DNA of 64,000 nucleotides from Gaiellaceae bacterium. Its GTDB lineage: Bacteria > Actinomycetota > Thermoleophilia > Gaiellales > Gaiellaceae. Numbering within the stretch: the first letter of the stretch is position 1; every line of letters starts with the position of its first letter. The position numbers and the translations under genes were made by a program. The stretch lies in assembly GCA_045806045.1 (NCBI GenBank), contig JBJMKB010000087.1, positions 12,277 to 76,276 of the forward strand. The letters run 5' to 3'. Below the pieces are notes generated by a model, which was given only the letters and a program-made list of their open reading frames with translations, searched no databases and was not told where the DNA came from. Below are positions 1-64,000 of the stretch, piece by piece.

Positions 1-2
1 GA

Positions 3-137
3 CGCATGACGCTCGAGCCCCCTCCGCCGCATCCCGATCCGATGCCCGCGCCGCCGACGGAGCCCGACCCGGGCCCGCCGGCGCCGCATCCGGATCCGCT
101 CCCACAGCCGCCGGAGCCGAACCCGCCGGAGATCTAG
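3..137 (+). CDS. C-terminal fragment of a proline-rich protein (partial at window edge)
   Basis: Frame open from the window edge to TAG 135-137; translation ...PPPHPDPMPAPPTEPDPGPPAPHPDPLPQPPEPNPPEI; no other support. Confidence 0.3.
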   Translation, partial: RMTLEPPPPHPDPMPAPPTEPDPGPPAPHPDPLPQPPEPNPPEI

Positions 138-351
138 TGCCCTCGTCCCGCCGGTTCCGTTCTTAGTACCGCGTGAGAAGCCGGAAGAACAAGCCGCTCG
201 TGGGGAAGGCCGCCAACTTGCGCCGCAGTTCCGTCGCAGTCATTGCCGCTCCTTGCTCTTTGGGGGGAAGGGGAAGGGCCCCGCCGCACAGGGCCCCCGT
301 TGATCACCATGATCGATCAAGGGCCGGTTGACCAAGCCCTCGTTTGGTGGT

Positions 352-2217
352 TCACCCCGCTGCTTGACCGGCGGCTTCGCGCTCCCGCTTGCGCTTCGAG
401 GCGGCGCTGGCGCGCTTCGACGCCGACAGCTCGACCTTTCGCAGCCGCACCGACTTCGGCGTCACCTCCACGCACTCGTCGTCCGCGATGAACTCGAGCG
501 CCTGCTCGAGCGACAGCGGCCGGGGCGGAATCAGGCGGATGAGCTCGTCGGCCGAGGACGCTCGCATGTTCGTCAGCTTCTTGGGCTTCGAAGCGTTTAC
601 GTCGAGATCCTCGCGCCGCGAGTTCTCGCCGACGACCATCCCTTCGTAGAGGTCGTCGCCGGGCGCGATGAAGAGCGAACCGCGCTCCTGGAGGTTCTCG
701 ATCGCGAAGCCCGTCGCCTGGCCGCGCCGGTCGGCGACGAGGCTGCCGGTCGGTCGCGTGCGCAGCTCGCCGAACCACGGCTCCCAGCGCTCGAAGACGT
801 GGTGCATGATCCCCGATCCGCGGGTCTCCGTGAGGAACTCTGTGCGGAACCCGATCAGGCCCCGTGCCGGGACGAGGTACTCCATGCGGGCCCACCCCGT
901 GCCGTGGTTGACCATCTCCTGCATGCGCCCCTTGCGCAGCGCGAGGAGCTGCGTGACGACGCCGACGAACTCCTCCGGGACGTCGATCGCGACGCGCTCG
1001 ACAGGCTCGTGCCGCTTCCCGTCGATCTTGCGCACGAGCACCTCCGGCTTGCCGATCGTCAGCTCGAAGCCCTCGCGGCGCATGATCTCCGAGAGCACCG
1101 CGAGCTGCAGCTCGCCGCGGCCCTGCACCTCCCATGTGTCGGGCCGCGGCGTCGGGAGGACGCGCAGCGAGACATTGCCGACGAGCTCCTGGTCGAGCCG
1201 CTGCTTCACCTGGCTGGCGGTGAGCCGGTCTCCTTCCGTGCCGGCGAGTGGCGACGTATTGATCCCGATCGTGATCGAGAGGCTGGGCTCGTCGACGACG
1301 GTGACCGGCAGCGGGCGCGGGTCGTCTGGGTCGGCGATCGTCTCGCCGATCGTTACCTCCGGCAACCCGGCAAGCGCGACGATCTCACCGGGTCCCGCTT
1401 CCTCCGCGGGCACGCGGTCGAGCGCCTCGGTGACGAGCAGCTCCGTCACGCGCGCGTTCTGGATCTCGCCGTTCGCGCGGCACCACGCGATCTGCTGCCC
1501 CTTTCGGAGCGTCCCGTGCCGGACGCGCAGCAGCGCGAGTCGGCCGACGTACGGGGAGGCGTCGAGGTTCGTGACGAGCGCCTGCAGCGGGTGGTCGGGG
1601 TCGTACGTGGGCGGGGGGATCGTTTCGAGGAGCGTGTCGAAGAGCGGCGTCAGCTCGTCCGACAGCTCGTTCGGGCCGAGGCCGGCCTTTCCCTCGCGCG
1701 CAATCGTGTAAACGATCGGGAACTCGATCTGCTCCGCGCTGGCGTCGAGGTCGAGGAACAGCTCGTACACCTCGTTCACGACCTCCTCGACACGGGCGTC
1801 GGGCCTGTCGATCTTGTTCACGACGAGGACAACCGGCAGACGGGCCTCCAGCGCCTTGCGCAGCACGAAGCGCGTCTGTGGCAGCGGCCCTTCCGAAGCG
1901 TCGACGAGGAGGAGCACGCCGTCCACCATCGTGAGGCCGCGTTCGACCTCGCCGCCGAAGTCGGCATGGCCGGGGGTGTCGACGATGTTGATCTTCGTCC
2001 CCCCGAGGCGGACCGAGGTGTTCTTCGCGAGGATCGTGATGCCCTTTTCGCGCTCGAGATCGCCGGAATCCAACACACGCTCCGCGACGTCCTGGTTCTC
2101 GCGGAACGAGCCGGACTGCCAGAGCATCGCGTCGACGAGCGTCGTCTTGCCGTGGTCGACGTGGGCCACGATGGCGACGTTGCGCAGGTCGTTCCGCTGG
2201 GCGAGTGTCTTCGACAC
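352..2217 (-). CDS. typA: translational GTPase TypA/BipA
   Basis: 621 aa; G motifs [34 protein letters not shown]; EF-G-like domain order; GTG start with TACCCT box 8 nt upstream. Confidence 0.95.
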
Positions 2218-2236
2218 AGCCCGGCAGGGTAGCTGG

Positions 2237-2689
2237 CTACTTCTTGCCGAGCCCCTCGTGGACTTCTTGCGTCAGCGCGAGGATCGACTTGTTGAGGGCC
2301 TCGATGCGGTCGTTCTGCTGGATCATCAGCTGGTTCTGCTTGTCCTCGTCCCGGATCAGCTGGTACTGCTCGTTCGCGAAGACCTGCCGGCGTGCGTCGG
2401 CGCGGTTCTGGCTGATCATCACGAACGTCGAGAGGAAGATCGCCTCCAGGCTGACGATCATCGTCAGCAGTCCGAAGGGGTACTTCTCGACCGGCAGCGA
2501 GATCCAGAACGCGAACCAGACGATGTGGACGTAGACGAAGACCATCGAGCCCGCGAAGGCGGTGACGGCGTCCGCGATCCGGTTCTGGAGGCTCGCGGCG
2601 CGGCGGGCGTCGTGTTCGATCTCGGCGGGCGAGACGGGGAGCTTCCGGCTCTCGTGCTGGATCGCCTCGCGAATCCGTGTGGCGGCCAC
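2237..2689 (-). CDS. DUF1003-type membrane protein
   Basis: Two TM helices ([38 protein letters not shown]) followed by a coiled-coil tail. ORF opens at 2863, but third-position GC collapses upstream of GTG 2687-2689, so the start is placed there (uncertain). Confidence 0.6.
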
Positions 2690-2741
2690 GGCTCCCCAGT
2701 TTGCGCTAAGGGTCGGACGAGTTCGTGCCGAAAGGGTCGTT

Positions 2742-4190
2742 GTGCTGCGCAGCGGGCTGAGAGAGCGGCTTGGGCCGGTGCTCGTCGTCGGGGCGGCTGC
2801 CGCGGCCGCGCCCGCGGTCGTGCACGTGGTGGCCGGGGACGTGAAGGTGCATCTCACCGGCACGACGCACTTCTACGCGGTCGGATTCAGCGCGCTCGTC
2901 GCTGCTGCCGCCGCGGTCGGATTGACGGTGATCGGCGCCCGGCGCGCCGACACGCGCACGGTCGTCGTCGGAACGGCGTTCGCGGTCATGGCGAGCCTGC
3001 TCGCGCTTCACGGCTTCGCGACGCCCGGAGTGATCGTCGACGGGTACGGCGTCGTCGCGATCACCGGCGGCGCAACGCTGCCCGCCGGGGCCGTGATCCT
3101 CGCGCTCTCGGCCGTGCCGCTGCCGCGTGTGCTGCGGAGCGTCCGCGCGCTTCTTTTCCTGCAGGGCCTGCTGCTGGTCGTCGTGCTCGGACTCGGGATC
3201 TCGGCGCTCGTCCGGCCGAGCCTCGTTCCGGCCGTGCCGGCGCCGAACAGCACGCCGGCCGTGGTACTGCTGGCGGTCGGGCTCGCGGCGTACGGCTTGC
3301 TCGCGCTTCGCGCGCTGCGGACGTTCCTCCTCACGCAGCGCGCACTCGACCTCGTCGTCGTGATCGGGCTCGTGTGGCTCGCGACCGCGCTCGTGCCCGC
3401 CCTGACGATGGACTACACGCAGCTCGGCTGGTGGATCGGCCATGAGCTGGAGCTGGACGGGATCCTGCTCGTCGGCATCGCCGTCGCGATCGACCTAGCG
3501 CGTGCGGCCCAGTCGCGTCCGCTTGCGGGCGACCTGCGCGGCGCGGAGCTCGTCGCGTCGGAGGACACGTTCCTCGGCTCGCACGTGCGTGCTCTCACAG
3601 TGCGGCTCGCCGACAAGGACGCATACACCGAGCGCCACACACGTCGAGTCGCGTTGCGCGCCGTTCAGGTCGGCGAAGCGCTCGGATTGTCGGCCGCGCG
3701 GCTGCGAACGCTCGCGATCGGCGGTCTCGTCCACGACATCGGCAAGCTCTCCGTCCCGGATGCGATCCTCAAGAAGCCCGGAGCGCTCGACGACGACGAG
3801 TACGAGATCGTGCAGCGGCACCCTGAATGGGGGAACCGGTTGCTGCACGAGCTCGGTGGTTTCTCGCAGGCGGTGCGCCACCTGGTGCGCGACCACCACG
3901 AGCGGCTCGACGGCGCCGGCTACCCGAACGGATTGACGGCGCCGGAGATCGACCTCGACACGCGCATCCTCACCGTGTGCGACGTGTACGACGCGCTGAT
4001 CTCGAAGCGCGTCTACCGGGCAGCGTGGACGCACGAAGAGGCGATGGAGCTCCTACGCCGCGAGACGGGAACCGCGTTCGACGAGCGCTGCGTCGACGCG
4101 CTCGAGCAGCTCGTTGCGCGTGAGCGAGGCGCGGACGAGCCGGCGCGCATGCAACGCCGTGCCGCGCAGCCCGCAACGGCCCACGGGTAG
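2742..4190 (+). CDS. membrane-anchored HD-GYP domain phosphodiesterase-like protein
   Basis: C-terminal HD-GYP signature (HDIGK ... HHERLDGAGYP); multi-pass hydrophobic N-terminal half. ORF opens at 2562; start set at GTG 2742 with AAAGGG 5 nt upstream (uncertain). Confidence 0.8.
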   Translation: MLRSGLRERLGPVLVVGAAAAAAPAVVHVVAGDVKVHLTGTTHFYAVGFSALVAAAAAVGLTVIGARRADTRTVVVGTAFAVMASLLALHGFATPGVIVDGYGVVAITGGATLPAGAVILALSAVPLPRVLRSVRALLFLQGLLLVVVLGLGISALVRPSLVPAVPAPNSTPAVVLLAVGLAAYGLLALRALRTFLLTQRALDLVVVIGLVWLATALVPALTMDYTQLGWWIGHELELDGILLVGIAVAIDLARAAQSRPLAGDLRGAELVASEDTFLGSHVRALTVRLADKDAYTERHTRRVALRAVQVGEALGLSAARLRTLAIGGLVHDIGKLSVPDAILKKPGALDDDEYEIVQRHPEWGNRLLHELGGFSQAVRHLVRDHHERLDGAGYPNGLTAPEIDLDTRILTVCDVYDALISKRVYRAAWTHEEAMELLRRETGTAFDERCVDALEQLVARERGADEPARMQRRAAQPATAHG

Positions 4191-4255
4191 GGACGGGTAG
4201 CGAGGGGCGAGACCTTCGGCCGCGTGTTCGCCACGTGAACGTGGCCGAATTGGAC

Positions 4256-4285
4256 GATGTATAGTGATGTATAGCGGTGTAGAAT
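4256..4285 (+). promoter_or_regulatory. three direct repeats at 10-11 bp spacing (GATGTATAG, GATGTATAG, GTGTAGAAT) upstream of vapB; probable operator/-10 region
   Basis: Repeats at 4256-4264, 4266-4274 and 4277-4285. The last contains TAGAAT, 7 nt before the second ATG (4293) of the vapB ORF. Confidence 0.4.
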
Positions 4286-4556
4286 GGCGAGGATGATCCG
4301 CACCCAGATCCACCTCGACCGGGAGCTCGTCGATCTGGTCGACCGCGAAGCCGCCCGTTCGGGCGCGTCGCGAGCCGAAGTGATCCGGCGGACGCTTCGC
4401 GATCGGTTCGCGAAGCCCGCGGACGAGCCGTACGCCATCCGGCTCGATCGGGCGCTCGAGTCGGCGTTCGGTGCCTGGAAGGATCGGCGCTTCGAGAGCG
4501 GCGAGGAGTACATTCGCGCGCTCCGCTCAGGAGACTGGGACCTCATCGACGGGTGA
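4284..4556 (+). CDS. vapB: ribbon-helix-helix (CopG/VapB-type) antitoxin
   Basis: 90 aa; N-terminal RHH pattern IRTQIHLDRELVDLVDREAARSGASRAEVIRRTL; 4-nt GTGA overlap with the downstream PIN gene; real start may be ATG 4293. Confidence 0.8.
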   Translation: MARMIRTQIHLDRELVDLVDREAARSGASRAEVIRRTLRDRFAKPADEPYAIRLDRALESAFGAWKDRRFESGEEYIRALRSGDWDLIDG

Positions 4557-4924
4557 AGATCGGCCTCCTCGACGCCTGCATCGCGATCGACGTGCTCCGG
4601 GGGCTCGACCGAGCTGGCGGAGCGCTCAGAGGATTCGACCAGCTCGCCGCCAGCGAGGTGACGCGCTTCGAAATCCTCGCCGGCGTCAAGGCCGGGGAAG
4701 AACGCGCAACCGAGGACCTCTTCGATGTCGTGCAGTGGCTGCCCGTTGACGAAGGCGTAGCGCGCACAGCAGGATCGCTTGCGCGACGTTATCGCCCTTC
4801 GGATTCCGGAATCGACGACGCGGACTATCTCGTCGCAGCGACTGCGATCGAGTACGGCGCGAGGCTGCTGACCACGAACGTCCGCCACTTCCCGATGCTC
4901 GAAGGCCTGCGCGCGGCGTATTAG
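4553..4924 (+). CDS. vapC: PIN-domain toxin VapC
   Basis: 123 aa; PIN acidic residues (LLDACIAID ... SEVTRFEIL ... DADYLVAATAIEY ... LLTTNVRHF); coupled to vapB. Confidence 0.85.
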   Translation: MKIGLLDACIAIDVLRGLDRAGGALRGFDQLAASEVTRFEILAGVKAGEERATEDLFDVVQWLPVDEGVARTAGSLARRYRPSDSGIDDADYLVAATAIEYGARLLTTNVRHFPMLEGLRAAY

Positions 4925-5895
4925 GCCGTCGCGGCGAGCTGCCCACAGGCCGCGGCAATGTCGCGGCCCCGCGTAAGGCGTACCGTCGACGGGAGCCGCG
5001 CCTTGTCGAGCACGTGCTTGAAGCGCCCGATCGCCTCGCGCGACGAGCCGTCGTACATGCCCGTCGGGTTGTAGGGGATGAGGTTGACCTTGAACACGCG
5101 CTTGTCGAGAAGCTCGGCGAGCTCCTCGGCATGAGCCGACGAGTCGTTGACCCCCTCGAGCATCACGTACTCGACGAACACCTTGCGGCCGCGCAGCTCG
5201 AAGTAGCGCAGGCATTCCGCGAGCACGTCGTCGAGTGGATAGCGGTCGTTCACCGGCATGATCTCGCTGCGCAAGGCGTCCGTCGGCGCGTGCAGCGACA
5301 GCGCGAGGCGAATCGGCTCCTCGACCTCGTCGACGAAGCGCGTGAGCCCCGGCAGCCAGCCCACCGTCGAGATGGTCGTGCGGCGCGGCGTCACGCCGAC
5401 GTCGGGGAGCCTCCGTGCGGCCGAGATCACGTTGTCGACGTTGAGCATCGGCTCGCCCATGCCCATGAACACGACGTGGTCGATCGCCTCGACGCGCTTG
5501 AAGTGCAGGGCCTGGTCGAGGATCTCCCACGCTGTGAGGTTGCGCCGAAAGCGCATCTGCCCGGTCGCGCAGAACGTGCACGTCAGCGGGCAGCCCGACT
5601 GCGACGAGACGCACACGGATCGGCGCCCGTCCCGGAAGCGCATCAGCACCGCTTCGACCGGGTGACCCTCCTGCGTGTGGAAGAGCGCCTTCACCGTTCC
5701 GTCCGCCGAGGTCGCCTCGTGTACAAGCTCGAGCGACGAGAACGGAACGCGCTCCTCGAGGAGCGCGCGCGACCGTGCCGGCAAATTCGTCATCTCCGCA
5801 TAGGAGCTCGCGCCGCGCGCCGCCCATTCCCAGACCTGGCGCGAGCGGTACGACGGCTCGTCACCGAGGACGTCCGCGACGAGGTCGAGATCCAT
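4921..5895 (-). CDS. rlmN: 23S rRNA/tRNA adenine-C2 methyltransferase RlmN (radical SAM)
   Basis: Radical-SAM CPLTCTFCATG motif and RlmN-like sequence throughout. Start at ATG 5893-5895 (MDLDLVADVL); the ORF upstream of it is Arg-rich shadow. Start overlaps the stop of the upstream peroxiredoxin frame (TGATG). Confidence 0.9.
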   Translation of the reverse strand: MDLDLVADVLGDEPSYRSRQVWEWAARGASSYAEMTNLPARSRALLEERVPFSSLELVHEATSADGTVKALFHTQEGHPVEAVLMRFRDGRRSVCVSSQSGCPLTCTFCATGQMRFRRNLTAWEILDQALHFKRVEAIDHVVFMGMGEPMLNVDNVISAARRLPDVGVTPRRTTISTVGWLPGLTRFVDEVEEPIRLALSLHAPTDALRSEIMPVNDRYPLDDVLAECLRYFELRGRKVFVEYVMLEGVNDSSAHAEELAELLDKRVFKVNLIPYNPTGMYDGSSREAIGRFKHVLDKARLPSTVRLTRGRDIAAACGQLAATA

Positions 5896-6443
5896 CAGGC
5901 CACGGTAGCCCGCAGCCAGTCCACGACGTCCTGCGCGTTTCGGTCGGGCGGGAAGACCGGATAGAACACCTTGACGATCCGTCGCGCCTCCGAGATCAGC
6001 GCGAGCCGCTTGTAGAGCGTGTGGCCCGCGATCTCCATCAGCGGCAGGCGCAGCGCCCGATGCAGCCGAAGCTCGGCGTCGGCGATCACGGGGTACGGCA
6101 TGTGTGTGCGCTCGGCGAACTCGACCTGCTCCTCGAGGGGCTGCGCCGACAGGCCTGCGACGCGCGCGCCGAACTCGGCGAGCTCGGCGGCGTGGTCGCG
6201 AAACGCGCACGACTGCGGCGTGCAGCCGCGCGCACCGGGAAACTCGTCCCACCCCGGTGGAGACGGCACGCCGGGCTTTCCCGTGCGTGGTTACACATAG
6301 AGCACCTCGATCTGCGAGACGTCTACCGGCCCCTGCGACGACTCGAGCACGAGCTGCGGCAGCTCCATTCCCAGGAGATGGTCGGCGGCGCCGTCGTCCT
6401 CGGGCGCCGGCAGGTCCGGCGGCAGCACGTACGGGTCGTCCAC
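5895..6443 (-). pseudogene. peroxiredoxin (AhpC/TSA, Bcp-like) interrupted by an in-frame TAA
   Basis: Single frame reads MDDPYVLPPDLPAPEDDGAADHLLGMELPQLVLESSQGPVDVSQIEVLYV-TAA(6291-6293)-PRTGKPGVPSPPGWDEFPGARGCTPQSCAFRDH...; GTG start 6441-6443 with TAGGAT box 6 nt upstream. Confidence 0.8.
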
Positions 6444-6449
6444 GACCCG

Positions 6450-6455
6450 ATCCTA
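6450..6455 (-). promoter_or_regulatory. -10-like box TAGGAT, 6 nt upstream of the peroxiredoxin GTG
   Basis: Reverse complement of 6450-6455 is TAGGAT, then CGGGTC, then GTG. Confidence 0.35.
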
Positions 6456-6459
6456 CGTC

Positions 6460-6876
6460 TCAGGCGACGAGGCGCTTCACGGACGACGCGACGATCGCGA
6501 GCGTCGACGCGGGCAGGTTCCGGCCCGCCGCGAGGATCTTCACGAAGCGGCCGCCGGCGCCCTTGACGCAGCGCCAGGCGAGGTCGCCGCCGGCGCTGAA
6601 CACGCGGTTCCCGTCCACCTGGTAGCTCTTCTCGTTCCCGCTCCCGCAGCGCGACGGAGGCCCCGACAGCCACTCCGCGGTGACGGCGACGGTGTGCGCC
6701 CCGTTGGTCGATGCGTAGTGCTTGTCGTGGAGGCGGACCGTCAACTGCCTCGTCGTGCCGTTCCAGACGTACGACTGGTAGCGGTAGCCGAACGGCGCGC
6801 GCGTCGGTACGTACGCGAGCGGCCCGGCACGGTGCTCGATCACGTGCTGAATGTAGGGCGGGACAACCGGAACCAC
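6460..6876 (-). CDS. hypothetical protein (138 aa)
   Basis: High GC3, balanced amino-acid composition, sits 17 nt upstream of the peroxiredoxin frame; no family recognised. Confidence 0.55.
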   Translation of the reverse strand: MVPVVPPYIQHVIEHRAGPLAYVPTRAPFGYRYQSYVWNGTTRQLTVRLHDKHYASTNGAHTVAVTAEWLSGPPSRCGSGNEKSYQVDGNRVFSAGGDLAWRCVKGAGGRFVKILAAGRNLPASTLAIVASSVKRLVA

Positions 6877-6902
6877 GGTCGCGATTGTTCCCGTAGATTG
6901 TT

Positions 6903-7952
6903 TTGAAAGTGATCGATCTTCGTTCGGACACGCAGACGAAGCCGACCCAGGAGATGCGCGACGCGATGGCGCGCGCCGAGGTCGGCGACGAGCAGGAGCG
7001 GGAGGACCCGACGGTTCTCGAGCTCGAGCGTCGCGGTGCAGAGCTCCTTGGTCACGAGGAGGCGGTCTACCTGCCGACGGCGACGATGGGCAACCAGATC
7101 GCGCTCTCGATCCTGGGCGAACGAGGCACCGAGCTCGTCGTCGAGGAGACGGCGCACATCATGGTCGCCGAGCTGGGCGCCGCGGCAATGCACTCGGGCC
7201 TCCAGACGCGCGGCCTCCCCGGCGAGAGGGGGCGGCTGACGCTGGAGCAGCTGAGCGCGACGATGCACGCCGACGGCAGCTTCCACACGCCGCGCACCTC
7301 GCTGCTCGCGGTCGAGAACACGCACAACACGGCGGGCGGGACGGTCTGGCCGCTGAAGGATCTGACCGAGGTGACCCAGCTCGCGCACGAGCTCGGCATC
7401 CGCGCGCATCTCGACGGGGCGCGGTTGATGAACGCGGTGGTGGCGTCGGGCGTCTCCGCCGCGCAGATCGGCGCGCTCTTCGAGACAGTCACGCTCTGCC
7501 TTTCGAAGGGGCTCGGCTGCCCCCTGGGCGCCCTGATTGCCGGCTCGCACGACCTGATGGTCCGCGCGCGGATGGAGAAGCACCGGTTCGGCGGCGCAAT
7601 GCGGCAGGCGGGGATCGTCGCCGCGGCCGGGATCTACGCGCTCGACCACAACGTCGACCGGCTCGCTGACGATCACACACGCGCGCGGCGCCTCGCCGAG
7701 GGGTGGGCCGCCGCCGGCCTGGCGATCGATCTGTCGCTCGTCGAGACGAACTTCGTGCAGGTGGACGTGGGCGCGCTGGAGCTCGGCGAGTACGAAGCGC
7801 GTGAGAGGCTGGAGGCGGCCGGCGTTCGTCTCTCGCGGACGATGAAGCCGGGCATCCTGCGAGCGGTCACGCATCTCGACATCACCGACGACGATGTCGA
7901 GCAGGCGCTCGAGCTCGTGCCCGCGGCGCTCGGAGTCCGTGTCCACGCCTGA
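6903..7952 (+). CDS. ltaE: low-specificity L-threonine aldolase
   Basis: IDLRSDTQTKPT N-terminus, PLP-lysine context CLSKGLGCPLG, family-typical length. TAGATT box at 6894-6899 suggests the real start may be GTG 6909. Confidence 0.85.
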   Translation: MKVIDLRSDTQTKPTQEMRDAMARAEVGDEQEREDPTVLELERRGAELLGHEEAVYLPTATMGNQIALSILGERGTELVVEETAHIMVAELGAAAMHSGLQTRGLPGERGRLTLEQLSATMHADGSFHTPRTSLLAVENTHNTAGGTVWPLKDLTEVTQLAHELGIRAHLDGARLMNAVVASGVSAAQIGALFETVTLCLSKGLGCPLGALIAGSHDLMVRARMEKHRFGGAMRQAGIVAAAGIYALDHNVDRLADDHTRARRLAEGWAAAGLAIDLSLVETNFVQVDVGALELGEYEARERLEAAGVRLSRTMKPGILRAVTHLDITDDDVEQALELVPAALGVRVHA

Positions 7953-9225
7953 GACGGCCCCGCTCGATCGCCTGCTGCAGGAGCGGCAGGCGGACCGGCT
8001 ACCGTCGGTCGCGGCCGCCGTCGTGCGCAAGGGTGCGCAGGTGTGGGCGAACGCCGTCGGCAGCGCCGACTACGACGAGCAGCGCGATGCGACACCGGAC
8101 ACGCAGTACCGCATCGGCTCGATCACGAAGACCTTCACCGCGACCGCGATCATGCAGCTGCGCGACGCCGGCGAGCTGGACCTCGACGACCGGCTCGAGC
8201 AGCACCTGGACGGCATCGAGCAGGGGTCGCCGACGATCCGGCGCATGCTCGCCCACCTCTCCGGCCTGCAGCGCGAAGTGGGCGAGATGTTCGTGGACGG
8301 TACGACGCCGGCCGAGACCGATCTCGAGATCGCATTCGCGCTCGAGCCCGCACAGTCGCACCACTACTCGAATCTCGCGTTCGGGTTGCTCGGCCGCGTC
8401 GTCGCCGCCAAGTCCGGCGTGCCGTACTCCGACTACGTCGACGAGCGGGTCATCGCGCCGCTCGGGCTCACGCGCACGACGTGGTATCCGCAGGGACCGA
8501 AGGCGCAGGGCTACCTCGTCGACGAGTACGCGCGCACGGTCTGGAAGGAGCCGGAGACCGACCTCGGCGGAGTCGCGGCCATGGGGCAGCTCTGGTCGAC
8601 CGTTGAGGATCTCGGCCGGTGGGCGACGTTCCTCGCGCGCGGCGCCGACGGTGTGCTCGACGCCAGGACCGTCGAGGCGATGTGGTTCCCGCAGGTCATG
8701 TACTACCCGGACGACTGGTTTCTCGGCTGGGGGTTGGGGCTCGAGCTCTTCAACAGGGGCGCCGGAAGGATCTTCGGAGGCCACGGCGGCGCGATGGCGG
8801 GGCACCTCGCCGCCGTCTACGTGCACCGGAAGACGGAGATCGGGGCCGCGGCGCTCACGAACTCGGGCACGCGCGGCGAGATGGACTTGTTCGCCATCAC
8901 GCTGATCGAGAAGGCGATGGAGATCTGGCCGGACCCGGTCGAGCCCTGGCGTCCGGAGGAGGAGCCTCCGGAGGACGTGCGGCCGATGCTCGGACGCTGG
9001 TGGTCCGAAGGCACCGAGTTCGTCTTCTGGTGGGAGCACGGCGCGCTCCAGGCGAAGGTCGCGGGTCTGCCGCCCGGCCGCGGCGAGACGACCTTCGAGC
9101 GCGACGGCGGCGGCTGGCGCGCGTCGGCCGGCCGCGAACGCGGCGAGCGGCTGCGCCTCGAGGGCGAGCGGATGGTCTGGGCCGGCTACGCGTTCGCACG
9201 CGCACAGGAGCCGTTCAAGGCGTAG
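7939..9225 (+). CDS. beta-lactamase-related serine hydrolase
   Basis: SxxK motif (GSITKTF) and YSN motif (HHYSNLAF). ORF opens at 7894; GTG 7939 chosen, overlapping the ltaE end by 14 nt. Confidence 0.8.
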   Translation: MSTPETAPLDRLLQERQADRLPSVAAAVVRKGAQVWANAVGSADYDEQRDATPDTQYRIGSITKTFTATAIMQLRDAGELDLDDRLEQHLDGIEQGSPTIRRMLAHLSGLQREVGEMFVDGTTPAETDLEIAFALEPAQSHHYSNLAFGLLGRVVAAKSGVPYSDYVDERVIAPLGLTRTTWYPQGPKAQGYLVDEYARTVWKEPETDLGGVAAMGQLWSTVEDLGRWATFLARGADGVLDARTVEAMWFPQVMYYPDDWFLGWGLGLELFNRGAGRIFGGHGGAMAGHLAAVYVHRKTEIGAAALTNSGTRGEMDLFAITLIEKAMEIWPDPVEPWRPEEEPPEDVRPMLGRWWSEGTEFVFWWEHGALQAKVAGLPPGRGETTFERDGGGWRASAGRERGERLRLEGERMVWAGYAFARAQEPFKA

Positions 9226-9241
9226 ATCGCGTCACGTCGCG

Positions 9242-10273
9242 TCAGCTCAACGCGTACACGACGACCATCACGCTGTAGGCAGCCACGAGCACGATGCCCT
9301 CCCACCGGCGTGAGCGGCCGTCCCAGACGACCCACGTCGCGAACGCTGCCGCGGCGGCCATCGTGATCACCTCGACAGCGCGGAACGAGAGCGGCAGTCC
9401 GCGGCCGACGACCCACGAGAGCAGGCACACGGCAGGCATCACGAACAGCGCGACCTGCGCCGACGACGTGATCGCGATCTCGGTCGCGAGCCGCGTGTTG
9501 CCCCGCTTTGCGATCACGACCGCGCCCCCGTGCTCCGCGGCGTTGCCGACGATCGCGACGATCACGACGGCGATGAAGAACTCGTTCAAGCCGACCGCCT
9601 TGCCGAAGTGGTCGAGCGAGTGGACGAGGATCTCCGAGACGAGCGCGGTCGCGAGCGTCGCGACGGCGAGCCACGTCACCGCCTTCCTCAGCGGCCACGC
9701 GTCGGCTGCCGCCGTGCGGCGGTCTTGTGCGCGGTGAACGCGCAGGTTCCGTACCGTGATTACCGCGTACGCGACCAGCAGGACGACCGATACGGGAATC
9801 GAGACGAGATACAGCGAGTGCCGCTCGTGCGAGCCGCCGCTCCACGAGAGCGCCGAGGGCAGTGCGATCAGCAGCACCGCTCCGATGACGGCGAACAGCT
9901 GCAACCGCAGCGAGCGGCTGTCGACGTCGCCGTCGCCGCCCGCGATCATCGCCGCGCCCAGGACGAGGAGGATGTTGGAGACCACGGATCCGGTGAGCGA
10001 GCCGCGTACGACGCCCGGCAGGTTGTTCGCGACTGCGAACAACGCGATGATCAGCTCCGGCGCGTTGCCGAAGCTCGCGTTCAGGAACGCGCCGACACCG
10101 GCGCCCGTGTGCTCGGCCGCGTGCTCCGTCGCCTCGCCGATCAGCCACGCAAGCGGCACGAGCGCCGCGGCCGCGAGGATGAAGAGCGTGGTCTCGTCGA
10201 GGTGGAGGGCGAAGCGGCCGGCGATCGCGATGGGAGTGAGCACCAGCGACGTCCAGAGGATCCGCTGCGTCAC
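9242..10273 (-). CDS. cax: Ca2+/H+ exchanger (CaCA family)
   Basis: Two alpha-repeat motifs (SFGNAPELIIA and IVGNAAEHGGAV), about 10-11 TM segments. N-terminal 190 codons of ORF 9242..10849 are shadow over the HAD gene; start at GTG 10271-10273. Confidence 0.85.
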   Translation of the reverse strand: MTQRILWTSLVLTPIAIAGRFALHLDETTLFILAAAALVPLAWLIGEATEHAAEHTGAGVGAFLNASFGNAPELIIALFAVANNLPGVVRGSLTGSVVSNILLVLGAAMIAGGDGDVDSRSLRLQLFAVIGAVLLIALPSALSWSGGSHERHSLYLVSIPVSVVLLVAYAVITVRNLRVHRAQDRRTAAADAWPLRKAVTWLAVATLATALVSEILVHSLDHFGKAVGLNEFFIAVVIVAIVGNAAEHGGAVVIAKRGNTRLATEIAITSSAQVALFVMPAVCLLSWVVGRGLPLSFRAVEVITMAAAAAFATWVVWDGRSRRWEGIVLVAAYSVMVVVYALS

Positions 10274-10279
10274 GCCCGC

Positions 10280-10286
10280 TAGCCTA
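10280..10286. promoter_or_regulatory. overlapping divergent -10-like boxes (TAGCCT for the HAD gene, TAGGCT for cax)
   Basis: Plus strand TAGCCT 10280-10285, 9 nt to GTG 10295. Minus strand TAGGCT (rc of 10281-10286), 7 nt to GTG 10273. Confidence 0.35.
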
Positions 10287-10294
10287 GCCACCCC

Positions 10295-10951
10295 GTGATC
10301 GACGCAGTTCTCTTCGACTGGAGCGACACGCTCGTGCAGTTCACCTGGGACGACGAGCTGCTCGCCGAGGGGCATCGGGCCGCGCTCGGGCGGGACGACC
10401 CCGACTTCACAGCGCGCTACCGCGACGTCGTGCTCCGGGACGGCGCGGGGAGGCCCTACGACGAGCTGTTGCGCGAGCTCGGCGTCCAGGATCCGGAACG
10501 GTTCGTCGACATCGAGCACGAGGTGTGGCGTTCCGCACACGCCGTGCTCGGCTCTGCGCAGGCGCTGCTCCATTCGTTGCGCAGCCGTGGGATCAAGACC
10601 GGGCTCGTCGCGAACTCGTGGCCGGAGCCGGCCAGGCTCCTGCGGCAGGACGTCGAGGCGTTCGGGCTCACGGACCTCCTGGACGTGATCGTGTTCTCGG
10701 ACGAGGTCGGCGTCCCGAAGCCGCAACCGGGGATCTTTCTGCACGCGCTCGAGCAGCTCGGCGTCGATCCGGCCGGCGCGATGTTCGTCGGCGACCGGCT
10801 CGAGACCGATGTGCAAGGCGCAGCGGCACTGGGCATGACTACCGTGCAAGCACTGTGGTTCAGAGCAGACGACAAACCGGGCATCGAGCCCGACTTCATG
10901 GCCTTCACGCCGATGGACGTGCTGAACGCGCTCCGGCGATTAGCGCGCTGA
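10295..10951 (+). CDS. HAD-superfamily hydrolase
   Basis: Motif I DAVLFDWSDTL, motif III/IV region (K...FVGDRLETD). Confidence 0.8.
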   Translation: MIDAVLFDWSDTLVQFTWDDELLAEGHRAALGRDDPDFTARYRDVVLRDGAGRPYDELLRELGVQDPERFVDIEHEVWRSAHAVLGSAQALLHSLRSRGIKTGLVANSWPEPARLLRQDVEAFGLTDLLDVIVFSDEVGVPKPQPGIFLHALEQLGVDPAGAMFVGDRLETDVQGAAALGMTTVQALWFRADDKPGIEPDFMAFTPMDVLNALRRLAR

Positions 10952-10991
10952 GCAGCGAAAGTCAAGTCTTGCGGGTATCCGCACGGGCTCG

Positions 10992-10997
10992 GACAAT
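10992..10997 (+). promoter_or_regulatory. -10-like GACAAT with TTGCGG 17 nt upstream; 6 nt before ATG 11004
   Basis: TTGCGG 10969-10974, 17-nt spacer, GACAAT 10992-10997, GCACGT, ATG. Confidence 0.35.
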
Positions 10998-11003
10998 GCA
11001 CGT

Positions 11004-11414
11004 ATGACGCCAGAGCAGACTGCCGCCCCGGCACTGCCCCTCCACCCTCAGGACGAGATGGAGTGCCGCCGCTGCGGCGTCCATTGCGACAAGGTCGTCT
11101 ACCCGGGCGCGTGCCTCGCGCGCGGCTGCCCCTTCGTCTACTCCTACGAGGCGTGGGGCCACACGTACGTCGGCTGCATGCAGAAGGTCTACGACGTCGA
11201 GATCGACGTCGACATGCTGCGCGCTGCCGAAGCGCGCAAGCCCGGCTTCGGCGCCATCCGCGCGATGCGCCGTCCGCTGCCGATGTGCAAGGCGGAGATC
11301 GAGCGCACCTACGAGTCACGCTCCGGGGAGCTCGGCTGCATCAACCCGGAGTTCGACGAGCTGCCCCTCGGCGAGCCGACGTTTCGGGTGTTCGCGCAGA
11401 TCACGGGCCGCTGA
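11004..11414 (+). CDS. hypothetical Cys-rich protein (136 aa)
   Basis: High GC3; eight Cys including CRRCGVHC ... C....C; no family recognised. Confidence 0.55.
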   Translation: MTPEQTAAPALPLHPQDEMECRRCGVHCDKVVYPGACLARGCPFVYSYEAWGHTYVGCMQKVYDVEIDVDMLRAAEARKPGFGAIRAMRRPLPMCKAEIERTYESRSGELGCINPEFDELPLGEPTFRVFAQITGR

Positions 11415-12363
11415 GCAGTTCGTCCTCGCGGCGGCGCCGGACAGCCCTCACCGCGAGCCACACGAGCCACACCAGGACCAGTGCGGGCACGCCGAGCGCG
11501 AGCACGTAGATCGCGCCGATCCCGATCCAGCGGAGCGCGACGACGAGGCCGTGCAGCGGGCCGTGGTGGGTGCTGTGCGCCGCCGGCTGCGGCGTTGCGA
11601 GGTGCAGGCTGACCGTCGCGTAGTGCGCGGTGCGGCGGGTGTCCGCCGTGCCCCGCTGCAGGCGCTGGATGTGCGCAGTGATCGTTGCGGTCCTGCGCTT
11701 GACCGCGTCGGTCTGGGTCTGCGAGCGCAGGTCGGCGAGCTGTCGCTGGAGGCGAAGGATCTCGCGGTCGGTTCCATTCAGGCCCGCCTCGAGATCCTGC
11801 ACGTTCACGTGTTCGCCGGTGATCGTCCCGAGCGCCGAGAGCCGCGCGATCGCTTCCTGCACGTGAATGCGCGGCACCTTGAACGTGAGATCGGCCGAGG
11901 CGTTCTTCGAGCCCGAGTCGGCGTTGATCGAGACGGGGTAGCCGCCGAGCGAGGTGACGATTCGTTGCGCGCGCGAGACGGCGCCGGAGACACGACGTGA
12001 GGTCGGAATGCGCAGCGCCAACCAGGCCTCGTACTGCTGGACACGCTTTGCGAGAGGCGCCGGCACTGACTGCAATGCCGAGTGCGCCCGGGCCGCCTCG
12101 CCTTGAGCCGTGGGCGTCGTCTGCAGGCCCCGGACGAACGCGCCGTGTTGCTGATCGGTCGCCGTCGGACGTGTGAAGACGATCGCGGCGGCGATCGCGG
12201 CCGCGACAGGCAATGCGACGACGAGCGCCCGGCGCCACGTGAAGCGCCGCGGTGGGGACGTGCTCCTGTCACCGGCGGCGATCAGGCGCACGCGCTCGCG
12301 TACCTCGTCTGGGGCGGCGACGTGCGACGCGCGCAGTTCGACCGCGAGATCACGCTGCGACAT
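11401..12363 (-). CDS. membrane protein with DUF4349-like ectodomain; probable anti-sigma partner
   Basis: Short cytoplasmic N-terminus, TM (ALVVALPVAAAIAAAIVF), coiled-coil ectodomain, C-terminal TM; 14-nt overlap with the upstream ECF sigma gene. Confidence 0.6.
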   Translation of the reverse strand: MSQRDLAVELRASHVAAPDEVRERVRLIAAGDRSTSPPRRFTWRRALVVALPVAAAIAAAIVFTRPTATDQQHGAFVRGLQTTPTAQGEAARAHSALQSVPAPLAKRVQQYEAWLALRIPTSRRVSGAVSRAQRIVTSLGGYPVSINADSGSKNASADLTFKVPRIHVQEAIARLSALGTITGEHVNVQDLEAGLNGTDREILRLQRQLADLRSQTQTDAVKRRTATITAHIQRLQRGTADTRRTAHYATVSLHLATPQPAAHSTHHGPLHGLVVALRWIGIGAIYVLALGVPALVLVWLVWLAVRAVRRRREDELLSGP

Positions 12364-12826
12364 GGAGTGCCTCCTCGAGCTTCCTCAGCGCACGGTTCAG
12401 GCGCGTGGTGACGTTGGTGGGGGAGATGCCGAGGATGCGTGCCGCCGCGCCGGCGTCGAGGTCGAGGACGACGCGGAGCGCAACGACCTCCCGTTCGCCC
12501 GGGCTGAGTGCGCCGAGCGCGGCCTGCAGGTCCGCGGCGAGACCTTCCGCGAACCGTTCCTCGTAGCGCTCGGGTACCGCTGCGAGTTGCTCGCGACGTG
12601 TTCGACGCCGCTCCGAGCGGAAGTGGTCGAGCGCCGTCGTGCGGGCGACCTGGAAGAGCCAGGTGCGTGCCGAGCCGCGCTTCGGGTCGAACCGGTGCCA
12701 AAGCCGCAGGGCGCGTTCGAACGTCTCGCCGGCGAGGTCGTCGGCAGCCGCGCGGTCGCCGGTGAACCAGGCGAGGTAGCCGTACACCTCGTCGAGGTGT
12801 TCCTCGGCTGCCTGAGCGAAGGTCAT
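12350..12826 (-). CDS. ECF-type RNA polymerase sigma factor
   Basis: 158 aa; region 2 (DDLAGETFERALRLWHRFD ... WLFQVARTTALDHFR) and region 4 HTH (AARILGISPTNVTTRLNRALRKL). Confidence 0.85.
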   Translation of the reverse strand: MTFAQAAEEHLDEVYGYLAWFTGDRAAADDLAGETFERALRLWHRFDPKRGSARTWLFQVARTTALDHFRSERRRTRREQLAAVPERYEERFAEGLAADLQAALGALSPGEREVVALRVVLDLDAGAAARILGISPTNVTTRLNRALRKLEEALHVAA

Positions 12827-12884
12827 CTCGCGTGTTCTACGCCGCGGGCCGGAAGGACGTCACAGGCGGACGCGTCCCGAGGGG

Positions 12885-12905
12885 CCACGACCGGGGTCTG
12901 ACCCC
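12885..12905. repeat. palindromic 21-nt element CACGACCGGGGTCTGACCCCG, copy 1
   Basis: Identical 21-mer recurs at 12990-13010; core CGGGGTC-T-GACCCCG is an inverted repeat. Confidence 0.7.
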
Positions 12906-12989
12906 GAACGTGGCGCTTCGAGCCACGACGACGTGGACATGTCGGAAGCCCCGACCCGCATCACTACGCAGTCGTATTGGCTGCTTCGG

Positions 12990-13010
12990 ACACGACCGGG
13001 GTCTGACCCC
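12990..13010. repeat. palindromic 21-nt element, copy 2
   Basis: Identical to 12885-12905. Core extends to ACCGGGGTC-T-GACCCCGGT. Direct repeats TTCGGACA at 12984-12991 (overlapping the first 2 nt of the 21-mer) and 13022-13029. Confidence 0.7.
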
Positions 13011-13038
13011 GGTGGTGACGCATTCGGACAGTCGCGCG

Positions 13039-13890
13039 CTACGAGGTCCAGCGCGCGTGCAGGTCGCGCAGCTTCTGGATCTCGCCGGCGTTCGGGCCGC
13101 TCTTGTTCTCGCCCGGCACCTCGAGGTACGCGCCGAGGTGCTGGAACGCGGGATGGGCGAGAAACGCGCCGAGGTTCTCGCCCATCAACCCTTCGAGCAT
13201 GTTCGCGTGCCGGTCGCGATTCGAGCCGAGCTCGGTCGCGCTGTCGTTCACGTGCAGCGCTCGCAGCCGGTCGAGGCCGATGCGCTCGTCGACCTCCGCG
13301 ACGAGCTCGTCGAGCGCCGCGCGGTCGGTGACGTCGTAGCCCGTGGCCCACAGGTGACACGAGTCCAGACAGACGCCGAGTCGTGGATGTCTGTCGAGCC
13401 GCTCGACGAGGACCGCGAGCTCGTCGATCGAGCGGCCGATCGTTGCACCGCTGCCGGCCGAGTTCTCCATCAGCAGCCACGTGTCGTTCTCGCAGCGCTC
13501 GAGGATCTGCGCGAGCGCGGCGGTCGTGCGCTCGAGGCCGGCCTCGAACCCGGCGCCGAGGTGCGAGCCGACGTGAAAGATGACGGCGTCGGCCTCGATC
13601 GCACATGCGACGTCGACGGTGTTCTGCATCGTCCGGATCGACTTGTCGTAGATCTCGTCGTTCGGCGCCGCCAGGTTGCAGAGGTAGAGCGCGTGGCAGA
13701 CGACTCCGCCGATACCCGCCTCCGCCCGGCGCGTCTTGAACCGCTCGATCGTCTCGGACTTGTGATTCGTCGGTCGCCACATGCGCGGGCTCTGGGTGAA
13801 GACCTGCACGCAATCGCCGCCCATCGCCTCGATCCGGTCGATCGCGGTGTCGATCCCGCCGCTCGAGGACACGTGCGCGCCGAATTCCAC
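13039..13890 (-). CDS. nfo: endonuclease IV
   Basis: 283 aa; family-typical MEFGAHVSSSGG N-terminus and metal-ligand His/Asp/Glu pattern (HALYLCNL, FHVGSH, LMENSAG, CLDSCHLWA). Confidence 0.9.
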   Translation of the reverse strand: MEFGAHVSSSGGIDTAIDRIEAMGGDCVQVFTQSPRMWRPTNHKSETIERFKTRRAEAGIGGVVCHALYLCNLAAPNDEIYDKSIRTMQNTVDVACAIEADAVIFHVGSHLGAGFEAGLERTTAALAQILERCENDTWLLMENSAGSGATIGRSIDELAVLVERLDRHPRLGVCLDSCHLWATGYDVTDRAALDELVAEVDERIGLDRLRALHVNDSATELGSNRDRHANMLEGLMGENLGAFLAHPAFQHLGAYLEVPGENKSGPNAGEIQKLRDLHARWTS

Positions 13891-13898
13891 TGCGCGCC

Positions 13899-13905
13899 TA
13901 CGATA
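13899..13905. promoter_or_regulatory. overlapping divergent -10-like boxes (TACGAT for gltX, TATCGT for nfo) in a 20-nt spacer
   Basis: Plus strand TACGAT 13899-13904, 6 nt to ATG 13911. Minus strand TATCGT (rc of 13900-13905), 9 nt to GTG 13890. Confidence 0.4.
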
Positions 13906-13910
13906 GAGAG

Positions 13911-15164
13911 ATGGCAGTCAGAGTCCGCATGGCACCCAGCCCGACCGGGTTCCTTCACATCGGCGGTGTCCGGACGTTCCTCTTCAACTGGCTGTTCGCG
14001 CGGCAGCACGGCGGAGAGAACCTGCTGCGAATCGAGAACACCGACACGAGCCGCGAGGTGGCGGAGGCGACCGAGCAGATCCAGGAGTCGCTGCGGTGGA
14101 TCGGGATCGACTGGGACGGAGAGGTGAAGTTCCAACTCGACACCGCCGAACGCGCGCGCGAGCTCGCGGACGAGCTGGTGGCGAAGGGGCATGCATACGA
14201 GGACGAGGGCGCGATCCGGTTCCGCCAGCCGAAGGAGGGCGTCGTGTCGTGGGAGGACGCCGTCCGCGGGCACGTCGAGTTCAAGAACGAGCTGCTGCCG
14301 GACCTCGTGCTCGTGCGCTCCGACGGCCGGCCCACCTACAACTTCGTCTCGCCGGTCGACGACGTGATCGACGGGATCACGCACGTTATTCGCGGCCAGG
14401 ACCACGTCTCGAACACGCCGTCGCAGATCAACATCCTGCGCGCGCTCGGCGCCGAGCTGCCGGTGTACGCGCACGTGCCCGACATCAACGGCGACGACGG
14501 ACGCAAGCTGTCGAAGCGCCACGGCGCGGTGTCGATCGACCACTTCCGCAGCGAGGGCTACCTGCCGCAGGCGCTGATGAACTTCCTCGCGCTGCTCGGG
14601 TGGAGCTACGACGACAAGACGACGCTCATGTCGCGCAAGGCGCTGATCGAGCGCTTCTCGCTCGACCGTGTCGTGCCCAGTCCGGCGACGTTCGACTACA
14701 AGAAGCTCGACTGGATGAACGGCATGTACCTGCGCGATCTCCAGCCGGACGAGTACGCGCACGACCTGCTCAAGTGGTTGCACGAGCAGGGCATCGAGTG
14801 GCCGGACGAGCGCGTCCGAGCGACGGTGCCGATCGTGCAGGAGAAGATCGAGCGCTTTGCGCAGTACCCGGAGTTCGTGCGCTTCCTCTTCGAGGAGATT
14901 CGCCCCGTGGAGGCCGACCCGCGCATCGTGGGCGCGGCGGCGGAGACGCTCGCTCAGCTCGAGCCGTGGGAGGCGACCCGAATCGAGGAGACGCTACGCG
15001 AGCTCGTCGACGAGCTGGGAGAAAAGCCGCGGCAGGGCTTCGCGCCGATCAGGCTGGCGGTGACCGGGTCAAAGGTGTCGCCGGGCCTGTTCGAGAGCCT
15101 GGAGCTCCTCGGTCGCGAGGCAACGTTGAAGCGCCTCAACGCGGCCGCGGCGGGGGCGGCCTGA
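13911..15164 (+). CDS. gltX: glutamate--tRNA ligase (compact, 417 aa)
   Basis: HIGH-type motif PSPTGFLHIGG and KLSKRHG motif; class I GluRS sequence throughout. Confidence 0.9.
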   Translation: MAVRVRMAPSPTGFLHIGGVRTFLFNWLFARQHGGENLLRIENTDTSREVAEATEQIQESLRWIGIDWDGEVKFQLDTAERARELADELVAKGHAYEDEGAIRFRQPKEGVVSWEDAVRGHVEFKNELLPDLVLVRSDGRPTYNFVSPVDDVIDGITHVIRGQDHVSNTPSQINILRALGAELPVYAHVPDINGDDGRKLSKRHGAVSIDHFRSEGYLPQALMNFLALLGWSYDDKTTLMSRKALIERFSLDRVVPSPATFDYKKLDWMNGMYLRDLQPDEYAHDLLKWLHEQGIEWPDERVRATVPIVQEKIERFAQYPEFVRFLFEEIRPVEADPRIVGAAAETLAQLEPWEATRIEETLRELVDELGEKPRQGFAPIRLAVTGSKVSPGLFESLELLGREATLKRLNAAAAGAA

Positions 15165-15349
15165 GCGGCTTCGGCGGCGCTAGCGGATCGAGCGCGCGCT
15201 GGAAGCGCCGCCACGCCCTGAGTCGAAACTGCAGGGTCGGGCGCGGCAGGGGTACGTCGTCTCTGTGAGGCTCTGCACGCGCGCCCGTCCGGGGGCTGGG
15301 GGCGCCGTTTCGCATTTACAAGCCTTAAACGCCCCCGGGTGGCGCGGGG

Positions 15350-15886
15350 TTACCGACGGTAGGACAGAACCGAGACACACACCCCGACGATGCCGAACGC
15401 CCACAGGGGCCACATCCCGAGGCTCGCTCCGGCGACGAACGCGAGCGCCCCGGCGAGGGCGAGCAGGACGGCGAGCAGCGGCCGGCCGATCCCTTCTTCC
15501 GGCTGAGCGTCGCCGGGGCCGGCCGGGGCCGGAGGTGCGAGCCGCATCCGGGCGAGCCGCACCCGGAAGAGGGCGCCGCGCCACGCGTAGAGCAGCGGCT
15601 GCGTGCCCTCCGGGCCCCACAGCGCGCACGCCTCGGCGACCTCCGCCGTGACGTCGCGCGCCGAGGCGAGGGCGTCGCCCAGCTCGGCGTGCGCGCAGGC
15701 GCCCCCGGGCGGCGGCACGATCCCGTACGCGTTCTCGCTTGCGACGTGGAGGGCGTATTGCAGCCGGCGCAGCGCCTGGACGTCCTCCGGAAGCTCGTCG
15801 AGCCCCGCGAGCGTCGGCGACAAGCCGGACCAGAGCCGCCCCACGAGGTGGGCGTACCGCTCGTCGCTGCCGGTCCTCGGCGCCAC
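15350..15886 (-). CDS. hypothetical protein with C-terminal TM helices
   Basis: C-terminal part of ORF 15350..16096 has coding-like composition and hydrophobic tail LLAVLLALAGALAFVAG / WPLWAFGIVGVCVSVL. Start set at the second GTG (15884-15886), 6 nt after TACGAT; uncertain. Confidence 0.45.
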   Translation of the reverse strand: MAPRTGSDERYAHLVGRLWSGLSPTLAGLDELPEDVQALRRLQYALHVASENAYGIVPPPGGACAHAELGDALASARDVTAEVAEACALWGPEGTQPLLYAWRGALFRVRLARMRLAPPAPAGPGDAQPEEGIGRPLLAVLLALAGALAFVAGASLGMWPLWAFGIVGVCVSVLSYRR

Positions 15887-15919
15887 CACGCGATCGTACT
15901 CCGCTACGCTCTCGCGCCG

Positions 15920-16270
15920 ATGATCGGAGCCCTCGTCGTCGACGACGATGCAGCACTGCGGATGCTTTGCCGGGTGAACCTCGAGATCGAGGGCTTCGCG
16001 GTGCGCGAGGCGGCGACCGTGGCCGAGGCGGAAGCCGCCGTGGCGGCGGAGCGGCCGGACGTGGTGCTGCTCGACGTTCACCTCGGCGGCGACCAAACGG
16101 ACGAGCTGTTGTCACGGTTGCGCAGCGCCGGCATCCCCGTCGCGGTCGTTACCGGCAGCGTCGACATCGAGGATTACCGCGATGCCGCCGATGCCGTGAT
16201 CGCCAAACCGTTCCTCCCGCAGGACCTCGTCGAGACCGCGAGGCGGCTCGCTAAGGTCTCCGGCGAATGA
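15920..16270 (+). CDS. stand-alone response-regulator receiver protein
   Basis: 116 aa; VVDDD, phospho-site context VVLLDVHL, KPF; ATG 15920 inside a longer shadow ORF; ATGA overlap with the next gene. Confidence 0.8.
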   Translation: MIGALVVDDDAALRMLCRVNLEIEGFAVREAATVAEAEAAVAAERPDVVLLDVHLGGDQTDELLSRLRSAGIPVAVVTGSVDIEDYRDAADAVIAKPFLPQDLVETARRLAKVSGE

Positions 16271-17775
16271 GCGCCACCTCGGTCTTCAGCCCGACGGAGT
16301 TCCAGTCACGCCTCGAGCGGTACCTCTTCGAGCGCTCGGAGGAGTGGCGGGCCGTGCGCGTGGGCGAGAAGGAGGTCTCCGAGCAGGCGGAGATCGTGCG
16401 CCGCTACGCAGACCTCTTCAGCCGCGAGCAGATGAGCGCGCTGCAGGACGCGGAAGGAGGCGCGAGCGGGGACGAGCGCGAGCTCCTCTACCGCCTCCGC
16501 AAGACGTGCGAGTCGGGGCTCATCTCGGCTCAGCTCGCCGAGCGCGAGGACGAGCTGGAGAACCGCTTGCTCGCCGAGCGCGTGACGTTCAAGGGCGAGG
16601 AGATGCCGCTCCGGAACGCGCAGGCGAAGCTGGCCGTCCTCCCTGACTACGCCGACCGTGAGGAGCTCGGAAAGATCCAGGCAGCGGCGAGCGCGCAGTT
16701 CAACGACGACCGGCTCGAGCTTCTGCGCGCGACCGAGGAGCTGGCCGCCGAGCTGTCCGGCATCGCCGACGCCGTCGAACGCAACGAGGAGGAGAAGGAC
16801 ATCTCGCTGCGCGAGCTCTCGCGCGCTCTCGAGGAGGCAAGCGACAGATCGACGGCGAGTTACGGAGCCCTTCGCGACCGCTGGTTCTCGAAGCTCCTCG
16901 GCGACGACCGCCCCGACGAGCCGTCGAGCTACCACACGTCGTACATGCGGCGGCTGTCTCCGCTCGAGTCGACATACACCAAGGAGCGCGCGACCGACAT
17001 CTGCCTGCGGACGCTCGAGGCTCTTGGGTTCGACTTGAAGGCGCAGCCGAACATCAAGCTCGACCTCGACGACCGGCCGCAGAAGTCGCCGCGCGCGTGC
17101 GTGATCGCGAGCGACCCGCCGACCGTCGTCCATCTCATCACGCGGGCGCAGGGCGGCCTCCACGACTACCAGGCGTTCCTCCACGAGGCCGGTCACGCCT
17201 TGCACTACGCAGGCTGCGACCCGGCGCTCCCGTACACCTTCCGCCGCATCTCCCGGGATCACGCGCTGACGGAGATCTACTCGTACATCGTCGAGGCGAT
17301 CTCGCGCGAGCCGGAGTGGCACGAGCAGCACTTCGGGCTGTCAGCGCAGCAGGCGGAGGAGAACGCCGAGGCGACGACGTTCCTCGAGGCGCTGCTGTAC
17401 CGCCGCTATGAGGCGAAGCTGCGTTTCGAGCTCGACTTCTGGACGCGCTTCAACGACGACGGCGGTGATCCCGACGTCTATGAACGGTTCCTCACGGAAG
17501 CGACGGGCGTCCGCTACGCGAAGGACAACTATCTCTCCGACATGGACGCTGGCTTCTACTCCGCCGACTATTTGCGGGCCTGGATCCGCTCCGCGCAGCT
17601 TCGGGCCTATCTCGTTCGCGAGATCGGGCCTGACTGGTGGCGCAATCGCAGGACGGGCGAGCTGCTGACCGATCTCTTCCGCGAAGGCACGAAGCCGACG
17701 AGCGAGGAGATCGCGAGCCGGCTCGGCTTCGACCCGTTCGACACGAAGCCGCTCCTGCACGAGATCGGTGCGTAG
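16267..17775 (+). CDS. M3-like zinc metallopeptidase (HExxH)
   Basis: 502 aa; HEAGHALH zinc motif in an oligoendopeptidase-F-like context; family assignment tentative. Confidence 0.6.
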   Translation: MSATSVFSPTEFQSRLERYLFERSEEWRAVRVGEKEVSEQAEIVRRYADLFSREQMSALQDAEGGASGDERELLYRLRKTCESGLISAQLAEREDELENRLLAERVTFKGEEMPLRNAQAKLAVLPDYADREELGKIQAAASAQFNDDRLELLRATEELAAELSGIADAVERNEEEKDISLRELSRALEEASDRSTASYGALRDRWFSKLLGDDRPDEPSSYHTSYMRRLSPLESTYTKERATDICLRTLEALGFDLKAQPNIKLDLDDRPQKSPRACVIASDPPTVVHLITRAQGGLHDYQAFLHEAGHALHYAGCDPALPYTFRRISRDHALTEIYSYIVEAISREPEWHEQHFGLSAQQAEENAEATTFLEALLYRRYEAKLRFELDFWTRFNDDGGDPDVYERFLTEATGVRYAKDNYLSDMDAGFYSADYLRAWIRSAQLRAYLVREIGPDWWRNRRTGELLTDLFREGTKPTSEEIASRLGFDPFDTKPLLHEIGA

Positions 17776-17798
17776 CGCGCTGTCAGCGCAGCGCGCCG

Positions 17799-18578
17799 TC
17801 AGCGCTTCGCGCTGACCTGCTGCCGTAGCTCGGCGTCGACCGTCACGCCAAGCAGGAACGCGATCGCCGAGACGTGCAGGTAGACCAGTAGCAGCACGAT
17901 CCCGGCGAAGGGCCCGTAGAAGCTCGCGTAGGAGATCGCACTGATGTACGCGCCGAAGCCGAGCGTTCCGCCGATCCAGCAGACCGTCGCGAGGGTCGAC
18001 CCGATGCTGATCCACCGGACCGGCCGCTTCTTCGCCGGCACGATTCGGATGAGGGTCGCGTTCGCGAGCATGAGCAGCGCGAGCGCGACGAGCCACCGCC
18101 CGATGAAGAGCCCGACCTGGAGTACGGCGTTGTGCGGATGCACCAGCCGACCGCCGAGCACCACAATGATCGCCGCGAGGACGCACACCGTGACAATCGC
18201 GCCACCGCCGAGGGACACGAGTAGGCGGCGTCCCCACGAACGCGTCTCGCGTGCGCCGTAGACCTTGTTCAGCGGAGTCATCATCGCCCGTAGCGCGGCT
18301 GCGACCCCATAGAGCGTGATGGCGACGCCGATCGTCGCCCATGCCACGCGCCCGCCGCCCATCGCGTGCCGCGCTGTCCGGTCGGCGATCGTGAAGGCCT
18401 GTGGAGACAGGCGTCGGCGGAGCGCCGGCGCGATCTCATCCCTCCACAGAGATTGCTCGCCGACAAGGCCGATCCCCGCGAGCCCGAGCATGACGAGCGG
18501 CACAACGGCGTAGAGGACCTGGAAAGCGATCGCGCTCGAGTAGGTCAGCAGGTCGTACCGCGTGAAGTCGCGCAGCAC
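17799..18578 (-). CDS. YihY/BrkB family membrane protein
   Basis: LLTYSSAIAFQVLYAVVPL N-terminal signature and about 6 TM helices. Confidence 0.8.
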   Translation of the reverse strand: MLRDFTRYDLLTYSSAIAFQVLYAVVPLVMLGLAGIGLVGEQSLWRDEIAPALRRRLSPQAFTIADRTARHAMGGGRVAWATIGVAITLYGVAAALRAMMTPLNKVYGARETRSWGRRLLVSLGGGAIVTVCVLAAIIVVLGGRLVHPHNAVLQVGLFIGRWLVALALLMLANATLIRIVPAKKRPVRWISIGSTLATVCWIGGTLGFGAYISAISYASFYGPFAGIVLLLVYLHVSAIAFLLGVTVDAELRQQVSAKR

Positions 18579-18616
18579 GTCGCGCGCGACGCGCCGTGCC
18601 CGCTCTTGCGTGCCGG

Positions 18617-18844
18617 TCAGCGGTCCTGCTCGCGCCGCCCGTCGGGCGACTGGGTGGCGGGAGGCGCGCCGCCCGGGCCGCTCATCGCAACACCCTCCGC
18701 CTCGACGATGTCGGTCGGCGCCGCCTTGCGGTATTTCTCGTCCTGCAGCCCACCGCGCGGGTCACCCTCGCGCTCGAGCGCGCCCGGCTCGCCCTCCTGC
18801 TTGTTCGCGCGATGCTTCTCCTTGCGCTTCCAGCGTCCGAACAT
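18617..18844 (-). CDS. hypothetical small charged protein (75 aa)
   Basis: High GC3, ATG start, directly upstream of yihY; low-complexity Lys/Glu/Gly-rich sequence. Confidence 0.35.
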   Translation of the reverse strand: MFGRWKRKEKHRANKQEGEPGALEREGDPRGGLQDEKYRKAAPTDIVEAEGVAMSGPGGAPPATQSPDGRREQDR

Positions 18845-18895
18845 GCGCAGGCGGGTACCCGCGGGAGCTCTTCGCTACACTGGCGCGCGTCACGG

Positions 18896-18968
18896 GGCCC
18901 ATTCGTCTAGTGGCCTAGGACACCGCCCTCTCACGGCGGCGGCACGGGTTCGAATCCCGTATGGGCCT
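18896..18968 (+). tRNA. tRNA-Glu (anticodon CUC)
   Basis: Cloverleaf read by eye: acceptor GGCCCAT/ATGGGCC, anticodon stem CCGCC/GGCGG with loop CTCTCAC, T-arm ACGGG-TTCGAAT-CCCGT; no encoded CCA; TACACT box at 18876-18881. Confidence 0.9.
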
Positions 18969-19049
18969 TCCTGGTGCGTCTGACTGGCGTCTCCTCCGGA
19001 GCGTGGGTCAGGCGCGGCACAGACGATGCGCTCGCCGAGACGCGGTCGG

Positions 19050-19352
19050 CTAATGGATCACGTCATGGAGCTCGTACGTGGCTTCGCGCTGCGGCGGCGT
19101 CGCGCTGGGATCGTTCGCCATCAGCTCTTGGACGATCGGTCCGAGCTGTTCTTCGTAGAACCGCTTGGCGTCGTCGCCGTTCTCCCAGATGTCGAAGATG
19201 CGAAAGACGCCGCTCTCGTGATCGAAGCCGGCGCTGTGCGCGATCAGGCCCTGGATCGGCGTCGTCCCGACCTTCTGGGCGACCGAGTCGTAGTTCTTGG
19301 TGGATGTGTCGCCGTCGACGATGGTGAATTCCTGGATGAACGCGACTGCCAT
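19050..19352 (-). CDS. hypothetical small protein (100 aa), possibly ABM-like alpha+beta barrel
   Basis: Strong SD (AAGGAGA, 5 nt spacer) before the ATG; balanced composition; family guess is weak. Confidence 0.6.
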   Translation of the reverse strand: MAVAFIQEFTIVDGDTSTKNYDSVAQKVGTTPIQGLIAHSAGFDHESGVFRIFDIWENGDDAKRFYEEQLGPIVQELMANDPSATPPQREATYELHDVIH

Positions 19353-19432
19353 GAATGTCTCCTTGGGTGGGGAGAAGCGACCCTACGCCTCAGATCACAC
19401 CCCCGGGCAAGGAGTAGCTCGGCGAGGCGAGG

Positions 19433-19750
19433 CTATGCGTCGACCCGGTGGCCCGATCCGCGGTCGATCGGCTCGAGCAGCGACCGAAGCAGCCAGCCGA
19501 TCGCGAGGAAGATCGAGAAGAAGACCGGCAACACGCAGGCGAACAACGCCACGTAGATCCCGTACGGGAGCCTCGCCGCCGCCGAGACACCAGCCGATGC
19601 AACGTTGCCGACGAGGAGCGCGACCAGCAGAACGACGAGAGCCGAGCGGACACGTTCCGGACCGAGCCGCGGCCACCGGGCGATCACCCAGGACGCCAGG
19701 CCTGCCGCCGAGGCCAGCTCGATGTAGAGCAATGTCGAGAGCGAGATCAA
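19433..19750 (-). CDS. small membrane protein (105 aa)
   Basis: Three hydrophobic helices; TTG start; no family recognised. Confidence 0.5.
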   Translation of the reverse strand: MISLSTLLYIELASAAGLASWVIARWPRLGPERVRSALVVLLVALLVGNVASAGVSAAARLPYGIYVALFACVLPVFFSIFLAIGWLLRSLLEPIDRGSGHRVDA

Positions 19751-19829
19751 CTCAGCACTGAAACGGCAATGTCCGCACGCAGGGATACGGGCAGCGACGC
19801 CGCGGTGACCGCGTACTAGGATCGTGCAC

Positions 19830-20024
19830 GTGCCGACCTACCGCGTCATCGACACCGCCGGCTCCGAGCTGGGGATCGTCGAAGACCCGCGCGACGTGAT
19901 CCGGGAGGGCGAAGAGGTCGCGCTGCCGGAGGGTGGAACGGCCGAGGTTCTCGAGGTCTACGACGACGAGGAGCACGGCCGCGAAGGCGGCGTCAACGCG
20001 ACGCTCGTCGCCGACACGATCTAA
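19830..20024 (+). CDS. hypothetical small acidic protein (64 aa)
   Basis: ORF opens at GTG 19824. The second GTG (19830) lies 7 nt after TAGGAT (19817-19822) and is preferred. Confidence 0.45.
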   Translation: MPTYRVIDTAGSELGIVEDPRDVIREGEEVALPEGGTAEVLEVYDDEEHGREGGVNATLVADTI

Positions 20025-20069
20025 GACATCGCACAGCCGGAGGGAGGGCACCGCTTTCCCGGCGCAACA

Positions 20070-20816
20070 TCATCGCCGCGCATTCAGCGCCTCTTCGGCC
20101 TCCGCCAGCTCCGTCGCGGCGCGATCGGCGTCGGCGCGCTTCTGCTCGGCCTCCTCTCGGAGGATCTCCGCAGCCTGCGTGGCATCCACGGCCGCACGCT
20201 CCGCGTCCTGCGCCTCCGCTGTCAGCCGTCGCGCCTCCGTGCGCAGGGCCGTCACCCGCTCGCGGGCTGCGCGCGCGACCTCGTCGCCGCGTCGTCTCGA
20301 TGGCTTGACGGCTTCGAGCGGGCCGAAACCGACCGCCTTCAACTCCTCCGTCAGCCGCCCGCGTTCGAGAAGCGCACGCCCGTGGTCGTCAACCGCCGCC
20401 GCGCGGAGTGTCTGTGACAACCGGTCGAGGACCGCGGGGCTCGCCTTCGCCCCGAGCCGCTTGCGGGCGAGCGCGAGCAGCCCGCGGATGGCGTCGCGTT
20501 CCGCGTTTGCCGCGTCGGTGACCTCGTCCGCCCTGGCCTTTCCTGCGAGTGCTCGCTGCTGCGTCTCGCGCAGCCGCTCGCCGGCTTCGAGCAGCGCGGC
20601 GACGTGCTGCGGATCCTCGCGAGCGAGCCGGTTCGCGGCCCACGCGACGGCAGTCGGCTTCTTCAGCCCGCGCACCTCGGCAGCCGCCTCGGCCTGATGC
20701 GCCTTGCGAAGGCGGGCGGCGAGCTCGTTGCGGGCCTTCGTGAAGGCCTCGAGCGGCAGGTCGTAGAGCGCATCGAGCTCGGCGTCGAGATCGGGGACTG
20801 CGGCGAGGGGTGGCAT
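20070..20816 (-). CDS. hypothetical coiled-coil protein (248 aa)
   Basis: ATG 20814-20816 (MPPLAAVPDLDAELDALYDLPLEAF...). Upstream part of ORF 20070..21359 is shadow. The start shares 1 nt with the stop of the preceding gene. Confidence 0.65.
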   Translation of the reverse strand: MPPLAAVPDLDAELDALYDLPLEAFTKARNELAARLRKAHQAEAAAEVRGLKKPTAVAWAANRLAREDPQHVAALLEAGERLRETQQRALAGKARADEVTDAANAERDAIRGLLALARKRLGAKASPAVLDRLSQTLRAAAVDDHGRALLERGRLTEELKAVGFGPLEAVKPSRRRGDEVARAARERVTALRTEARRLTAEAQDAERAAVDATQAAEILREEAEQKRADADRAATELAEAEEALNARR

Positions 20817-21361
20817 CAGGAGCCCGCGGCCGCCGCGGCCTCCTCGGAGAGCCGCCGTGCCCGCGCCACCCGCTCGTCGTCGTGCGAGACGGCGAGATTC
20901 GCCTCCACCAGCACCGCCGAGGCCCGCGCGGCGCCGGCGGCGAGGAGCGCGGCGGAGCGCGCGTCCGGTTGCAGCTCCGGTGTCCCGCTCGCGGCGAGCG
21001 CCGAGGCGAGTGCCGCCACGTCCACGCATGCCTCCGCGATCCGAAGCGGCGCCTCGGCCGCGCGATCGAGCGCGCGGCCGAGCTTGAAGTCGTCGTCGCG
21101 GCGGTCGAGCTCGGCGAGCGCGGAAGTGAAGACCCGCGCATCCTCTTCGGCCAGCGAGGTCAGCCTGCGGCAGAGCGCGGCGGCCTGAGCCAATGATCCG
21201 CCATCGTCCGCGAAGCCTGCGACCTTCGCGCAGAGGGCTGCGGCGATCGCACCGACGAGCGCGGCCGCCGAACCACCGCCGGGTGCAGGCTCTCGTGCTG
21301 CGAGCGCGTCCAGGAGATCGTCGATTCGCGGGACGTCCACAGGCCCGGGATCGTCCCACAT
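20816..21361 (-). CDS. cyclodeaminase/cyclohydrolase family protein (FTCD C-domain-like)
   Basis: 181 aa from MWDDPGPVDV; PAPGGGSAAALVGAIAAALCAKV motif typical of formiminotetrahydrofolate cyclodeaminase / methenyl-THF cyclohydrolase domains. Confidence 0.7.
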   Translation of the reverse strand: MWDDPGPVDVPRIDDLLDALAAREPAPGGGSAAALVGAIAAALCAKVAGFADDGGSLAQAAALCRRLTSLAEEDARVFTSALAELDRRDDDFKLGRALDRAAEAPLRIAEACVDVAALASALAASGTPELQPDARSAALLAAGAARASAVLVEANLAVSHDDERVARARRLSEEAAAAAGS

Positions 21362-21395
21362 CCCGGGCCTGCGGCGAACGTCGGAGCAGACGCTG

Positions 21396-21659
21396 TCAGG
21401 TGGAGCGGAACCTGTCGCGCAGCTCGTCCAGGAGTGGCGGCGTCGGCTCGATGCCTTCCGCCGCCAGTGCCGATTCGAGGTCAGCGACGACACGCTCTCG
21501 GTAGGCGACGTCTGCCTCGGCCCGTGCGACGATGTCGCCGATTCCCCTCCGGGCCGCCGGCAGCTCCTGCGCTGCCCCAACCCACCCGTCAGGGGCGGGG
21601 GGAAGGGCGGCAATCAGCCTGCCGAGCGTGTCGTGGTCATATGCGCTCATTCGAATCAC
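21396..21659 (-). CDS. hypothetical protein (87 aa) coupled to the ECF sigma gene
   Basis: 4-nt overlap with the upstream sigma gene; high GC3; no zinc-finger anti-sigma motif and no TM helix. Confidence 0.5.
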   Translation of the reverse strand: MIRMSAYDHDTLGRLIAALPPAPDGWVGAAQELPAARRGIGDIVARAEADVAYRERVVADLESALAAEGIEPTPPLLDELRDRFRST

Positions 21660-22213
21660 CTAGCCTCAGGACGGGTCGTGGACTCGCTTTCTTCCAACTG
21701 GGCCTTCAACTTGTCGAGACAGCGCGAGATCCGGCTTGCGATCGTCCCCGGAGGGAGGTCGAGGGCCTCGCCGATCGTGCGATAGCTCTCGTCACGGGAG
21801 AAGAAGCGGTCGAGGATCTCGCGGCAGTTGTCCGGCAGCGCCGCCATCGCCTCGTGGACAGCCAGCGCCTCGTCGAGCATCGACAGCGTCTCGTCCGTCT
21901 CGGTCGGCTCGAGCTCCTCGACGGGGGACTCACGCGCGCCGTCGCGCAGCCGGTCGATGCAGGTGCGTCGCGTCAGCTGCGCCAGCCACGGCCGGAACGC
22001 ATCGTCGTCGCGGAGCCGGTCGAGATGGGTGTAGACACGCGTGAAGACGTCCTGGAAAACGTCCTCCGCGTCGTGCTCGCTGAGCCGGAAGCCCTGGGAG
22101 CAGATGGCGTATACGTACCGCGAGAACCGCTCGACGAGCTCGTTCCACGCAGCAGCATCGCCCGCGCGGCAGCGCGCGACCAGCTCCCGATCCGTGGGTA
22201 TCACGGCGCCCAT
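21656..22213 (-). CDS. ECF-type RNA polymerase sigma factor
   Basis: 185 aa; region 2 (DAEDVFQDVFTRVYTHL ... WLAQLTRRTCIDRLR) and region 4 HTH (YRTIGEALDLPPGTIASRISRCLDKLK). Confidence 0.85.
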   Translation of the reverse strand: MGAVIPTDRELVARCRAGDAAAWNELVERFSRYVYAICSQGFRLSEHDAEDVFQDVFTRVYTHLDRLRDDDAFRPWLAQLTRRTCIDRLRDGARESPVEELEPTETDETLSMLDEALAVHEAMAALPDNCREILDRFFSRDESYRTIGEALDLPPGTIASRISRCLDKLKAQLEESESTTRPEAR

Positions 22214-22221
22214 CCCGCTCG

Positions 22222-22227
22222 AGCATA
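22222..22227 (-). promoter_or_regulatory. -10-like TATGCT, 8 nt upstream of the ECF sigma ATG and fused to the preceding terminator T-tract
   Basis: Minus strand reads ...CCCCGTTTTTTATGCTCGAGCGGGATG. Confidence 0.35.
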
Positions 22228-22256
22228 AAAAACGGGGAGGGCGTGTGCCCTCCCCG
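22227..22256 (-). terminator. rho-independent terminator of the substrate-binding-protein gene
   Basis: Minus strand: CGGGGAGGGC-ACAC-GCCCTCCCCG (10-bp GC stem, 11 with the flanking A-T pair) followed by TTTTTT. Confidence 0.8.
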
Positions 22257-22288
22257 TCGCTTGCTGGTCTCTGTTCGTGGGGTCCCGG

Positions 22289-23587
22289 CTACGCCGACTT
22301 GACGAGCGAGTTCGGCGGCACGATGACCCTCAGAGTCGTCGACTTGCCACCCTTGATACGGTAGATCGTGACCGGGTTCGCGGTCACGTCCCCGTTGGCG
22401 TTGAACGACAGGTTGCCGAGGATCGAGTTCTTCAGATGGATCCTGAAGAGCTGCTTCGCGACGTCGGCTCGCGTGCCGTTCGACTGTGCGATCGCACCGA
22501 CGAACGCCTCCGCAGCTTGTGCCGCGTAGACCGAGTAGGGGTCCGGCGGCTTGTGGTCGGCCTTCGTGAAGCTCTTCACGAACGAAGCGCCGCCACCCTT
22601 GAGTGCCGTGTTCGGCAGGCCGGCAACCGAGACGTAGACACCTTCGGCTGCGCCCCCCGCCTGCTGGACGACGGCCGAGATGGGTGTGAACCCGTCGGGT
22701 GTCAGGATCTTGGTCCCGGCAGGAGTGCCCGCCGAGATGTCCTTGATCAGCTTGCCGCCGTTCTCGCAGATCAGACCGCCGAGGAACACGCCTTGTGCTC
22801 CTGACGCCTTGATCTTCACGGCGAGCGCCTCGTACGAGGACGCCTTCGCGTCGAATGCGGTGAAGCCGACGACCTTGATGCCGAGCTTCTTGGCCGCATT
22901 CTTCATGTTGGTCGCGACGCCGAGGCCGTAGGCCTCCTTGTCGTTCAGGAGGAACAGCTTCTTGATCCCGAGCGACTTCGCCAGGATTGCGTCAGCCGCG
23001 CCCTGGTAGTCGTCGGCCGCGACGACGCGCGCGTAGTTGCGCTTGCCGGTCGGGTAGTACTTGCCCGGTTCACCGGGAGCCGTGCCCGGGCCGCCATGGG
23101 TCAGGCCCACGTAGGTGTTCGCCGGGCTGATCATTCCGATCGGGCCGTTCGGAGCGCGGTTGAGGATCGGAATCTCGATCTCGGCCGCCCCGGAGTTGAA
23201 CGTCCCGATCACGCCTGCCACGCTCGAGTTCTGCGCGTAGGCGTTCGCGTTCGCCGACACCTTGCCGGAGTCCCACTTGCCCGCCTGCGCGGTCGAGTCG
23301 TCGCAGCTCTGGTAGGCGAGGGTGTACTTGCCCGCCTTCCAGCCGTGCTGCGCGAAGATGAACTTGATCGCGCGGGTCATCTGCTGGGTCTGCGTGCGCC
23401 CCGAGCCCTGCAGCGGCAGGTCGGAAGCGATGAGCAGGTTGCCGCTGGGGTTCTGGATCGCCGAGCACGACGATGCCGGCAGCGGTGTTGCGCCGCTTCG
23501 GGCAATCGCCCCGCTCACCGTCGCCACCAGGGCAACAACGGCGACCAGCGCGGACACTCCTGCTCCCGCGTAGATGCGCTTCTTCAC
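22289..23587 (-). CDS. LivJ-like (type I periplasmic) substrate-binding protein, orphan
   Basis: Signal peptide VKKRIYAGAGVSALVAVVALVATVSG; branched-chain amino acid binding protein-like sequence; GTG 23585-23587 with AGGAGG 5 nt upstream. No ABC permease or ATPase adjacent. Confidence 0.8.
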   Translation of the reverse strand: MKKRIYAGAGVSALVAVVALVATVSGAIARSGATPLPASSCSAIQNPSGNLLIASDLPLQGSGRTQTQQMTRAIKFIFAQHGWKAGKYTLAYQSCDDSTAQAGKWDSGKVSANANAYAQNSSVAGVIGTFNSGAAEIEIPILNRAPNGPIGMISPANTYVGLTHGGPGTAPGEPGKYYPTGKRNYARVVAADDYQGAADAILAKSLGIKKLFLLNDKEAYGLGVATNMKNAAKKLGIKVVGFTAFDAKASSYEALAVKIKASGAQGVFLGGLICENGGKLIKDISAGTPAGTKILTPDGFTPISAVVQQAGGAAEGVYVSVAGLPNTALKGGGASFVKSFTKADHKPPDPYSVYAAQAAEAFVGAIAQSNGTRADVAKQLFRIHLKNSILGNLSFNANGDVTANPVTIYRIKGGKSTTLRVIVPPNSLVKSA

Positions 23588-23715
23588 TCGTCCTCCTGTC
23601 TGGGGGGTCAGGGGAATTGCCGGGAGAGCATAAGAGAGCGCGGCGATGCGCGCCAACCGGACCGCACGCCGTAGCAGGCTAAAGGGAGGGTCGGGATGGT
23701 GCCGAAAGGCACTAC

Positions 23716-25458
23716 GTGTCGACCCCGACTCTCAGCGAACGCCTTCCGGCCGTCACGGGTCGCCTGCGCGGCACCTCCGCGGGCTGGACGTTCCTCGGTG
23801 CGGGCCTCCTCGCGATCGGTTTGTACTTCGTGCTGCCGCCGGATGCGCAGTCCGTGTTCTACGTCGCGATCGGGTTCGCGTCGGTCGTCGCCGTCTACGT
23901 CGGCGCGACGCGCAACGTGCCGCGCGGCGAGCGGCTCGCGTGGCGTCTCTTCGCAGTCGGCCTGCTCGGTCAGGTCGCGGGCGCGATCTACGCACTCTCC
24001 GAGATCCACCTGCACCGCGAGCCGCCGACGCCCTCGGTCGCCGACGCGTTCTATCTCGGCGGCTATCCGCTTCTGGCGGCAGGGATCCTGATCAGCCTGC
24101 GCCGGCTCGGCGGACGGACGAGCCGCACGGCGATGCTCGACACCTTCGTCGTCTTCTCGGGCGTGGCGCTCGTCCAGTGGGTTTTCTTCATCGACCCGTA
24201 CAACCACATGCACTTCGCGACGGAGTTCGGGCGCCTTGTCCGGATGGCGTACCCGTCGATGGACGTGCTGCTCCTCGTGGCGGTCGGACAGTTGCTCGTC
24301 GTCGCGGGAGGACGCAATCGTGCGTACCGCCTCGTGCTGATCAGCGTTGGTCTCTGGATCGTCGCGGACGAGATCTTCGCGCTCGACATGAACCGCTACG
24401 CGGGTGGCGCCTGGATCGACGCGTTGCGGCTCGGCTCGTACGTCGCGTGGGGCGCCGCGGCACTCGACCCGGTCCTCGCGCGCGTCGGTCAGCCCGAGCG
24501 CCGCCGTCTCCCGCGCCTGACGCACACGCGCCTCTTCCTGCTCGCGGCAGCGTCGCTCACCGCGCCGCTCACGTTGCTCGTGGAGCGCGCGGCGCACCAT
24601 CGCGAGCACGAGTACGTGATCGCGCTCGGCGGCGCCGTCCTCGCGGCGACCGTCCTCGTCCGTCTCGCCGGACTCGTCCGCGCCGTCGAGCGGTCGGGAC
24701 GCGCGGAGCGGTTCGCCCGGCGCGAAGCGGAGCAGGCTCAACAACTGCTCGCCTACCAGAACCAGCAGCTCGTCGAGCTCGACCATCTGAAGGACGAGTT
24801 CGTCTCGAGCATCTCCCACGAGCTGCGCACGCCGCTCACCTCCATCTCCGGCTACGTCGAGCTCCTGCTCGAGACGGAGGCAAGTGAGGAGAAGCGCGGC
24901 CACCTCACGATCATCGACCGCAACGCCGACCGGCTGCTGGCGCTCGTGAGCGACCTGCTGTTCGCCGCGCGATTGCAGTACGGCCGGCTCGAGCTCGAGC
25001 GGACGCCGGTCGACCTGCGCCGGCTCGTCCTGCAGGCGGTGGACGCGGCGCGGCCGCGCGCGGCAGCGGCGTCGGTCGAGTTGCGGGTCGATTCCGGTGA
25101 GGTGCCGCCGTTCGAAGGCGAGTCCGCCCGGCTCGCGCAGCTGCTCGACAACCTCGTCTCGAACGCGATCAAGTTCACGCCGAGCGGCGGTCGCGTATCC
25201 GTGACCCTGCGCGAGGCCGGGGCGGCGATCCGGCTCGAGGTCTCCGACACCGGCATCGGGATCGACGACGTCGAGGAGGAGCGCCTGTTCGAACGCTTCT
25301 TCCGCTCGCAGTCGGCGCTCGAGGCGCAGATCCAGGGGACGGGCCTCGGTCTTTACATCTCGAAGGCGATCGTCGACGCGCATGGCGGACGGATCCGCGT
25401 CGAGAGCGTTCGGGGGACCGGTACGACGTTCGTCGTCGAGCTTCCGGTCGCGACGTGA
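23716..25458 (+). CDS. multi-pass membrane sensor histidine kinase
   Basis: H-box SHELRTPLTSISGY, N/G boxes (LVSNAIKFT, DTGIGI, GTGLGLYISK); about 8-9 TM helices N-terminal, no obvious periplasmic domain. Confidence 0.9.
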   Translation: MSTPTLSERLPAVTGRLRGTSAGWTFLGAGLLAIGLYFVLPPDAQSVFYVAIGFASVVAVYVGATRNVPRGERLAWRLFAVGLLGQVAGAIYALSEIHLHREPPTPSVADAFYLGGYPLLAAGILISLRRLGGRTSRTAMLDTFVVFSGVALVQWVFFIDPYNHMHFATEFGRLVRMAYPSMDVLLLVAVGQLLVVAGGRNRAYRLVLISVGLWIVADEIFALDMNRYAGGAWIDALRLGSYVAWGAAALDPVLARVGQPERRRLPRLTHTRLFLLAAASLTAPLTLLVERAAHHREHEYVIALGGAVLAATVLVRLAGLVRAVERSGRAERFARREAEQAQQLLAYQNQQLVELDHLKDEFVSSISHELRTPLTSISGYVELLLETEASEEKRGHLTIIDRNADRLLALVSDLLFAARLQYGRLELERTPVDLRRLVLQAVDAARPRAAAASVELRVDSGEVPPFEGESARLAQLLDNLVSNAIKFTPSGGRVSVTLREAGAAIRLEVSDTGIGIDDVEEERLFERFFRSQSALEAQIQGTGLGLYISKAIVDAHGGRIRVESVRGTGTTFVVELPVAT

Positions 25459-25826
25459 ACGAGCAGCTCGTGCTCTGCGCCGACGACGACGAGGACATCC
25501 TCTCGCTCGTCTCGATGCAGCTGCGGCGCGCCGGCTTCGACGTGGCGACCGCGGTCGACGGCGACGAGGCGGTGCGGATCGCACAGGAGCGGCGGCCGGC
25601 GATCGCCGTGCTCGACGTGATGATGCCGAAGCTGACCGGCTACGAGGTGCTCGCCGCCCTCCGGTCGAACGGCTACCTCGTCGAGATGAAGGTGATCCTC
25701 CTCTCGGCACGCGCTGACGAGTCCGACGTGTCGAGCGGCATGGACGCGGGCGCGGACGCATACCTCCCGAAGCCGTTCAAGGCGCGAGAGCTCGTGACGA
25801 AGGTGCGGGAGCTGCTGGGTAATTAG
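25455..25826 (+). CDS. CheY-like stand-alone receiver protein
   Basis: 123 aa; ADDDED, AVLDVMMP, KPF; 4-nt overlap with the kinase gene. Confidence 0.85.
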   Translation: MNEQLVLCADDDEDILSLVSMQLRRAGFDVATAVDGDEAVRIAQERRPAIAVLDVMMPKLTGYEVLAALRSNGYLVEMKVILLSARADESDVSSGMDAGADAYLPKPFKARELVTKVRELLGN

Positions 25827-25830
25827 ACGC

Positions 25831-26523
25831 TTAGCGTGGCCGCGCGTAGCGGTAGCCGAAGCCGCGGACCGTTTCGATCGGCGCCGTCTCCGGCGCCTCC
25901 GGCATCAGCTTGCGGCGCAGGTAGCCGACATAGAGCTTCACCTGGTCGCCGGAGACGCCGTACGGGTCGCCCCAGACGATCTCGAGCAACTGGTCGCGCG
26001 AGAGGACCTGGTTCGGGTTCTGCACGAACGCTGCCAGTAGCTTGAACTCGAGCGGCGTCAACTGCACCTCGCGTCCGTCAATCGTTACGCGCCGCTGCGC
26101 GTAGTCGACCTGGACGAACTCGTCGGCGTATGCCTCCACGACCTCCGATCTGCCGCCGCTCCGGCGGAGGAGCGCTTGCACGCGCGCCAGTAGCTCTTGC
26201 CGGCCGAACGGCTTCGCGACATAGTCGTCGGCGCCCGCGCTCAGCCCCCGCACCTTCTCGAGCTCCTGGCTGCGGGCGGTCAGCATCAGGACAGGTACAT
26301 CCGACAGATCGCGAATCCGCTCGAGCGTCTGATAGCCGTCCATGTCCGGCATCGTCACGTCGAGGATCACGAGCGCCGGCGCCTTCGAGAAGAGGTGGCG
26401 CAGCGCTGCGCGGCCGGTTTCGGCCTCCTCGACGGCATACCCGGCGCGCTCGAGGAGCTCGCGAACGAGCAGACGGATGTCCTCGTCGTCGTCGACGACG
26501 AGCACGGAGGGACGCGCACTCAT
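25831..26523 (-). CDS. OmpR/PhoB-family response regulator
   Basis: 230 aa from ATG 26521-26523; receiver (VVDDDED, ILDVTMPDMDG, KPF) plus winged-helix output (LTPLEFKLL ... VRGFGYRY). Confidence 0.9.
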   Translation of the reverse strand: MSARPSVLVVDDDEDIRLLVRELLERAGYAVEEAETGRAALRHLFSKAPALVILDVTMPDMDGYQTLERIRDLSDVPVLMLTARSQELEKVRGLSAGADDYVAKPFGRQELLARVQALLRRSGGRSEVVEAYADEFVQVDYAQRRVTIDGREVQLTPLEFKLLAAFVQNPNQVLSRDQLLEIVWGDPYGVSGDQVKLYVGYLRRKLMPEAPETAPIETVRGFGYRYARPR

Positions 26524-26581
26524 ACGGCGTTCATACCACTCTGTCCGCGCAAACCCTGCGCCGATCGCCGAGTCTGCCGCT

Positions 26582-26932
26582 GTGGCGCGCGTGCTGATCT
26601 GTGAGCCCCATGAGGACATCAGCGCTCTCCTGGAGCTGGTGGTGCGCCGCCTGGGCCACGAGCCCATGGTGCACCCGGGCGGCAGCGTCGACGACGTCGA
26701 GGTCGACGCAGCAGTGATCGAGCCGGGCGAGCAGACGGCCTTCGAGCTTGCCCAGGTCCTGCGGGAGCGCGGTGTCCCGGTGCTCTTCGCGAGCATCTAT
26801 CCGGCGGGACCCGAGGCGCTCGAGCTGCGGCCCTCGGCGTACCTCGTCAAGCCGTTTCCGTTGTACGCGCTCGAGCGTGCGCTCGAAGCCGCGCTCGTCG
26901 CCGAGCCGGCACCTGCGGCAGCGGGTATCTGA
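26582..26932 (+). CDS. atypical receiver-like protein (Glu at the phospho-acceptor position)
   Basis: 116 aa; receiver-like pattern RVLICEPHED ... AAVIEPGEQ ... FASIY ... YLVKPF; start GTG 26582 or 26591. Confidence 0.5.
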   Translation: MARVLICEPHEDISALLELVVRRLGHEPMVHPGGSVDDVEVDAAVIEPGEQTAFELAQVLRERGVPVLFASIYPAGPEALELRPSAYLVKPFPLYALERALEAALVAEPAPAAAGI

Positions 26933-26953
26933 GCCATTTAGCATCGCGCCTTC

Positions 26954-28369
26954 GTGCGCGTCACGCTGGCCCTCGTCACGACAGTCGCGCTCACGGCCTG
27001 CGGCGGGCGCGCCGCGCCGGCCCTGCCGGGCGCGCTGCACACGGTGCACGACGTTTCGCCGCCGCGTCTGACGATTCTTCACCCGGCGTCGAGGACGGCG
27101 CCGGGATTGATCTTCGTCGCCGAAAAAGGTGGCAAGGACCGGCCGAGCGGCCCCGTCATCGCCGACAACCGCGGCCGCATCGTCTGGTACCACCAGGTGC
27201 CGCACGGCCTCGAAGCGACGGACTTCCGGGCGCAGACCTACCGCGGCGGGCCTGTCCTCACGTGGTGGCAAGGGACGATCAGCAAGGCGGGGGTCGGGCG
27301 CGGCGAGTACGTCGTGTACGACGACGCGTACCGCGAGTTGCTGACGCTGAAGGCGGGTCACGACCTGGACGGGGACCTGCACGAGTTCCAGCTCACGCCG
27401 CGTGGAACCGCCTACGTCCCCGTCTACCACGAGGTGCCCGCCGATCTGCGCTCCGTCGGGGGACCCCAAGCTGGGTACGTCTACGACAGCGTCGTGCAAG
27501 AGCTCGACCTGCAGAGCGGGGACGTCGTCTTCGAGTGGCACAGCGTCGGACACGTTCCGTTCACGGAGTCGCTGCAGGCGCACCGCGAGCCGGCGAAGCA
27601 CGCGACGAGGAAGCGGCCGCTCGACTACTTCCACGTCAACTCGGTCAAGGATGCGCCGGGCGGGAACATCATCATCTCCGCGCGCAACACGAGCACGCTC
27701 TACCTCCTGCGGCGGGACGGCAGCATCGCCTGGCGCCTCGGCGGTAAGCGGAGCGATTTCGGGCCGCCGGCGGCCGTGAAGTTCCGCTTCCAGCACGACG
27801 CCCACCTACGCGCCGACGGCACGCTTACCCTGTTCGACAACGGTGCGATCCCGAAGCTCGAGCCGTTCACGCGCCCGCTCGTCCTGAAGCTCGACCTGGC
27901 CGCACGCCATGTGTCCGCGGCCAGGGCGTTCGTGCATCCGCAGAAGATCTCGTCGCCGTTCGAGGGCAATCTGCAGACCCTCGACGACGGCGGCGCGCTC
28001 GTGGGGTGGGGTGGGGTGCGCAAGGTGACGGAGTTCACCCCCGACGCGAAGGTGCGGTTCGAGCTGAAGCTGCCCTACGGCGACACGTATCGCGCCTATC
28101 GGCTGCCGTGGAGCGGGCGACCCGGCGGGCGGCCGTCCGTCGCGGTATCCGGCAACCGCGTCTATGCGAGCTGGAACGGGAAGAGCGACATCGCCTCGTG
28201 GGAGGTGCTGACGGGACGCGATGCGGATCACCTGACGCCGAGCGCGCGGCACGACTGGGCGGGTCTCGAGACGGCGATCCGGATCGGGCAGTCGCCCGGC
28301 ACGGTGGCGGTGCGCGCGCTCGACGCGAGCGGGCGCACGCTCGGCGTCTCCGAGACGATCACGCCCTGA
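26954..28369 (+). CDS. arylsulfotransferase (ASST)-family lipoprotein
   Basis: Lipobox LTAC; ASST-type motifs YFHVNSV, IISARNTSTLYLL, WRLGGKRSDF; TAGCAT box 9 nt upstream of the GTG. Confidence 0.7.
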   Translation: MRVTLALVTTVALTACGGRAAPALPGALHTVHDVSPPRLTILHPASRTAPGLIFVAEKGGKDRPSGPVIADNRGRIVWYHQVPHGLEATDFRAQTYRGGPVLTWWQGTISKAGVGRGEYVVYDDAYRELLTLKAGHDLDGDLHEFQLTPRGTAYVPVYHEVPADLRSVGGPQAGYVYDSVVQELDLQSGDVVFEWHSVGHVPFTESLQAHREPAKHATRKRPLDYFHVNSVKDAPGGNIIISARNTSTLYLLRRDGSIAWRLGGKRSDFGPPAAVKFRFQHDAHLRADGTLTLFDNGAIPKLEPFTRPLVLKLDLAARHVSAARAFVHPQKISSPFEGNLQTLDDGGALVGWGGVRKVTEFTPDAKVRFELKLPYGDTYRAYRLPWSGRPGGRPSVAVSGNRVYASWNGKSDIASWEVLTGRDADHLTPSARHDWAGLETAIRIGQSPGTVAVRALDASGRTLGVSETITP

Positions 28370-28378
28370 CACGGCACG

Positions 28379-28404
28379 AAAAAGCCGCCTTTTGCGGCGG
28401 CTTT
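28379..28404. terminator. hairpin between the ASST gene and tRNA-Gln; T-tract only on the minus strand
   Basis: AAAGCCGCC-TTTTGC-GGCGGCTTT. On the minus strand it is followed by TTTTT, so it would terminate tRNA-Gln transcription. Confidence 0.6.
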
Positions 28405-28412
28405 CGGACGAG

Positions 28413-28483
28413 CTGCGGGACTAGGACTCGAACCTAGACTACCGGATTCAGAGTCCGGCGTCCTACCATTAGACGATCCCGCA
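28413..28483 (-). tRNA. tRNA-Gln (anticodon CUG)
   Basis: Minus strand: acceptor TGCGGGA/TCCCGCA, anticodon stem CCGGA/TCCGG with loop CTCTGAA, T-arm CTAGG-TTCGAGT-CCTAG. Confidence 0.9.
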
Positions 28484-28515
28484 GGGCGCCGACATTGTAG
28501 CCGCGCCCGCCGAAA

Positions 28516-29394
28516 TCAGAGGTCCAGCTCGTACAGCGGAACGAGCCGCTTCTCGGCTTCGGTGTCGATATGCGCGATCACCTCGACGTACGGCTCGAGA
28601 CCGGATCCGCGCAGCTTCGCCTTCAACAAGCCATCCACCTGGTAGATGCCGGAGGAGTTGTTCATCGTGATCGAGATTCGGATCGGCTTCGCCTCGCCGT
28701 CGGAGATCACGACCTCCTCGATCGCCGCGGCGGAGAGGGAGTGGATGCCGACGCGTCCGCGCTCGAACGCGATGCGCGAGCGGCCCTGCTCCATGTCGAG
28801 CGCGTCCGCCACGCGCAGGATGCCGGCCTCGAGCGTGAGCGGCTCCCCGTCTGAGCGATGGCTGATGATGCCCTGCAGGACCTCCGACACGACGACGGTC
28901 AGGTCGGGCTCGTCGTAGATGCCGTGCAGGAGCTCGCGCAGCTTCGGCTCCGAGAGGAAGAGGCTGAAGTCCTCGTGTCCGTGGCGATGCACCGACATCC
29001 CGACGCAGTGCGTCAGCGCCGTCAGCGCCACGACGACCTCCGCATCGTCGCGCGTCATCCCGTAGTCGTTGACCATCGCCGGCTCGACGCCGTGCTTCGT
29101 CAGCTGCCGCAGGAGCTTCAGCGCGATGTTCGTCACGATCTGGATGTGGACCCACGAGTGGTCGTTGATCTCCATCCGTACGACGGCGTTGACGTTCGCG
29201 ACGTGCCACCAGCCCTTGATCTGGTCGTCCTTGTTGACGCGCTCGATGACCGTGCGCAGCTTCTTGTTGGCGCGCACCGGAACGCGGATCCGCATCTGCT
29301 TCACCGCTTCGGCCGGAGTCAGCCTCGTCTCGCGCTCGGCCTCCTCCGAGACCGGCTGCTCGATGCGCTTCTCGGTTTGCGGATCGAGTCCCAA
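28516..29394 (-). CDS. HD-domain phosphohydrolase
   Basis: 292 aa; HD-type metal ligands (NDHSWVHIQ ... LTHCVGMSVHRHGHEDF ... RVADALD); TTG start with TATGCT 6 nt upstream. Confidence 0.7.
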   Translation of the reverse strand: MGLDPQTEKRIEQPVSEEAERETRLTPAEAVKQMRIRVPVRANKKLRTVIERVNKDDQIKGWWHVANVNAVVRMEINDHSWVHIQIVTNIALKLLRQLTKHGVEPAMVNDYGMTRDDAEVVVALTALTHCVGMSVHRHGHEDFSLFLSEPKLRELLHGIYDEPDLTVVVSEVLQGIISHRSDGEPLTLEAGILRVADALDMEQGRSRIAFERGRVGIHSLSAAAIEEVVISDGEAKPIRISITMNNSSGIYQVDGLLKAKLRGSGLEPYVEVIAHIDTEAEKRLVPLYELDL

Positions 29395-29400
29395 GGTGAA

Positions 29401-29406
29401 AGCATA
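29401..29406 (-). promoter_or_regulatory. -10-like TATGCT, 6 nt upstream of the TTG start of the HD gene
   Basis: Minus strand CCGCCTATGCTTTCACCTTG. Confidence 0.35.
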
Positions 29407-29414
29407 GGCGGCAG

Positions 29415-29831
29415 ATGGAGGCAGGCACCCTCACCGGCGCGAGCACCGGCGCCCTGACCGCCGCGCGCGCCGGCTTCTGGCGGCGGTTCGCGGCTGCGCT
29501 GATCGACGGGATCCTCCTCGGCATCGTCTCCGGGATTCTGCGAGCGATCCTCGGCGGCTCCGGGACCGGCCTCGGATTCATCGTGGCGATCGCCTACTAC
29601 ACGTACTTCCACGGCTCGACCGGCCAGACGCCGGGCGACGCGGCGCTTTCGATCCGGATCGTCGACAAGCAGACAGGTCAGCCGATCGGCTACGGCCGTG
29701 CCTTCATCCGCTGGCTCGTCTCGATCGTGTCGGGTGCCGTGCTGTTGCTCGGCTACCTCTGGATGCTGTGGGACAGCGAGAAGCAGACGTGGCACGACAA
29801 GGCCGCGAACGACGTCGTCGTGCCGGCCTAG
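29415..29831 (+). CDS. RDD-family membrane protein
   Basis: 138 aa; RRFAAALIDGILLGIV ... WHDKAANDVVV pattern, three TM helices. Confidence 0.75.
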   Translation: MEAGTLTGASTGALTAARAGFWRRFAAALIDGILLGIVSGILRAILGGSGTGLGFIVAIAYYTYFHGSTGQTPGDAALSIRIVDKQTGQPIGYGRAFIRWLVSIVSGAVLLLGYLWMLWDSEKQTWHDKAANDVVVPA

Positions 29832-31630
29832 GCCGCGGTCGACGCCCAGTCGCCGTAGAGCGACGTGTAGAGCCCGCGGCGTGCGATCAGCTCGTTGTGT
29901 GAGCCCTGTTCGACGATCTGCCCATGCTCGAGCACGACGATCAGGTCCGCGTCGCGGATCGTCGACAACCGGTGCGCGATGATGAAGGCGGTCCGCCCGT
30001 AGAGCAGCCGGCGCAGAGCTTGCTCGATCTTGCGCTCGGTGCCGATGTCGACCGAGCTCGTCGCCTCGTCGAGGATCAGGATGCGCGGGTCGGCGAGGAG
30101 CGCGCGGGCGAACGCGACGAGCTGGCGCTGGCCGAGCGAGAGGCGTGAGCCGCGCTCGCCGAGCTCCGTCTCGTAACCATTCTCGAGCCGCTCGATGAAC
30201 TCGTCTGCCCCGACGGCACGCGCGGCCGCGACGATCTCCTCACGAGTCGCCTCGCGGCGGCCGAACGCGAGGTTCTCCGCGACGGTGCCGGCGAAGAGAA
30301 ATCCTTCCTGAGGAACGATGCCGAGCTGCCGGCGGAGCGAGCCTTGGGACACCCGGCGCAGGTCGGTGCCGTCGATCGTGATGGATCCGCCAGTCGGGTC
30401 GTAGAACCGCGCGAGCAGCTTCGCGATCGTCGACTTGCCGGCGCCGGTGTGGCCGACGAGCGCGACCGTCGTTCCCGCTGCGACGTGCAGGTCGATGCCA
30501 TGCAGCACCTCCGGCCCTCGGCCATACGCGAACCGCACGTCGTCGAATGCGACGTCGCCCGCGATCCGGTCGAGCTCCACGGCCTCCTCGGGATCGCGCA
30601 CCTCGGGCTCCTCGTCGAGGAGGTCGGTGATCTTGTCGAGCGCCGCGACGGCGGACAGGAACGTGTTGTACAGCTGCGAGAGCTGCTGCACGGGATCGAA
30701 GAAGTTCGAGAGGTAGCCGAGGAACGCGACGAGGATGCCGATCGAGACCTCGCCGCGGAACGCGAGCCAGCCGCCGTAACCGAGTACCACCGCGGTCGCT
30801 GCCGACGACAGAAAGTCGACGAACGGGAAGTAGAGCCCGTTCAGGACGACCGTCTGCATGTTCGACGCGCGGTAGCGGTCGGTGACGCGATGGAAGTTCT
30901 CCTGCGCGGCGGGCTCGCGCGTGTACGACTGCAGCACGCGCATCCCGGCGATGTCCTCGGCGAGCGTCGCCGTGACGGCACCGAGGGTTTCGCGCACGCC
31001 TCGATACGCGCGTCCGGAGCGTTTGCGGAACATCGCGGTGGCGAGAGCCATGGCGGGCATCACCGTCAGGGAGGCAAGCGCGAGGCGCCAGTCGAGGAAG
31101 AAGAGGACGATCGCGGTGCCGAAGAGCAGCAGCGTGTTCTGGATCAAGGAGGTGACGCCGTCGGTCACGAGCTGGTCGAGTGCCTCCACGTCGTTCGTCA
31201 GCCGGCTGATGATGACGCCGGCACGGTTGCGCTCGTAGAAGCCGAGCGAGAGGCGCTGCAGGTGACGGAAGAGGTTGTTCCGCAGGTCGGCGAGCATCCG
31301 CTCGCCGGTCCAGCCGGTGAAGTAGGTCTGCCCGTACGTGAAGGCGATCCCGAGCACGCCCGCTCCCACGAACGCGACGACGAGCCAACCGAGAAGGTGC
31401 GTGCGCCCGTGGCGTACCTCGTCGATCGCGCGCCCGACGAGGTACGGGGGCGCGAGCGCGACGGCGGTCGCGCCCAGCAGGGAGACGACCGCGAGCGCGA
31501 TCCGCGCCTTGTACGGGCGCGCGAGGCGGTAGAGCGCCCGCAGGCGACGTCTCGTTTGCGCCCACGACCAGTCCTCCACCTGCGGGCGGCCGCCGCGCAT
31601 GAGATGGCTGCCAGGTTGATGGACCCGCAT
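29828..31630 (-). CDS. ABC exporter, fused permease/ATPase (subunit 2)
   Basis: 600 aa; six-TM exporter domain; Walker A GHTGAGKST, signature LSLGQRQ, Walker B ILILDEATS. Confidence 0.9.
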   Translation of the reverse strand: MRVHQPGSHLMRGGRPQVEDWSWAQTRRRLRALYRLARPYKARIALAVVSLLGATAVALAPPYLVGRAIDEVRHGRTHLLGWLVVAFVGAGVLGIAFTYGQTYFTGWTGERMLADLRNNLFRHLQRLSLGFYERNRAGVIISRLTNDVEALDQLVTDGVTSLIQNTLLLFGTAIVLFFLDWRLALASLTVMPAMALATAMFRKRSGRAYRGVRETLGAVTATLAEDIAGMRVLQSYTREPAAQENFHRVTDRYRASNMQTVVLNGLYFPFVDFLSSAATAVVLGYGGWLAFRGEVSIGILVAFLGYLSNFFDPVQQLSQLYNTFLSAVAALDKITDLLDEEPEVRDPEEAVELDRIAGDVAFDDVRFAYGRGPEVLHGIDLHVAAGTTVALVGHTGAGKSTIAKLLARFYDPTGGSITIDGTDLRRVSQGSLRRQLGIVPQEGFLFAGTVAENLAFGRREATREEIVAAARAVGADEFIERLENGYETELGERGSRLSLGQRQLVAFARALLADPRILILDEATSSVDIGTERKIEQALRRLLYGRTAFIIAHRLSTIRDADLIVVLEHGQIVEQGSHNELIARRGLYTSLYGDWASTAA

Positions 31631-33402
31631 TACGCGACCTCCTCCGAGACGAGACCTTCGAGCAGCCCGTGCTCGTAGATCTCGCGGTAGACGTCGTTCG
31701 TCCCCACGAGGTCGTCGTGCCGTCCGCGTGCGACGACCCGGCCGTCGTCGAGGACCACGATCTCGTCCGCGAGCGCGATCGTCGACAGCCGGTGCGCGAT
31801 GATGATCGTCGTCCGTCCTCGCATCGCCTCGAGCAGACCGTCGCGGATCTTCGACTCCGTGGTCGCATCGACCGAGGCGGTCGCGTCGTCGAGGATGAGC
31901 ACGCGCGGGTCGATCAGCAGCGCTCGCGCGATCGCGATGCGCTGGCGCTGCCCGCCGGAGAGGGTGATGCCCCGCTCCCCGATCACCGTGTCATAGCCAT
32001 CGGGGAGCCCGACGATGAACTCGTGCGCCTGCGCGAGGCGTGCCGCGCGCTCGACCTCGTCGTCCGAGGCATCGGGCCGGCCGAACGCGATGTTCTCGCG
32101 CACGGTCGCGGAGAAGAGGAAGGGGTCCTGCGCGATCACGCCGATCTCGCGCCGGAGCGATGCGAGCGTCACGTCACGGACGTCGTTCGCGTCGATCGCG
32201 ACGCGTCCGGCCTGCACGTCGTAGAAGCGGGGCACGAGTGCGGCGAGGGTCGTCTTGCCGGCCCCCGTGTGTCCGATCAGCGCGACCACGCGGCCGGGCG
32301 CGAGCTCGAGGTCGATGTCGTGCAACACCGGGCGGTCGGGGTCGTACCCGAAGGTGACGCGCTCGAACGTCACGCGGCCGGGGCCTGGCGGGAGCTCGCG
32401 CGCGCCGGGCGCGTCGCGGATCTCCTCGGGCTCGTCGATCACCTGGAAGATGCGCTCGCCCGAAGCCGTGGCGCGCTGTGCCTGCCCGATCCACATGCCG
32501 AGCGCGCGGAGCGGCATCACGAGCATCGCGAGATAGAGGTTGAAGCGCACGAACGACGCGAGCGAGAGCGTCCCGTGCACGACCATCCGCCCGCCGATCA
32601 GGAGCACCGCCGCCTGCCCGAGCAGGGGGAGGAAGCTGAGGATCGGGATGTAGAACGCGCGCTGCCTGTTCGCCTTCACGCTCAGTTCGAAGACCTCCTG
32701 GCTGCGGCGCTCGAACTTCGCCTGCTCGGCCGCCTCCTGCGCGAACGACTTCACGACGTGGACGCCGACGATGTTCTCTTCGGCGACCGTCGCGACGTCC
32801 GCCATCTTCTGCTGCACCTCGCGGAGGAGCGGATGCGAGACGTGGCTGTAGCGGTAGGCGACCGCCACGAGCGCGGGCGCGATCGCCATGACAACCAGCG
32901 CGAGCTTCCAGGAGATGACGAAGACGACGATCCCGACGCCGATGATCGTGAAGACGTGCTGGAAGAAGAAGATGAGGCCGTAGCCGAGGAAGAAGCGAAC
33001 GCCCTGCAGGTCGACGGTCGCGCGGCTCATCAGCTGGCCCGTCTGGTGGCGGTCGTAGAAGCCGAACGACAGCCGGACGAGCTTCGCGTAGATCGCCTTG
33101 CGCATGTCCATCTCGACGAACAGCGCCTGCTTGCCGGCGATCAAGCGGCGTCCGGCCATCATCAGCGCTCGCACGACGCCGAGGCCGAGGATCGCAGCGA
33201 CGAGCCATGGCAGGCGGTGCCGCTCGTGGTGGACGAGCGCCGCCGCCACGGAGCCCGTGAGGAACGTCGCGACGAGCACGGCGAGGTCGGAGCCGATCGC
33301 GAGGACGACCGAGAGGAGCATCGACGCGCGGTAGGGCCGGAGGAAGCCGAGCAGACGGACGAAGATCGTGCGGTAACGCGGTGGCGAGGGCGCGTCGGTC
33401 AT
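31630..33402 (-). CDS. ABC exporter, fused permease/ATPase (subunit 1)
   Basis: 590 aa from ATG 33400-33402; GHTGAGKTT, LSGGQRQ, VLILDDATS; its stop shares 1 nt with the start of subunit 2 (TAATG). Confidence 0.9.
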   Translation of the reverse strand: MTDAPSPPRYRTIFVRLLGFLRPYRASMLLSVVLAIGSDLAVLVATFLTGSVAAALVHHERHRLPWLVAAILGLGVVRALMMAGRRLIAGKQALFVEMDMRKAIYAKLVRLSFGFYDRHQTGQLMSRATVDLQGVRFFLGYGLIFFFQHVFTIIGVGIVVFVISWKLALVVMAIAPALVAVAYRYSHVSHPLLREVQQKMADVATVAEENIVGVHVVKSFAQEAAEQAKFERRSQEVFELSVKANRQRAFYIPILSFLPLLGQAAVLLIGGRMVVHGTLSLASFVRFNLYLAMLVMPLRALGMWIGQAQRATASGERIFQVIDEPEEIRDAPGARELPPGPGRVTFERVTFGYDPDRPVLHDIDLELAPGRVVALIGHTGAGKTTLAALVPRFYDVQAGRVAIDANDVRDVTLASLRREIGVIAQDPFLFSATVRENIAFGRPDASDDEVERAARLAQAHEFIVGLPDGYDTVIGERGITLSGGQRQRIAIARALLIDPRVLILDDATASVDATTESKIRDGLLEAMRGRTTIIIAHRLSTIALADEIVVLDDGRVVARGRHDDLVGTNDVYREIYEHGLLEGLVSEEVA

Positions 33403-33488
33403 CGCTCTGAGGGTACCCCGCCCCTTCCGGCTGCTACCGCGTGCCGTGCGGCTTGCGGTCGGGCGGTGCGTGCGCGAAAGAACACGGT

Positions 33489-34091
33489 CTACAGCCGGGC
33501 GAGCTCGACCCGTACGAGCGCGACCGCGGCTGCGACGCGTTCGCGGTTTGCCGGCAGGTTCAACCAGCTGCTTGCGCCCGATGGGTGGGGCAGGGGAATC
33601 GCGATCGCGCCTCCGATCTCGTAGCGCACGCCGACGCACTCGGTCACGCTCTTGATCCCGAGAAGCCGCCGCGCGGCGAGCCCGCCGACGGTCACGACCA
33701 GCCGGGGGCGGAGCAGACGGAATTCCTGGTCGCGCCAGAACTCGCACAGCCGCTGCTCCTCGGGGGAAGGGGTGCGATCGCCGCGGCCGGACGGCGCTCG
33801 ACCCGGGTAGCACCGCGTGACGGACGCGCAGTAGAAGGCGGCGTAGAACTCGTCCTCGTCCATCTCGAGCCAGCGCCGGAGCGTCTTTCCCGCTCGGCCG
33901 CGCCATGGCCGCCGTTCCTGGCCCTCGACGATCCCCGGCGCCTGCCCGAGCATGTACGCGCGCTGTCCCTCTCCGGGTGCGATCACCGGCATGGACTCGA
34001 GGGGATACCCGGCTTCGACGCACGCCCGGCAGATGCTCTGGTCGCGCTTCAGCGATCGCAGCGACCGGTAGCTCGAGCGCCGCCTCGTCAC
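33489..34091 (-). CDS. uracil-DNA glycosylase superfamily protein
   Basis: GQAPG motif and C-terminal HPSGAS motif; start GTG 34089-34091 in GTGA overlap with the methyltransferase stop. Confidence 0.7.
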   Translation of the reverse strand: MTRRRSSYRSLRSLKRDQSICRACVEAGYPLESMPVIAPGEGQRAYMLGQAPGIVEGQERRPWRGRAGKTLRRWLEMDEDEFYAAFYCASVTRCYPGRAPSGRGDRTPSPEEQRLCEFWRDQEFRLLRPRLVVTVGGLAARRLLGIKSVTECVGVRYEIGGAIAIPLPHPSGASSWLNLPANRERVAAAVALVRVELARL

Positions 34092-34678
34092 AGAGCAGCG
34101 CGCACGACCACGAACCAGCGTCCGGCGTGGAGCACTGCGCCGCCGAGCTCCGACGCGAGCTCCTCCGGTTCGAACACCCGCTTGAACACCTGCCACTTCG
34201 ACCCGTCCTCGAGCACGCGCTCTTCCCAGCGCGATTTCTCCTCGCCGGACTCGGCGTGGCTCCCGATCACGACCAGCTCGTTCGCGTCGCGCCGCGCCTC
34301 GGCGAGGAAGCGCAGACGGTCGGCTTCCTCGAGGTGGCAGTAGAAGTAGGTGGTGAAGATGCGGCCGAAGGCGTCGTTCGGGAATGGGAGCTCGAGTGCG
34401 TCGCCTCGGACGAACGTTGCCTTCGGCATCCGTGCGCGCGCGACGTCCAGCATCCGCGCGCTCTGGTCGAGCCCGATGACGTCGCCGCCGAGATGCTGGG
34501 TCAGGAAGCCGGTGCCGCACGCCACGTCGAGCGTGCGCGTCGGCGGGAGCGACGAGATCAGCGACGCGAGCTCGGCGAGCTCGTCCCCCCAACCGGGGCG
34601 CTCGCGGTCGGAGTAGAGGCCGCGTCCGAGCCACCAGTCGTCGTACTCAGGCGCCCGCGTGTCGTAGTACTCCTTCAC
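34088..34678 (-). CDS. class I SAM-dependent methyltransferase
   Basis: Motif I LDVACGTGFLT; start GTG 34676-34678, 7 nt after TACTCT. Confidence 0.8.
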   Translation of the reverse strand: MKEYYDTRAPEYDDWWLGRGLYSDRERPGWGDELAELASLISSLPPTRTLDVACGTGFLTQHLGGDVIGLDQSARMLDVARARMPKATFVRGDALELPFPNDAFGRIFTTYFYCHLEEADRLRFLAEARRDANELVVIGSHAESGEEKSRWEERVLEDGSKWQVFKRVFEPEELASELGGAVLHAGRWFVVVRAAL

Positions 34679-34684
34679 CCCTCG

Positions 34685-34691
34685 TAGAGTA
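34685..34691. promoter_or_regulatory. overlapping divergent -10-like boxes (TAGAGT for ftcD-like, TACTCT for the methyltransferase) in an 18-nt spacer
   Basis: Plus strand TAGAGT 34685-34690, 6 nt to GTG 34697. Minus strand TACTCT (rc of 34686-34691), 7 nt to GTG 34678. Confidence 0.4.
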
Positions 34692-34696
34692 CGGCC

Positions 34697-35569
34697 GTGT
34701 TGCCTCTCGAGTCGGTTCCGAACTTCAGCGTCGGACGCGACCCCGCGACGATCGACGCGATCGGCACGGCGCTCGCTGCGCATGCTCGGCTGCTCGACGT
34801 GCACGCGGACGGGGATCACAACCGCTCGGTCTTCACGCTCGTCGGCTCCGAGGGCGAGCTCTCCGATGCGCTCGTTGCCGGCATCCGGGTCGCGACTGAG
34901 CGCATCGACCTGCGCAAGCACGACGGTGCGCATCCACGAATCGGTGCCGCCGACGTGGTGCCGATCGTTCCGCTACGTCCGGACGATTGGGAGCGGGCGG
35001 TGCGTGGCGCGCGCGCGATCGGCGCGCGCATCGCGACTGAGCTCGGGTTGCCGGTATTCCTGTATGCGCCGCCGGAGCGCGGGCCGGCGTACTACCGGCG
35101 CGGCGGCCCGACCGGACTGCAGCAGCGGATCGCGGACGGAGAGCTCGCCCCCGACTTCGGCCCGCCGCAGCTGCACGAAAGCGCCGGTGGCGTGATCGTC
35201 GGAGCGCGTCGTCCGCTGATCGCGTTCAACGTCAATCTTCGCGGCGATGTGCAAGCCGCGCGCGCGATCGCGGCCGTCGTGAGGGAGAAGGGCGGAGGGT
35301 TCCCCGGCGTACGCGCGCTTGGCCTCGACCTGCCACGGGCCGGAGTGGTGCAGGTGTCGATGAACGTGGAGGATTGGGAGGCGGCCGCGCTGCACGAGAT
35401 CGTCGAGCGCATCGAACGGGAGGCGCACGCGCACGGTGCTGAGGTGGTCGGATCGGAGCTCGTCGGCCTGATGCCTGCCGGTGCAGCAGCGGCGGCAGCA
35501 GGCGCGGTCCTCAGGATCGACGGCTTCGACCAGACTCGCGTGCTCGAGCTGCACCTGCTCGACGACTAG
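34697..35569 (+). CDS. glutamate formimidoyltransferase (FTCD N-domain-like)
   Basis: 290 aa; family N-terminus LESVPNFSVGRD, HADGDHNRSVFTLVG, GAHPRIGAADVVP. Confidence 0.85.
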   Translation: MLPLESVPNFSVGRDPATIDAIGTALAAHARLLDVHADGDHNRSVFTLVGSEGELSDALVAGIRVATERIDLRKHDGAHPRIGAADVVPIVPLRPDDWERAVRGARAIGARIATELGLPVFLYAPPERGPAYYRRGGPTGLQQRIADGELAPDFGPPQLHESAGGVIVGARRPLIAFNVNLRGDVQAARAIAAVVREKGGGFPGVRALGLDLPRAGVVQVSMNVEDWEAAALHEIVERIEREAHAHGAEVVGSELVGLMPAGAAAAAAGAVLRIDGFDQTRVLELHLLDD

Positions 35570-35602
35570 GCGACCGGTGGGAGGGTTCCCGACCGCCAGG
35601 GC

Positions 35603-35608
35603 TAGACT
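35603..35608 (+). promoter_or_regulatory. -10-like TAGACT, 6 nt upstream of the hutH GTG
   Basis: GCTAGACTCGGCGCGTG. Confidence 0.35.
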
Positions 35609-35614
35609 CGGCGC

Positions 35615-37156
35615 GTGACCGCGACGTACGCGCTGACGGGCGACGACCTCACCGCCGACGACGTCTGGGCCGTTGCCGTCGAGGGGCGCGCGCCGGCGTT
35701 GCTCTCGGACGGCGCACGCACGCAGATGCGTGCCGCACGCGACGTCGTCGAGCGGGCTGCACACGGCGCCCACGAGCACACCTACGGCGTCAACACTGGC
35801 TTCGGCCGCTTCGTCTCGAAGCAGATACCGGAGGAGCTGACAGAGGAGCTGCAGCTTCGCTTGCTCCGCTCGCACGCATGCGGTGTGGGTGACACGTACC
35901 CCGATGCGGTGGTCCGCGCGGCGATGCTGTTGCGCGCGAACGCGCTGGCCAAGGGCAACTCGGGGGCGCGCATCGAAACCGTCGAGCTGCTGCTCGACTG
36001 CCTCAACCGCGGCGTGCTGCCTTACGTGCCCGCACGAGGTTCGGTCGGTGCTTCGGGCGATCTCGCACCACTCGCACACCTCGCCCTGCCGCTCGTCGGC
36101 GAAGGCCGCGCATGGTTCGACGGCGACCTGCTCGACGGGAGCGACGCATTGACGCGAGCCGGGCTCGAACCGGTGCGCCTCCGTGCGAAGGAAGGCTTGT
36201 CTCTGATCAACGGCACGCAGTTCATGGCGGCTCAAGGCGCGCTCGCGCTCGTGCGGGCATGGCGGCTCGCGCGCGTGGCCGACTGCGTGTGCGCACTTTC
36301 GCTCGAGGCGCTGCAAGGCTCGCGTAACTCGTTCCTTCCGCAGGTGCATGCACTACGGCCGCTGCGCGGCCAGGGGGCCTCGGCTCGCAACGTCATGCGT
36401 CTGCTCGAGGGCTCCGCAATCATGGAGTCGCACCGCTGGTGCGACAAGGTGCAGGACGCCTACTCGCTCCGGTGTGCGCCCCAGGTGCACGGCGCGTCGC
36501 GCGACCTGCTCGACTACGTCGACTACACCGTCTCGACCGAGCTGAACGCGGCGACGGACAACCCGCTGGTGCTCGTGGACGACGAGATGCTCGTCTCCGC
36601 AGGCAACTTCCACGGGCAGCCGCTCGCGTTCGCGCTCGACGCGCTGGCGATGGCGGTCGCGGAGCTCGCGAACATCTCCGAGCGACGCGTCGAGCGGCTC
36701 GTCAACCCGAATCTCAGCGATGGGCTGCCGGCATTCCTCACGACCGACGGCGGCCTCAACTCCGGCTTCATGATCCCGCAGTACGTGGCTGCTGCGCTCG
36801 TCTCGGAGAACAAGTCCCTCTGCCATCCCGCCTCGGTCGACTCGATCCCGACGAGCGCGGGGCAAGAGGACCACGTGTCGATGGGCAACGCGTCGGGGCT
36901 GAAGGCGTGGCAGGTGGTGGCGAACGCGGAACGCGCGCTCGCGATCGAGTTGCTGGCCGCGGCGCAGGCCGTCGAGTTCCTCGCGCCGCTCGAGCCCGGG
37001 CGCGGGGCTGCGGCCACGCATCAGGCCGTGCGCTCGCTGTCACCGCGACTGCGTGACGACCGGCCCCTCTCGTCCGACATCGAGGCGGTGGCCGATGCGA
37101 TTCGCGACGCGTCGCTGCTGCGCGCGGTCGAGGCGGCCGTCGGGGAGCTCGAGTGA
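35615..37156 (+). CDS. hutH: histidine ammonia-lyase
   Basis: 513 aa; MIO-forming [14 protein letters not shown] motif. Confidence 0.95.
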
Positions 37157-37410
37157 GCCGGTCGCGCCGTCTCGACTGGGGACTTCCGGAGGCGCCGCCT
37201 CCGAAGCATCCGTATCGCGACACGCTTCTCATCTATGGGGCGTTTGCCGTCGTCATCGTGCTCGTCGCGTGGGCTACCGGCAGCGGCGTCCAGCGCGCGA
37301 TCGTGATCGCGGCCTTCTTCTACGTCGTCGCGAGCGCGTGGAGCGTCGTGCGCTGGCGTCGACGGCTCCGCCGGTCCCCCGCCGGCGACGAGCGGAAGGG
37401 GAGCCCGTGA
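37153..37410 (+). CDS. small two-TM membrane protein embedded in the hut operon
   Basis: 85 aa; GTGA overlaps at both ends (with the hutH stop and the hutU start); high GC3; helices [19 protein letters not shown] and [18 protein letters not shown]. Confidence 0.6.
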
Positions 37411-39110
37411 CCGTCGCGGCGTCGAACGCCGCGCTCGTGGAGTCGCTGTGCGGGGATCTCTCGTCGATCCGCGCACCGCGCGGCACCCGGCTGAACGCGC
37501 GCTCATGGTCGACCGAGGCGCCGCTGCGCATGTTGTTGAACAATCTCGACGCAGAGGTCGCCGAGCGTCCCGAGGATCTCGTCGTCTACGGCGGGAGCGG
37601 TCGCGCGGCGCGGTCGCACGACGCGCTGAAAGCGATCGTCGGTGCGCTGCTCGAGCTCGAAGAAGACGAGACGCTGCTCGTCCAGTCGGGGAAGCCGGTG
37701 GCGGTGTTCCGCACGACCCCGCAGGCGCCGCGCGTCCTGATCGCGAACTCGTTGCTCGTCCCCAAGTGGGCGACGTGGGAGGAGTTTCGGAGGCTCGAGG
37801 CGGAGGGGCTGACGATGTTCGGCCAGATGACGGCCGGCTCGTGGATCTACATCGGCACGCAAGGGATCTTGCAGGGCACCTACCAGACGTTCGCCGCGGC
37901 CGCGCAGGAGCACTTCGGCTCGGCGACCCTGGCCGGCCGCACCATCCTCACGGCAGGCCTCGGCGGCATGGGCGGTGCACAACCGCTGGCCGGGACGATG
38001 GCCGGCGCCGCGACCCTGTGCATCGAGGTCGACCCATCGCGGATCGAGCGCCGTCTCGCGACTCGTTACCTGGACGAGGCCACCGAATCGCTGGAGGATG
38101 CCGTCGGTCGCATCCGTGCCGCGGCTTCCGACGGACGTGCACTCTCGGTCGGGCTGCTGGGGAACGCCGCCGACGTCGTGCCCGAGCTCGCGCGGCGCGG
38201 GGAGCACTTCGATCTCGTCACCGACCAGACGGCAGCTCACGATCCATTGACGGGGTACATCCCGAGCGGCCTGTCGGTCGTGGACGCGGCGGCGTTGCGC
38301 ACGTCCGACCCGGACGAGTACCTACGGCGCGCGCGGGCGTCGATCGCGGTGCACGTGGAGGCCCTGCTCGAGTACGTCCGGGGCGGCAGCTACGTTTTCG
38401 ATTATGGCAACAACCTGCGAGGTGAGGCCGAAGCAGCAGGCGTAGCGAAGGCCTTCTCATACCCGGGCTTCGTCCCGGCCTATATCCGGCCGCTCTTCTG
38501 TCGCGGCATCGGGCCGTTTCGCTGGGCAGCGCTGTCCGGGGACCCGGCCGACATCGTGACGATCGACCAGGCGCTGCGCGAGCTGTTTCCCGGCGACGAG
38601 CTCCTCCAGCGCTGGCTCGAGCTGGCTCCCGCGCGCGTTGCGTTCCAGGGCCTGCCCGCGCGGATCTGCTGGCTCGGCTTCGGGGACCGCGCCAAGGCCG
38701 GCCTCGCGATCAACGAGCTGGTCCGCTCCGGTCGCGTGCAGGCGCCGATCGTGATCGGACGCGACCACCTCGACGCGGGCTCCGTCGCCTCGCCGTACCG
38801 CGAGACGGAGGCGATGCGCGACGGCTCGGACGCGATCGCCGACTGGCCGATCCTGAACGCGCTCGTGAACGTGGCGGCGGGCGCGACGTGGGTCAGCGTC
38901 CACCACGGCGGCGGAGTCGGGATCGGCAACTCGATCCATGCCGGCATGGTCGTCGTCGCGGACGGGACCGACGAGGCCGCCGAGCGGCTCGAGCGGGTGC
39001 TGACGACCGATCCCGGCATGGGCGTCGTGCGGCATCTCGACGCGGGCTACCCCGAGGCGCAGGCAGCTGCGCGTGAGCACGGCCTGTCCACGCCGATGCA
39101 CGGCGACTGA
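37407..39110 (+). CDS. hutU: urocanate hydratase
   Basis: 567 aa from GTG 37407; [38 protein letters not shown]. Confidence 0.95.
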
Positions 39111-39115
39111 GCCGC

Positions 39116-40333
39116 GTGCCGGCGCTGCTCGTCCGCGACCTCGACCAGGTCGCCACGCCCGCGCCGGGGGTGGCGCCCCTGCGCGGCGAGGCGCTGCGTG
39201 CGGTGACCGTGCTCGAGGACGCCTTCGTCCTCTGCCGCGACGGAGTGATCGACGCGGTCGGGCCGATGTCGGAGCTCGGTCCGGTTGACGGCGACGTCGA
39301 GGAGCTCGATGGGCGCGGCCTCTGCGCCGTGCCGGGCCTCGTCGACTGCCACACGCATCCCGCGTTCGGCGGCGACCGTGTGGAGGAGTTCGCGCTGCGT
39401 GCGAGCGGCGCGAGCTACGAGGAGCTGCACGCGGCGGGCGGCGGCATCCTCTCGACCGTCCATGCGACACGCGCGCTCGCCGAGGACGCATTGCGCGCGC
39501 GTGTCGAGCGGCACGCGGCGTGGATGCTCGCCCACGGCACGACGACGTGGGAGGGTAAGTCGGGCTACGGTCTCGACCGCGACACGGAGCTCGCGTCGCT
39601 GCGCGCGATTCGCGCCGCCGGCGGCTCGCCGACGTGGCTCGGCGCACACGCCGTGCCGCCCGAGCATCCGGACGCCGATGCGTATCTCGAGTTCGCACTG
39701 GCCGAGGTCCTGCCCGCGGCGGCGCAGCTCGCCGACGCTGCCGACGTCTTCCTCGAACGCGGCGCCTTCGACGGGAGCCAGGCGCGCCGCTACCTCAAGG
39801 CGTGCCGAGCCGCCGGTCTGGAGCTGCGCCTGCACGGCGACCAGTTCACCGAGATCGCCGCCGTCCCGCTGGCCGTCGAGCTCGGGGCGCGCTCGGTCGA
39901 CCACCTCGAGGCGACGGGGCGCGGCGGGATCGCAACGCTGGCGGCCTCCGACGTCGTCGGCGTCCTGCTCCCCGCGAGCGCCCTCTTCCTCGACCGGCCG
40001 ATGCCGGCGGGTCGGGCGCTCGTCGATGCCGGTGCGGCGGTCGCCCTCGCGACCGACTTCAACCCGGGGAGCTCGTTCACCACGAGCCTCCCGCTCGTCT
40101 GCTCGCTCGCCTGCACGCAGCTGCACCTGTCACCGGCCGAGGCCCTCGCCGCCGTCACGGTCAACGCCGCGCACGTCCTCGGACTCGCACACGAGCGCGG
40201 TCGGATCGCTCCGGGGCTGCGCGCCGACCTGCTGCTTCTCGACGCACCCGACTGGCGCTATCTCGCCTACCACCTCGGCGGCGACATCGTCTCGGCAGTC
40301 GTCCGCAGCGGGACGATCGCGTACCGGCGCTAA
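39116..40333 (+). CDS. hutI: imidazolonepropionase
   Basis: 405 aa; amidohydrolase VDCHTHPAFGG, family sequence throughout. Confidence 0.9.
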   Translation: MPALLVRDLDQVATPAPGVAPLRGEALRAVTVLEDAFVLCRDGVIDAVGPMSELGPVDGDVEELDGRGLCAVPGLVDCHTHPAFGGDRVEEFALRASGASYEELHAAGGGILSTVHATRALAEDALRARVERHAAWMLAHGTTTWEGKSGYGLDRDTELASLRAIRAAGGSPTWLGAHAVPPEHPDADAYLEFALAEVLPAAAQLADAADVFLERGAFDGSQARRYLKACRAAGLELRLHGDQFTEIAAVPLAVELGARSVDHLEATGRGGIATLAASDVVGVLLPASALFLDRPMPAGRALVDAGAAVALATDFNPGSSFTTSLPLVCSLACTQLHLSPAEALAAVTVNAAHVLGLAHERGRIAPGLRADLLLLDAPDWRYLAYHLGGDIVSAVVRSGTIAYRR

Positions 40334-40343
40334 CCTGGACGCG

Positions 40344-40754
40344 ATGCCGACCCGCAAGCAGCGCCGCCGCCGCGAGAAAGACTTCCGTCACGACGTCCGC
40401 GTGTTCGAGGTCGACGAGGAGGGCAACGAGGTTGCGCTGGCCGAGCTGCGCACCCCCGAGGAGCGCGGGTCGAAGACGAAGCAGCAAGGCAAGCCGGTGC
40501 GGAACGCGCGGGGGCGCGCGATCCGGGTTCCGCCCGAGCCGTCGTGGCACCGCGCGTTGCGCCGCGGCGGCGTCATGGGCGCCGTGATGCTGTTCGCGTT
40601 CCTGTTCCTGTTCAAGAGCGCGCCGCTCGGACTCCGGATCGCGTGGGGAGCGTTCTACGCCGCGGCTTTCATCCCCCTCACCTACTGGATCGATCGCACC
40701 GCCTATCGCACTTACCAGCGCCGGGTCGCGCGGCAGTCCGACAAGAAGTCCTAG
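40344..40754 (+). CDS. hypothetical membrane protein (136 aa)
   Basis: ATG 40344; basic N-terminus MPTRKQRRRREKDF, two TM helices; remainder of ORF 39285..40754 is shadow of hutI. Confidence 0.55.
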   Translation: MPTRKQRRRREKDFRHDVRVFEVDEEGNEVALAELRTPEERGSKTKQQGKPVRNARGRAIRVPPEPSWHRALRRGGVMGAVMLFAFLFLFKSAPLGLRIAWGAFYAAAFIPLTYWIDRTAYRTYQRRVARQSDKKS

Positions 40755-41125
40755 CCGGTCGCAGGCGTGTTGCCGCGGTAGTGGCCTTCGCCGGGCCACG
40801 GCGCGAGCAGCATCAGGATCCGCGCGCCGCCTTCGCTCGAGAGCGCGTGGCGCTCGTCGGGGACGAAGTGCACGAGCGTGCCTGCGCCGGCGTCCGACTC
40901 GTCGCCCTCGGCCGAGATTCGCACCGTGCCGTCCAGGACGACGACCCACGCGTTCTCCTTGACTTGGTGATCGCGGAGCGATTGTCCCGGCTGCAGCACG
41001 ACGAGCACCGCGCGCGCGCCGTCGTCCGAGTGGAGCACGATCGGATCGCGCGTCCCGTCCGGTGCATCGAGTCGAAGAAGATCCCAGCGCTGCACGGCAA
41101 GTGGCGTTTCCAGCCGCTTATACAC
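40751..41125 (-). CDS. cupin-domain protein
   Basis: 124 aa; small beta-barrel pattern with His/Glu ligands (LRDHQVKENAWVVVLDG ... HFVPDERHAL). Confidence 0.6.
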   Translation of the reverse strand: MYKRLETPLAVQRWDLLRLDAPDGTRDPIVLHSDDGARAVLVVLQPGQSLRDHQVKENAWVVVLDGTVRISAEGDESDAGAGTLVHFVPDERHALSSEGGARILMLLAPWPGEGHYRGNTPATG

Positions 41126-41136
41126 TCAAACGCCCG

Positions 41137-41772
41137 ATGCCGCTTGCCGTCGACACCTTCGTCATGAGCCCGTTCCAGAGCAACTGCTACGTCGTGCGCA
41201 GCGAACGCGGCGCGCCCGACGCGGCCGTGGTCGATCCGGGCGGCGACACGACGGCGCTGCGTCTCGAGGTTGCGCGCATGCGGACGAAGCCGGCCGGGAT
41301 CCTCGTCACACACACGGACATCGACCACATCGCCGGTGTCGCGTCGCTTGCCGACGGCACGGGCGCCGAGGTGTGGGCACCCGCCGGCGAGGTCGACGCG
41401 CTACGCACCGGTGAGACGCGCAGCGGGCGCGTCGCGCCGCACGATCCCGCGCACACCGTCTCCGGCGGTGACGAGATCACCGTCGCAGGCATTTCGTTCG
41501 AAGTGATCGACGTTCCCGGGCACTCTGCAGGCCACGTCGCGTTCCACCACGACGGTGAGCTCTTCTCGGGCGACCTGCTGTTCGGCGGATCGATCGGGCG
41601 TTACGATCTGGAGGGCGGCGACTGGGAGACGCTCGTCGCATCGCTTCGCGCACTCGTCGCGCGCTTTCCGCCGGAGACCGTCGTGTACCCGGGTCACGGG
41701 TCGCCGACGACGCTCGGACGCGAGCTGCAGTCGAATCCGTTTCTGCGCGAGCTGCGGACCGAGAGCGCGTGA
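41137..41772 (+). CDS. MBL-fold metallo-hydrolase (glyoxalase II-like)
   Basis: THTDIDHIAG (HxHxDH) and downstream PGHSAGH; ATG 41137. Confidence 0.8.
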   Translation: MPLAVDTFVMSPFQSNCYVVRSERGAPDAAVVDPGGDTTALRLEVARMRTKPAGILVTHTDIDHIAGVASLADGTGAEVWAPAGEVDALRTGETRSGRVAPHDPAHTVSGGDEITVAGISFEVIDVPGHSAGHVAFHHDGELFSGDLLFGGSIGRYDLEGGDWETLVASLRALVARFPPETVVYPGHGSPTTLGRELQSNPFLRELRTESA

Positions 41773-43010
41773 GCGAGAAGTTCCAGGCACCCCGCGGCAC
41801 ACACGATGTGCTGCCGTCCGAGCAGCCGCGCTGGCAGCTCATCGTCGGCACGCTCGCCGAGGTCGCGGAGCTGTACGGCTACCGGCGTATCCAGACGCCG
41901 AACTTCGAGGACACCGAAGTCTTCGCGCGCACGTCAGGCGCGGGATCGGACGTCGTGCAGAAGGAGATGTACACCTTCGAGGACCGCGGCGGCCGGTCGC
42001 TCACGCTGAAGCCGGAAGGGACGGCGCCGCTCGCGCGTGCGTACATCGAACACGGGCTCCATCGTGAGGCGCAGCCGGTGAAGCTGTACACCGTCGCGCC
42101 GATGTACCGCTACGAGGCTCCGCAGAGGGGCCGCTACCGCGAGCACTGGCAGGTCTCGGTCGAGGCGTTCGGCTCGGAGGATCCCGCGCTCGACGCCGAG
42201 GTGATCGACCTCTACAGCGAGTTCGCGCGTCGCGTCGGCATCACCGACTACGTCCTCCAGCTGAACTCGATCGGCGATCAGAACTGCCGCCCTGCATACC
42301 TCGCGCAGCTGAATGCGTGGCTCGACGAGCACGCAGACGCCCTCGACGAGGACGCGCGGCAGAAGCGCATCCGCAGCCCTCTCCGCGTCTTCGACGTCAA
42401 GAACGAACGCGTGCGAGAGGCGTTGAAGGCGGCGCCGAAGATCGCCGACCACCTGTGCGACGCGTGCGCCGCGCATTTCGCGGAGGTGCGGCGTGTGCTC
42501 GACACGCTCGGGATCTCATACGAGCTCGAGCCGACGCTTGTCCGCGGTCTCGACTACTACACGCGCACCGTCTTCGAGTTCATCAACCCGAAGGAGAAGG
42601 CACAGCCGCAGATCTCGTCTGGCGGCCGCTACGACGGCCTGATCGAGCAGCTCGGCGGGCCGCCGACGCCGGGCGTCGGCTTCGGGGCGGGAATCGAACG
42701 AGCGCTGATCGCGCTCGAGGCCGAGAACCGGACGGTCGAGCAGCCGCGGCTCGACGTGTTCTTCGTGCTCGGCGAGGGTGCGCCGCGCGAGCGTGTGCTG
42801 AAGCTGCTCCACGACGTCCGCCGGGCGGGGCTCTCGGCGGACACAGACTACGCCGGCCGGTCGTTCAAGGGGCAGATGACACAGGCTGGACGGACCGGCG
42901 CGCGAACCGTCGTGATCGTGCGGGGCGAGGAAGCGACGCTTCGACGGGACGGACGCGACGAGCAGGCGGTCGCGCTCGACCAGGTGGTGGCTACCCTCAC
43001 CGCTCGATGA
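41769..43010 (+). CDS. hisS: histidine--tRNA ligase
   Basis: 413 aa; FQAPRGTHDVLP N-terminus, class II motifs; GTGA overlap with the upstream gene. Confidence 0.95.
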   Translation: MSEKFQAPRGTHDVLPSEQPRWQLIVGTLAEVAELYGYRRIQTPNFEDTEVFARTSGAGSDVVQKEMYTFEDRGGRSLTLKPEGTAPLARAYIEHGLHREAQPVKLYTVAPMYRYEAPQRGRYREHWQVSVEAFGSEDPALDAEVIDLYSEFARRVGITDYVLQLNSIGDQNCRPAYLAQLNAWLDEHADALDEDARQKRIRSPLRVFDVKNERVREALKAAPKIADHLCDACAAHFAEVRRVLDTLGISYELEPTLVRGLDYYTRTVFEFINPKEKAQPQISSGGRYDGLIEQLGGPPTPGVGFGAGIERALIALEAENRTVEQPRLDVFFVLGEGAPRERVLKLLHDVRRAGLSADTDYAGRSFKGQMTQAGRTGARTVVIVRGEEATLRRDGRDEQAVALDQVVATLTAR

Positions 43011-44758
43011 GCTGGCGCGATCTCTACTGCGGCGAGCTGCGAAGCGAGCACATCGGCACGCGCGTGACCGTCGCGGGCTGGGCCGACACGCGCCGCGACC
43101 ACGGTGGGCTCGTGTTCGTCGACCTGCGCGACCACACGGGCAAGCTCCAGCTCGTCGTGAACCCCGAGCGGGCGGCCGACGCAGCCAATGCGGCGCACGA
43201 GATTCGCAACGAGTTCGTGCTGCAGGCGGAGGGCGAGGTCGTTGCGCGCGCACCCGACGCGGTCAACCCGAACCTTCCGACCGGGGAGGTCGAGATCCAG
43301 GTCGACACGCTGCGCATCCTCTCGCGCTCCACGCCGCTCCCGTTCCAGCTCGACGAGGAGAACGTCGACGAGACCCTTCGGCTCAAGTACCGCTGGCTCG
43401 ACATGCGCCGCGACCGGATGCAGCGCAACCTGCGTCTCTCGCACACGGTGATCGCGGCGATCCGCCGCCGGATGGACGAGCTCGGGTTCATCGACGTGTG
43501 GACGCCGAGCATGACGCGCGGCACGCCCGAGGGCGCGCGCGACTTTCTCGTCCCCGTGCGGCTGCAGCCGGGGAGGTTCTTCGCGCTCGCGCAGTCGCCG
43601 CAGCTGTTCAAGCAACTCTGCATGGTCGGCGAGGTCGATCGCTACTACCAGATCGCGACGTGCTGGCGCGACGAGGACCTGCGCGCGGACCGGCAGTTCG
43701 AGTTCCGTCAGCTCGACCTCGAGATGGCGTTCGTCGAGCGCGAGGATGTCCTCGACGTGATGGAGCAGGCAGTCGTCGCGTCGTTCGAGGCGCTCGGCCG
43801 CGAGCCGCCGCAGCGCCCGTTCCCGCGTCTCGGTTACGACGAGGCGATCGCGAAGTACGGCACGGACAAGCCCGACCTGCGATTCGCCATGGAGATCCAG
43901 GACGCAACCGAACTGACGCGCGATTCCGAGTTCGGCGTCTTCAAGAACGCGCCGGTCGTGCGTTACGTCGTCGCGCCGAAGGCGTTCTCGCGCGCCGAGC
44001 TGCAGCGGCTAGAGGAGATCGCGAAGGAGTGGGGCGCGAAGGGCCTTGCATACATCGTCGTCGACGAGAGCGGCGAAGTGCGCTCGCCAATCGCGAAGTT
44101 TCTCTCTGCGCGCGAGCTCGACGCGTTCAAGGCCGAGCCGGGATCGACCCTCCTCTTCGGCGCCGGCGACGCAGCGACGGTCGCGCGTGTCCTGGGCGGG
44201 CTGCGCATCCACCTTGGCCGCGAGCTCGGCCTCACCGACAGCGGCGGAGACGTGTTCCATTGGGTGATCGACTTCCCGCTCTTCGAGCAGGACGAGGAGA
44301 GCGGGCGGTGGACCTTCCTTCACCATCCGTTCACCGCTCCCATGCCCGGTCAGGAGGAGTGGGACGAGGCGGATCCGCACGACGTGCGCGGCCAGCACTA
44401 CGACCTCGTGTGGAACGGCTGGGAGCTGGGGTCCGGCTCGATCCGGATCCACGACGTCGAGGTGCAGAAGCGCGTCTTTCGGACGATGGGTCTCTCCGAG
44501 GAGGAGGCGACGTCGAAGTTCGGCTTCCTGCTCGAGGCGCTCGCCATGGGCGCGCCGCCGCACGGCGGCTTCGCGATGGGCATCGAGCGCTTCGTCGCGC
44601 TGATGGCCGGCGAGCCGGACATTCGCCAGGTGATCGCCTTTCCCAAAGTGTCGAGCGGCTCCGATCCGCTCACCGGCGCGCCGACGCCGATGCCCGCCGA
44701 TGTGCTCCGCGAGCTCGGCATCCAGGCGCTGCCGCAAGACGGCTCAAGCCGCGCCTGA
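43007..44758 (+). CDS. aspS: aspartate--tRNA ligase
   Basis: 583 aa from ATG 43007 (ATGA overlap with hisS); OB-fold N-domain, FRDEDLRADRQ-type motif 2 (CWRDEDLRADRQFEFRQLD). Confidence 0.95.
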   Translation: MSWRDLYCGELRSEHIGTRVTVAGWADTRRDHGGLVFVDLRDHTGKLQLVVNPERAADAANAAHEIRNEFVLQAEGEVVARAPDAVNPNLPTGEVEIQVDTLRILSRSTPLPFQLDEENVDETLRLKYRWLDMRRDRMQRNLRLSHTVIAAIRRRMDELGFIDVWTPSMTRGTPEGARDFLVPVRLQPGRFFALAQSPQLFKQLCMVGEVDRYYQIATCWRDEDLRADRQFEFRQLDLEMAFVEREDVLDVMEQAVVASFEALGREPPQRPFPRLGYDEAIAKYGTDKPDLRFAMEIQDATELTRDSEFGVFKNAPVVRYVVAPKAFSRAELQRLEEIAKEWGAKGLAYIVVDESGEVRSPIAKFLSARELDAFKAEPGSTLLFGAGDAATVARVLGGLRIHLGRELGLTDSGGDVFHWVIDFPLFEQDEESGRWTFLHHPFTAPMPGQEEWDEADPHDVRGQHYDLVWNGWELGSGSIRIHDVEVQKRVFRTMGLSEEEATSKFGFLLEALAMGAPPHGGFAMGIERFVALMAGEPDIRQVIAFPKVSSGSDPLTGAPTPMPADVLRELGIQALPQDGSSRA

Positions 44759-44785
44759 GTCCGGCCGAAGGAAGAGGCATACTTC

Positions 44786-45802
44786 GTGTCCCGGCGAACA
44801 CGGGATCAAGTCGTTGCTGCCATGACAAGCCCTTCACCACAACAGCCTTCGCTCACCTCGCTTCCGCGGCTCGAGGACCTGCCGCAGACCGAGGACGGCC
44901 GCTTCGAGCCCGAGGGTGTTCGCGATGCCTTCGACTCCTTCCGCCGCCACTCCCTGCAGCTGCAGGCGCAACTTCGCGTGCTGCAGGCGGCCGGCAAGAC
45001 CGCGAGCGTCGACCCGACCGGTCACGCCGTTCGGATGGACGCGCTGCACCTGATTCGCGCCGCGGCTGAGTTCGCCGACGCGCTCGAGCGCGACGCCCAG
45101 ACCGCCTCGGCCGCCCAGCTCGGCCGCACCGAGGTCGAGGTCACGCGGCGCCACCGCGAGCTGCAGGAGAAGGAGCGCCACGTCGAGCGCTTCCGCGACG
45201 ACAGCGACCGCCAGCGGAATGAGATCCTGAATGCCGCGAAGAGCGAAGCGCGCGAGCTGCTCGCGAACGCGAACCGCGATGCCACCGCCGCGATGAACGA
45301 GGCGGAGGCTCGCGGCGCCCGGCTGCTCGAGCAGTCCCGTCACCAGGCGACCGAGCTCACGAACGCCGCGCGTGCCGAGGTCGAGCAGACGCTCGAGTGG
45401 GCCCGCGCGCAAGCCGGCGCGATCCTCGCGCGCGCCCAGCACGGCGCGGAGCAGCTGTTGACGGCCGCCGGTCTCGGCGCCGAGGCACTCGGTGAGGTCT
45501 CCGATGCGATCGTGACGGCCGCCAAGGCATCCGCCGAGGCGAGCCGCGGTCGCGGGTCCGCAGCCGCCGCCCCGTCGCGCATCGCCGCGGCGCCGGAGCC
45601 GGAGGCCGCGCCCGAGCAGGCGGCCCCGGACCTGGAGGAAGAGGTTGAGGCCGAAGCCGAGGTTGAGGCGGACGCCGGGGCCGAGCACGAGGCCGAACCG
45701 CCTGCGCCGCCCTTGAGCGCTCCGCCGGTCAGCAGCCCGTCCGTCACGCCCGAACCGCCCTCCTCGGCCGCGCCCGAGCAGGGCGACGACGCCTCCATCT
45801 AA
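44786..45802 (+). CDS. coiled-coil protein with acidic Pro/Glu-rich tail
   Basis: 338 aa; SD GGAAGAGG upstream; long heptad-like Ala/Glu/Arg region, then EEEVEAEAEVEADAGAEHEAEPPAPP tail. Confidence 0.6.
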   Translation: MSRRTRDQVVAAMTSPSPQQPSLTSLPRLEDLPQTEDGRFEPEGVRDAFDSFRRHSLQLQAQLRVLQAAGKTASVDPTGHAVRMDALHLIRAAAEFADALERDAQTASAAQLGRTEVEVTRRHRELQEKERHVERFRDDSDRQRNEILNAAKSEARELLANANRDATAAMNEAEARGARLLEQSRHQATELTNAARAEVEQTLEWARAQAGAILARAQHGAEQLLTAAGLGAEALGEVSDAIVTAAKASAEASRGRGSAAAAPSRIAAAPEPEAAPEQAAPDLEEEVEAEAEVEADAGAEHEAEPPAPPLSAPPVSSPSVTPEPPSSAAPEQGDDASI

Positions 45803-45816
45803 CCGAAGAGGACTCC

Positions 45817-46527
45817 ATGTCAGACCGTCGCGGGTCGCGGTTCGTCCTCGAGGTTCTCTTTCTCCTCGCGCTTGCCGTTGCGCTGACGCTGACGGACCTC
45901 CGTCCTGTCGAGATCGCCGGCGTGATGCTCGTCGGCTGGGTCGTCGTCGCGCTGTTCGAGTGGGCCGCGTGGCGCGACGAACCGCACTACGGAAGCGGCT
46001 TGCCGCCGCGCTACTACGTGCCGCAGGTCAGCCTGCCTCCCGCGCAGCCGCTCGAGCAGGTCGCCGCCGGCTATCCGGAGGCCCGCGACGAAGCTCCGAC
46101 GTGGATCGCCTCCGCGGCTCTCCGCGAGGAGATGCTCGGCGACTGGCCGATCGCGGCGCCCGCGGAGCCTCCCGTCTCCCCGCCGCAGCCCCCCTCGATG
46201 CCTACCCCGGAGCCGGACCCGGTCGGCGACCCCGACCCGTGGACGATCCAGGAGCTCCCGGCCGCGCCGCTCGGGGAGCTCGAGCCCGACGATGCCGCCG
46301 CTCCGGAGCCCCAGGAGGTGGCGGACGCGGAGCCGCAGCCCGTGCTCGAGGTCGTGCTGACGCAGTCGGTCCATGCGATCGCCCGCTACTCGCTCGACCC
46401 GCTTGCCGAACCCGCACCGCGCAGGCGCTTCGGTCGCGGCACGATCGTCGAGGCGCCTGCCGTGGAGGTGCCGTCGCGGCCTCAGGGCCCGCGCCCGCTC
46501 CCCGGCCGGCCGAACCGGCAGGATTAG
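45817..46527 (+). CDS. two-TM membrane protein with proline-rich tail
   Basis: 236 aa; SD GAAGAGGA upstream; N-terminus RFVLEVLFLLALAVALTL ... VMLVGWVVVALFEW, then PPQPPSMPTPEPDP. Confidence 0.6.
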   Translation: MSDRRGSRFVLEVLFLLALAVALTLTDLRPVEIAGVMLVGWVVVALFEWAAWRDEPHYGSGLPPRYYVPQVSLPPAQPLEQVAAGYPEARDEAPTWIASAALREEMLGDWPIAAPAEPPVSPPQPPSMPTPEPDPVGDPDPWTIQELPAAPLGELEPDDAAAPEPQEVADAEPQPVLEVVLTQSVHAIARYSLDPLAEPAPRRRFGRGTIVEAPAVEVPSRPQGPRPLPGRPNRQD

Positions 46528-46530
46528 CGC

Positions 46531-47193
46531 GTGAGCGCCCTTCGCCGCCCGGGCCTCCGCTTCGTCGCGGAGGCGGTCGTGATCGTCCTGACGGCGGTCG
46601 TCACCGGGCTCCTGCACGTCGGCGCGCTGGGGATCGGCGGCGCGGTCGCGATCGTCTGGCTGGCGTACGTGGTGATCGAATACTCCCTCGCCCATCCGCG
46701 CGAGCGGAAGCCCGAGCCCGTCCTCGCCGAGCGTCCCGAGGAAGCGGCGCCGCCGTTGCCGGGCACGGAGTCGGTGCGCGTGCTCGACGCTCCGCCCGAG
46801 CTCGTTTCAGAGCCCGAGCCGGTCTCGGACGCCCCACCGGAGCGCGAGCCGGAACCGGAGCCGGAACCTGAACCTGAACCTGAGCCGCCGCCCGAACCGG
46901 AACCCGAGCCCGAGCCGGAGTCCGACACCACCGCCGTGGCAGAGATCGAGCCCGAACCCGAGCCGGAGGCCGAGCCCCCTCCTGAGCCCGAGCCCGAGCC
47001 GGTGGAGGCACAGGAGTGGAACGTGTGGGAGATCGCGCGCGTCCTCCGCCAGCAGGGCGACACGGACGAGGAGCGCGAGCTGCTGCTGATCTACCTGCGC
47101 GACTACGCGAACCCCGACGGTGTCCTGCCGGTCGACTTCGACGCGCTCGTGCGAGAGTCGTTCCCCGACGTGGTCGGGACGCCTGCGGGATGA
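46531..47193 (+). CDS. two-TM membrane protein with (Glu-Pro)n repeats; architecture like the preceding gene
   Basis: 220 aa; N-terminus [18 protein letters not shown] ... [14 protein letters not shown], then [25 protein letters not shown] and [18 protein letters not shown]. Confidence 0.6.
46840..47001 (+). repeat. imperfect hexanucleotide (GAR-CCN)n coding repeat, two blocks
   Basis: GAGCCGGAACCGGAGCCGGAACCTGAACCTGAACCTGAGCCG... and GAGCCCGAACCCGAGCCGGAG... Confidence 0.8.
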
Positions 47194-47597
47194 GGCCGCG
47201 TCTCGCGCAGCGCGAGGTCGCGCTCGCGGGGCTCGCGCTACTCGCGATCGCCGTCTCGCTCGCCGTGAACGCGCAGACGCGCCAGACGACCCCGACGACG
47301 CCTCAACCGGAAGGCTCCTACGCGGCGCGCGCAGGCTCGAGCGGCCCGGCCGCGTTCGGACGGCGCACAGCCTGCGGCGGCGTGATCAGACCCGACACCG
47401 TCGGCGTCTCGCATCCGACGCTGCCCTGCGGCGCGCGCGTCTTCATCACGTATCGCGGCCAGACGGTGCTGACGCAGGTCGTCGATCGTGGACCGTACGT
47501 TCCCGGCCGGCAATTCGACCTCACGGATGCGCTTGCGCGCCGGCTGGGCCTGCGAAACGTTCAGGAGATTCACTGGTCTTACGCTCGCTCGGGCTAG
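47190..47597 (+). CDS. rlpA: RlpA-like (DPBB) lytic transglycosylase-family protein
   Basis: 135 aa; signal/[21 protein letters not shown] motifs GRRTACGGV ... [14 protein letters not shown] ... VVDRGPY; ATGA overlap with the upstream gene. Confidence 0.8.
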
Positions 47598-47607
47598 GAA
47601 ACGGCGC

Positions 47608-47613
47608 TACAGT
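47608..47613 (+). promoter_or_regulatory. -10-like TACAGT positioned to start a transcript 2-3 nt before the structured domain
   Basis: TACAGT 47608-47613; a start site 6-8 nt downstream would fall near 47620, and the closing helix starts at 47623. Confidence 0.3.
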
Positions 47614-47619
47614 TTGGGC

Positions 47620-47810
47620 GAGTGCTCGATCTCGTTCGTGCGCTGCGTATCCATGTAGAACCAACACCATGTGAAAGGGAGCCCGCGTCGGGCCTACGTG
47701 CCTCGCACGGACGGTTCGCGTAGCACCCACCTGGCTTGTCCAGGTTCACACGGACGCGGCACAACCGGCGAGATCGGAGCATGGTGAGGGGAGCTTCGGC
47801 TCCCCTCACG
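47620..47810 (+). ncRNA. candidate structured ncRNA (~190 nt); family unknown, strand tentative
   Basis: 12-bp long-range helix 47623-47634 / 47769-47781 (one bulged G) encloses about 135 nt with local helices (47637-47642/47704-47709; 47729-47734/47740-47745). Perfect hairpin GTGAGGGGAGC-TTCG-GCTCCCCTCAC at 47784-47809. No credible ORF. Confidence 0.4.
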
Positions 47811-47812
47811 AC

Positions 47813-47979
47813 TAGAGGCTTGATGTGGATTGGGGTGCTTGTGGGGATGGCTCAGACCAAGCAGGTCGTTCGGGTCGGGCGCAGGGCATAGCGGTGCCTA
47901 CGTTCAAGCCCGACCCGGGCGAGATGCGCCGTGTCTGAGCCACCATCCGCGAGTGCACGAGATCCACATCAAGCCTCTA
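47813..47979. ncRNA. 167-nt rod-shaped hairpin element (6S-like RNA candidate, or a MITE)
   Basis: Perfect 18-bp terminal inverted repeat TAGAGGCTTGATGTGGAT / ATCCACATCAAGCCTCTA. Internal helices 47845-47857/47933-47948 (13 bp, 3-nt bulge) and 47871-47880/47908-47917 (10 bp). Two 13-15 nt internal loops. Confidence 0.4.
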
Positions 47980-47980
47980 C

Positions 47981-47986
47981 TAGTCT
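47981..47986 (+). promoter_or_regulatory. -10-like TAGTCT, 6 nt upstream of the mnmA ATG
   Basis: CTAGTCTGGAACGATG; places the rod element upstream of, not within, a leaderless mnmA mRNA. Confidence 0.35.
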
Positions 47987-47992
47987 GGAACG

Positions 47993-49252
47993 ATGATCGA
48001 GCTCTACGGAGATTCCGCACGTGGGGGAGACTGGGCAGCGGTTCGCCTGCGCGTCGACGGCGAGACGATCGTCGACGCGGACGCGCCCGGCGTCGCCGGC
48101 GATCTCCGCGGCCTGACGCTTTTCGAGGCCGCCGCTGTCGGCGGCGAGACGTTGCCGGTCGACGCGCTCGCGAACGCGCTGGCACCGGCGCTGCAGGCGA
48201 AGCCGGACGACCGACGTGTGGCCGTCGCGATGAGCGGCGGCGTCGACAGCGCTGTCACGCTGCTCAAGGCCAGCGAGCATGCCGTCGGCGTGACGCTGCG
48301 CCTGTGGCTCGACCCCGACGGGCCGGATGCCGAGCGCGCGTGCTGCTCCCCCAGCGCCGTGATCGCGGCGCGCGAGACGTGCCACGCGCGCGGCCTGCCG
48401 CACGTGACGCTCGACCTTCGCGAGGAGTTCCGGCGAGCCGTCGTGACGCCGTTCGTGCGCGGCTACGCGCGTGGCGACACGCCGAATCCGTGCATTCGCT
48501 GCAACGGCGGCTTTCGCTTCGCCGAGCTGCTCTCGTTCGCGAAGCGGGTCGGCGCCGCGCGTCTCGCGACCGGCCACTACGCGCGCATCGTCGAGCGTGA
48601 CGGCAGCCTCTTCCTCGCCCGCGCCCATGACGGATCGAAGGACCAGAGCTACATGCTCGCAACGCTCGAACCGCGCAAGCTCGGACGTCTGTGGTTCCCG
48701 CTCGGCGAGCAGACGAAGGAGCAGACACGTGCGGAGGCCGCGGCTGCTGGACTCGCCGCCGCGACGCGCGCCGACAGCCAGGAGGCGTGCTTTCTCGCCG
48801 GCGACGACTATCGCAACTTCCTCGCGCGCCACGGCGTGCAGGGCGCGCGCGGCCCGGTCGTCGACGAATCAGGTCGCACGCTCGGCGAGCACGACGGACA
48901 CTGGCGCTTCACTCCTGGTCAGCGCCGCGGTCTCGGCATCTCGGCGGCCGAGCCGCTCTACGCCGTCGGCACCGACGCGCGCACGAACACCGTCGTCGTC
49001 GGCCCGCGCTCGTCGCTCGCGCGCACGACGGTTTCGGCACGCGGCCGCCTCTTCGCACATGCCGACCGCGTCAGCGCAAAGCTGCGCTACCGGTCGCCCG
49101 CGGTCGGCGCCGCCGTCGAGCCGACGGCGCACGGTTTCACGCTGCGGCTCGACGAGCCTGCGTTCGGCGTCGCGCGCGGTCAGGCGGCCGTTCTCTACGA
49201 CGGCGACGTCGTCGTCGGCTCCGGCCTGGTGACATCCGCACGCGGCGACTAG
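47993..49252 (+). CDS. mnmA: tRNA 2-thiouridine(34) synthase MnmA with a ~75-aa N-terminal extension
   Basis: PP-loop AMSGGVDSAV at residues 79-88, catalytic Cys context NPCIRCN, MnmA sequence to the C-terminus. Extension has high GC3. A canonical-length start is also possible at GTG 48218. Confidence 0.9.
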   Translation: MIELYGDSARGGDWAAVRLRVDGETIVDADAPGVAGDLRGLTLFEAAAVGGETLPVDALANALAPALQAKPDDRRVAVAMSGGVDSAVTLLKASEHAVGVTLRLWLDPDGPDAERACCSPSAVIAARETCHARGLPHVTLDLREEFRRAVVTPFVRGYARGDTPNPCIRCNGGFRFAELLSFAKRVGAARLATGHYARIVERDGSLFLARAHDGSKDQSYMLATLEPRKLGRLWFPLGEQTKEQTRAEAAAAGLAAATRADSQEACFLAGDDYRNFLARHGVQGARGPVVDESGRTLGEHDGHWRFTPGQRRGLGISAAEPLYAVGTDARTNTVVVGPRSSLARTTVSARGRLFAHADRVSAKLRYRSPAVGAAVEPTAHGFTLRLDEPAFGVARGQAAVLYDGDVVVGSGLVTSARGD

Positions 49253-49255
49253 GCT
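49250..49255 (+). promoter_or_regulatory. -10-like TAGGCT (contains the mnmA stop), 6 nt upstream of ATG 49262
   Basis: GACTAGGCTGACGTCATG. Confidence 0.35.
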
Positions 49256-49261
49256 GACGTC

Positions 49262-49717
49262 ATGATCGTCGCCTTCTCCTTCGGGGATCTCGCCTCGCTC
49301 GCCCTCGCAATTTTCCTGCTCGCGGTGGGTATCGGCCTCGGATGGGCGTTCTTGCGGCTGGCCGTAACTTTCGACCGACTTTCTTCGTTGATTCGTGGGG
49401 CAGAGCAGGAAGTGCTTCCGGTGATCAACAAGGTCGGAGGTTCGGTGGATCGGGTCAATGCACAGCTGGACAAGCTCGACACGGCGACCGACAGCGCGGT
49501 CGACGCGGTGGTCGCCGTCGACGAAGCGGTGCGCTCGGTCAGCTACGCCGTGAAGACGCCGGTGCAGAAGCTTGCCGGGCTGTCAGCCGGCGTCTCGCAC
49601 GGCTGGGCATCGCTCCGCACGCGGCGCAACTGGCGCGAGGCCGTCGACGAGGCGAAGTCCGCGGCGGAGCGGCGCCAGCGGGATCTCGACGAAGAGCTGA
49701 AGGCAACGCATGACTGA
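49262..49717 (+). CDS. DUF948-like membrane-anchored protein
   Basis: 151 aa; N-terminal TM LALAIFLLAVGIGLGWAFL, then helical region typical of DUF948. Confidence 0.6.
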   Translation: MIVAFSFGDLASLALAIFLLAVGIGLGWAFLRLAVTFDRLSSLIRGAEQEVLPVINKVGGSVDRVNAQLDKLDTATDSAVDAVVAVDEAVRSVSYAVKTPVQKLAGLSAGVSHGWASLRTRRNWREAVDEAKSAAERRQRDLDEELKATHD

Positions 49718-50078
49718 CGAGATCACGCTGACGATCCCGCGCGAGCGCGACTTTCATCGTGTCGCGCACCTCGTGCTCGGCGGACTCGCCGTCCGCCTCG
49801 AGCTGACGATCGAGAATCTCGAGGACCTCGAACTCGCGCTCGATGCGATCCTCGACCACTCGGACCCCGAGAGCGGGGAAATCACCGTGCAGATGTCGTT
49901 GCGCGAGGGCGCGCTCGAGACGAGCGTCGGCCCGCTGACGACGAAGGTGCTCGACGAGATCGAACAGGAGCAGAACGGCGCCCTGAGCCTGCGTCGCGTG
50001 CTCGACTCGACGGTCGACGACGTCCACGTCGACGGTCAATTCGTCCATCTCACAAAGAAGGTCTCGGCTCGTGGGTGA
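49710..50078 (+). CDS. RsbW/SpoIIAB-like anti-sigma-factor homologue lacking ATP-binding motifs
   Basis: 122 aa; N-terminus ITLTIPRERDFHRVAHLVLGGLAVRLELTIENLEDLELALDAIL resembles RsbW, but N, G1 and G2 boxes are not recognisable; 8-nt overlaps with both neighbours. Confidence 0.5.
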   Translation: MTDEITLTIPRERDFHRVAHLVLGGLAVRLELTIENLEDLELALDAILDHSDPESGEITVQMSLREGALETSVGPLTTKVLDEIEQEQNGALSLRRVLDSTVDDVHVDGQFVHLTKKVSARG

Positions 50079-50832
50079 GAGCGACAAGGCCCTGCTCCGG
50101 CGCTACCACGAGGAAGGCGACCTCGCCGCCCGTGAGCAGCTGATCGAGCAGTACATGTCGCTCGTGCGCTCGCTGGCCCGGCGATACAGCTATCGCGGCG
50201 AGCAGCTCGACGATCTCGTCCAGATCGGCTCGATCGGGCTGATCAAGGCGATCGACCGCTTCGACCTCTCGCGCGGCGTCGAGCTCACCACCTACGCGAC
50301 CCCGAACATCATCGGCGAGATCAAGCGGCACTTCCGCGATCGGGGCTGGGCCGTTCGCGTCCCGCGAGGCCTCCAGGAGCTGAACGTGCAGCTCTCGAAG
50401 CTCGTCGAGGGGCTGACCGTGCAGCTCGGCAGGTCTCCGACGATCCCCGAGCTCGCAAAGGCGGCGGGCGTCGAGGAGGAAGAGGTGCTCGAGGCGCTCG
50501 AGTCCGGCCGCGCGTACTCGTCGCTCTCGCTCTCGCAGGGGACGGGCTCGGAGGACGGGGAGGACCTCGATCCGCTCGAGTCGCTCGGGGAGGTCGAGCA
50601 CCAGTACGAGGTGTCGGAGGATCGCGCCGTGCTCGCTCCGGGCTTCAAGGTGCTCGACGAGCGCGAGCGGCGCATCCTGCACCTGCGCTTCTTCGAAGGA
50701 TTGACGCAGTCGCAGATCGCCCAGCAGATCGGGATCTCGCAGATGCACGTCTCCCGTCTGATCAGGCGGGCGCTCGAGAAGATCCGCGACGAGATCGCCG
50801 CGGAGGAGCTCGACCCCGACCGCGCCGCCTGA
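50071..50832 (+). CDS. SigB/SigF-type (group 3) RNA polymerase sigma factor
   Basis: 253 aa; DLVQIGSIGLIKAIDRFD, YATPNIIGEIKRHFRD, HTH TQSQIAQQIGISQMHVSRLIRRAL. Confidence 0.9.
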   Translation: MGESDKALLRRYHEEGDLAAREQLIEQYMSLVRSLARRYSYRGEQLDDLVQIGSIGLIKAIDRFDLSRGVELTTYATPNIIGEIKRHFRDRGWAVRVPRGLQELNVQLSKLVEGLTVQLGRSPTIPELAKAAGVEEEEVLEALESGRAYSSLSLSQGTGSEDGEDLDPLESLGEVEHQYEVSEDRAVLAPGFKVLDERERRILHLRFFEGLTQSQIAQQIGISQMHVSRLIRRALEKIRDEIAAEELDPDRAA

Positions 50833-50875
50833 TTCGGCTTTTCGATCGGTCGAGCTCGGCGCCGCCCCGGCTGCG

Positions 50876-50881
50876 TAGGCT
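50876..50881 (+). promoter_or_regulatory. -10-like TAGGCT, 6 nt upstream of ATG 50888
   Basis: GCGTAGGCTCGGCCGATG. Confidence 0.35.
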
Positions 50882-50887
50882 CGGCCG

Positions 50888-51562
50888 ATGTACGTCCACG
50901 AATGGGGAAGGCGCGACGACGTGCCGCTCGTCTTCTGGCACGCGCTCGGCGCGGATGCATCCGGCGCAGAGCTCCGCGAGGTCGCGCCTGTGCTCGCCGA
51001 CGCCGGCTTCCACGTGCTCGCTGTCGACGGGCCTGGCTTCGGCCGTTCGCCCGCGCTGTCGGCGGAGCGCTACCGACTCGCCGCGCTCGCCGAGCTGCTG
51101 GGCGAGCTGATCGACGAACGCGAGTTCGAGCGGCCGGTGCTGATGGGCCATTCGTGGGGCGGCGCGATCGTCGTGAAGTACGCCGGTGCGCGCCCGGACG
51201 ACGTGCGCGCGCTCGTGTTGCTCGACAGCGGCCACATCGACTACGGAGCGCTGCCCGGGACGGCGGCGCAGCTTGCAGCGTCACCACCGTCCGACGCAGG
51301 CTCGATGGCGCGCCACGGTCTGGCCGACCCGGTCAGCGACGCGTGGCCGGCGATCGCTGCGCACGAGATCCCGACACTGCTCTTCCTCGCCACGCTGCCG
51401 CCGCACGTCGACCAGAACCGCGAGCACATCGGTCGCTTCGAGTCGGCGATCCCGCACGCCGATGTCCGTTGGCCCGCGAACGCGGGTCACGGTCTCCTCG
51501 CCGACATCGGGCCGCCGCTCGGCGACGAAATCGCCGGTTGGCTCGTCGAGCAAGGGCTCTAA
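50888..51562 (+). CDS. alpha/beta-fold hydrolase
   Basis: 224 aa; nucleophile elbow GHSWGG, C-terminal His context NAGHGLL. Confidence 0.8.
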   Translation: MYVHEWGRRDDVPLVFWHALGADASGAELREVAPVLADAGFHVLAVDGPGFGRSPALSAERYRLAALAELLGELIDEREFERPVLMGHSWGGAIVVKYAGARPDDVRALVLLDSGHIDYGALPGTAAQLAASPPSDAGSMARHGLADPVSDAWPAIAAHEIPTLLFLATLPPHVDQNREHIGRFESAIPHADVRWPANAGHGLLADIGPPLGDEIAGWLVEQGL

Positions 51563-51590
51563 CCCGACCCTCCGTACACTGTCCGTCGCC

Positions 51591-54137
51591 ATGGCGATGA
51601 CGACGAACGAGCTGCGCGAAGCGTTTGCCCGCTTCTACGAAGAACGCGGTCATCTGCGCGTCCCCGGGCACTCGCTCATCCCTCCTGCCGACGACCCGAC
51701 GACGCTCTTCATCATCGCGGGCATGCAGCAGTTCAAGCCGTACTTCCTGCGCACGACGGAGCCGCCGCGCGATCGTGTGGTGAGCGTGCAGCCGTGTCTC
51801 CGCGCGGGCGGAAAGGACTCCGATCTCGACGAGGTCGGTCGCACCGACCGGCACTGCTCGTTCTTCGAGATGCTCGGAAACTTCTCGTTCGGCGACTACT
51901 TCAAGGACGAGGCCGTCGACTACGCGTGGGAGTTCGTCACGCAGGTGATGGGTCTCGACCACGAGGGTCTGTGGGCGACCGTGCACGAAGGCGACCCACT
52001 GCTCGAGCTCGACGAGGACACGGTCGCGATCGAGGCGTGGAAGCGCGTCGGGATCCCCGTCGAGCGGATCGTGCGGCTCGGCAAGGACAACTTCTGGCAG
52101 GCCGGCGACATCGGCCCGTGCGGGCAGTGCTCGGAGATCTTCTACGACCGCGGCGAGGCCTACGCCTGCGGCGATCTCGCGTGCGGCCCGGGTCACTGCG
52201 ACCGCTACATGGAGATCTACAACCTGGTCTTCATGGAGTACGACCTACAGCCGGGCAACGTCCTGACCCGGCTGCCGAATCAGAACGTGGACACAGGTCT
52301 CGGCCTGGAGCGCACGTCGTGCGTGCTGCAAGGCGTCGACTCGGTGTTCGACACAGACGGATTCCGGCTGATCATGGATTGGGTCGAACGCGAATCGGGC
52401 GTTCCGTACGAGCAGGACGACGTCTCGCGGCGCGCGCACCGCGTGCTCGCCGATCACAGCCGCGCTGTCAGCTTCCTGATCGCCGAGGGCGTCGTGCCGT
52501 CGAACGAGGGGCGCGGCTACATCTGCCGGCGCCTCCTGCGACGCGCGATCCAGCAGGCGAACCGCATCGGGCTCAAGGGCGTCCACCGCCTGCCCGCGAT
52601 CGTCGTCGAGCAGATGGGGGACGCGTACCCGATCCTGCGCGAGCACGCAGCCGAGATCGATCGCGTCGTGCGCGCGGAGGAGGAGCGGTTCACCGAGACG
52701 CTCGAGCGTGGGATGAAGATCTTCGACGAGCTCGCGGGCCAGCCGGCCATCACCGCGGACGAGGCGTTCACGCTCGTCGCGACGTACGGCTTCCCGATCG
52801 AGCTCACGGTCGAGCTCGCGGAGGAGCGCGGCCAGGCGGTCGACGTCGACGGGTTCTGGCAGCTGATGGAGCAGCATCGCGAGGTCTCGCGCGCGAGCGG
52901 CGAGAGCACGGTGCAGCAGATCGCGGCGCAGCTCGTCGGTGCCGGCGTCCGGGCGAGCGAGTTCGTGGGCTACTCGAAGACGAGGGCCCTGACCGCGGTG
53001 GTCGAGGCCGCCCCGCTCGACGACGGCCGACAGCTCGTGAAGCTCGAGCAGTCGCCCTTCTACGCCGCGAGCGGCGGGCAGGTGAGCGACAACGGCTACA
53101 TCTCCGTCGACGGCGAGGACCACCGCTTCGAGGTCGACGACGTGCTCAAGTTCGGCGACGACCAGGTGGTGGTGGTCGAGCTCGGCGGACACGAGCCGCT
53201 CGCCGCCGGCACGCGCGTGGAGGCGGTCGTCAACTGGTCCGATCGCCATCCGACGATGGCCAACCACACGGCGACGCACCTCCTGCACCAAGCGCTGCGC
53301 GACGTCCTCGGCGACCACGTCAAGCAGGCGGGGTCCGCCGTGCGCCCCGACAAGCTGCGCTTCGACTTCACGCACGACAAGCAGCTGACGCCGGAGCAGC
53401 GGGGCGCGGTGGAGCGGATCGTGAACGAGAAGGTCTTCGAGGCGATCCCGGTGCGGACGTTCGTGACGCCGATCGAAGAGGCACGCAAGCTGGGCGCGAT
53501 GATGCTCTTCGGCGAGAAGTACGGCGAGGAGGTGCGCGTCGTCGAGATCGGCGATTACTCGACCGAGCTCTGCGGCGGGACGCACGTCCGCTCGACGGCC
53601 GAGATCGGGCCGTTCGTGATCGCGAGCGAGGGGTCCGTCGGCTCGGGCGCGCGCCGGATCGAGGCGGTCACCTCGGGCAGCGCATGGTCGGTTCTCGAGG
53701 GGAGCAGGAAGGAGCTCGAGGCCGTCCGCGAGGAGCTCGAACAGGTGCGGCGCGCCGCGAAGACGCGCAAGCCGGCGGACGACGACAACCGGCCCGACAT
53801 CGTCTGGCAGGACAAGCAGGGAGCGGTCTTCGTCGCCGAGGTGAAGGGCGTGCGCGGCGCCGCGCTCCGCGATCTCTCCGACCAGCTGCGTCAGCGCGAG
53901 GGCGCGCAGGCGGTCGTGCTCGCCTCGACCGACGACGGCAAGGTGGCGCTGGTCGTGAACCTCGACAACTCGCTCGCCGGCCTCGACGCGGTGGCGATCG
54001 TCCGCGAGCTCGGGCCGATCATCGGCGGCGGGGGCGGCGGACGCCCGACGCTCGCGGAGGCCGGCGGCAAGAACGTCGACGGCGTCCGCGACGCACTGCA
54101 CGCCGGACGCGACAGGCTCACCGCCGCCATTACGTGA
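51591..54137 (+). CDS. alaS: alanine--tRNA ligase
   Basis: 848 aa from ATG 51591; FARFYEERGH, editing-domain HxxxH (HTATHLLH), C-terminal DHHA1-like GGGGGGRP. Confidence 0.95.
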   Translation: MAMTTNELREAFARFYEERGHLRVPGHSLIPPADDPTTLFIIAGMQQFKPYFLRTTEPPRDRVVSVQPCLRAGGKDSDLDEVGRTDRHCSFFEMLGNFSFGDYFKDEAVDYAWEFVTQVMGLDHEGLWATVHEGDPLLELDEDTVAIEAWKRVGIPVERIVRLGKDNFWQAGDIGPCGQCSEIFYDRGEAYACGDLACGPGHCDRYMEIYNLVFMEYDLQPGNVLTRLPNQNVDTGLGLERTSCVLQGVDSVFDTDGFRLIMDWVERESGVPYEQDDVSRRAHRVLADHSRAVSFLIAEGVVPSNEGRGYICRRLLRRAIQQANRIGLKGVHRLPAIVVEQMGDAYPILREHAAEIDRVVRAEEERFTETLERGMKIFDELAGQPAITADEAFTLVATYGFPIELTVELAEERGQAVDVDGFWQLMEQHREVSRASGESTVQQIAAQLVGAGVRASEFVGYSKTRALTAVVEAAPLDDGRQLVKLEQSPFYAASGGQVSDNGYISVDGEDHRFEVDDVLKFGDDQVVVVELGGHEPLAAGTRVEAVVNWSDRHPTMANHTATHLLHQALRDVLGDHVKQAGSAVRPDKLRFDFTHDKQLTPEQRGAVERIVNEKVFEAIPVRTFVTPIEEARKLGAMMLFGEKYGEEVRVVEIGDYSTELCGGTHVRSTAEIGPFVIASEGSVGSGARRIEAVTSGSAWSVLEGSRKELEAVREELEQVRRAAKTRKPADDDNRPDIVWQDKQGAVFVAEVKGVRGAALRDLSDQLRQREGAQAVVLASTDDGKVALVVNLDNSLAGLDAVAIVRELGPIIGGGGGGRPTLAEAGGKNVDGVRDALHAGRDRLTAAIT

Positions 54138-54508
54138 AGGTGCTCGCGCTCGATTTCGGCTCCGCGCGCACGGGTGTCGCGGTCTCCGATCCCACGGGAA
54201 CGGTCGCGCGGCCGGTCACGACGGTCGAACGCGCGGCGAGCGACGCCGGCTTTGCAAAGCTGCTGGCGGTGATCGCCGCCGAGGAGCCAGAGGCCGTGGT
54301 CGTCGGCATGCCGCTGACGCTTCGCGGCGAGCACGGCGAACAGGCGCGGGAAACGGCGGCGTTCGTGGAGCGGCTGCGCGAGGCCCTCCACGTGCCGGTG
54401 GAGACCTACGACGAGCGCTTCACCTCCGTCCTCGCGGCCGGTGACGACGCGCTTGCTGCCGCGCATCTCCTCACGACCTATCTGGCATGGCAGAGCGCCC
54501 GCCGCTGA
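54134..54508 (+). CDS. ruvX: YqgF/RuvX putative pre-16S rRNA nuclease
   Basis: 124 aa; VLALDFGSARTGVAVSD N-terminus; GTGA overlap with alaS. Confidence 0.9.
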   Translation: MKVLALDFGSARTGVAVSDPTGTVARPVTTVERAASDAGFAKLLAVIAAEEPEAVVVGMPLTLRGEHGEQARETAAFVERLREALHVPVETYDERFTSVLAAGDDALAAAHLLTTYLAWQSARR

Positions 54509-55401
54509 CGCCCGTCAGGCCGCCGCGCGGCCCGTCGCCCGAGCAGATCCGCCGGCGGCGCATCGCGGCGCTGGCCGCGGTCGTCGTTGCGCTCCTGCTC
54601 GTCGTCGTCGCCGTCGTTGTCGCGCTGCCGCACGTGCATAACAAGGCTGCCGCGCCGGTGGCGACGCAGCCGCCGCCTCCGAGGCCGTTCAAGATCGTCT
54701 TCCCGGAGGGCTTCACGCGCGCCCAGATGGCCGACCGCGTCGGCGTGGTGGCGAAGATCGCGCGGGGCAAGAGCCACAAGAGCGTGGCGCTGAACGCGAA
54801 GCAGTACGTGGCCACAACGCGCCGGGCCGCGCTGCCGTGCTTCGCGCGCCATCGGCAGGCGAACCCGGAGGGGTTTCTCTTCCCGGCGACGTACGACTTC
54901 CTGGCGACGACGACGTCGCGTCAGCTCGCCCAGGACCAGCTGAAGGCGTTCTGCGAGAACTGGTCCAAGGTCAACCTCTCGTACGCGAAGAAGAAGAACC
55001 TGACGCCGTACGACGTCCTGATCATCGCGTCGATGGTCGAGAAGGAAACGCTCGCCCCGGACGAGCGCCCGCTCGTCGCCGCCGTGATCTACAACCGGCT
55101 GCACGAGCGCATGCCGCTCGGAATCGACGCGACGCTGCGGTACGGCCTGCACATTCCGCCGACCGAGTCGATCCACCAGTCGCAGCTCGAGAGCAACAGC
55201 CCGTACAACTCACGCAAGCTGCCGGGGCTTCCGCCGACGCCGATCGCGAACCCGGGGCTCGCGTCGATCCAGGCCGCAGCGCACCCCGCACAGGTGAACT
55301 ATCTCTACTTCGTGCGCAAGCCCGACAAGCAGCACCACTTCTTCACCGCAAGCGCGTCCGCCTTCGCCGCCTACGAGTGCGCGCACGGATACGGCTGTTG
55401 A
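54487..55401 (+). CDS. mltG: endolytic murein transglycosylase MltG (YceG-like)
   Basis: 304 aa; N-terminal TM, catalytic region ASMVEKET and YNSRKLPGLPPTPIANPG. Confidence 0.9.
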   Translation: MAERPPLTPVRPPRGPSPEQIRRRRIAALAAVVVALLLVVVAVVVALPHVHNKAAAPVATQPPPPRPFKIVFPEGFTRAQMADRVGVVAKIARGKSHKSVALNAKQYVATTRRAALPCFARHRQANPEGFLFPATYDFLATTTSRQLAQDQLKAFCENWSKVNLSYAKKKNLTPYDVLIIASMVEKETLAPDERPLVAAVIYNRLHERMPLGIDATLRYGLHIPPTESIHQSQLESNSPYNSRKLPGLPPTPIANPGLASIQAAAHPAQVNYLYFVRKPDKQHHFFTASASAFAAYECAHGYGC

Positions 55402-56066
55402 CGCACGTCGCATTGATCGGCCACCCGGTCGCGCACTCGCTCTCGCCGCGGATGCAGAACGCGGCGTTCGCGGCGCGGGGGCTCGACTGGAGCTACGCCG
55501 CCTTCGACGTCGCGGATCCGGTTGCGGCGGTCGCTGCGCTGCGCACCCTCGGCTTCGCCGGCGCGAACGTCACGATCCCGCACAAGCAGGCGGTCGTCGC
55601 CGCATGTGACGAGGCGGAGGGCGACGCGGTGAACACGCTCGTGTTCCGCGACGGACGCGTGCTCGGCTTCAACACCGACAAGGAGATCCTCGCCGGGATC
55701 GAAGCGACGCGCGCGTGCCTGATCGGCGCGGGTGGTGCCGCCCGAACGCTCGCGCCGGCGCTTCCGGCCGATACCCGAGCCTACTCGCGCTCGGGGGAGT
55801 GGCCGCCCGATGCGACGGGGTGCGACCTGATCGTCAATGCGACCCCGGTCCGCGACGAGCTTCTCGTCGAGCCGCACGCCGGACAGACGGTCGTCGACCT
55901 CGCGTACGGACCCGAGGAGACCGCGCTCGTCGCCGCTGCGCGCGCCGCCGGCTGTGTGGTCGTCGACGGGCTCGAGGCGCTCGTGCGCCAGGGCGCCGCG
56001 AGCTTCCGGATCTGGACGGGGCTCGAGCCGCCACGCGACGCGATGCGGAACGCGGTCAGGCTCTAG
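55398..56066 (+). CDS. aroE: shikimate dehydrogenase (compact)
   Basis: IGHPVAHSLSPRMQN, NVTIPHK, NTD, GAGGAAR; TTG 55398 in TTGA overlap with mltG (start uncertain). Confidence 0.8.
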   Translation: MTHVALIGHPVAHSLSPRMQNAAFAARGLDWSYAAFDVADPVAAVAALRTLGFAGANVTIPHKQAVVAACDEAEGDAVNTLVFRDGRVLGFNTDKEILAGIEATRACLIGAGGAARTLAPALPADTRAYSRSGEWPPDATGCDLIVNATPVRDELLVEPHAGQTVVDLAYGPEETALVAAARAAGCVVVDGLEALVRQGAASFRIWTGLEPPRDAMRNAVRL

Positions 56067-57093
56067 TCCACGCCACGAGCGCGAGGAACGCGGCGAGCGC
56101 GAGCGCCGCTGCGATCGAGAGCGTGGTCGCCCAGCTTCGCCCATGCGGGGGTCCGGCGGCTGCCACCGGCGGCGGCGGCCGCTTCGCGCTCCGGTAGAGG
56201 TAGGTCGTCTCGTTGCTGCCGGTGGGGTCCGGGTTGCCGAGGAACGTCTCGTACTGGCGCGTGCGCGCCGTCTGCAGGGTCAGCCTGTTGGCGAGCGCCA
56301 GCAGCCGGCGGCCCGACAGCCGCGAGAGGTCGCCGAAGCCGAGCCGGTTCGACGGCCTGACCGTGAGGCGGACTGCGCCCACGGCCGGAACGACGAGGCG
56401 CCCGACGAGGGTCGCGCGGACGGCGCGCCCGCCGACCGTCCCTTCGACGACGAGCGGCGCGCGCACGACCACCTGGGCGGACTGTGGCTTCGAGGTGGCG
56501 TAGGCGTTGCCCGCGACGGGGGTACGTCCGGCAGCCAGGTCCCGCCGCAGTTGCCGGAGGTAGTCGATGAGACGGCCACGCGTCGCGTCGGCGGTATACG
56601 ACGTCACCGCGATGCGGGTCGCGTTGACGAGCGCCGTCCGGCCGTTCGCGACCTCGATCCGGAGCGGCAGCGACGAGGACACGGCGAGCGGATCGAGGCT
56701 GGCGCGTGCCACGAGCCGGCGGCGGCCCGGATCGAACCCGGCCCACAGGATCGAGCTCGCGCGCAGCCCCGGCGTCGCCTGCGAGCCCGCTGCGGCCTCG
56801 ACGTCGAGCACCGGTGCGCCGATCGTGAAGAAGTAGTCGCCCTTGACCCGCACGTCGAGGTGCTGGGTCGCCGTCACGGCAAAGGGCGCGCCGGCCGGAT
56901 CGAGCGAGACGACCACGCTCGTCCGCGCTGCGATGCGATGACGAATCCGCTCCGTCGTCGCCGTGGCGCCGCCGCCGAGCGGCGGGCTCGCCGAGAGCGG
57001 CGCGACCGGCGACGGCAGCGGCACGTAGCTCGTCGCTGCGTGCGCACCCGCGGCAATCACGAGCGCCGTTGCGGCCACCACGACGAGCTTCAT
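56056..57093 (-). CDS. secreted hypothetical protein with C-terminal membrane anchor
   Basis: 345 aa from ATG 57091-57093; signal peptide MKLVVVAATALVIAAGAHA, C-terminal TM LSIAAALALAAFLALVAW; ATGA overlap with the upstream binding-protein gene. Confidence 0.6.
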   Translation of the reverse strand: MKLVVVAATALVIAAGAHAATSYVPLPSPVAPLSASPPLGGGATATTERIRHRIAARTSVVVSLDPAGAPFAVTATQHLDVRVKGDYFFTIGAPVLDVEAAAGSQATPGLRASSILWAGFDPGRRRLVARASLDPLAVSSSLPLRIEVANGRTALVNATRIAVTSYTADATRGRLIDYLRQLRRDLAAGRTPVAGNAYATSKPQSAQVVVRAPLVVEGTVGGRAVRATLVGRLVVPAVGAVRLTVRPSNRLGFGDLSRLSGRRLLALANRLTLQTARTRQYETFLGNPDPTGSNETTYLYRSAKRPPPPVAAAGPPHGRSWATTLSIAAALALAAFLALVAWTRA

Positions 57094-58313
57094 CGCGTCT
57101 GGGGGAGCGTCGGCAGCGTCGCCGAGAGCGGATCGTCGCGCACCGGCGCGTAGGTCATGTCGTGGAACCGCGCGAAATAGACGTCGTCGTCGATCACGCC
57201 GTCGTGGTTGTGGCGGTTGAAGGCCCGCTCGTCGCCGTTCGCGCCCTCGGTGGTCACCTCGTTCAACGCCGCGGTCACCTTCGCATGCTCCGTCGAGCCG
57301 GCCCTCAGCAGCGCTGCAGCGAGCAGGTTGACGAAGTCGTATGCGTACATCGCCGTCTCCGGCGGCTCGACGACCGACGCACCGCCGCGCGTCTTTACGC
57401 CGACCTTGTCGACGCCGAACGCGCTCTCGTACTTCTGCTCGAACGCCTGGAACGGGCCGGTGCCGACCTCGGCCGTCAGGCGGCCGCCCGCGAACGTCAG
57501 CCCGTCGAGCCATGACGGGTGGTCGGCGAGCTGCTGCCGGACGAACGGGTCGGCTCCCGCGGGAGGCGTGAAGACCGGGACGTCCCAGCCGGCGGATCGC
57601 GCCGCGGTGAGGACCGCGGCGATCGTCGACGGGCGGCCCCAGACGAGCAGCGCGGTGGCGTGCGCGCGGCGCGCGCGCAGGACCTGCGGCCCGAGGTCGA
57701 GCGCGTCCGCCGGCAGTGCCTCGTCGAGCGCGATCGACGAGCGGTTGCGTGAGAAAGCGAGGTTCAGCGCTCGGCTGCCCGCGGCGCCGTAGTCGGAGTC
57801 GTCGTGCAGCAGCGCGACCTTCAGCTTCTTCGGGACGAGGTATTCGGCGAGGCGGAAGGCTATGCCGTGATCGGTCGGGGCGATCCGGAAGACGTTCGGC
57901 CGCGCGAGCGGGTCGGTCACCTGGTCGCCACCCTCGTAGACGACGCAGATCGGCACGTCGTGCGCGAAGCGCCAGGAGGCGTCGATCCCCGTGCCCTCGT
58001 CGACGATCGCGACCGCCGATTGCCCCACGGCACGCCGGACGTTGGCGACGGCGCGTGCGGGTGAGAGCGCCGTGTCCATCGTCCGGATGCGGAGCTCGTA
58101 CGTCCGATCTCCGATCCGCAACCCGTTCGCGTTGACCTCGTTCGCGGCGAGCCGGGCCCCGTTCTCGATCGTGCGCCCGAGGTAGGGCGAGCGAGAGAAC
58201 GGTGCGTTGACCACCACGGTCAGGGCAGCTCGTTGGGCTGGTGCGTGGCTGCCACAGGCCGTGAGCGCAAGGACGGCGGCCGGCACTGCGAGCGTACGGC
58301 GCACGGCGGGCAA
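57090..58313 (-). CDS. LivJ-like substrate-binding lipoprotein
   Basis: 407 aa; lipobox LTAC; type I periplasmic binding protein sequence; TTG start. Confidence 0.8.
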   Translation of the reverse strand: MPAVRRTLAVPAAVLALTACGSHAPAQRAALTVVVNAPFSRSPYLGRTIENGARLAANEVNANGLRIGDRTYELRIRTMDTALSPARAVANVRRAVGQSAVAIVDEGTGIDASWRFAHDVPICVVYEGGDQVTDPLARPNVFRIAPTDHGIAFRLAEYLVPKKLKVALLHDDSDYGAAGSRALNLAFSRNRSSIALDEALPADALDLGPQVLRARRAHATALLVWGRPSTIAAVLTAARSAGWDVPVFTPPAGADPFVRQQLADHPSWLDGLTFAGGRLTAEVGTGPFQAFEQKYESAFGVDKVGVKTRGGASVVEPPETAMYAYDFVNLLAAALLRAGSTEHAKVTAALNEVTTEGANGDERAFNRHNHDGVIDDDVYFARFHDMTYAPVRDDPLSATLPTLPQTR

Positions 58314-58314
58314 G

Positions 58315-60024
58315 CTACAGAGCCTGCCGTCCGAGGTAGGCGGTGCGCACGCGCTCGTCGGCGGCGACGGCGTCGGGTGAGCCGTCGGCGATCACGCGCC
58401 CGGCGTCGAGAACGATCACGCGGTCTGCGAGTTGCCGCACGAGGCCGAGGTTGTGCTCGACGAGCAGGATCGCCAATCCCTCGTCGCGCAGCGAGCGCAC
58501 GAGCGCCGCGACCCGCTCCGCCTCAGCGGGAGACGCGCCCGCCGTCGGCTCGTCGATGAGCAGCACCGGCGCCCCGGTCGCGTAGGCCGCCGCGAGCATC
58601 AGAGCGCGCTGATCGGTGACCGGGAGCTCGCCGGCGGGAACGCCGTGAGGGATGCCGAAGCGCTCGAGCAGTCGTCGCGCATGGCCGGTGAAGCGTGCGT
58701 CCTCGGCGCGCGCCTGCGGCGTCGCGAGCAGCGAGCGGACGAGCCCTGCACGGCGGCGTCGCGTGCCCGAGGCGACCAGCACGTGGTCGAGCGGCGTGAG
58801 CGTCGGAAAGATCGCCGTCGACTGCAGCGTGCGGGCCACGTGCGGCGCTTCGATGTGTCCGCCGTCGGGCGCGATCGTGCCGGCGAGCATGCGCAGCACC
58901 GTCGTCTTGCCGGAGCCATTCGGGCCGACGAGCGCGGTGATCCGGCCCGGTTCGGCGGAGACGGAGACGTCGTCGACGGCGACCACGCTCCCGAACGACT
59001 TCGCGAGCCCCGACGCCGCCAGCCTCCCGCCGGCACGCCGCGCGGCGGCTAGGCCGCCGTCCGCGCGCCGTTCCCGCCGTCCCGGCCGCACGATGCCGTC
59101 CCAGCCGAGCGAGACGACCCCGAGGAGCATCATCGCGGTCAGCAGCGTGTGCGCCCGAGCCGCTGCGACGTGCTCGAGCCGCCCTACGGCGTCGGCTGCC
59201 AGGGAGAGGATGCCGAGCACGAGCACACCCACCGGCGGCCCGAGCGGCGAGAGCGCCCCGCCGATCAGGACGACGACGAAGAGCTTGAACGAGAGGTACG
59301 GCCCGTACTGCGCCGGGTCGCCGATGCCGGCGAGCTGAACGGCGAGTGCTCCTGCGACGCCCGCCGCGACACCGGAAACGGCGACGGCCGCCGCGCGCAA
59401 CCGGACCACGGGAACGGCGAGCGCACGTGCCGCCGGCTCTCGCTCGCGCGCGGCCGCGAGCTGCAGCCCGATCGGGGAACGCGCGAGCGCGACGTACCCG
59501 AGCGCGGCCAGCCCGGTGAGAACGAGCGCGAGCTCGTAGTGCTGCGTGACGCTCGGCCCGCCCGTCACGACGACGCCCTGCGAGCCGCCGAGGAACCACG
59601 CGATCGACTGCAGCGCGAGCGCGACGAGCCAGGAGACGATCCACGTCGCGGCCGCAAACCCGGCGCGCGGCAGTCGCGCGAACGCGTAGCCGACGATCCA
59701 ACCGGCCACGCCGCCGACCGTGCCGCCCACGACGGCCACCGCCGCCGTCGGCCAGCCGGCGGAGAGGAGGTGCGCCGCGACCACGGCGCCGACGGCGACG
59801 AATGCACCCTGCGCGAGCGACGGCAGTCCCGCGACCCCGACCGCGAACGCGAGCCCGATCGCGGCGCACGCGAGGTACAGCCCGTCCGCCACGTCGGCCG
59901 TGCGCGCGTCGCCGAAGAAGAGCGGGCCGAGCGCGACGACCGCGAACGTCGCAACGGCGATCGTGCTGCGCTGTCGCCACGCCGCGCCAATCTCGCGCGC
60001 AGCATCCCCCAACGCGGCGATCAC
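58315..60024 (-). CDS. fused LivM-like permease / LivG-like ATPase
   Basis: 569 aa from GTG 60022-60024 (GTGA overlap with livH). N-terminal ~330 aa multi-TM permease, then Walker A GPNGSGKTT, Walker B LLIDEPTAG, H-loop VEHN. Remainder of the 1232-aa ORF is shadow. Confidence 0.8.
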   Translation of the reverse strand: MIAALGDAAREIGAAWRQRSTIAVATFAVVALGPLFFGDARTADVADGLYLACAAIGLAFAVGVAGLPSLAQGAFVAVGAVVAAHLLSAGWPTAAVAVVGGTVGGVAGWIVGYAFARLPRAGFAAATWIVSWLVALALQSIAWFLGGSQGVVVTGGPSVTQHYELALVLTGLAALGYVALARSPIGLQLAAAREREPAARALAVPVVRLRAAAVAVSGVAAGVAGALAVQLAGIGDPAQYGPYLSFKLFVVVLIGGALSPLGPPVGVLVLGILSLAADAVGRLEHVAAARAHTLLTAMMLLGVVSLGWDGIVRPGRRERRADGGLAAARRAGGRLAASGLAKSFGSVVAVDDVSVSAEPGRITALVGPNGSGKTTVLRMLAGTIAPDGGHIEAPHVARTLQSTAIFPTLTPLDHVLVASGTRRRRAGLVRSLLATPQARAEDARFTGHARRLLERFGIPHGVPAGELPVTDQRALMLAAAYATGAPVLLIDEPTAGASPAEAERVAALVRSLRDEGLAILLVEHNLGLVRQLADRVIVLDAGRVIADGSPDAVAADERVRTAYLGRQAL

Positions 60025-60929
60025 TCGAACGCCTCCGTCATCGAGCGGGCGCGCCATGCGAACAGCGCAAGGCCGATCGCCAGCGGGACGACGTCGCGGT
60101 ATGCCGGTCCGAGCTCCAGCGAGCCGACATGCGCCGATGTGACCGTCGCCTGGACGAGCCCCGTCGCAATGCCCGCCGCGAGCGCGCGGCGTGGGTCGAA
60201 CCAGACGACAACGGCGGCGAGAAGCCCGTACAGGCCATACCGCGCGGCGGCGTCGACGTCGAACGCCGCGGACGGCGCCGCGAGGATCGCCGCCAGTCCC
60301 GCCCACACGCCGGCGAGCGCGAACGCGAGCCCGACGAGGCGCGCGACCGGAAGACCGACGAGCACCGCTGCGTCGAAGTCCTGTGCGATCGCCTCCAGCG
60401 CACGGCCGAAGCGCGTCCGCTGCAGCAGGAGCCCTCCGGCCGCGGCGAGCGCGAGCGCGGCGGCCGCGACGAAGAGCGACCGCTCCTGGACCGTCGCGTC
60501 GCCGATCCGCCAGACGCCGAAGTGGAGCGGGTCGGGGAAGACGTAGGCCGGACGGTCGAAGAAGACGACGAGCAGTGTCCGGACGGCGAACGCGACCGCA
60601 AGCGACGCTCCAACCCAGCCGATGACGGACCCGCGCGCGCGGTAGGGCTCGATCGCGAGGTAGTACGCGCCGGCGCTCGCCGCCGCGGTCACGACCAGGC
60701 CGACCACGAGGGCGAGCACGAAGCGCGCACCGCCGACGCTCGTCTGCGACACCGGCCCGGATCCCGCGGCGACGAGAAGTGTCACAAAGACACCGAGGGC
60801 GATCAGCTCGCCGAAGGCGAAGTGGACGACGCCCGTCAGTCGGAATACGAGCGAGTGGCCGACCGCGACGAGTCCGTACACCGCCCCGGCCGCGAACCCG
60901 CTCGCGAGGATCTGGAGAGCGACGGCCAC
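60021..60929 (-). CDS. livH: LivH-like branched-chain amino acid ABC permease
   Basis: 302 aa from GTG 60927-60929; LQILASGFAAGAVYGLVAVGHSLVF family N-terminus. Confidence 0.8.
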   Translation of the reverse strand: MAVALQILASGFAAGAVYGLVAVGHSLVFRLTGVVHFAFGELIALGVFVTLLVAAGSGPVSQTSVGGARFVLALVVGLVVTAAASAGAYYLAIEPYRARGSVIGWVGASLAVAFAVRTLLVVFFDRPAYVFPDPLHFGVWRIGDATVQERSLFVAAAALALAAAGGLLLQRTRFGRALEAIAQDFDAAVLVGLPVARLVGLAFALAGVWAGLAAILAAPSAAFDVDAAARYGLYGLLAAVVVWFDPRRALAAGIATGLVQATVTSAHVGSLELGPAYRDVVPLAIGLALFAWRARSMTEAFE

Positions 60930-60937
60930 GACCGCGC

Positions 60938-60947
60938 ACTCTAGGCT
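60938..60947. promoter_or_regulatory. overlapping divergent -10-like boxes sharing a CTAG core (TAGGCT for aroC, TAGAGT for livH)
   Basis: Plus strand TAGGCT 60942-60947, 7 nt to ATG 60955. Minus strand TAGAGT (rc of 60938-60943), 8 nt to GTG 60929. Confidence 0.4.
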
Positions 60948-60954
60948 TCCCCGG

Positions 60955-62022
60955 ATGACGCTTCGCCTCTCCTCCGCCGGCGAGTCCCACGGGCCTGCAC
61001 TCGTCGCGATCGTCTCCGGGCTTCCCGCAGGGCTCGAGCTCGACCGCGACGCGATCGACGCCGATCTCAAGCGGCGGCAGGAGGGGTACGGCCGCTCGCC
61101 GCGGCAACAGATCGAGCAGGACCGCGTCGAGGTGCTCGCAGGGCTGCGGCACGGTCGCACGCTCGGCACGCCGCTCGCGTTGCTGGTCGCGAACCGCGAT
61201 CACAAGAACTGGACGTGGGGGATGGCGCCGTGGCCGCCCGAAGGCGAGCCGGCCGGAAAGGGGACGAAGCCGGTGACGCTGCCGCGGCCGGGGCACGCCG
61301 ATCTCGCGGGCGTGCTCAAGTACGGGCACGCCGACGTGCGGAACGCGCTCGAGCGTGCGTCGGCGCGGCACACCGCGGTGCACGTCGCGGCCGGCGCGGT
61401 GGCGAAGGCGCTCCTCGCGTCGATCGGCATCGACGTCACGAGCGCGACCGTGGACGAAGAAGGCCTGCGCTCGGCGGTCGACGCCGCACGCAAGGAGCAG
61501 GACACCGTCGGCGGGGTCGTCGAGGTCCGGGCGACCGGCGTGCCGCCCGGTCTCGGCTCGTACGCGACGAAGGAGGACCGCCTCGATGCGCGCCTCGCCT
61601 TCGCGCTGATGGGGATCCAGGCGGTGAAGGGTGTCGAGATCGGAGACGGATTTGCGCTCGCGTCGCTTCGCGGATCGCAGGCACACGACGAGATTCGCAC
61701 GGACCGGCACCGCGACACGAATCACGCGGGCGGGATCGAGGCGGGCGTCTCGAACGGCGAGGAGATCGTCGTGCGGGCCGCGATGAAGCCGCTGCCGACG
61801 CTGATGAAGCCGCTCGCGTCCGTCGACCTTGCGACGGGCGAAGCGGCGAACGCGCTCGTCGAGCGATCCGACGTCGCCGCGGTCGAGGCGCTCGCCGTCG
61901 TCGCCGAGGCCGCCGTCGCCTGGGAGCTCGCGGTGCTCGCGAAGGAGAAGTTCGGCGGCGACGCGCTCGGCGACTTCGTCGCGGCTCACGCTGCGTACGT
62001 CGAGCGCATCCAATGGCGCTGA
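60955..62022 (+). CDS. aroC: chorismate synthase
   Basis: 355 aa; SAGESHGPALVAIVSG N-terminus, RPGHADL, GGIEAG motifs. Confidence 0.95.
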   Translation: MTLRLSSAGESHGPALVAIVSGLPAGLELDRDAIDADLKRRQEGYGRSPRQQIEQDRVEVLAGLRHGRTLGTPLALLVANRDHKNWTWGMAPWPPEGEPAGKGTKPVTLPRPGHADLAGVLKYGHADVRNALERASARHTAVHVAAGAVAKALLASIGIDVTSATVDEEGLRSAVDAARKEQDTVGGVVEVRATGVPPGLGSYATKEDRLDARLAFALMGIQAVKGVEIGDGFALASLRGSQAHDEIRTDRHRDTNHAGGIEAGVSNGEEIVVRAAMKPLPTLMKPLASVDLATGEAANALVERSDVAAVEALAVVAEAAVAWELAVLAKEKFGGDALGDFVAAHAAYVERIQWR

Positions 62023-63398
62023 ACGCCCTCGACCGGCACCTCGCCTTGGTCGGCTTCATGGGCGCCGGCAAGTCGACGCTCGCACCGCTCGTCGCCGAGC
62101 GGCTCGGCCGTCGCTCAGTCGACGTCGACGACGAGCTCGGCGTGGACATCCCGGCCCTCTTCGCCCAGGGAGAGGAGGCGTTCCGCGCGGTCGAGGAGCC
62201 GCGCACGTGCGAGCTCCTCGCCCGGCCGGAGCCCGCCGTGCTCGCGCTCGGCGGCGGGTCGATCAAATCGGAGGCCGTGCGCGACTCGCTGGCTGCCCAC
62301 GCGTTTACGGTCTTGATCGACGTGGACGTCGACACCGCCTGGGAACGAGTCACGGCGACCGATCGGCCGCTCGCACAGGACGAGGCGACCTTTCGCCGGC
62401 TGAACGACGAGCGTCGGCCGCTGTACGGCGGGGTGGCCGATGTGACCGCGGCGGACGTCGACGGCGTGATCCTCGCCGCGGCAGGGGTACACCACGAGCT
62501 CGGCGCGCTGGAGCGCCTCGGGGAGCTGGTGCCTGGCACAGGCCCGGTTGCCCTCGTCGCGGACTCGACGGTGATGGGCATCCACGGCCCGGCGGCACAG
62601 ACGGCGCTCGGGGACCGCCTCGGCTCGACGCACGAGCTGCCGCCGGGCGAGGACGCCAAGCAGATGCACGTCCTCGAGCAGCTCTGGTCCGAGCTTCGCC
62701 TCGACCGCTCGGGGACGGTCGTCGCGCTCGGCGGCGGCGCGCTCACCGACGTCGCCGGCTTTGCCGCTGCGACATACCTACGTGGCGTGCCGTGGGTTGC
62801 CGTGCCGACGACGCTCGTCGGCCAGGTCGATGCAGGCATCGGCGGCAAGACGGCGATCGACATCCCGCAGGGAAAGAACCTTGTGGGCGCCTTCCACTGG
62901 CCGGCGCGCGTCGTGATCGACGAGGCGCTGCTCGCGACGCTGCCGGAGCGCGAGCGGCGACAGGGGCAGGCCGAGCTGATCAAGACGGAGCTGCTCGCGG
63001 GGCGACGGCTCGACGTGCGCGCCGCCGCCGCCTACAAGGCGGCGCTCTGCCTGCGCGACCCGCACGACCGCGACGTCCGGCAGTGGCTGAACCTCGGCCA
63101 CACGTTCGCGCATGCGCTGGAGGCCGCCGCCGACTTCGACCTGCCGCACGGCGAGGCGGTCGCCCTCGGCCTCCTGGCGGCGCTCCGCCTGTCGGGGCGC
63201 GAGACCGCGCCGGTGGTCGAGGCCCTCGACCCGCAGCCGGTCCACGTCGACCGGGAGCGGGCCTGGCAGGCGCTGCAGCGCGACAAGAAGCGCACCGGGG
63301 ACGAGATCAACCTCGTCCTCCTAGGCGACGACGGCCCGTACGTCGAGGCGCGTCCCGCGGACGAGGTTCGTGCCGCGCTGGATAGCCTCACAGCCTGA
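62013..63398 (+). CDS. aroKB: fused shikimate kinase / 3-dehydroquinate synthase
   Basis: 461 aa from ATG 62013. N-terminal P-loop GFMGAGKST (AroK), then AroB motifs GGGALTDVAGFAAATYLRGV, VDAGIGGKTAID, NLGHTFAHALE in one uninterrupted frame. Confidence 0.85.
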   Translation: MALNALDRHLALVGFMGAGKSTLAPLVAERLGRRSVDVDDELGVDIPALFAQGEEAFRAVEEPRTCELLARPEPAVLALGGGSIKSEAVRDSLAAHAFTVLIDVDVDTAWERVTATDRPLAQDEATFRRLNDERRPLYGGVADVTAADVDGVILAAAGVHHELGALERLGELVPGTGPVALVADSTVMGIHGPAAQTALGDRLGSTHELPPGEDAKQMHVLEQLWSELRLDRSGTVVALGGGALTDVAGFAAATYLRGVPWVAVPTTLVGQVDAGIGGKTAIDIPQGKNLVGAFHWPARVVIDEALLATLPERERRQGQAELIKTELLAGRRLDVRAAAAYKAALCLRDPHDRDVRQWLNLGHTFAHALEAAADFDLPHGEAVALGLLAALRLSGRETAPVVEALDPQPVHVDRERAWQALQRDKKRTGDEINLVLLGDDGPYVEARPADEVRAALDSLTA

Positions 63399-63832
63399 TG
63401 CAGGTCCTGGTCCTCAACGGCGTCAACCTCGACACCCTCGCCCGCCGCGATCCGAAGCTGTACGGCGGGCTCAGCCTGAACGAGCTCGAAAGCCGCATCT
63501 ACGAGTGGGCGCACGCCCTCGACATCAGCGCGCGCTGCCGCCAGTCGAACAGCGAGGGCGAGTACATCGAATGGGTGCACGACGCGTACGAGACGGTCGA
63601 CGGCCTGATCGTCAACCCCGGCGCGTGGTCCCACTACAGCTACGCGATCCGCGACGCGCTCGAGCTGCTCGAGGTGCCGTTCGTCGAAGTGCACCTGTCG
63701 AACATCGAGGAACGCGAAGAGTGGCGGCGGATCAGCGTCGTCGCCGACCTCGCGGCGCATCGCGTGATCGGCCGCGGCCCCGACGGGTACCGCGAAGCAC
63801 TCGAGTTCCTCGCGGGAACGCCGGCGGAATGA
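63398..63832 (+). CDS. aroQ: type II 3-dehydroquinate dehydratase
   Basis: 144 aa; LNGVNLDTLARRDP, IVNPGAWSHYSYAIRDA, VEVHLSNI. Confidence 0.95.
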   Translation: MQVLVLNGVNLDTLARRDPKLYGGLSLNELESRIYEWAHALDISARCRQSNSEGEYIEWVHDAYETVDGLIVNPGAWSHYSYAIRDALELLEVPFVEVHLSNIEEREEWRRISVVADLAAHRVIGRGPDGYREALEFLAGTPAE

Positions 63833-64000
63833 GCCGGCTCGCCGCCCTGGCGGAGCGTCTCGAGGCGCCGCTGTTCGTCACGAACCTGACGAACGTCTTC
63901 TACCTGACGGGGTTCGACAGCTCCAACGCGGCGCTCCTCGTGCAGCGCGACGGCGGCGCCACGCTCTACACCGACTTCCGGTACGCCGTGGCGGCGCGCG
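63829..64000 (+). CDS. pepP: Xaa-Pro aminopeptidase (M24B), N-terminal fragment at window edge
   Basis: ATGA overlap with aroQ; creatinase-N-like start LFVTNLTNVFYLTGFDSSNAALLV; fits the conserved aroQ-pepP order. Confidence 0.65.
   Translation, partial: MSRLAALAERLEAPLFVTNLTNVFYLTGFDSSNAALLVQRDGGATLYTDFRYAVAAR

Follow-up and report, generated by a model that had tools for sequence, protein, structure and literature searches.

The element at approximately 47620-47784 on the + strand of the window (the whole 64-kb stretch of DNA analysed) is very probably the ssrS gene, specifying the 6S RNA, of a soil bacterium that belongs to the order Gaiellales in the class Thermoleophilia of the phylum Actinomycetota. 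It lies between an ORF that stops at 47597 and the mnmA gene starting at 47993. A DPBB_1 (RlpA-like) domain was detected in the upstream ORF (E = 3e-10) and all three MnmA domains in the downstream ORF; the gene limits agree with those given in an earlier note on this DNA. That note had described the interval as a structured RNA fitting no known family, either an independent small RNA or the first part of a longer one. The length of the element, ~164 nt (47620/47621 to 47782-47784), or ~190 nt if the hairpin at the 3′ end is retained, is within the ~150-200 nt of 6S RNAs.

The identification comes from the Rfam 6S/SsrS model (RF00013). Searching positions 47500-48100 in E-value mode gave a + strand match covering model positions 1-187, with a score of 31.9 bits and an E-value of 9.9e-5 that refers to this 601-nt search and becomes ~0.01 when scaled to the whole window. 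The score of the window copy falls below the gathering score of the family (46.4 bits), which is an operational cut-off, and scanning the whole window at gathering thresholds returned two tRNAs only. RF00013 is the sole significant Rfam match in the intergenic region. Two other candidates were rejected as chance-level matches, CC3513 (E = 1.4, overlapping the 3′ hairpin and the inserted element discussed below) and MIR164 (E = 9.7, in the same interval). Within the 6S alignment, the window sequences GGGAGC, GCACCCACCUGG and CAGGUUCA fall on upper-case, i.e. most conserved, positions of the RF00013 consensus with high posterior probability.

The gathering score is exceeded by five orthologues (L007, 49.8 bits; L062, 47.9; L051, 47.6; L054, 52.2; L037, 51.7), all at the position homologous to 47621-47784, and the L007 element is 85% identical to that of the window. 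Only these 5 of the 29 relatives scanned with Rfam reach it, while in E-value mode RF00013 was the only family at E ≤ 0.1 in 7/9 loci scanned (31.4-52.2 bits). The Gaiellales family straddles the Rfam 6S threshold, with the window copy at the low end. The Rfam 6S seed, as of Rfam 10.0, was drawn from proteobacteria, cyanobacteria and low-G+C Gram-positives (PMC3082871), and an actinobacterial RNA of 63-70% GC scores weakly because such lineages are missing from it. The claim that no known family fits is therefore not borne out: RF00013 matches, orthologues pass its gathering score, and 6S RNA was missing from the families that had been compared. The Rfam search removes the novelty of the feature and leaves the feature itself standing.

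For the comparative analysis, 80 related loci (L001-L080) were gathered via the MnmA relatives found in the genome collection, all from Gaiellales, Gaiellaceae or Thermoleophilia MAGs and 61-84% identical; the window accordingly derives from an uncultured Gaiellales bacterium. By blastn, the element is present in 59/80 of these loci, almost always directly upstream of mnmA. A structure-blind MAFFT alignment of 43 sequences was then used to derive a covariance model of the family; this is a narrow model, with 2.8 effective sequences. It gave a single match in the 64-kb window (47615-47789, 157.8 bits) and one copy per locus in 75/80 related loci. A second alignment of 76 sequences was fitted to this model and leans towards the modelled structure. 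Against the E. coli ssrS locus the same model gave no significant match: where it overlapped ssrS it reached at most 6 bits (E = 0.28), less than a chance match elsewhere. With so narrow a model this outcome is uninformative, and the link to the classical 6S RNAs is the one made by the Rfam model. One contig in the set, L075 (JAICUZ010000023.1), is probably mis-binned: its label names a Burkholderiales MAG, but its mnmA is of the Gaiellales type (80% identity) and it contains the Gaiellales 6S element (139 bits with the family model).

The region 47608-47812 (205 nt) folds at -99.2 kcal/mol, compared with -78.0 +/- 4.4 kcal/mol for dinucleotide-shuffled sequences (z = -4.8; 0/200 shuffles as stable). 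The minimum free energy (MFE) fold is one long, unbranched rod with the 11-bp UUCG hairpin behind it; in the conserved form of the rod, a closing stem and the internal GAACC/GGUUC stem are separated from an apical stem by a central bubble of 14+14 nt (Table 1). We examined the rod, taken as the window MFE structure minus the bubble pairs, in both alignments, using as controls the same structure with the 3′ partners slid by 1-3 columns. In the 43-sequence alignment 81.7% of cells are paired and compensatory changes occur in 34/54 pairs (194 cells, against 51-76 in the controls). In the 76-sequence alignment the values are 83.2% and 42/51 pairs (427 cells, against 92-140 in the slid controls). 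The slid controls are 35-43% paired. Conserved U-G and G-U pairs (for example, UG in 41/43 sequences) identify the + strand as the RNA strand.

All the helices and boxes named in the earlier note are in the window where it had placed them, and the relatives show both conservation, with the element present in 75/80 loci, and compensatory changes along the rod. The closing helix that it drew (47623-47634 with 47769-47781, 12 bp and one bulged G) is supported by such changes. The multi-branch domain that it proposed is not, as the conserved fold is a single rod. Two of its inner helices, CGTGCG/CGCACG and GCCCG/CGGGC, exist in the sequence and are poorly kept in the 43-sequence alignment (55.6% and 71% of cells paired, respectively); in their place the pairing of the rod holds in 81-85% of cells, with many compensatory changes.

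Table 1. Features of the probable 6S RNA gene and its surroundings (window coordinates)
Feature	Position	Strand	Remarks
6S (SsrS) RNA gene, very probable	47621..47784	+	~164 nt; extent of full-length RF00013 alignment
-10-like box TACAGT	47608..47613	+	family consensus CGC-TACAGT, i.e. TANNNT
Closing stem, 5′ strand	47622..47647	+	pairs with 47755-47782; MFE pair table
Internal stem, 5′ strand	47650..47662	+	UCC.AUGU.GAACC; pairs with 47743-47754; includes invariant block GUAGAACC
Central bubble, 5′ strand	47663..47676	+	AACACCAUGUGAAA, 14 nt; unpaired in RNAalifold and Rfam 6S consensus
Apical (terminal) stem-loop	47677..47728	+	GGGAGC... with ...GCACCC
Central bubble, 3′ strand	47729..47742	+	ACCUGGCUUGUCCA, 14 nt; unpaired in consensus fold and Rfam alignment
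Alternative 3′-bubble hairpin ACCUGG-CUUGU-CCAGGU	47729..47745	+	arms invariant in 43/43 sequences; loop varies
Closing stem, 3′ strand	47755..47782	+	partner of 47622-47647
Perfect 11-bp GC-rich hairpin, UUCG loop	47784..47809	+	no U-tract
MITE	47815-47977 (163 bp); TA duplication 47813-14 and 47978-79		perfect 16-bp terminal inverted repeats GAGGCTTGATGTGGAT, 47815-47830 and 47962-47977
TAGTCT, -10-like box of mnmA	47981..47986	+	6 nt upstream of ATG 47993

In the closing stem (helices 1-2 of the 76-sequence alignment), 22/23 pairs show compensatory changes, for example at columns 19/187 (UA:39, CG:28) and 34/170 (CG:38, GC:21), and so do 14/17 pairs of the apical stem (helices 5-6). Around the bubble the sequence itself is conserved. 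The GAACC/GGUUC helix, which also belongs to the Rfam 6S consensus, is invariant except for an A-U pair replaced by U-A or U-G in 6 sequences (U-A in 5; columns 54/156), and on the other side the bubble is bordered by invariant GGG/CCC pairs (76-sequence alignment). Similarly, GGGAG and CACCC of the apical stem are invariant and lie on upper-case Rfam consensus positions, and CCAAC in the 5′ bubble strand is nearly invariant (43-sequence alignment). The single-sequence MFE structure pairs part of the bubble, using the variable loop of the 3′-bubble hairpin; this pairing is not conserved.

The 3′ bubble strand can also form a hairpin that takes in part of the GGUUC arm of the internal stem, and this ACCTGG/CCAGGT helix of the earlier note is upheld by the invariance of its arms in the relatives. 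The hairpin and the internal stem share GGU and are therefore mutually exclusive; the energies of the two conformations are -95.3 and -90.2 kcal/mol. A further potential hairpin was observed on the 5′ side. Many family members can pair the stretch immediately 5′ of GAACC with the one immediately 3′ of CCAACAC, and the pairs covary in the 76-sequence alignment (AUGUAG/CUACAU, ACGUG/CACGU, AUGGUG/CACCAU and CUCUGUA/UACAGAG; e.g. in L003, L073, L053, L052, L017 and L039). This 5′-bubble hairpin would expose GAACCAAC in its loop and competes with the internal stem; in 23/65 sequences, no more than 5% of the shuffled versions reach an equally good fold. The clade of the window itself has only a weak form, CAUG/CAUG (-2.1 kcal/mol, p = 0.27), and we do not count this hairpin among the features of the window copy.

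The architecture of closing stem, internal stem, central bubble and apical stem is that described for 6S RNAs (PMC9130861, citing Barrick 2005 and Wassarman 2018). With the RF00013 family, including E. coli ssrS and B. subtilis 6S-1, the element shares its length, the rod with a large bubble, the probable status of an independent gene with its own promoter, the consensus positions occupied by GGGAGC ... GCACCCACCUGG ... CAGGUUCA, and a hairpin competing with the internal stem. It differs in the sub-gathering score of the window copy, in the extra GC hairpin at the 3′ end, and in the possible second, covarying hairpin on the 5′ bubble strand of many Gaiellales members. The neighbours are also different, an rlpA-like gene and mnmA in place of the ygfA/fau gene that adjoins ssrS in E. 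coli and, according to PMC9130861, in many Proteobacteria and Firmicutes.

The host phylum is a further difference: no convincing 6S RNA is reported from Actinobacteria, and Ms1 and CoRP were found there instead (PMC9130861, PMC11077062); the organisms studied in these two papers all belong to the class Actinomycetes. Ms1 (MTS2823 in Mycobacterium, scr3559 in Streptomyces) is ~300 nt long, compared with typically ~180 nt for 6S, and is distinguished by short hairpins added at both ends, by binding to sigma-free core polymerase and by synteny with HAD-hydrolase/oxidoreductase genes (PMC9130861). CoRP of Corynebacterium glutamicum, described as a new type, is an abundant polymerase-associated RNA able to bind the core as well as the holoenzyme (PMC11077062). 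The element could be 6S in shape and yet bind the core polymerase, or both forms, rather than the holoenzyme containing the primary sigma factor. This would agree with a host phylum where the place of 6S is taken by Ms1 (Mycobacterium, Streptomyces) and CoRP (Corynebacterium), with the core binding of Ms1 and of earlier actinobacterial "6S" candidates that are structurally 6S-like (PMC9130861, PMC11077062), and with the window copy scoring below the Rfam 6S threshold. The element resembles Ms1 in its host phylum, its 6S-like rod with a central bubble and its GC-richness, and like Ms1 it is presumably an abundant polymerase-associated RNA. With CoRP, compared by its published description, it has the host phylum in common.

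Several features nevertheless separate the element from these RNAs. It is ~164 nt long against ~300 nt for Ms1, it has no 5′ hairpin and a single 3′ hairpin where Ms1 carries a short extra hairpin at each end, and its neighbours encode DPBB/RlpA-like and MnmA proteins, not a HAD-hydrolase and an oxidoreductase; of the description of Ms1, the element shares only the 3′ hairpin. No Rfam family besides 6S was counted at E ≤ 10 in the interval of the element, five orthologues score above the 6S gathering threshold, and the match covers the conserved sequence flanking the bubble. We therefore regard an RNA of the Ms1 or CoRP type as unlikely, and a 6S RNA remains the preferred reading.

The -10-like box TACAGT with a start near 47620, proposed in the earlier note, gained support from the relatives. 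In 66/74 family members there is a TANNNT motif whose end lies 5-13 nt before the closing stem, compared with 0.46% of random positions in the same loci, and in several of the eight misses the box lies one or two bases beyond the distance window used. The predicted transcription start is G47620 or A47621. Scanning 47300-48200 for sigma-70 promoters found none, and no -35 consensus, with a scan not tuned to the TANNNT-only promoters of actinobacteria.

The perfect 11-bp stem with its TTCG loop is likewise present as first described, and compensatory changes from A-U to G-C maintain it in the close relatives L004 and L002. In more distant relatives another GC-rich hairpin takes its place, and some have none, with a T-run directly after the closing stem instead. 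The 3′ hairpin, being variable among relatives, is therefore accessory and outside the conserved 6S core. It is likely to be the terminator or the 3′-end stabiliser of the 6S transcript; termination at this site may not be assured, as the U-tract is absent. A terminator scan of 47300-48200, not tuned to terminators lacking a U-tract, detected no canonical site.

The position of the element between the two protein genes in most genomes, often less than 60 nt before the mnmA start, would be compatible with a cis-acting role, either as a 5′ leader of mnmA (a riboswitch, an attenuator or a protein-binding site) or as a 3′-UTR element of the rlpA-like gene. In four loci, however, the element is still adjacent to mnmA and on the opposite strand (L023 805-975, L061 2758-2927, L056 171-332 and L040 2723-2898); these are local inversions of the ~170-nt gene. 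In five others it is displaced from mnmA by several hundred to ~1200 nt (L046, L069, L074, L039 and L080), the distance being 600-1200 nt in the first three. Moreover, mnmA has a -10-like box of its own, and a TANNNT motif was seen by eye 6-9 nt before the mnmA start in many relatives (e.g. GCTACGCTGG..ATG and GCTAGCCTGG..ATG), with no evident Shine-Dalgarno sequence; mnmA probably has its own promoter and a leaderless mRNA. This box and the stable 3′ hairpin separate the element from the mnmA start, the conserved -10-like box of the element follows just after the upstream stop codon, and in the window a mobile element lies between the RNA gene and mnmA. A leader or 3′-UTR function is therefore very unlikely. 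The inverted and displaced copies, together with the mnmA box, argue for an independent gene, and the suggestion of an independent small RNA read from the + strand is further supported by the conserved -10-like box and the 3′ hairpin.

Several other features of the neighbourhood were recorded. Upstream, positions 45817-47193 contain two consecutive ORFs (236 and 220 aa) with no Pfam match, both with a hydrophobic segment at the N-terminus and a long low-complexity tail rich in Pro and Glu (the ORF at 46531-47193 has a PEPEPE... run). The RlpA-like ORF, as annotated, starts within the second of them; its true start is probably an internal ATG (MRPRLAQ...). Downstream, a sigma factor of the group-3 type (regions 2, 3 and 4) is encoded at 50071-50832. 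The 122-aa ORF that precedes and overlaps it (the pair spans 49710-50832) matches no Pfam family and may encode an anti-sigma or partner-switching component.

The rod-shaped sequence that follows the 3′ hairpin is a miniature inverted-repeat transposable element (MITE) and is unrelated to the 6S RNA. None of the 80 relatives has a match to the 175-nt rod (47811-47985). The rod carries perfect terminal inverted repeats and no ORF, and L001 has preserved the empty site, ...CTCCCCTCACGAC-TA-CTCTGGGTAG-ATG (...CACGAC-TA-CTCTGG...), relative to which the window shows an insertion with TA on both sides. The insertion point lies 3 nt beyond the 3′ hairpin of the 6S gene and falls on the TA of the ancestral -10 box of mnmA. 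With both repeats required, a scan of metagenomes identified 14 further copies (163-178 bp, 61-96% identity) on soil and sediment contigs (L081-L094), with unrelated flanks and mostly TA...TA borders; none adjoins a 6S element. Small size, inverted repeats, TA duplication, absence of an ORF, multiple copies and a long hairpin are all shared with the TA-duplicating MITEs derived from IS630/Tc1-mariner-type elements, with the difference that no autonomous partner transposase was identified for the rod. Its assignment to the IS630 type has the TA duplication as its sole basis, which we take to be a trait of that family.

A different kind of small repeat was observed in the 6S-mnmA spacer of L054 (2750-3000), L029, L035 and L028, which holds one or two copies of a ~110-nt GC-rich palindromic sequence with the pattern …GGCTCCGC-TTTCGC-GGAGCC… / GCCGGC-nnn-GCCGGC. 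This appears to be a further family of small repeats that inserted at this same position.

The nature of the rod bears on the longer transcript suggested in the earlier note, a single RNA of ~360 nt running from 47620 to 47985 and joining the 6S-like domain to the rod. The whole intergenic region is indeed very stable when folded (z = -9.8), and no U-tract follows the hairpin that separates the two parts. The stability is, however, largely that of the MITE palindrome, inherent in such an element. The rod is absent from 80/80 relatives, unlike the 6S part, and its perfect 16-bp inverted repeats, the TA duplication, the empty site of L001 and the fourteen other copies at unrelated loci without a 6S element all speak against a common RNA. 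We consider the ~360-nt RNA to be even less probable than a cis-acting element, and this part of the earlier note is not supported, although read-through may occur. Finally, a chance structure without function, of the kind that GC-rich genomes (70% here) yield in numbers as stable hairpins, is effectively refuted by the comparative data, namely conservation in 75/80 genomes and invariant blocks beside variable, compensating stems, as well as by the folding z-score of -4.8.

For the 6S RNA, a course of action can be proposed from what is known of 6S in E. coli and 6S-1 in B. subtilis, which bind the holoenzyme as mimics of an open promoter and serve as templates for a short product RNA (pRNA) (summarised in PMC9130861 and PMC11077062). 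As in these two species, the RNA would be transcribed from its own promoter, with the TACAGT box and a start near 47620, and the transcript would end at, or be stabilised by, the hairpin 47784-47809. The ~164-nt rod, with its 14+14-nt central bubble, would mimic melted promoter DNA, occupy the active-site cleft of the RNA polymerase holoenzyme carrying the housekeeping sigma factor, and so sequester it during slow growth. During outgrowth, the polymerase would synthesise a pRNA on the 5′ bubble strand as template, extending into the internal stem; this pRNA is predicted to be 5′-GUUGGUUCUAC... and to be templated by the invariant block GUAGAACCAAC; the predicted template comprises the 5′ strand of the internal stem plus 47663-47665. 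The pRNA hybrid would unzip the GAACC/GGUUC stem, and the freed 3′ strand could then snap into the invariant ACCUGG/CCAGGU hairpin, with collapse of the bubble and release of the polymerase. We infer that the 3′-bubble hairpin may act as the release switch. Hairpin rearrangement is the accepted release mechanism of 6S RNAs, and such a hairpin of the 3′ bubble strand is said to underlie pRNA-driven release in the work of Beckmann (2012) and of Panchapakesan and Unrau (2012), as cited in PMC9130861.

For the phylum, a well-supported 6S family in the Gaiellales suggests that 6S RNA is ancestral. Tentatively, one could imagine that a canonical 6S RNA persists in the Gaiellales, which branch deeply within the Actinomycetota, that the well-studied class Actinomycetes uses Ms1 or CoRP, and that the ancestral 6S RNA was later replaced there; the conserved potential to form hairpins on both bubble strands might in addition point to a different release switch. 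We think of this scenario as possible and still rather doubtful. The presence of 6S RNA in deep actinobacterial lineages may already be contained in earlier surveys (Barrick 2005, Wehner 2014), and we claim no priority for it; the literature on Rubrobacter, Conexibacter, Thermoleophilia and Gaiella made no mention of 6S RNA among the matches listed.

With this assignment, an apparently unclassified structured RNA becomes an annotatable gene, and a 76-member alignment with a model is available for a clade in which the Rfam 6S threshold misses most copies. A 6S homologue in the early-branching Thermoleophilia would help to date the replacement of 6S by Ms1 and CoRP, and the 6S RNA of the Gaiellales would be a natural comparison for the evolution of RNAs that sequester RNA polymerase.

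Follow-up and report, generated by a model that had tools for sequence, protein, structure and literature searches.

The 167-nt hairpin at positions 47813-47979 of the window (the whole 64-kb stretch of DNA analysed here) is, with a probability that we place near 0.93, a recent copy of a MITE belonging to a TA-duplicating family, most likely moved in trans by a transposase of the IS982 type. The sequence-only reading of this hairpin had favoured a 6S/Ms1-type RNA gene and had offered a MITE as the alternative; it is the alternative that was borne out, by the signs that the same reading had named for it: dispersed copies, TA duplication and absence in relatives. The element shows what is looked for in a MITE, namely terminal repeats, a TA duplication with single-TA empty sites, a small non-coding body, dispersed copies and an insertion sequence (IS) with the same ends. 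What is new is this particular family; the kind of element, a MITE with an IS982-type partner, is already known, and the unusual points are limited to the targeting of stop codons and to the strand-specific conservation of the rod into which the element folds. The analysis removes a false small-RNA candidate, and the case carries a wider caution: a MITE can mimic a structured RNA gene and, when its copies are taken in error for orthologues, even passes a test for covariation.

The element, its copies and its empty sites

The termini of the hairpin are as they had been described: TAGAGGCTTGATGTGGAT (47813-47830) and 47962-47979 are exact reverse complements. These perfect 18-bp ends are made up of 16-bp terminal inverted repeats, also perfect, with TA included. 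The MITE body (47815-47977, + strand) is a 163-bp non-coding segment, GAGG...CCTC, with a rod-like hairpin fold, and it is delimited by homologues at unrelated loci, by absence from orthologous loci and by covariation. Its left terminal inverted repeat, GAGGCTTGATGTGGAT (47815-47830, + strand), has identical counterparts at the termini of a 960-bp IS982-family element; the right repeat (47962-47977, - strand) reads ATCCACATCAAGCCTC on the + strand. Outside the body lie the left (47813-47814) and right (47978-47979) copies of the duplicated TA target, both identified from the single TA at the empty site of relatives and from the TA found on both sides of most family members.

Folded as RNA, the + strand of the element reaches -114.4 kcal/mol; dinucleotide shuffles of it reach -64.8 +/- 4.5 (z = -11.1), and none of 200 folds as well. 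The - strand reaches -97.0 (z = -10.1). In the minimum-energy fold, 69 pairs are formed, including 10 G.U, and no loop exceeds 0x4 or 2x3; the predicted structure is a nearly continuous rod, without a large central bubble. The inner helices pointed out earlier were recovered as inverted repeats I6 (47848-57/47933-42) and I2 (47861-80/47908-27). The '13x13' and '13x15' internal loops that had been placed between them, and with these the big central bubble, vanish once G.U pairs are allowed, because only Watson-Crick runs had been counted. The element gave no Pfam match and no frame is open throughout all family copies, in agreement with the remark that no credible ORF covers it. It is also, as had been stated, the only copy in the 64-kb window: a search for the terminal inverted repeats with up to 3 mismatches and blastn of the element both return 47813-47979 and no second copy.

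Outside the window, the family is widely dispersed. In a scan of one genome per species, the 18-mer end matched at least 113 stretches of DNA; the matches listed come from about 49 assemblies, almost all of them Gaiellaceae, Gaiellales or Thermoleophilia, and the highest count among these matches is 21 loci in one MAG. Copy number had been suggested as a check on the RNA-gene reading, and with the element dispersed over so many stretches a locus-specific gene is not borne out. Blastn combined with end-pairing yielded 69 full-length copies, all distinct and with different flanks, whose length is 161-182 bp (mode 167-168); these are 68-96% identical to the window copy and form four main subfamilies, and the element ends are conserved across the 65 copies that were aligned. 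Internally deleted derivatives of 39-122 bp are also present. Some very short derivatives, 29-54 bp long (L082:1294-1322, L037:2956-3006, L090:2509-2548 and others), keep both ends and have lost the apex symmetrically, as expected from in vivo extrusion and deletion of a palindrome. A few 18-mer matches in unrelated phyla were set aside as chance, similarity stopping short of the element; matches of the 16-mer end to viral contigs (19 single matches, 0 paired ends) were likewise taken as chance, and a plasmid collection contained no match to the MITE. Rfam returned no match for the window copy or for the family copies L035, L085, L059, L115 and L029, which represent at least three subfamilies.

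Orthologous sites separate the element from its surroundings. In three orthologous loci (L001-L003), whose MnmA proteins are 92%, 84% and 84% identical to that of the window, the spacer between rlpA and mnmA measures 225-234 nt, compared with 395 nt in the window. When the spacers are aligned, the 6S region and the adjoining stem-loop (both described below) are almost invariant, and only the 167 nt are absent. The empty site in relatives reads CACGAC-TA-CTCTGG, and the window reads CACGAC-TA-[GAGG...CCTC]-TA-CTAGTCTGG; the right flank of the window, TA-CTAGTCTGG, differs by 3 nt from the nearest empty site, TA-CTCTGG, which leaves the filled/empty pair imperfect. Scanning metagenomes with a 21-mer from the 6S core brought up 120 further loci, and in none of them does the element lie between 6S and mnmA. 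A reciprocal filled/empty pair is provided by L103, a locus from a MAG that is syntenic with the window: there, a MITE (142-308) lies within the stop codon of a gene. The window orthologue of this gene ends ...TCC-TAG-CC, with the empty target CTAG at 40750-40753 and the TAG at 40751-40753. Conversely, the site that is filled in the window is empty in L103 (L103:5540-5691). A single TA is present at both orthologous empty sites—relatives compared with the window, and the window compared with L103. Judged by this presence/absence polymorphism, the family would be mobile. The RNA-gene reading had called for conservation of the hairpin in orthologous rlpA-mnmA spacers; it is missing in three relatives with intact flanks, and a locus-specific RNA gene is therefore refuted by the standard which that reading had chosen. 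Given that the closest relative of the window copy is 96% identical and that the insertion is unique to the lineage, it is probably recent; it looks like a tolerated and probably neutral insertion and not like a gene of the locus.

Target preference, stop codons and the partner insertion sequence

TA flanks the element on both sides at the window copy, as had been noticed from the outset, and does so in 74 of 100 family elements. In the same 100 elements, target position -3 is mostly C (71%), with T in 19%, and at position +3 G (63%) is followed in frequency by A (20%). From the TA on both sides together with the bias of the flanks, the target is therefore Y-TA-R with duplication of the TA. 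Models with a 3-bp (CTA) or 4-bp (CTAG) duplication were considered and rejected: the right flank in the window is TA-C, and the family logo sets TA against both ends. The window junctions themselves, C-TA-G on the left and C-TA-C on the right, exclude a 4-bp CTAG duplication.

Genes around the copies were called with a codon-usage model, which recovers the genes annotated in L002 and L003. There are 42 contexts in which the 3' end of a gene faces the element, and in 34 of them the stop codon overlaps the terminal TAG/CTA of the element by exactly 3 nt. Judged from these sequences, insertion is into the TA of a TAG stop codon, which the first G of the element restores.

The same ends were found on a larger element. 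At L066:5-969, a segment with the termini of the MITE and c-TA..TA-g flanks carries one ORF of 286 aa, and five further 960-bp copies with the same termini and TA flanks occur at different loci (L136, L137, L140 and L141, each at 1415-2378, and L139:66-1029). The product of the ORF matches the NCBIfam model for IS982 (NF033520) with 151.8 bits, the cutoff being 130, and also matches Pfam DDE_Tnp_1; among plasmid proteins, IS982-family transposases from Streptomyces and Rhodococcus, 37% identical to this one, are its nearest annotated relatives. More than 4000 homologues of the transposase were found, the best 120 of which are 85-98% identical and reside mostly on contigs of ~1 kb, which is what a repeat collapsing in assembly would produce. 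The 960-bp IS is very abundant in soil metagenomes, its copies lying on contigs labelled Actinomycetota, Acidimicrobiia or Acidobacteriota, labels that derive mostly from short binned contigs. It duplicates TA within a CTAG-like target and often abuts the stop codon of a neighbouring gene. Its termini are GAGGCTTGATG.../...CATCAAGCCTC; the 5'-AC-3' ends of IS982 are absent. MITE and IS share only ~16-20 terminal nucleotides, and a comparison of MITE ends with IS ends gives 20-28 of 40 identities in every pairing, so that the pairings are not distinguished from one another.

We infer that the MITE family is mobilized by this IS982-type transposase. In the mechanism that we propose, a 163-bp non-coding element with 16-bp inverted repeats would have spread through Gaiellales/Thermoleophilia genomes, moved in trans most likely by the DDE transposase of the 960-bp IS982-family IS, with which it shares ends and target. 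It would insert at TA, preferably within YTAR/CTAG, and duplicate the TA; most copies would land in the TAG stop of a gene, where the first G of the element would rebuild the stop. Such an abundant pair of IS982-type IS and MITE in soil Actinomycetota, entering TA mostly at TAG stops that are then rebuilt, would amount to a low-cost transposon lifestyle in a very GC-rich genome.

The rlpA-6S-mnmA locus

The gene upstream of the element encodes an rlpA-like DPBB (lytic transglycosylase) protein of 135 aa (47190-47597, + strand), identified by a Pfam DPBB_1 match and by a codon-model call that agrees with annotated orthologues in L002 and L003. Just upstream of rlpA, inside an ORF at 46531-47193, a run of 12- and 18-nt repeats (GAGCCCGAACCG-like; 46768-47002) encodes Glu/Pro-rich peptide repeats.

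Between rlpA and the hairpin, and outside the latter, lies a homologue of 6S RNA (ssrS; 47621-47784, + strand). The alignment of this region with Rfam RF00013 spans the entire model (1-187) and scores 31.9 bits (E = 1e-4), short of the gathering score of 46.4. Homologous regions with the same 21-mer core align with 6S along its whole length in 12 loci, at 34-44 bits, and the homologous region of L187 scores 76 bits, above the gathering score. The segment is nearly invariant in relatives, and the closing stems of the homologous regions covary. As far as alignment and covariation can tell, this uncultured soil lineage probably has its 6S gene at 47621-47784, between rlpA and a leaderless mnmA; routine annotation would miss the 6S gene of the lineage because most copies score under the Rfam threshold. 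The arrangement of 6S followed by mnmA recurs in many of the 120 metagenomic loci. An Rfam scan, which had been recommended as a check on the hairpin, was run over 47500-48100 at E <= 10 and gave no 6S or Ms1 match on 47813-47979, the sole 6S match being the one at 47621-47784. In the window as a whole, the only Rfam matches above gathering score are two tRNA genes (18896-18968, + strand; 28413-28483, - strand).

A GC-rich stem-loop, GTGAGGGGAGC-TTCG-GCTCCCCTCAC (47784-47809, + strand), adjoins the 6S region; it is a perfect 11-bp inverted repeat (I5), invariant in L001-L003 and without a T tract, and may terminate the 6S gene or form the hairpin at its 3' end. A consensus scan of 47300-48300 returned no sigma-70-type promoter and no intrinsic terminator.

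Downstream of the element, mnmA (tRNA 2-thiouridine synthase, 419 aa; 47993-49252, + strand) is recognized by three Pfam domains and starts with the ATG at 47993. The MnmA of the window is identical to an NCBI protein labelled Gaiellaceae, which assigns the window to a MAG of that family. The length of 419 aa and full query coverage are kept in Gaiellaceae homologues, and conservation of the length in more than 100 homologues indicates that the ATG at 47993 is real. An N-terminal extension of ~75 aa (window 47993-48217) is without Pfam match, its length being conserved across the Gaiellaceae homologues (419 aa). Ahead of the gene stands the -10-like box TAGTCT (47981-47986, + strand), a putative promoter element. 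A TAnnnT box (TACCCT, TACTCT or TAGCCT) is found 6-7 nt before the mnmA start in ~45 of 48 distinct orthologous loci, which backs the earlier remark on a -10 box and a leaderless mnmA and suggests a leaderless gene whose -10 box directly abuts the 6S stem-loop. In nearly all orthologues (L142-L261), the TAnnnT box is followed by GG ahead of the mnmA start codon. In one locus (L176:5590-5700), the junction of 6S stem-loop and mnmA -10 box holds ~115 extra nt with four copies of the palindrome GTGTCTGACAC / GTGTCAGACAC; this segment may be a different insert or an operator-like array.

Within this arrangement, the window copy would have entered at the upstream edge of the -10 box of the leaderless mnmA, at the TA that separates this box from the 6S stem-loop. 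The 6S gene would thereby have been pushed 167 bp from the mnmA promoter with neither of them destroyed. Duplication of the TA leaves a -10 box on the mnmA side, and the window keeps TAGTCT 6 nt before the ATG. An influence on the expression of mnmA or 6S is at most inferred.

The strand-specific fold, competing readings and known systems

The rod is not peculiar to the window copy. RNAalifold, applied to the 65 aligned copies, predicts 57 pairs, 35 of them with two-sided pair-keeping changes, and 94.2% of cells in the alignment are paired; the covariation score is 0.454, compared with 0.174 for shuffles (0 of 500 as high) and 0.06-0.09 when partner columns are slid. A rod kept by compensatory changes across subfamilies is, on this alignment, a property of the whole family. 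One strand is favoured throughout: the strand homologous to the window + strand folds better in 69 of 69 copies, by a mean margin of 23 kcal/mol, and G.U cells number 375 versus 20 A.C cells. Variants within subfamilies that depart from the Watson-Crick consensus show the same imbalance (G.U 45 versus A.C 10, p = 2e-6), as do singleton variants taken by themselves (25 versus 10, p = 0.017). A general G+T skew does not account for the surplus of G.U, since A is commoner than T in unpaired columns. In those columns, C>T is seen at 19 of 50 sites versus G>A at 10 of 70 (p = 0.004), and A>G is not in excess over T>C; part of the strand asymmetry may therefore be mutational. Two unpaired motifs, the GG in a GGGG run and the AA in ACCAAGC, are conserved across subfamilies. 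With respect to flanking genes, the copies are oriented without bias (16 co-oriented versus 14 anti-oriented, p = 0.86), which makes an orientation-dependent role in host transcripts unlikely.

A passive transposon alone leaves the one-strand folding of 69 of 69 copies and the 375 to 20 ratio of G.U to A.C unaccounted for. It is conceivable, though in our judgement rather improbable, that the MITE has a second role, its + strand acting as a functional structured RNA, either an RNA of its own or a terminator, stabilizer or RNase III site in host transcripts. The two-sided changes and the covariation above the shuffled level speak for this, as do the surplus of G.U over A.C within subfamilies, which goes beyond plain G+T skew, and the conserved unpaired motifs; they are countered by the unbiased orientation of the copies, by the C>T excess, which may make the asymmetry partly mutational, by the lack of any promoter-like site in the consensus scan of 47300-48300, and by the fact that hairpins with compensatory changes have already been described for bacterial MITE-like repeats (PMC3184786). 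A more specific version, tentative to a similar degree, would have the family as a mobile structured ncRNA, the rod being selected as a strand-specific single-stranded structure and most simply as a + strand RNA of ~165 nt. If this were true, an RNA of that size with conserved internal-loop motifs would work either for the element, where control of the IS982-type transposase is one example, or for the host; since the copies show no preferred orientation towards host genes, a role in the biology of the element itself is favoured over one in host transcripts. The strand-specific conservation of the hairpin raises a small question, that of the purpose of MITE hairpins.

A strand-specific hairpin would also be accounted for if the element were a palindrome of the REP/RAYT or IS200/IS605 type, which a Y1 (HUH) transposase moves in the form of single-stranded DNA, and the better fold of one strand in all 69 copies with G.U far above A.C would fit such a history. 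To our knowledge, however, Y1-type elements have no terminal inverted repeats, no target duplication and no DDE-type IS partner, and here terminal inverted repeats, TA duplication and a DDE-type IS with identical ends are all present, which makes this route very unlikely. Equally little weight can be given to a MITE of the Tc1/IS630 superfamily, the affiliation guessed at first. Duplication of TA and a CTAG-like target are hallmarks of IS630, and both are found in the family; yet the sole autonomous element on which these termini were found has a transposase of the IS982 family and the DDE_Tnp_1 type, not an IS630 (DDE_3) one, and no IS630-like ORF stands beside these ends among the 113 loci listed. 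The least probable account is the one from which the study of this hairpin started, a locus-specific small RNA gene of the 6S/Ms1 type whose product binds RNA polymerase. A long, irregular and very stable intergenic hairpin on the same strand as its neighbours invites it, but the orthologous spacers examined are without the hairpin, more than 100 copies are dispersed elsewhere, no 6S or Ms1 match is obtained even at E <= 10, the central bubble is absent and a 6S homologue already occupies 47621-47784. We accordingly retain the MITE with an IS982-type partner as the preferred reading.

Several known systems resemble the element in part. With 6S RNA (RF00013), the flagged hairpin has in common a long irregular hairpin of similar length, and it adjoins a 6S homologue; unlike 6S RNA, it lacks the model match, the central bubble and the single-copy synteny. 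IS5 uses a YTAR target with a 4-bp duplication, and IS630/Tc1 elements use CTAG with duplication of TA. The palindromic preference for Y-TA-R/CTAG seen here is like that of both groups; in contrast to IS5, the duplication is 2 bp, and the transposase is neither of the IS630 type nor an IS5 equivalog.

In the IS982 family, direct repeats vary from 0 to 9 bp and the inverted repeats have conserved 5'-AC-3' ends (PMC7335449). The partner IS agrees with this family in its length of ~1 kb, its single ORF and a transposase above the NCBIfam cutoff, but has GAGG...CCTC ends in place of 5'-AC-3' (PMC7335449), and the strict TA duplication inside YTAR observed for the element is absent from the IS982 review (PMC7335449).

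Long RNA-type stem-loops are a classic feature of bacterial MITEs (PMC3184786). Correia/NEMIS, ERIC and Bacillus bcr1 elements are intergenic and have terminal inverted repeats, short target duplications and long stable stem-loops at the RNA level, and the structure of bcr1 is kept by compensatory changes (PMC3184786). The element described here likewise combines terminal repeats, a short duplication and a long stem-loop; it differs in having no sequence relationship to these repeats and in targeting TA in YTAR, mostly at TAG stops. Its preference for folding on one strand holds in every copy, a trait that we did not find described for Correia/NEMIS, ERIC or bcr1.

The closest parallel is a MITE of the Cardinium endosymbiont, which is derived from ISCca4 (IS982), is ~240 bp long and multi-copy, and is thought to be maintained by intact parent copies (PMC9769881). 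Like that MITE, the family described here is short, has no transposase gene, matches an IS982-family IS in its inverted repeats and is present in many copies; unlike it, the host belongs to the Actinomycetota and not to the Bacteroidota. Whereas the Cardinium MITE keeps internal pieces of its parent (PMC9769881), the element in the window shares ~16-20 terminal nt with its IS, and the remainder is a rod-like hairpin.
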